Shown: positions 1-23,199 of the stretch, in pieces
How positions within the stretch are numbered: the first letter of the stretch is position 1
Layout: each line of letters starts with the position of its first letter
Assembly (NCBI GenBank): GCA_045536565.1
Contig: JAZSNU010000018.1
Location: forward strand, 1-23,199
Length of the DNA: 23,199 bases
From: Clostridia bacterium
GTDB lineage: Bacteria; Bacillota; Clostridia; TANB77; CAG-465
Direction: 5' to 3'
The notes under the pieces: generated by a model
The model's input: only the letters and a program-made list of their open reading frames with translations
Told to the model about the DNA's origin: nothing
Database searches by the model: none
Translations under genes and position numbers: made by a program

Positions 1-869
1 GGATCCATTTTTAGAAGTTCACCAAGACCTGTACAACTTGGACACGCTCCATATGGTGTATTAAACGAAAACATTCTAGGTGTAAGTTCTTCGATAGATA
101 TGTTACAATCAACACAAGCATAACTTTGACTAAATAACATATCTTCTCCGTTTACAACTGATATCATAACAAGATTATTTGCTTGTTTAAGACATAACTC
201 TACTGAGTCAGCAAGTCTTTTTCTTATATCCGGATTTACTGCAAGTCTATCTACCACTATTTCAATATCATGTTTTTTCTTTTTATCCATAGTAGGTATT
301 TCTTCTGATAAATCACACATATTACCATCTACTCTTGCTCTTACATATCCTTCTTTTATGGCAGTTTCTAAAATCTTAACATGTTCACCTTTTTTTCCTC
401 TTATTACAGGTGCCATTATATATATTCTAGTACCTTCTTTTAACTCTAATATTTGATCTACAATTTGATCTACTGTTTGCATCTTTATTCTTTTTCCGCA
501 TTTAGGACAATGTGGAACACCAATTCTTGCATATAACAGTCTAAGATAGTCATATATTTCCGTAACTGTTCCCACAGTAGAACGAGGATTTTTAGATGTG
601 GTTTTTTGGTCTATTGATATAGCCGGTGAAAGTCCTTCTATCGACTCAACATCAGGTTTTTCCATAATACCTAAAAACTGTCTTGCATAAGAAGATAAAC
701 TTTCAACATATCTTCTTTGCCCCTCTGCATATATAGTGTCAAATGCTAGTGATGATTTACCAGAACCAGAAAGCCCGGTAAATACAATTAGTTTGTTTCT
801 AGGTAGTTCTATACCAACATTCTTTAAATTATGTTCTTTTGCTCCTTTTATAATTAATTTATCGTTCAT
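1..869 (-). CDS. uvrA: Excinuclease ABC subunit A, 5' part (runs off the left edge)
   Basis: Not in the ORF track. Manual translation from ATG at 869 gives [67 protein letters not shown], with Walker A and later CxxC zinc-finger motifs. GGTGA SD upstream. Confidence 0.97.
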
Positions 870-887
870 TAAAAATCACCAACAAAC

Positions 888-917
888 ATTATATCATAAA
901 ATACATATGTTTGTAAA
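888..917 (-). promoter_or_regulatory. Putative sigmaA promoter of uvrA
   Basis: TTTACA-N18-TATAAT with extended -10 (TGnTATAAT), just upstream of the uvrA SD. Confidence 0.6.
901..912. promoter_or_regulatory. Possible degenerate LexA (SOS) box in the uvrA promoter spacer
   Basis: ATAC-ATAT-GTTT versus the Firmicute consensus GAAC-N4-GTTC; palindromic core ACATATGT. Position suits repression, but the match is weak. Confidence 0.35.
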
Positions 918-944
918 TGAATAGCGTAATGTAAATTTATGTAA

Positions 945-988
945 ATAACAAAAGAGATTATATAACTTGTTTTGGCCATATAATCTCT
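945..988 (-). terminator. Intrinsic terminator-like hairpin downstream of the TnpB-like gene
   Basis: Perfect 11-bp inverted repeat AGAGATTATAT (953-963) / ATATAATCTCT (978-988), extendable by G-U pairs on the minus strand and followed by TTTGTTATTT. Confidence 0.7.
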
Positions 989-1016
989 ATGTAAATTAGG
1001 AATGTGTATAATAGAA

Positions 1017-1598
1017 TTACCAAAAACAATTACATGCTTTTTTCCCTTCCATTACAAGTGAAACATAATAATTACCATCTTTATTAGATTTGATAACAAC
1101 TTTCTTAATTTCATTTTGAGCCGTAATATTTCCATTAATACTTGCTTTTACATAACCTAACTTAGGTAAAATTATTTTATCTTCTTTTATTCGTATATTA
1201 TTGTTTATATTTATGGTATTATATACTTCTTTACTATTTTTATCTTTATATCTTGGAAATCCACTAGCACCTAAGAAATACTTATCATATGCTTCAATAA
1301 CAGCTATTTGCTCTAAATATATCGTAGAATCATCAAGAGTTTCATAATCATTATTTAGTCTTTTAATTTGACTTATTTTCTTTGGGGGATTATGCTTAAA
1401 GAATCTTTCCTCATCTATTTCTACTTTATTTATCAAGCATCTTTCTATGTATTTAATATACTTATTATATACATACGCTCTTTCTTTTAGCATTAAATTA
1501 TACACTTCTTTACATACTTTAAATGTATGCTCAATTACTTCTTTTTGATGCTTATTTGGATAAATCCTAAATGTAAATACTGAGACTTTCTTGTTCAA
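1017..1598 (-). CDS. TnpB (IS200/IS605 OrfB)-like protein, N-terminal half only, no RuvC
   Basis: TnpB-type motifs FRIYPNKHQ, VYNLML, GFPRYK, LPKLGYVK and GNYYVSL. The ORF stops before the expected RuvC-I GIDLG motif. TTG start with SD AGGAGTGG. Confidence 0.85.
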   Translation of the reverse strand: MNKKVSVFTFRIYPNKHQKEVIEHTFKVCKEVYNLMLKERAYVYNKYIKYIERCLINKVEIDEERFFKHNPPKKISQIKRLNNDYETLDDSTIYLEQIAVIEAYDKYFLGASGFPRYKDKNSKEVYNTININNNIRIKEDKIILPKLGYVKASINGNITAQNEIKKVVIKSNKDGNYYVSLVMEGKKACNCFW

Positions 1599-1741
1599 AA
1601 AACCACTCCTTGAATAAACATTGTTAGATTAAATCTATATTATATTAATAAAATTTATTTAGATAAAATTAAACTTGTAAAAAGAATCGTAAATGTTTTT
1701 AGATAATCTAAAATCTACTAACTTCTAGTTAGTATACTTTT

Positions 1742-1770
1742 ATTATAATGGTAAAAAATGTAAAAGTCAA
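1742..1770 (-). promoter_or_regulatory. Near-consensus sigmaA promoter of the TnpB-like gene
   Basis: TTGACT-N17-TATAAT; predicted start near 1735, giving a leader of about 137 nt. Confidence 0.75.
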
Positions 1771-1795
1771 CAAAAATCGTATTCCAAAATTCGAC

Positions 1796-1835
1796 AAAAA
1801 CCAAGGTGTATGAGCATTTGTTACCCATACGCCTT
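1796..1835 (-). terminator. Hairpin or terminator after uvrB
   Basis: AAGGCGTATGGGTA-loop-TGCTCATACACCTT stem with one mismatch and G-U pairs, followed by GGTTTTT. Confidence 0.65.
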
Positions 1836-1859
1836 ACATAATTTTTATAATATTTTGTC

Positions 1860-3809
1860 TTATTCTGCTTTTAAATCTTTTATTAAATCTCTAAGCATTG
1901 CTGCTTTTTCAAATTCATATTTTCTTGCATATTCAAACATTTCTGCTGTCAATCTTTCTATCATTTCCTCAGTTGTTTCTTCTGCTTTTGCATCTATTTT
2001 TATTTCTTCCTCCTCACTAAATGTTGCCTTAATACTATCTCGTATATTCTTCTTAATTGTTTTAGGTACTATATTATTTTTCTCGTTATATTCCATTTGT
2101 ATTTTTCTTCTTCTACTTGTTTCTCTTATAGCATTTTCCATAGAATTTGTAAGCTCATCAGCATACATTATAACTTTACCTTTATCGTTTCTTGCTGCTC
2201 TTCCTATTGTTTGAATTAATGACCTTTCACTTCTTAAAAATCCCTCTTTATCTGCATCAAGTATTGCAACAAGTGATACCTCTGGAATATCTAATCCCTC
2301 TCTTAAAAGGTTTATACCAACTAATACATCAAACTTTCCTTCTCTTAAATCTTTTATTATCTCAAGCCTTTCTAATGCTTTAATATCAGAATGCATATAC
2401 CTTACTCTTATGCCTTCTCCTTCTAAATAACTTGTAAGTTCTTCTGCCATTTTTTTAGTAAGGGTTGTAACAAGTACTCTTTCATCGTTTTTAGTCACTT
2501 CTTTTATATTTGCTATTAGGTCCTCTATTTGTCCATCTATTGGTCTTACTTCTATTTTAGGATCAATAAGTCCAGTTGGTCTAATAATTTGTTCTACTAC
2601 TTGTTTGCTTCTTTTTTTCTCATAATCACCAGGAGTTGCACTAACATACACAATATTTTTTGCTTTTTCTTCCCACTCTTCAAATCTAAGTGGTCTATTA
2701 TCAAATGCAGATGGCAGTCTAAATCCATGCTCTACTAATGATTCTTTTCTTGCTCTATCTCCATTATACATTGCCCCTATTTGTGGTATTGTTGCATGTG
2801 ATTCATCCACTATAACTAAGAAATCATCTCCTAGATAATCAAATAAAGTATATGGTGCTGTTCCTCTTTCTCTATTTGACATGTATATTGAATAGTTTTC
2901 TATTCCTTGACAGAAACCTGTTTCTTGTAACATTTCTATATCAAAATTTACTCTTTGTTCTAATCTATATGCCTCAACTATTTTATCCTCGCTTCTTAAT
3001 TCTTTTAATCTTTCTTCCAATTCTTCCTTTATTCTTACTATTGCTCTTTCAACATTTTCTTTTGAAGTTACATAGTGAGATTTTGGATATATTAATTCGT
3101 GTTTTACTCTTACAATGGTTTTACCTGTCAGTGGATGTATATATGAAATTTTGTCTATTTCGTCTCCAAAAAATTCTAATCTTACTGCGTGGTCGTCTAC
3201 TCCAACTTCAAATATATCAACAATATCTCCTTTTACTCTAAATCTCCCACGAATAAATTCTATATCATTTCTTTCATATTGCATTTCTACTAATTTTTCT
3301 AGTATCTCATCTCTACCTTTTTGCATACCCTCTCTTACAGAAAGTGTTAAATTACTATATGAATCTGGGTCACCCAATGAATATATAGAAGATACGCTGG
3401 CAATAATTATAACATCCTTGCGCTCAAATAAAGCAGCAGTTGCACTATGTCTTAATTTATCTATTTCGTCATTTATACTACTATCTTTTTCTATATATGT
3501 GTCAGTAGATGCGATATACGCTTCCGGTTGGTAGTAGTCGAAATATGAAATAAAGTACTCTACTGCGTTTTCAGGAAAGAATTCTTTGAATTCACTGTAT
3601 AACTGACCTGCTAGTGTTTTGTTATGTGCCATTATTATAGTAGGTTTGTTTACTCTTGCAATAACATTTGCCATTGTAAATGTCTTACCAGAACCTGTTA
3701 CACCCAAAAGTGTTTGTGCATTATATCCTTTATTTAATCCTTCTACTAATTTTTCTATTGCCTGTGGTTGATCACCAGTAGGCTTATATTCTGAATGTAA
3801 TTTGAACAT
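1860..3809 (-). CDS. uvrB: Excinuclease ABC subunit B
   Basis: [14 protein letters not shown] Walker [11 protein letters not shown] beta-hairpin, [14 protein letters not shown]-terminal UVR motif FEKAAMLRD; AAGGAG SD. Confidence 0.98.
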
Positions 3810-3822
3810 TATTTTACTCCTT

Positions 3823-4149
3823 TTAATTTATAGTTATAATACTACCACTAAAAAATATTATTAAACTTGCTATTAATATTGCTAGCCAAAAATGTTTAAC
3901 TAATTTTGTTTTTCTATACAATATCGAATAAATTATAATATATAATAGTGCAAGTAGTATGTAAGGCCATAAATATAACAAATAAATCAATATACTTCCT
4001 GTCCAAAACGCTTCCGATGCACCCAACTTTACTCCACTCCATGAATCAGTTACTCCATGTATCATTGCTCCTATTCCAATCAAAATAGGAAGTACGATTA
4101 ATGAAATTATTGCAAATATAAATATTTTTTTCATTATTCTATCTCTCAT
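3823..4149 (-). CDS. Small hypothetical membrane protein (about 3 TM)
   Basis: 108-aa ORF with hydrophobic segments; stops 13 nt before the uvrB start; GAGG SD-like sequence upstream. Confidence 0.7.
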
Positions 4150-4197
4150 AGAAACTCATTCCTCTCAAAAACAAATTTTATTGTTTTTCTATTGAAC

Positions 4198-4226
4198 ATT
4201 ATAACTTAATATTATTATTTTATCAA
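4198..4226 (-). promoter_or_regulatory. Putative sigmaA promoter for the membrane gene and uvrB
   Basis: TTGATA-N17-TATAAT. Confidence 0.6.
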
Positions 4227-4308
4227 TAATAATTTTTGCCTATATTATATAAATATTTTTTCCTCTTCAATAGCATCAATTAACTATTTCTCTGTTAGTA
4301 AATATACT

Positions 4309-4791
4309 TTATATAACTGTAACTATTAAGCCAATTAAAGTGCAAACAATTAATCCTAGCACTTCTCCTATAAATCCACCTTTAATATGAAATAAATAAT
4401 TCCTATATTCTTTTTTCATATCCTCTGTTCCTTTAAATACAAACTCTGGTGAATGACAAAACCATATAATATCCATAACTATAACATCATAAATATTTAC
4501 AACTGACCATATTAAGAATCCATATCCAAAGCCTTCAATAAATGTTGTATATCCATTAATGTATCTTAATATAAAAGATAGTAGTACCACAATAATGAGT
4601 GCTGCTAATACTTTTGCTCCTATCTTGCTTTTTGTAGTAGGTATTTTATCTTGATACTCCTTCATAGACTTTACTCTTTCTTGTATTTTAGGTGGATAAT
4701 TATATAAAGTTGCTATTGGATTTCTAGACATTATATAAACCATTAATGTAAATACTAGGCATAAAATTATACATTCAATTAATAATATCAT
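4309..4791 (-). CDS. Hypothetical membrane protein (about 4 TM)
   Basis: 160 aa, four hydrophobic stretches, AGGAGG SD; probably co-transcribed with the upstream hydrolase. Confidence 0.8.
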   Translation of the reverse strand: MILLIECIILCLVFTLMVYIMSRNPIATLYNYPPKIQERVKSMKEYQDKIPTTKSKIGAKVLAALIIVVLLSFILRYINGYTTFIEGFGYGFLIWSVVNIYDVIVMDIIWFCHSPEFVFKGTEDMKKEYRNYLFHIKGGFIGEVLGLIVCTLIGLIVTVI

Positions 4792-4803
4792 TTTCTCTTC
4801 CTC

Positions 4804-5490
4804 CTATATACATTTATTTTCTTCAATAAAAGTAATAATCTCATCTCCCCAATCAACTTTTACCATATAACTAGAATGTGTAGTGTCTTTTAACATTAAA
4901 AGTTTTGAATTAGAAATATTATTTGCTAAATACTCAGCTTCATCTACTGATATTATATCTTTATCCCCATTTATAATTAATGTTGGCACACTAATATTTT
5001 CTAATTCATGTTTTGTTATTGTTCTTGCTTCTTCAACTAATTTTATAAATCTTTTATATGATTTTTTACCAGGATATATTGGAAATAAACTTATTAATTT
5101 TTCAAGAGTTGATTTTTGATATTTTCCATTATATCTTGCAGCACTACTGCATAATATTAGTTTAGAAAAACACTCTTTATATTTAATTGCAAAATGTAAA
5201 GCAACTGTACCTCCTCCACTATGGCCTAATATAATTGGTTTATTTATTTCTAGTTTTTTAATAAATTTATATATATCATCAGCGCTTGCTTCATATGTGA
5301 GATCACAATTTTTTGTACTTTTTCCACAACATCTTCTATCAACCAAATACACTTTATATCTTTTAGAAAGTACTTTTCCTAAATTTTTCATATAACTTGT
5401 ATTATTAGAGTTGCCATTTAATAGAATTACTGGCTTTCCCTCTCCAACACATTCATAATGTATTGTTATTCCATTTACATCTATATACAT
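4804..5490 (-). CDS. Alpha/beta-fold hydrolase
   Basis: GHSGG nucleophile elbow, PTLIINGDKD acid region, C-terminal His (TTHSS); GAGGTG SD. Confidence 0.9.
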   Translation of the reverse strand: MYIDVNGITIHYECVGEGKPVILLNGNSNNTSYMKNLGKVLSKRYKVYLVDRRCCGKSTKNCDLTYEASADDIYKFIKKLEINKPIILGHSGGGTVALHFAIKYKECFSKLILCSSAARYNGKYQKSTLEKLISLFPIYPGKKSYKRFIKLVEEARTITKHELENISVPTLIINGDKDIISVDEAEYLANNISNSKLLMLKDTTHSSYMVKVDWGDEIITFIEENKCI

Positions 5491-5511
5491 ATTTCACCTC
5501 TTTATACGACA

Positions 5512-5540
5512 ATTATATTACACTAATAAATATATTACAA
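5512..5540 (-). promoter_or_regulatory. Putative sigmaA promoter of the hydrolase operon
   Basis: TTGTAA-N17-TATAAT. Confidence 0.6.
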
Positions 5541-5636
5541 GTTTAATAAATCCCAAAAAATAAAACAAAAAGCATAGTCATATGATTTTACATATTTCTA
5601 TACTTAATGTTTAATTTATAGTTATTTAGGCTTATA

Positions 5637-7598
5637 TTACCATGAGCCTCCGCCACCTCCGCCAGAGCCTCCTCCTGAACTTCCACCGCCAGAAGAACCT
5701 CCGCCAGAACCACCGTCACTTGATGGTCTGGAAGACATACTTGACTGTGCCGCTGACATGGTATTATCCATAAATTTACTAAATCCTTTCATATCAAATC
5801 CATTAGTCATGCTTGTGCCTTCACACCATGTCGCTGGTTTTATAGCAATAGTTTCAAATTTTTCTATCCATTTATCCGAAACACCAAGAGCATATGTATA
5901 TGGTAATATATCATAAAAATATTCTGAATTTTTTTCTACTAATGTTTCTAATTCTTCTTTTCTTGCAACTTCTAAGAAATTTTTGAATCCTCTTATTTTA
6001 CCAAGCATCTCAATACCAAATTTTGTTCTCTTTGGCATAAGTTTAGTAAATATTGCAATAACAATACAGCATATTACTGTAATTATGTACACGGCTAGCA
6101 ATATCCAATTTTCTATAAATATTGGTACTAGTATCTGTCCAACACTAATTATACCTGCTACATCAAATCCAAGCATAATTACCCAAGCAAATATTGATTT
6201 AGCACTTGCAATTGCCCAGTTCATTATTCCAAAAAATAGTGGAACTATTATAAGCATCGGAAAAGCATCATCATCAGTTCTACCACTTGCTACAACCCAT
6301 GTTGTATAAATAAAGGTAAATAAAACCATAAATATTCCTAAAACAATTCTAGATGTCATACCTTTTTCAAAAATTGCTAGTTTGTTTTCTTTACTTGCTA
6401 TCTTCTCACTTATTTTATTAATGGTTACATAGAAACTATCAGTTAAATCTTCTTCTGTTACTTCTTCTAAATCAGTTTTTATAGTATACTCTTCTTCATT
6501 AATTTTTGCTATATCTTTAAAACTAATTTTTTTGAATCTTTCTATATCAAGAGTTCTTTTTTCAAATAACCCGTCAAAGAATATCCTTTTATTTGCATCT
6601 TCACCATCATATGCCTTTAATTTAACAATTCTAAATGTAGCATACCTTTTTCCTTCTTTTATCTCCTCTATAATTTTAATATATCCTTCATTTGCAAGTT
6701 CAATTAAAAGAGAAATTATACCTTCATTACTAGTCTTACCTTTATATAGAAAATCTATTTCTGCGCTGTTATATCCTTCTGGTGGATAAAATTCAACAGT
6801 CTCTACAACAACATCATCTTTCCCCTTTTTAACCCACATTACAGCTATAATAATTACAAAAACCACAGGAAAAACAAATGCTAATATTAAAGACCAATCA
6901 AGATTTAAAGATTCACCTTTAAAATACTCTTCTGGAAGTTCTAGTCTTACAGTTAATCCTTCCCAAGCATCCAAAGTTTTTGTATATCTACCAGTTATAA
7001 CATTACCATTTACTTGATACTCTATACCATCACTATTTGTTGAGTCTGAATACCCAACTGAAAACCCCAATTTTGAACTATCAAAGTCTTTTGGCATATT
7101 TATAGTAAATGTTACATTATCTATACTTGTATCCCACTCGGTACCAATAAGGTTAAAATATAGCTCATCCTTGTTTTCTAATGGATCCTTACCAATATTG
7201 TATCTGTAACTTATAACATACTCTTTTCTGCCGGTTAAAGTTACATTCTTATCACCAATTTTTATAACTTTATTACCTTCTTCTTTACTTGTTGTATACT
7301 TTTCATTTACCTTAATATTACTTATTCTCGCAATATTTTCAGAAGTTGTGCCATCTACTCTCTCAACTCTGTTTTTAAGCGGTAATATTCTAAATATACC
7401 ATGTTTATCTACATTAAAATTTGCTATTATAGTTTCAGTTATATCAAATGTATTATCTTCATTTACATCCATTTTTATATCATAACTTTCTATATAATAT
7501 TCATTATTTGATGCATATATATTAGTTCCCATTATAAATATAACTAATGTAAATACAGAAATACTAATATTTCTTAACCATTTTAAATATTTTTTCAC
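5637..7598 (-). CDS. DUF2207-family membrane protein with Gly/Ser-rich tail
   Basis: Signal peptide, extracellular domain (HGIFRILP, ELYFNLIGTEW), several TM helices, LPYTYALGV motif, GGGGGGSW end. Start moved to GTG at 7598 because SD AGAGGTGA lies 5 nt upstream. Confidence 0.88.
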   Translation of the reverse strand: MKKYLKWLRNISISVFTLVIFIMGTNIYASNNEYYIESYDIKMDVNEDNTFDITETIIANFNVDKHGIFRILPLKNRVERVDGTTSENIARISNIKVNEKYTTSKEEGNKVIKIGDKNVTLTGRKEYVISYRYNIGKDPLENKDELYFNLIGTEWDTSIDNVTFTINMPKDFDSSKLGFSVGYSDSTNSDGIEYQVNGNVITGRYTKTLDAWEGLTVRLELPEEYFKGESLNLDWSLILAFVFPVVFVIIIAVMWVKKGKDDVVVETVEFYPPEGYNSAEIDFLYKGKTSNEGIISLLIELANEGYIKIIEEIKEGKRYATFRIVKLKAYDGEDANKRIFFDGLFEKRTLDIERFKKISFKDIAKINEEEYTIKTDLEEVTEEDLTDSFYVTINKISEKIASKENKLAIFEKGMTSRIVLGIFMVLFTFIYTTWVVASGRTDDDAFPMLIIVPLFFGIMNWAIASAKSIFAWVIMLGFDVAGIISVGQILVPIFIENWILLAVYIITVICCIVIAIFTKLMPKRTKFGIEMLGKIRGFKNFLEVARKEELETLVEKNSEYFYDILPYTYALGVSDKWIEKFETIAIKPATWCEGTSMTNGFDMKGFSKFMDNTMSAAQSSMSSRPSSDGGSGGGSSGGGSSGGGSGGGGGGSW

Positions 7599-7609
7599 TT
7601 TAGTCACCT

Positions 7610-8158
7610 CTATATATCAACACTCACATTTTGTCTTTCTTCATTTAATGCTTCAAACATTTTCTTTTCTTTATATCCAAAAATAATAGCTACAATATTA
7701 CTTGGAACAACTTTTATTTTATTGTTATAATTTTTAACTGTTCCATTATAATATTTTCTAGAATTTGCTATATCATTTTCTACCCCAGATAGTGTGTTAC
7801 TTAAATCAAGAAAATTTTGACTTGCTTTAAGTTCTGGATATCCCTCTGCTAACATCATAACTTTACTTAAATCATTTTCAACCTCTTTGTTAGTATCTAT
7901 CTTTTTATCATTAGATAGTTCACTATAATTGTTATTTCTTAACTTAGTAATCTTTTCAAAAGTTTCTTCTTCATGTTTAGAATACTCTTTAACCTCTTCA
8001 ACAATGTTTGGAATTAAATCCCATCTTTTTTTTAGGTAAACATCCATAGTAGAAAATGCTTCTTCTACCATAGTATTTAATTTGACTATATTGTTATACT
8101 CTACAACTATATAAATTAATATCAAAAATAGTATTACACCAATTATTATATATATCAT
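7610..8158 (-). CDS. lemA: LemA family protein
   Basis: N-terminal TM, LKKRWDLIPNIV, AEGYPELKASQNF, SRKYYN motifs. Start moved to ATG at 8158 (AGGAGG SD). Confidence 0.93.
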   Translation of the reverse strand: MIYIIIGVILFLILIYIVVEYNNIVKLNTMVEEAFSTMDVYLKKRWDLIPNIVEEVKEYSKHEEETFEKITKLRNNNYSELSNDKKIDTNKEVENDLSKVMMLAEGYPELKASQNFLDLSNTLSGVENDIANSRKYYNGTVKNYNNKIKVVPSNIVAIIFGYKEKKMFEALNEERQNVSVDI

Positions 8159-8289
8159 AAAAAACCTCCTATATATCACCACTTAAAATTATTTATAATA
8201 CAATGTTACTACATAATTTAACATTATTCAAGAAATTCTTAAAAAGGATTCTTAATGTTAACTAATTGTAATAATTATTATAAATACAA

Positions 8290-8318
8290 TTGACTTAATT
8301 TTCCTTTTTATATATAAT
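8290..8318 (+). promoter_or_regulatory. sigmaA promoter of the plus-strand membrane gene
   Basis: TTGACT-N17-TATAAT. Confidence 0.7.
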
Positions 8319-8378
8319 TTTATTAGTTCTATAATGATAGAATATTTAATACTATTATAGTATAAATGGAGAGTTTAT

Positions 8379-8972
8379 ATGGGATTATTTACATTTATCG
8401 TATGTTTCCTTATTTTACTTCTTATACTTATCATAGCAGGTTCGATCCAGCAATTTGCATTATTTGTTACAACAAGAAAAACTAACGAATTTATAGTTAT
8501 GGTAATTCCTGCATTTGTAAGTTTGATTGCATTTATATTAACATTACTAATTACATATTTAATATTAAAACTTTTTAATATTAATAGTTTAAAAACAATA
8601 TATTCAATGTTTATGAATTGGGAATATAGTTTTAATCAATATATTTCTACAATTCTTGCATTAGTTCTTTGTTCTATTGTATATATTCTTTTACAAGCAT
8701 TATGCTTAAAATTAGTAAATATAGATTATAGTAAAATATGGAATTATATAAAATATAAAATATTAAAAAAAGAAGAAATAAAAGTATTAGAACCTACTGA
8801 AGAAGAAAAAGTATCTATTGATTTAACTCATAATGCACTACCTACTTTAAGAAGAAATATTTCGTTTTTTCACTACTTTGCAGCAAGTCTATTTTCATTT
8901 ACGATATCCTTAGCTTCAATAGTTGGTCTAATATATTTAGGTATAATATTAGGTCAGAAATATATAATATAA
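8379..8972 (+). CDS. Hypothetical membrane protein (about 4 TM)
   Basis: 197 aa, fills the gap between lemA and eno; GGAG SD, own promoter and downstream terminator. Confidence 0.8.
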   Translation: MGLFTFIVCFLILLLILIIAGSIQQFALFVTTRKTNEFIVMVIPAFVSLIAFILTLLITYLILKLFNINSLKTIYSMFMNWEYSFNQYISTILALVLCSIVYILLQALCLKLVNIDYSKIWNYIKYKILKKEEIKVLEPTEEEKVSIDLTHNALPTLRRNISFFHYFAASLFSFTISLASIVGLIYLGIILGQKYII

Positions 8973-9007
8973 ATAACGGTCTTGGTAAAACCAAAGCCGT
9001 TATTTTT
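8971..9007. terminator. Bidirectional terminator between convergent genes
   Basis: AAATAACGG...TTGGT-AAA-ACCAA...CCGTTATTTTT inverted repeat with T-rich ends on both strands. Confidence 0.8.
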
Positions 9008-9022
9008 ACTACTATACCTATG

Positions 9023-10333
<1,311 letters not shown>

Positions 10334-10370
10334 TTATATACAATTTATATATACAAAACAATTATATATC

Positions 10371-11915
10371 TTAATTTAATTTTACAAGTACATTACCTGT
10401 CATTTCCTGTGGTTTTTCTATTCCCATTAATTCAAGCATTGTAGGTGCAAGATCTGTAAGAGTTCCTGATTCTATACTTTTTACTCTTTTACTTATTGCT
10501 ATAACTGGTACTCTATTTGTAGTGTGAGATGTAACTGCCTCTCCTGTTTTTAAATCTACCATCTGCTCGCAATTACCATGATCTGCTGTGACTATTGCTT
10601 CCCCGCCTTTTTCTTCAAGTAATGTAATTACCCTTCCAAGACATTCGTCAACTGTTTCTACAGCCTCTACTGTTTTTTCCATATTTCCTGTATGACCTAC
10701 CATATCCCCATTTGCATAGTTCATAATAATAAGGTCATATTTTTCACTTTCTATTGCTTCTATTACTTTCTCTGTTACCTCATATGCTGACATTTCAGGT
10801 TTTTCATCATATGTTGGAACTTTTGGAGAAGGCACTAATATTCTATCTTCTAAATTATATGTTTTTTCTTCTCCACCATTAAAGAAAAATGTTACATGAG
10901 CATATTTTTCAGTTTCTGCAATTCTAAGTTGTGTTTTACCTTTTTTGCTTATATATTCACCTAATGTGTTTACAATTGGTTCTTTTTTATATGCAACCTT
11001 TACATTTTTTAATGTTTCATCATATTCAGTCATTGATATAAATTTAAGATTATTTAACTTTCCATTTCTTCTATCTAAACAATCAAACTTTTCTTCTGTC
11101 AAAGCTCTTGTTATTTCTCTTGCTCTATCTGGCCTAAAATTAAAGAATATACAACTATCATTATCCTTAATATTTCCTATACTATTTCCTTCTTCGTCAA
11201 CTATTACAATAGGTTTTACAAACTCATCAAATTCTTCTGCTTCATATGAATTTTCTATTGCTTTTTGTACTGCTCTAAATTTATTTCCTTCGCCATATAC
11301 CATCGCGTTATATGCAAGTGTTACTCTTTCCCATCTACAATCTCTATCCATAGCATAATATCTTCCTGATATTGTTGCAATTTTACCTATTCCTATTTTT
11401 TTAATTTTTTCTTCTAAATCTTTTAAATAATCCATTCCAGATGTTGGTGGTGTATCTCTACCATCCATAAATGCATGAATATATACATTTTTTATATCAT
11501 TTTTCTTAGCAAATTCTAGCAGCGCAAACAAATGATTTATATGGCTATGTACACCGCCATCTGACAAAAGACCCATTAAATGTAATGAACTATTATTATT
11601 TTTAACATGTTCTATTGCTTCTTTAAATGCTGCATTATTAAAGAATTTTCCTTCGTCTATTTCTTTTGAAATTAATGTTAAGTCTTGATATATAACTCTT
11701 CCTGCACCGATACTCATATGCCCAACTTCTGAATTTCCCATTTGTCCTACCGGAAGTCCAACTGCTAAACCTTTACATTCTAAACTAGCATTTGGGTATT
11801 CATTTATTAATCTATCTATATTTGGAGTTTTTGCCGTTTTAAACGCATTTCCTTCTATTTCATCAGACAGACCGACACCATCCATAATAATTAACATATG
11901 TTGTTTTTTACTCAT
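10371..11915 (-). CDS. gpmI: 2,3-BPG-independent phosphoglycerate mutase
   Basis: QMGNSEVGH, SDGGVHSH, GRYYAMDRD, AETEKYAHVT, DMVGHTG, TADHGN. Confidence 0.98.
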   Translation of the reverse strand: MSKKQHMLIIMDGVGLSDEIEGNAFKTAKTPNIDRLINEYPNASLECKGLAVGLPVGQMGNSEVGHMSIGAGRVIYQDLTLISKEIDEGKFFNNAAFKEAIEHVKNNNSSLHLMGLLSDGGVHSHINHLFALLEFAKKNDIKNVYIHAFMDGRDTPPTSGMDYLKDLEEKIKKIGIGKIATISGRYYAMDRDCRWERVTLAYNAMVYGEGNKFRAVQKAIENSYEAEEFDEFVKPIVIVDEEGNSIGNIKDNDSCIFFNFRPDRAREITRALTEEKFDCLDRRNGKLNNLKFISMTEYDETLKNVKVAYKKEPIVNTLGEYISKKGKTQLRIAETEKYAHVTFFFNGGEEKTYNLEDRILVPSPKVPTYDEKPEMSAYEVTEKVIEAIESEKYDLIIMNYANGDMVGHTGNMEKTVEAVETVDECLGRVITLLEEKGGEAIVTADHGNCEQMVDLKTGEAVTSHTTNRVPVIAISKRVKSIESGTLTDLAPTMLELMGIEKPQEMTGNVLVKLN

Positions 11916-11932
11916 AAACTTCTCCTATTCTT

Positions 11933-12685
11933 TTATACAATGCTTTTTATAATGTCTACAAATTCTGGTTTTAAACTTGCTCCCCCAATAAGAGCGCCAT
12001 CAATATTTGGCATTGTAAGTATTTCTTTTGCATTAGATATATTAACACTTCCGCCGTATTGTATTCTAACAGCCTCAGATATATCTGCATTATATATTTC
12101 ATCAATAATTGACCTTATGTATTTACACATTTCTTCTGCTTCATCTTTTGTAGCAGTTTTTCCTGTACCTATTGCCCAAATTGGTTCATACGCAATTATA
12201 CATGATTTAACAACTTTTCCTGAGATATCATTTAATGCTTGTACAACCTGTTTTTTTACAATTTCAAAATGTTCTTCTTTTTCCCTCTGCTCTAAACTTT
12301 CGCCTACGCATATAATCGGAGTTATATTATGTTTTATTAACTGTTTTATTTTTTTATTTACATCCTCATCTGTCTCTGAAAAATATTTTCTTCTTTCGCT
12401 ATGACCAACAATACAATAATCCATATTTATATCTTTAAGCATTTCAGCACTTATTTCACCAGTAAAAGCACCTGACTCTTCAAAATATACATTTTGTGCT
12501 CCTACTTTTATATTGCTAAATTTAAGTTTTTCTTTTACAGATTGTAAAACTAAATTAGTTGGACAAATTGCCATATCTACATTATCTATGCCATTTAAAT
12601 TTTGTATCAATACATCAGTAAATTCTAGCGATTTAGATAATGTATTATTCATCTTCCAATTTCCAATAATTACTTTTTTTCTCAA
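11933..12685 (-). CDS. tpiA: Triosephosphate isomerase
   Basis: GNWKMN, GHSERR, AYEPIWAIGTG, YGGSV, GGASL; TTG start. Confidence 0.98.
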   Translation of the reverse strand: MRKKVIIGNWKMNNTLSKSLEFTDVLIQNLNGIDNVDMAICPTNLVLQSVKEKLKFSNIKVGAQNVYFEESGAFTGEISAEMLKDINMDYCIVGHSERRKYFSETDEDVNKKIKQLIKHNITPIICVGESLEQREKEEHFEIVKKQVVQALNDISGKVVKSCIIAYEPIWAIGTGKTATKDEAEEMCKYIRSIIDEIYNADISEAVRIQYGGSVNISNAKEILTMPNIDGALIGGASLKPEFVDIIKSIV

Positions 12686-12700
12686 ATTATATCACTCTTT

Positions 12701-13180
12701 CTAATCAATAATGTGCACTACAACATCTTCATCATTAGCCCAACTAGGAACACTTGCTTTGTTTAAGAAATTAAATTTTACTGTACCTGTGCTATCTACA
12801 CTCCAAGTACCTACCCAAAAGGAAGGCACTTCAAGTCCAAGTAAATCCCACTTTTCTTTTTTCATTTCTTTATTTATATCTTGCAGCCTACTTTTCAAAG
12901 TTTTTTCATCTATTACATCGTTATTTAAAAGTGCCATAGAAACAGCATTTTGAATTTTAGATACATCGTCTAAAAATTTTTCTTTGTTTCCATCTTCCTC
13001 ATATACTTCTTTTAACTTTTCTGCATTTTTTTCTGTTCTATATCTTGATTTATTAACATCTGGACTAAACTCACCAGACTCTGGAACATATATAACCAAT
13101 ATAATAATAGCAACAAATATTATAACAATTAAAATATTTCTAACCATTATATTTATGTTTACTCTTTTTTTACCACTCAT
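12701..13180 (-). CDS. Hypothetical single-pass membrane protein inside the glycolytic operon
   Basis: 159 aa, basic N-terminus, one TM helix, then a soluble domain. 17 nt from pgk and 15 nt from tpiA; AAGGGG SD. Confidence 0.8.
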   Translation of the reverse strand: MSGKKRVNINIMVRNILIVIIFVAIIILVIYVPESGEFSPDVNKSRYRTEKNAEKLKEVYEEDGNKEKFLDDVSKIQNAVSMALLNNDVIDEKTLKSRLQDINKEMKKEKWDLLGLEVPSFWVGTWSVDSTGTVKFNFLNKASVPSWANDEDVVVHIID

Positions 13181-13197
13181 ATTTTTCCCCTTAATTC

Positions 13198-14379
13198 TTA
13201 CTTATCCTCTAATGCTACAATTCCTGGAAGTTCTTTTCCTTCCATAAATTCAAGCGATGCTCCGCCACCTGTTGACACATGATTCATTTTATCTTCTAAT
13301 CCTGCTTTTGCAACAGCGGCAGCACTATCTCCACCACCTATTATACTAATTGCATTAGAATTTGCAAGTGTTTCTGCAATGGCATTTGTTCCCTTAGCAA
13401 AATTATCAAATTCAAATACCCCAACAGGCCCATTCCATACTACTGTTCCTGCTTTTTCAATTATTTCTTTGCATTTTTCTATTGTTTTAGGTCCAATATC
13501 TACACCTTCATACTCATCTGGTATATTCATTGTATCTACTATCAACGAATTAGCATCATTTGAAAAAGCATCTGCTACTACTGAATCTATTGGTAATACA
13601 AACTCTACATTCTTTTCTTTTGCTTTTTGTAATATTTCCAGTGCTACATCTAGTTTATCATCTTCACATATTGATTTACCTATGTTTCCACCCATGGCTT
13701 TTATAAAGGTATATGTCATTCCTCCACCTATAATTACAGTATCAACCTTATCAAGAAGTGCGTTTATAACGGCAATTTTACTAGATACTTTTGAACCACC
13801 TAGTATTGCAACAAAAGGTCTTACTGGATTATTTATCCCTTTATCTAGTGCATCTAATTCTTTTTGAATTAAAAATCCACATACAGCTGGTAAATATTTT
13901 GTAACACCATATGTTGAGGCATGTGCTCTATGTGCTGTTCCAAACGCATCGTTTACATATACTTCTGCTAAACTTGCTAACTGTTTTGAAAACTCATCAT
14001 CACATTTTTCTTCTTGTTCAAACATTCTAACATTTTCTAAAAGAACAACATCAGAATCATTCATTTTATCAATTTCTGCTTTTACATTATCTCCTATTAC
14101 CTCTTTAAGAAGTTTTACTTCTTTTCCAAGAAGTTTAGTTAATCTTTCTGCAACAGGTTTTAAACTTAATTTTTCTTTTGTCTTACCAATGTGAGAACAA
14201 AGTATAACCTTAGCACCTTGATTTGCAAGATAATTTATAGTTTTCATTGATTCTATTATTCTCTTATCATTTGTGATTTGAGTTTTTGTTTCAATATCCA
14301 GTGGCACATTAAAATCACATCTAACCAATACTTTTTTACCTTTTACATCTATATCTTCTACGCTTTTTTTATCTAGCAT
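13198..14379 (-). CDS. pgk: Phosphoglycerate kinase
   Basis: [47 protein letters not shown]. Confidence 0.99.
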
Positions 14380-14402
14380 ATATATCCTCCTATTTAAACC
14401 AT

Positions 14403-14430
14403 TTTAGGCTCTATTTACACAGAGCCTAAA
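14403..14430. other. Stem-loop between gap and pgk
   Basis: Perfect 10-bp inverted repeat TTTAGGCTCT / AGAGCCTAAA with an 8-nt loop; no U-tract follows on the coding strand. Confidence 0.7.
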
Positions 14431-14442
14431 CATATATACAAA

Positions 14443-15456
<1,014 letters not shown>

Positions 15457-15555
15457 TTACCTCCTAAATTTATACTTGTATTTTACACCACAAGCATATC
15501 TTTTGCAATATATTATGGCTATTTTTAGCAAAAATATAACAAAAGGGAAATAAGC

Positions 15556-15590
15556 AAAAAAAGAGACAGGAATTTATTAATTCCTGCTCT
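15556..15590 (-). terminator. Intrinsic terminator after the SLH gene
   Basis: AGAGCAGGAATT-AATA-AATTCCTGTCTCT followed by a T run. Confidence 0.85.
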
Positions 15591-15600
15591 AATTGAGATT

Positions 15601-17358
15601 TTATTCACCACTGTTTATAAATACAATCACTTCATTAGATGATGCTGAAATATTACCTGCTGTATCTTCTGCTACACCTGCACCAATGCAAAGTGCCATT
15701 GAAGAAACTTCTACACCCATAAGTCTAATTTCATAGGTATCGTCAGATATTTTTGAAATTTTATTTATAGATGCTCCACCTGTAAGACCAAGTATATCTT
15801 TTTCGGTGATTGTAAAGTTTTTAATATTGTCTTCATTAACCTTCACAGTTAATGTTGCAATTTTTCCAATATCAATACTGTCAGCTCCTGTAAGTTCAAC
15901 CATAGGTGCAACTGTATCACTAGGAACTATTACTTCTTCTGCCTTTACAGTTACTTCGATTGTTGCAATAACTCCACTACCATCTTTTGCTGTACATGTT
16001 ACTGTTGTATTTCCTACACCTACTGCTGTAATATTACCATTCTGATCTACTGTTGCTACATTTGGATTATGACTTTCCCAAATAACGCCTTTGTTAGTTG
16101 CATTTGTTGGATAGATTGTTGCTGTAATAGATTTACTTTCACCTACTGATAAATTAACAGATGTTGGATTCAGTTTAATTGAAGATACATAAGTTGTCTT
16201 TTCTTCTTCGACTTCATCTTCATCGGAAATTACAACTGTAAATTCAACATAAATATCTTCATCATTTGCAACACTTGCTGTAACAGTAATTCTGCCTTCT
16301 CTCTTTGCTTTAAATTCACCCGTGGCATATTTACCGTCTACTTCATCATCAAGATATTCAAGATATGAATTTTTATTTGATTTCCAATTAATTGAATTTT
16401 TGTTAAGTTCTACATCAGAAGGTGATGCTTTAACTTTAAGTTCAACTCTATCTCCAATATTTGCATATACTGTCTTTGCTCCATATACACTAATATCGTC
16501 AATTCCAAAGCTATAACCTTCAAAGTCAATATCCATTGCATTTGTAATACCATATATGATATCTTCTACCTCTAATGAATATCCTCTACCCTGAGCTTCT
16601 AAGCGTTCAGCAAGTCTAAGCATTATAGCTATGAATTCTTCTACTGTAAGTTTATCCCCAGGTGCAAAATGAGTATTTGATTTACCATACATTAATCCTA
16701 ATGCATGACACTTAGATGCATATTCTGCACACCATGCATATTCACCAACAGTGTCTTCAAATTTATGGTTTACATTCGTGTAGTTTGCAACTAATCCATT
16801 TTGTGATGCTACCATATCAACGACTTTTGCCGCTTCTGCTCTATTAATATAGTCTGTAAGTCTTACTGTTCTCATACCAGAAGAATCGGGTAAATCACCA
16901 ATCATAATGCCGCGCTGATAAAGGCCACCCGCTATACCATATCTAGAAGCATCCCAAGTAAGATCTTTAAATGGTGCTCCATAGCTATTTGAAAATTGTC
17001 TTCCGTTATCTGCATACATTTTTTCCATTGATAACCCAGAAACTAAAAAAACATAACTTCTAAGAATTGGCATTGTAAGACGAGTATGAGAATCCATACC
17101 ATACTGCTCTACATATGACTGTTCAAACCAAGGACTACCTTGATATGTTTCTGTGCCATATGAACTTCTAATACCTGTTACAGCATCCATCACATAGGTG
17201 TTGTTATAACCATAACCATTGTAATAACCATTGTTGTAACCATAACCATTATTGTAATAGCCATAAGCCATTGTTGGATCAACATTATACGCAAAAGCTG
17301 ATACCGATGTTGCAAGTAACATAACTGCTACCAATAAAACTGCCATTAATTTTTTCAT
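15601..17358 (-). CDS. Secreted cell-surface protein with SLH and Ig-like (Big_2-type) domains
   Basis: Signal peptide MKKLMAVLL...AFA; SLH repeats (FKDL...GIMIG...INRAEAA; FEDT...GLMYG...FAPGDKLTVEE); Big_2-like repeat (PTNATNKGVIWES...VATVDQNGNITAVG); C-terminal Ig-like DTVAP...EDTAGN. Start moved to ATG at 17358 (AAGGAG SD). Confidence 0.88.
   Translation of the reverse strand: MKKLMAVLLVAVMLLATSVSAFAYNVDPTMAYGYYNNGYGYNNGYYNGYGYNNTYVMDAVTGIRSSYGTETYQGSPWFEQSYVEQYGMDSHTRLTMPILRSYVFLVSGLSMEKMYADNGRQFSNSYGAPFKDLTWDASRYGIAGGLYQRGIMIGDLPDSSGMRTVRLTDYINRAEAAKVVDMVASQNGLVANYTNVNHKFEDTVGEYAWCAEYASKCHALGLMYGKSNTHFAPGDKLTVEEFIAIMLRLAERLEAQGRGYSLEVEDIIYGITNAMDIDFEGYSFGIDDISVYGAKTVYANIGDRVELKVKASPSDVELNKNSINWKSNKNSYLEYLDDEVDGKYATGEFKAKREGRITVTASVANDEDIYVEFTVVISDEDEVEEEKTTYVSSIKLNPTSVNLSVGESKSITATIYPTNATNKGVIWESHNPNVATVDQNGNITAVGVGNTTVTCTAKDGSGVIATIEVTVKAEEVIVPSDTVAPMVELTGADSIDIGKIATLTVKVNEDNIKNFTITEKDILGLTGGASINKISKISDDTYEIRLMGVEVSSMALCIGAGVAEDTAGNISASSNEVIVFINSGE
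17194..17265 (-). repeat. Imperfect tandem coding repeat (Y/N/G-rich)
   Basis: Encodes YGYYNNGYGYNNGYYNGYGYNNTY; TAACCATAACCATT occurs twice in the DNA. Confidence 0.85.
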
Positions 17359-17499
17359 AAAGAAATCTCCTTCCGCCTTCACATTTCTGTGCGAGGACTT
17401 TAAATATTTTTTATAATTATATATATATTAAACGGGACGAACCCTATTATTTTCTTTTTGTATTTAGTTTAATACAAATCAAATATTATTGATATTAAC

Positions 17500-17528
17500 A
17501 TTATACCACACTTTACATAAAAAATCAA
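17500..17528 (-). promoter_or_regulatory. sigmaA promoter of the SLH gene
   Basis: TTGATT-N17-TATAAT with extended -10 TG. Confidence 0.7.
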
Positions 17529-17575
17529 GTTTTATGTATACTTGCGTTTGTATTCATATTATAGTTTAAAACATA

Positions 17576-17616
17576 AAAAAGTAAGGCTATGTTTTTTAAC
17601 ACAACCTCACTTTTTT
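17576..17616 (-). terminator. Terminator after the thermonuclease gene
   Basis: AAGTGAGGTTGTGTT / AACATAGCCTTACTT stem with G-U pairs, followed by a T run. Confidence 0.75.
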
Positions 17617-18196
17617 ATTTCCACATTCCTACTTTATCTTCTCTTGCTTTTTCCTGTAATTTAGTAAATTCATCTACATACTTTACATTAGGTGGATATG
17701 TTGCAAGTTTTGCATATCCTAACTCTAATAGTTCTTTGTTATACATGTTCCCATCTATATATGCATACGCAAGTATTCTTCCATATTTATCCCTATGCTG
17801 TACATCTAGTTCTATTTTTACCATTTTCCCTTCTAATCTTTCTTTTGTATAATTAGAAGTTTTTATTCCTTCTTCTGTATTTTTTTCTTCACTTGGATGA
17901 ACACTTTCTGGTGTATCTATTCCGATAAGTCTTACTCTTTCTTCTTTTCCGTTATAATCTATAATAAAGGTATCGCCATCTACTACTCTTACCACTTTAT
18001 ATTCGTCTAAACTAGAAATATCTACTACGCTATTATTGCTATCTTCTTTTTTACTTTCTATTTTTAAATCAATATCATAGTTTTCTTTTATATATTTTGC
18101 TACATCTTCATTCTGTGTTAAAAGTGCTATCACAATTAATATTACTACAACAGCACTTGATATTATCTTTTTATTTTTATTATTTAATATTTTCAT
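17615..18196 (-). CDS. Thermonuclease (SNase-family), membrane-anchored or secreted
   Basis: VVDGDTF, RVRLIGIDTPE, DKYGRILAY, GYA and KVGMW motifs; N-terminal TM; GAGGTG SD. Confidence 0.93.
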   Translation of the reverse strand: MKILNNKNKKIISSAVVVILIVIALLTQNEDVAKYIKENYDIDLKIESKKEDSNNSVVDISSLDEYKVVRVVDGDTFIIDYNGKEERVRLIGIDTPESVHPSEEKNTEEGIKTSNYTKERLEGKMVKIELDVQHRDKYGRILAYAYIDGNMYNKELLELGYAKLATYPPNVKYVDEFTKLQEKAREDKVGMWK

Positions 18197-18206
18197 ACAT
18201 ACACCT

Positions 18207-18240
18207 CAAAAAAATAAAACCCCTAAAAAATTTAGGAGTT
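18207..18240 (-). terminator. Terminator after tRNA-Leu
   Basis: AACTCCTAAA / TTTAGGGGTT stem followed by TTATTTTTT. Confidence 0.75.
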
Positions 18241-18245
18241 AAGTT

Positions 18246-18330
18246 TGGTGCGGGTGAAAGGACTTGAACCTTCACACCGGTTGGTACCAGATTCTAAGTC
18301 TGGCGCGTCTGCCAATTCCGCCACACCCGC
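18246..18330 (-). tRNA. tRNA-Leu (anticodon TAG), CCA encoded
   Basis: GCGGGTG/CACCCGC acceptor stem, D-arm GGCGGAATTGGCAGACGC, anticodon arm CCAGA-CTTAGAA-TCTGG, long variable arm, T-loop TTCAAGT, ACCA end. Confidence 0.97.
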
Positions 18331-18342
18331 GACCGTGTTAAT

Positions 18343-18371
18343 ATAATACCACATGTTTTTTTGTTTGTCAA
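18343..18371 (-). promoter_or_regulatory. sigmaA promoter of tRNA-Leu
   Basis: TTGACA-N17-TATTAT with extended -10 TG. Confidence 0.75.
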
Positions 18372-18420
18372 TTGATATTTATAAAAAAATATTTTTTATT
18401 ACAAACTTTTAAAATGATAT

Positions 18421-18745
18421 ATAAGCATTTCATAAGCCGGGTTCTGTATTAGATGATCATTAATCTTGAATGTATATCACTATACATTTCTTTGCCACCA
18501 ATTCAAAAGACGCCAAGGCGGCTTAACCTTTTATTCTGGTGTTGCACCAGGTGGAGTTTACACCAAAGATATGTCACCATATCAGTTAGTAGGCTCTTAC
18601 CCTACTTTTTCACCCTTACCACTTCCGTGGCGGTTATTTTCTGTTGCACTTTTCTTAGAATCACTTCCACTAGATGTTATCTAGCACCCTGCCTTGTGGT
18701 GCCCGGACTTTCCTCACATTTCGCGCGATCATCAGAAATACTTAC
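18421..18745 (-). ncRNA. rnpB: RNase P RNA (bacterial type A)
   Basis: Conserved GAGGAAAGTCCGGGC and ACAGAACCCGGCTTA (P4), AGTGCAACAGAAA, AGGGTGAAA; P1 formed by GTAAGTATTTC / GAAATGCTTAT; P6-like CAAGG/CCTTG pairing. Confidence 0.96.
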
Positions 18746-18751
18746 AAATAT

Positions 18752-18780
18752 ATTATACCATATTGTTATATCATTGTCTA
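18752..18780 (-). promoter_or_regulatory. sigmaA promoter of rnpB
   Basis: TAGACA-N17-TATAAT with extended -10; predicted start coincides with the 5' end of P1. Confidence 0.8.
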
Positions 18781-18781
18781 G

Positions 18782-18833
18782 AAAAACTCCCCTTAATAAA
18801 GACTAATTAATAGTTTTTCATTAAGGGGAGTTT
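18782..18833 (-). terminator. Long hairpin terminator after the SCIFF gene
   Basis: Perfect 14-bp inverted repeat AAACTCCCCTTAAT (18784-18797) / ATTAAGGGGAGTTT (18820-18833) plus an inner stem; T run at the end. Confidence 0.8.
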
Positions 18834-18853
18834 CTGGTCACTTTTCTTACATT

Positions 18854-19009
18854 TCACTTATCAGAATGTACATTTTCGCATTTTTGATTTGCTACACCGC
18901 ATGATGTTTTACAAGCACTCTGACAAGAAGTCTGACATTCACCGCAACCGCCTGTTTTTGCATTTTTTTGCTTACAAAAGCCAGCAAAAGCAATAACAAT
19001 TCTTTTCAT
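18854..19009 (-). CDS. scfA: SCIFF (six-cysteine) ranthipeptide precursor, 51 aa
   Basis: Not in the ORF track. Manual translation MKRIVIAFAGFCKQKNAKTGGCGECQTSCQSACKTSCGVANQKCENVHSDK carries the hallmark GGCGECQTSCQSACKTSC core; AAAGGAG SD. Confidence 0.95.
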   Translation of the reverse strand: MKRIVIAFAGFCKQKNAKTGGCGECQTSCQSACKTSCGVANQKCENVHSDK

Positions 19010-19060
19010 AACGCACTTCTCCTTTCATAATAATGATTTAGGCAACCTGATTTCAAGTGC

Positions 19061-19089
19061 ATTATATCATTTAAAATAATTAAAATCAA
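19061..19089 (-). promoter_or_regulatory. sigmaA promoter of scfA
   Basis: TTGATT-N17-TATAAT with extended -10 TG, directly after the ligA stop. Confidence 0.7.
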
Positions 19090-21791
<2,702 letters not shown>

Positions 21792-21842
21792 AAATCTCTC
21801 TCCTTTTATACTTTGTTTCAAATATCTAATATGTAATGAAAT

Positions 21843-23199
21843 CTATTTTAAATTATTTACTAATTCCTTAAAATGATTTCCTCTTACCTCAAAATTCTTG
21901 TACATATCAAACGATGCCGAAGCCGGTGATAGTACAACTATATCGTTACTTTGAGAAATGGAATTTGCATAATCTACGCATTCTTCCATATTATTTAAAG
22001 TAACTATATCTATATCTTGTTTATTGTTTCTTTTTTCAATTTCATCTAAAACAGCCTTTTCTATTTTAGGTGCTGTTTTCCCCATTAATATAAGGGTTTT
22101 AACTTTATCTACGATATATGGTCCTATAACATCATAAGGAATATTTTTATCATACCCACCTGCTATTAATATTATTTTTTGATTAAATGATTTAAGACCC
22201 GCTATTGTTCTACTAGGACTCGATGCTATTGAATCATTATACCATTTAACATTATCTTTTTCTCTTACAAATTCTATTCTATGCTCTACACCATAAAAAT
22301 TTTGTATAACATTTACAATTGTTTTTATTCCTGTAAGATGTATCACAGCAGATGCTGCTGCACAAATATTTGCAACATTATGAATTCCAACAAGCTTTAT
22401 ATTTTTCACATCATCAACTAATTCATTATCTAATATACCAGCTATAATTTTATTGTCTTTTAGATAAACACCATTTTCTAATTCTTTTATTAAACTAAAA
22501 TATCTAACATCTGTTTTACTTGATACTTCTTTTAGATATCTATTTGTCATTTCATCATCAGAATTTAAAACTAAAATGCTATCTTCTTTTGGATATTTAA
22601 ATATATTTGCTTTTGCATCTATATATTCATCATAACTTCTATGGTAATCCAAATGATTTGGAGATATATTAGTTATAACGGAAATATCTGGACTTTCTCT
22701 TAAAGTCATAAGTTGGAAACTACTTAATTCTAGTACTACTATATCTTCTTTTTTCATTTCATCTAATTTAGAAAATATAGCTTTTCCAATATTTCCACCA
22801 AGCCACACTTTATATCCTGCTTCTTCTAAAAATTTCGAAATTAAAGTTGTAGTTGTTGTTTTACCATCACTACCTGTTACAGCAATTATTTTACATGGAC
22901 ATAAATGTATAAGCATCTCTATTTCTGATGTAATTACTGTGCCATTTTTTTCAGCCTCTTCTATCTCAGGGTAAAATGGTCTAACACCAGGCGATCTAAA
23001 TATATAATCTAAACCTTGTAAATGTTTTAGATAATCTTCTCCTAAATATGCTTCTAGTCCCATCTCTTTTAATGTAGGATATTCAGCAAACAGATTAACA
23101 TTCTTATCATACAATACAACTGTTGCGCCCAAAGAATGTAAATACTGGATGGCAGGTAAATTACTTACCCCTATTCCTACTAAACCTATTTTTTTATTT
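21843..23199 (-). CDS. murD: UDP-MurNAc-L-Ala--D-glutamate ligase (5' end outside the window)
   Basis: Frame stays open to the edge (NKKIGLVGIGVSN); RSPGV, TGSDGKTTT, ELSSFQL, HLDYH, SPASASFDMYKNFEVRG. Confidence 0.96.
   Translation of the reverse strand, partial: NKKIGLVGIGVSNLPAIQYLHSLGATVVLYDKNVNLFAEYPTLKEMGLEAYLGEDYLKHLQGLDYIFRSPGVRPFYPEIEEAEKNGTVITSEIEMLIHLCPCKIIAVTGSDGKTTTTTLISKFLEEAGYKVWLGGNIGKAIFSKLDEMKKEDIVVLELSSFQLMTLRESPDISVITNISPNHLDYHRSYDEYIDAKANIFKYPKEDSILVLNSDDEMTNRYLKEVSSKTDVRYFSLIKELENGVYLKDNKIIAGILDNELVDDVKNIKLVGIHNVANICAAASAVIHLTGIKTIVNVIQNFYGVEHRIEFVREKDNVKWYNDSIASSPSRTIAGLKSFNQKIILIAGGYDKNIPYDVIGPYIVDKVKTLILMGKTAPKIEKAVLDEIEKRNNKQDIDIVTLNNMEECVDYANSISQSNDIVVLSPASASFDMYKNFEVRGNHFKELVNNLK

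Follow-up and report, generated by a model that had tools for sequence, protein, structure and literature searches.

Cas12 descends from TnpB, whose gene is among the most abundant in prokaryotes. To our knowledge, the exaptations of TnpB known so far retain the RNA-guided machine in full, and just the nuclease is blunted. In ISDra2 TnpB, going by the passages of PMC10097598 used here, WED comprises residues 1-12 and 117-176, REC comprises residues 13-116 and RuvC begins at residue 185; the TAM is bound in a manner coupled to pairing of the guide, and RuvC provides most of the contacts to RNA. The TldRs are immobilised TnpB derivatives, many of them C-terminally truncated (10.1101/2023.11.30.569447, in the sections considered). 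Here, we describe a gene that looks like another transposon part reused by its host.

A TnpB-derived gene between uvrB and uvrA

The window analysed is the whole stretch of 23,199 nt of a Clostridia bacterium (contig JAZSNU010000018.1, assembly GCA_045536565.1). A reading made from the letters alone, hereafter the sequence-only reading, had proposed that it contains half a TnpB, devoid of RuvC, between uvrB and uvrA (Table 1). Profile searches agree with this. The protein of 193 aa, which is translated from a TTG start and ends in ...YYVSLVMEGKKACNCFW, matches Pfam HTH_OrfB_IS605 (PF12323) with residues 8-46 (E 1.6e-9, 37.5 bits for a gathering cut-off of 21) and NCBIfam IS200_TnpB with residues 8-186 (E 2.1e-24). 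The latter match covers profile positions 4-167 of 360, i.e. the N-terminal part only, and its 86 bits fall far below the 425 bits that are the cut-off for a whole TnpB. Positions 2-184 of the 389 of the guided_TnpB profile are matched as well. The family motifs YPN..Q, GFP, LPKLG and G.YYV are kept. The libraries of defence-system and phage profiles returned only Cas12f/Cas12-like N-terminal matches and transposase families.

Structure prediction is in line with the sequence-only reading. Residues 3-193 of the AF2 model (pLDDT 92.8) align to residues 2-183 of ISDra2 TnpB (VIA-align, Z 18.8, rmsd 3.1 Å over 170 residues), and the best Foldseek match is 8ex9_A, with the REC lobe alone (TMt 0.82). 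The reading frame stops inside the WED-RuvC linker. As modelled, the protein is exactly the WED+REC lobe of TnpB, complete and well-folded. Prediction of a complex of two copies, i.e. a homodimer, gave scores of 0.00 and 0.01. Comparison with ISDra2 confirms the insertion of about 20 residues seen in the letters. It is, however, also carried by P0022, P0023 and P0020, the nearest full-length TnpBs. Hence, it is a trait of the subfamily and not a mark of domestication.

We then have to ask where the other half of the protein might be. Using tblastn with the C-terminal halves of the four nearest full-length TnpBs, we found neither RuvC nor a zinc-finger/TNB part in the genome and the six orthologous loci (best E 0.26); the N-terminal halves of the same proteins match 6/6 loci. 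No second TnpB-like stretch was found in the 1.13-Mb, 100%-complete genome, which the family profile matches only once. A tblastn match on contig C12 (E 0.016) was considered as a second relic of TnpB and dismissed: it falls within an ORF of 384 aa, which we take by eye to be an MltG/YceG-type gene. The lack of tnpA claimed for the window extends to this entire complete genome, in which no Y1 transposase (PF01797) was detected.

The gap between the gene and the start of uvrA measures 147 nt (870-1016), as had been estimated, and both the near-consensus promoter and the strong Shine-Dalgarno sequence are in place. The claim that the unit has a terminator of its own is correct for this genome, where a hairpin is followed by a T-run, but does not extend to the genus: such a terminator is clear in this genome only and weak in one of the five orthologous loci. 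The block containing the promoter of uvrA (TATGATATAAT...GGTGATTTTT) is conserved in the orthologous loci.

Table 1. Features of the uvrB-uvrA region, with positions in the window unless given as residues of the 193-aa protein.
Feature	Position	Strand	Remarks
193-aa WED+REC-only TnpB derivative gene	1017..1598	-	stop codon included; from ORF, profiles and model
WED strand 1 (modelled)	about residues 1-13		
REC (modelled)	about residues 14-115		
Remainder of WED (modelled)	about residues 116-186		
Unconstrained tail	residues 187-193		
REC insertion, codons 38-72 (…KERAYVYNKYIKYIERCLINKVEIDEERFFKHNPP)	1383..1487	-	
Shine-Dalgarno AAGGAG	1606..1611	-	7 nt upstream of the TTG start
Sigma-A type promoter TTGACT-17-TATAAT	1742..1770	-	11/12 matches to consensus
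Spo0A-box-like element TGTCGAATTTTGGAATACGATT	1775..1796	-	just upstream of the -35 hexamer of the TnpB-derived gene
Terminator-like hairpin (14 pairs) and T-run	953..988	-	downstream of the TnpB-derived gene; not conserved across the genus
Terminator-like hairpin after uvrB	1808..1830	-	divides uvrB from the TnpB-derived unit
Own promoter of uvrA, TTTACA-18-TATAAT	888..917	-	extended -10 (TG)
uvrB	1860..3809	-	upstream neighbour
uvrA, N-terminal part	3..869	-	downstream neighbour; continues beyond the window edge

Retention and selection in the genus

The short gene is present in 5/5 other species of the genus, each time directly after uvrB and with an open frame of 190-216 aa. There is one copy per genome, at the same site in 6/6 genomes, and all six orthologs share AAGGAG and the position of the start codon. 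uvrA follows 94-147 nt downstream in five of the six loci, and 1,237 nt downstream in the remaining one (G003), which has a 1.2-kb insertion. We saw no frameshift or internal stop in the orthologs, and found no full-length TnpB in this genome or in the five sister genomes. Each ortholog ends 2-21 residues beyond the last WED strand, and all 20 short proteins that were aligned end within the same linker. The sequence-only reading had expected a shared truncation point and conserved synteny of a domesticated gene, and full-length copies, frameshifts or absences in close relatives of a decaying one; the former pattern is the one observed.

A scan of metagenome contigs returned only distant TnpBs (identity of 34% or less) and served solely for a background count of truncated forms, not for dN/dS. 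In 69 of 80 metagenomic TnpB relatives the frame reads on, 9 leave the contig before their end and 2 are truncated; one of the 80 loci (L071) is a 175-aa ORF with PF12323 only. The scan of genome contigs gave two loci, one with 61% identity, whose values match those of the G004 ortholog, and one distant. The family of short proteins is limited to one genus and its close metagenomic relatives.

The short protein evolves fast, with 29-61% identity between species versus 80-94% for the C-terminus of UvrB. Yet dN/dS is below 1, as the sequence-only reading had anticipated: it is 0.235 at dS 0.45 for the least saturated pair (G001/G002), 0.20-0.21 for G000/G004 and G004/G003, and 0.2-0.35 within subclades. 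The pairs between subclades give 0.47-0.75, with dS saturated, and uvrB gives 0.06-0.13. Since stops make up about 8% of random codons at 28% GC, a run of 180 open codons would not outlast neutral drift once dS is near 1. All six species have an open frame at a synonymous divergence near or above 1. Judging from these comparisons, the short gene looks like one under purifying selection and not like a decaying relic.

In the phylogeny, the 20 short proteins lie on one side of a branch adjoining the full-length P0020, P0022, P0023, P0025 and P0029. This suggests a single origin, with moderate support (SH-aLRT 81 in a quick tree search). The analysis excludes P0006 (148 aa, 76% coverage), which is probably partial and was left out of all alignments, and P0016-P0018, which were left out of alignment A3 and of the tree. 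Full-length TnpBs occur in two sister genera, in 3/7 genomes of g3 and 4/11 genomes of g4, some with 2-3 copies. Four other sampled genera of the family (g2, g5, g6 and others) have neither TnpB nor the short gene. The promoter and leader of the short gene are homologous to their counterparts in the full-length tnpB elements of sister genera; TTGAC and the -10 hexamer align in 6/6 orthologs and with the promoters of these elements.

Promoter region and conserved segment

The first box of the element upstream of the promoter, TGTCGAA, is perfect in 6/6 orthologs and lies 19 nt upstream of the -35 hexamer. Spo0A is encoded in the genome (Spo0A_C, 153.7 bits on contig C15). The gene has two sequence features expected of a member of the Spo0A regulon, i.e. 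TGTCGAA near the promoter (0A-box consensus taken from PMC3485338) and Spo0A in the genome. Its transcription is probably tied to Spo0A via this conserved box. In other genera, the module of box and promoter also stands ahead of a Spo0E-like gene and of a gene for a GHKL sensor kinase. It is found upstream of transposase-like genes as well, and may simply travel with mobile DNA. We rejected a reading of the element as a LexA/SOS site: it consists of tandem TGTCGAA-type boxes, it differs from CGAAC-N4-GTTCG, which we take to be the LexA box, and LexA is encoded elsewhere. The extended motif has three copies in the genome, one of which lies between recA and a RhuM-like ORF and is taken as chance or Spo0A-related.

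The surroundings of the gene were also searched for an RNA. Across the genus the leader shows no conservation, the uvrA promoter is the only conserved block of the 94-147-nt spacer, and no conserved non-coding block of the size of a scaffold was seen flanking the gene in the orthologous loci. A search of Rfam, with E 0.1 as limit, gave no match for the locus, for the two other motif sites of the genome or for a copy of the leader from G021. One candidate for an sRNA partner, where the promoter module at C14:123088 drives a stretch that has no ORF and ends in a hairpin, was set aside: it is not conserved in the five sister genomes.

Conservation is concentrated in the REC insertion. In the main subclade, residues 38-72 have a mean pairwise identity of 0.80, whereas the other segments up to residue 184 have 0.31-0.64 and the tail (185-193) has 0.17. 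The net charge of the lobe ranges from +11 to +29 (mean +17.05), and the corresponding mean for the REC lobes of full-length TnpBs (n = 49) is +17.3. In view of the retained basic charge and the conserved insertion, we read the product as a putative guide-independent nucleic acid-binding protein. The REC middle is quite different in the G001/G002 subclade, where the NNN loop of WED is absent, which makes a single binding specificity across the genus doubtful. The positions that align in sequence to the TAM readers K76, F77 and Q80 of ISDra2 hold D/E/R/L, S/V/F/Q and Y/K in the orthologs. Since TAM binding by TnpB is coupled to guide pairing and the RNA contacts are mostly in RuvC, the REC lobe alone may bind weakly. 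Taken together, the proposal of a domestication in which the nuclease lobe was deleted is upheld by retention, truncation and selection, while its second part, a putative role as DNA- or RNA-binding regulator, is suggested by fold, charge and conservation. The link to DNA repair is indicated by the position of the gene and by nothing else.

Origin, alternative explanations and known systems

We lean, if only just, towards the following account, of which the origin of the gene is shown by the comparisons above and its function is inferred. An IS200/IS605-type tnpB element inserted just downstream of uvrB and was fixed there in the ancestor of this small-genome, low-GC genus of Clostridia, in a slot that is now the uvrB-uvrA interval. 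Everything from the WED-RuvC linker on was lost: the RuvC domain, the zinc finger, the region of the 3' omega-RNA and the right end of the element. The remaining gene, immobile and single-copy, is under purifying selection and has the promoter of the element, which is probably linked to Spo0A. Its product would bind nucleic acids without guide RNA, most likely dsDNA via the TAM-reading WED/REC cleft, with the REC insertion as key functional surface.

Other explanations fit parts of these data. The short REC lobe could be a decoy or immunity factor that competes with incoming full-length TnpBs of its subfamily, either for TAM sites or for their RNA, keeping these small genomes free of such elements. 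All six genomes of the genus have the short gene and no full-length TnpB, some genomes of g3 and g4 hold full-length copies, and the fold and charge of the TAM-reading lobe are kept. However, these genomes are few and related, the four genera that also lack TnpB do so without the gene, and the residues equivalent to the TAM readers vary between orthologs; we consider this explanation unlikely. It is quite unlikely that the protein is an adaptor whose REC insertion docks a host protein, possibly UvrA, UvrB or a repair or sporulation factor, with nucleic acid binding being secondary. The insertion is by far the most conserved segment in the main subclade and the slot after uvrB is kept in 6/6 loci, but G001 and G002 replaced segment 38-72 and retain the gene. 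Moreover, the association with uvrB comes from a single genus, where any immobile insertion would look alike, G003 tolerates an insertion before uvrA, and uvrA was not found within 1.5 kb after uvrB in five other genera. One may also regard the gene as a functionless, decaying IS remnant whose frame is open by chance or because of recent origin. It is indeed a truncated and fast-changing transposon gene without ends or tnpA, and the databases hold PF12323-only clusters labelled as transposase fragments. We disfavour this explanation and find it improbable in view of the frames that remain open in 6/6 species, the conserved Shine-Dalgarno sequence and start, the values of dN/dS within subclades and the common linker in which all 20 aligned members end; a copy in G030, from a sister genus, is decaying and shows an in-frame TGA.

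A minimal TldR-like repressor, guided by an RNA encoded nearby or elsewhere, would be in line with the truncation of many TldRs and with the contribution of WED to omega-RNA binding in TnpB (PMC10097598, same passages). Yet the whole NUC lobe is gone, which makes most scaffold contacts in ISDra2 according to that source, and TldRs are said to keep their RNA-binding interface in the sections considered of 10.1101/2023.11.30.569447. With a leader that varies across the genus, a spacer in which only the uvrA promoter is conserved and no Rfam match, we hold such a repressor to be very improbable. Finally, the frame could be open for reasons in cis only, with translation protecting or tuning a transcript that reads into uvrA. 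Read-through is plausible in most species, given how rarely a terminator was recognised, but an open frame needs no conservation of amino acids, and here the fold is kept, one segment is 80% conserved and dN/dS lies well under 1. uvrA also has a conserved promoter of its own. We regard an effect in cis as very improbable.

The short gene differs from the described systems in several ways. Like TnpB (ISDra2; PDB 8EXA/8EX9/8H1J/8BF8), the protein has a complete WED (OB-fold) and a helical REC lobe, but it lacks the RuvC D-E-D triad, the zinc-finger/TNB and the C-terminal domain. Unlike TnpB elements, the gene has no 3' omega-RNA region, transposon ends or tnpA, and is fixed at a single site in six species. 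Like the TldRs associated with fliC and oppF, it is immobilised at a conserved chromosomal site and has lost the nuclease, and C-terminal truncation of TldRs is part of the same trend; in the sections considered of 10.1101/2023.11.30.569447, however, TldRs are still bilobed, retain the interface that binds RNA and have a guide RNA next to them, whereas the short protein lacks the NUC lobe and its loci have no conserved candidate for a guide RNA. The exapted lineages in the portions of PMC10691335 considered (TnpBs associated with sigma factors, DppD or flagellin; Cas12k, Cas12m) share the immobilisation and nuclease loss that suggest a binding role. They differ by catalytic-site inactivation or rearrangement in otherwise full proteins, and none of those covered there is REC-lobe-only. 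Our literature search, which took in main texts in part and was short of a full check, found no description of a TnpB made of WED+REC only.

Tentatively, the gene may exemplify a third route by which TnpB is exapted, in addition to those that led to Cas12 effectors and to RNA-guided TldRs. Nuclease lobe and guide RNA would both be dropped, leaving a guide-independent, sequence-reading, DNA-binding mini-TnpB wired by the Spo0A-responsive promoter of the element to the stationary-phase or sporulation programme of the host, and belonging to a recurrent, overlooked class. We regard this as possible rather than probable. If the recognition lobe is really kept alone under purifying selection, the TAM/PAM-reading module would be usable as a protein by itself, which would broaden our picture of the ways in which host genes arise from parts of transposons. 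It would also provide a natural, well-folded scaffold of 190 aa for RNA-free study or engineering of TAM recognition. A like annotation is given to the PF12323-only ORFs labelled 'transposase (fragment)', which have the same single domain and about 180 aa; in the Atlas, such proteins form clusters of 177-185 aa with 60-85 members. These clusters bear the label of fragments, whereas the short gene shows orthology, synteny and purifying selection. They would point to a recurrent class of mini-TnpBs if the third route holds, and ORFs with this label deserve a check of synteny and selection before being dismissed.

Identity and setting of the short gene

The 193-aa protein encoded next to uvrB descends unambiguously from TnpB. 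Pfam recognized HTH_OrfB_IS605 alone (residues 8-46, E 1.6e-9), and the NCBIfam profile IS200_TnpB matched residues 8-186 at its positions 4-167 of 360 with 86 bits, the cut-off for a whole TnpB being 425 bits. In a sequence search against solved structures, the protein aligned to residues 6-174 of ISDra2 TnpB (E 1e-12). The AlphaFold2 model, built from a 69-row alignment, has a mean pLDDT of 92.8; its top Foldseek match is 8ex9_A (TMt 0.82), an ISDra2 structure with the REC lobe alone resolved, and VIA-align placed model residues 3-193 on ISDra2 2-183 (Z 18.8, rmsd 3.1 Å, 170 aligned). The available parts of the ISDra2 description assign residues 1-12 and 117-176 to WED and 13-116 to REC, and start RuvC at 185 (PMC10097598). 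On these domain limits and the alignment range, the ORF is therefore a complete recognition lobe, ending in the linker ahead of RuvC.

We found one match to the TnpB profile in the whole genome (1.13 Mb, 100% complete) and no Y1 transposase in it. The nuclease half does not lie elsewhere either: tblastn with the C-terminal portions of four full-length TnpBs, the nearest to the short protein, gave no E better than 0.26.

Features of the short gene and its neighbours in the window
Feature	Position	Strand	Detail
uvrB	1860-3809	-	
uvrB's own hairpin	1830->1808	-	
Short-gene promoter	1770->1742	-	TTGACT-17-TATAAT, 11/12 consensus positions
Shine-Dalgarno	7 nt upstream of short gene	-	AAGGAG
Short gene ORF	1017-1598	-	193 aa, TTG start
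Hairpin after short gene	988->953	-	14 bp + T-run
uvrA's own promoter	917->888	-	TTTACA-18-TATAAT
uvrA, initial part	869 down to 3	-	

The sequence-only reading had described a self-contained unit with its own signals. This description is correct, since the ORF, Shine-Dalgarno, promoter, hairpins and 147-nt spacer to uvrA were all found. In each of the six species of the genus, uvrB is immediately followed by the short gene, and uvrA comes 94-147 nt after the latter in five of them. In the sixth (G003), uvrA is 1,237 nt past the short gene because the spacer has taken up an ORF6N/Rha-type gene of 303 aa (L003:410-1318, minus strand); both neighbours are intact. Five other genera of the family were each represented by one genome (L047-L051, from G006-G010), and in none of these does uvrA occur within 1.5 kb downstream of uvrB. 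Hence, the uvrB-uvrA neighbourhood of this genus is not general in the family. The link of the short gene to excision repair is nothing but one of position.

Retention and selection

All five other species of the genus in the genome collection carry a homologue whose reading frame is open over 190-216 aa, and the AAGGAG motif and start position are common to the six short genes. Two sister genera also gave matches; most of these frames are full-length (366-435 aa), and one is at a contig edge. We aligned the window protein with 15 database proteins (185-202 aa) and four locus translations, of which some database proteins are near-copies; every member of these 20 rows ends 2-21 residues beyond the position of window residue 184. 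Among 80 metagenomic TnpB relatives taken as background, 69 continue past this boundary, the contig ends too early for 9, and 2 are truncated. In a quick maximum-likelihood tree built on the N-terminal 186 columns, one branch separates the 20 short proteins from the rest with moderate support, from the quick search alone (SH-aLRT 81), and their full-length neighbours are P0020, P0022, P0023, P0025 and P0029. The simplest reading is one ancestral truncation, then retention.

Amino-acid identity between species is 29-61% for the short protein (79% between G001 and G002, which form one of two subclades) and 80-94% for the uvrB C-terminus. Most species pairs are saturated, or close to it, at synonymous sites. 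The short-gene dN/dS is 0.235 for G001/G002, the least saturated pair (dS 0.45), 0.21 between this genome (G000) and G004, 0.20 for G004/G003, and 0.47-0.75 between the two subclades, where dS is unreliable; the same pairs give 0.06-0.13 for uvrB. At a genome GC of 28%, ~8% of random codons would be stops. Because six frames of ~180 codons are still open at such divergence, the short gene is not in neutral decay, contrary to what a functionless relic would imply, and we regard a relic as very unlikely. The earlier proposal of domestication is well supported by synteny, the common truncation point, the conserved translation signals and dN/dS.

Two other loci deserve mention. L012, in a sister genus (G030:C21:2567-3067), has a TnpB-like 214-aa frame with an in-frame TGA and looks like a decaying copy, in contrast to the intact short genes. 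L071, on a metagenome contig, encodes an otherwise unrelated TnpB relative (31% identity) whose 175-aa frame likewise ends 7 residues past the YYVSL strand, with 2.5 kb of contig beyond; this could be a further ORF for a REC lobe alone, or a pseudogene.

Promoter, leader and Spo0A-type module

Between uvrB and the short gene, all six species conserve TGTCGAA-N3-TG-N5-CGA(A/T)T-N4-(G)TTGAC-17-TATAAT/TATACT. On alignment, the promoter hexamers correspond to those upstream of full-length tnpB in sister genera, and G001 and G002 also match part of the structured tnpB leader (hairpin CTGTG-loop-CACAG and the ...ATGTCA(C/T)AAA... block). Judging from these matches, the short gene has retained the promoter of its parent element, the main subclade having since shed most of the leader. 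One full-length element (L017) has TGTCGAA...ACGATTGTTCTTGACT at the equivalent position.

The leader occupies ~130 nt between promoter and start of full-length tnpB (L005, L014, L007, L015, L017, L008) and also occurs without an ORF (L028, L038; two near-identical copies in G021). Its hairpin has compensatory stem changes (CTGTG/CACAG, TCCGG/CCGGA, CTTG/CAGG) around a GGGCA/GGGTA loop, besides a conserved ...ATGTCACAAAGCTAGCCCACTAGGG block. Rfam gave no match to copy L028. The leader could represent either a structure at the transposon end or an RNA that regulates in cis.

According to PMC3485338, the Spo0A box has TGTCGAA as its core, and a Spo0A gene is present in this genome (153.7 bits). 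A fuller module, TGTCGAA-N3-TGTCGAA-CGATTTTT-(G/C)TTGAC, occurs in nine genomes of other genera in the order before unrelated genes, among them a Spo0E-like gene, a GHKL sensor kinase, five YhgA-like (Transposase_31) transposase genes that belong to a single genome, and a number of ORFs without annotation. The module has the appearance of a portable promoter of the Spo0A type. Transcription of the short gene probably responds to Spo0A; the module may also simply move along with mobile DNA. With its promoter (-17-TAnAAT), the genes that it precedes include 184-aa and 78-aa ORFs lacking a Pfam match and the full-length tnpB of L017. The module loci are L029, L039, L042, L043, L044 (G053); L030, L040, L032, L033; L031; L034, L035; L036; and window 1742-1796.

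Elsewhere in this genome, C14:123088-123300 (L041) has a TGTCGAA-type module, TTGACA-17-TATAAT and ~90 nt to a hairpin with T-run, with no ORF. This arrangement resembles a unit for a small RNA but is not conserved in the five sister genomes. The extended motif occurs a third time at C14:89019-89039 (L037), between recA, identified by eye, and a 131-aa ORF that matches the RhuM family profile at its beginning only.

Possible function and known TnpB exaptations

The lobe carries a net charge of +11 to +29 in the short proteins (mean +17.05) and +17.3 (sd 4.5) in the equivalent region of 49 full-length TnpBs, which fits continued nucleic-acid binding. Mean pairwise identity per segment in the 18-member main subclade is 0.80 for the REC insertion (residues 38-72), 0.31-0.64 for the remaining segments up to residue 184 and 0.17 for the tail (185-193). 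The insertion is shared by full-length P0022 and P0023 and therefore inherited, but in the short proteins it is the most tightly constrained part; in G001/G002 its sequence differs and the NNN loop of WED is missing. In the sequence alignment, positions matching the ISDra2 TAM readers K76, F77 and Q80 vary between orthologues, and the N124 counterpart is mostly a conserved Asn. The available ISDra2 text places the TAM duplex in the WED/REC cleft and draws scaffold RNA contacts mostly from RuvC (PMC10097598).

The reading that we favour is a nucleic-acid-binding protein that needs no guide and whose ligand would probably be DNA; that it binds or regulates, and that Spo0A controls it, is what we infer by reasoning. 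A guided repressor like TldR, the nuclease-dead TnpB relative, is highly improbable: on neither side of the short gene is a non-coding block as large as a guide RNA conserved, and Rfam has no match at its locus. The protein could act as a decoy against related insertion sequences, which is unlikely, or as a protein adaptor, which is quite unlikely. That the frame is kept open for cis reasons alone is very improbable beside the selection on its codons.

The short gene is a case of TnpB exaptation. The 193-aa protein lacks features that define TnpB, having no RuvC, zinc finger, omega-RNA or mobility; unlike TldR, it has no NUC lobe and its locus no guide candidate. As described, TldRs and other exapted TnpBs retain both lobes of the protein, its RNA-binding interface and a guide RNA, and many TldRs have C-terminal truncations (10.1101/2023.11.30.569447; PMC10691335; 10.64898/2026.09.22.753285). 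A non-exhaustive check of literature, partly available as excerpts, found no description of a conserved WED+REC-only TnpB derivative. Such derivatives may nevertheless recur, with a lead in the ESM Atlas, where clusters of 177-185-aa proteins with PF12323 only are labelled hypothetical or transposase fragments.
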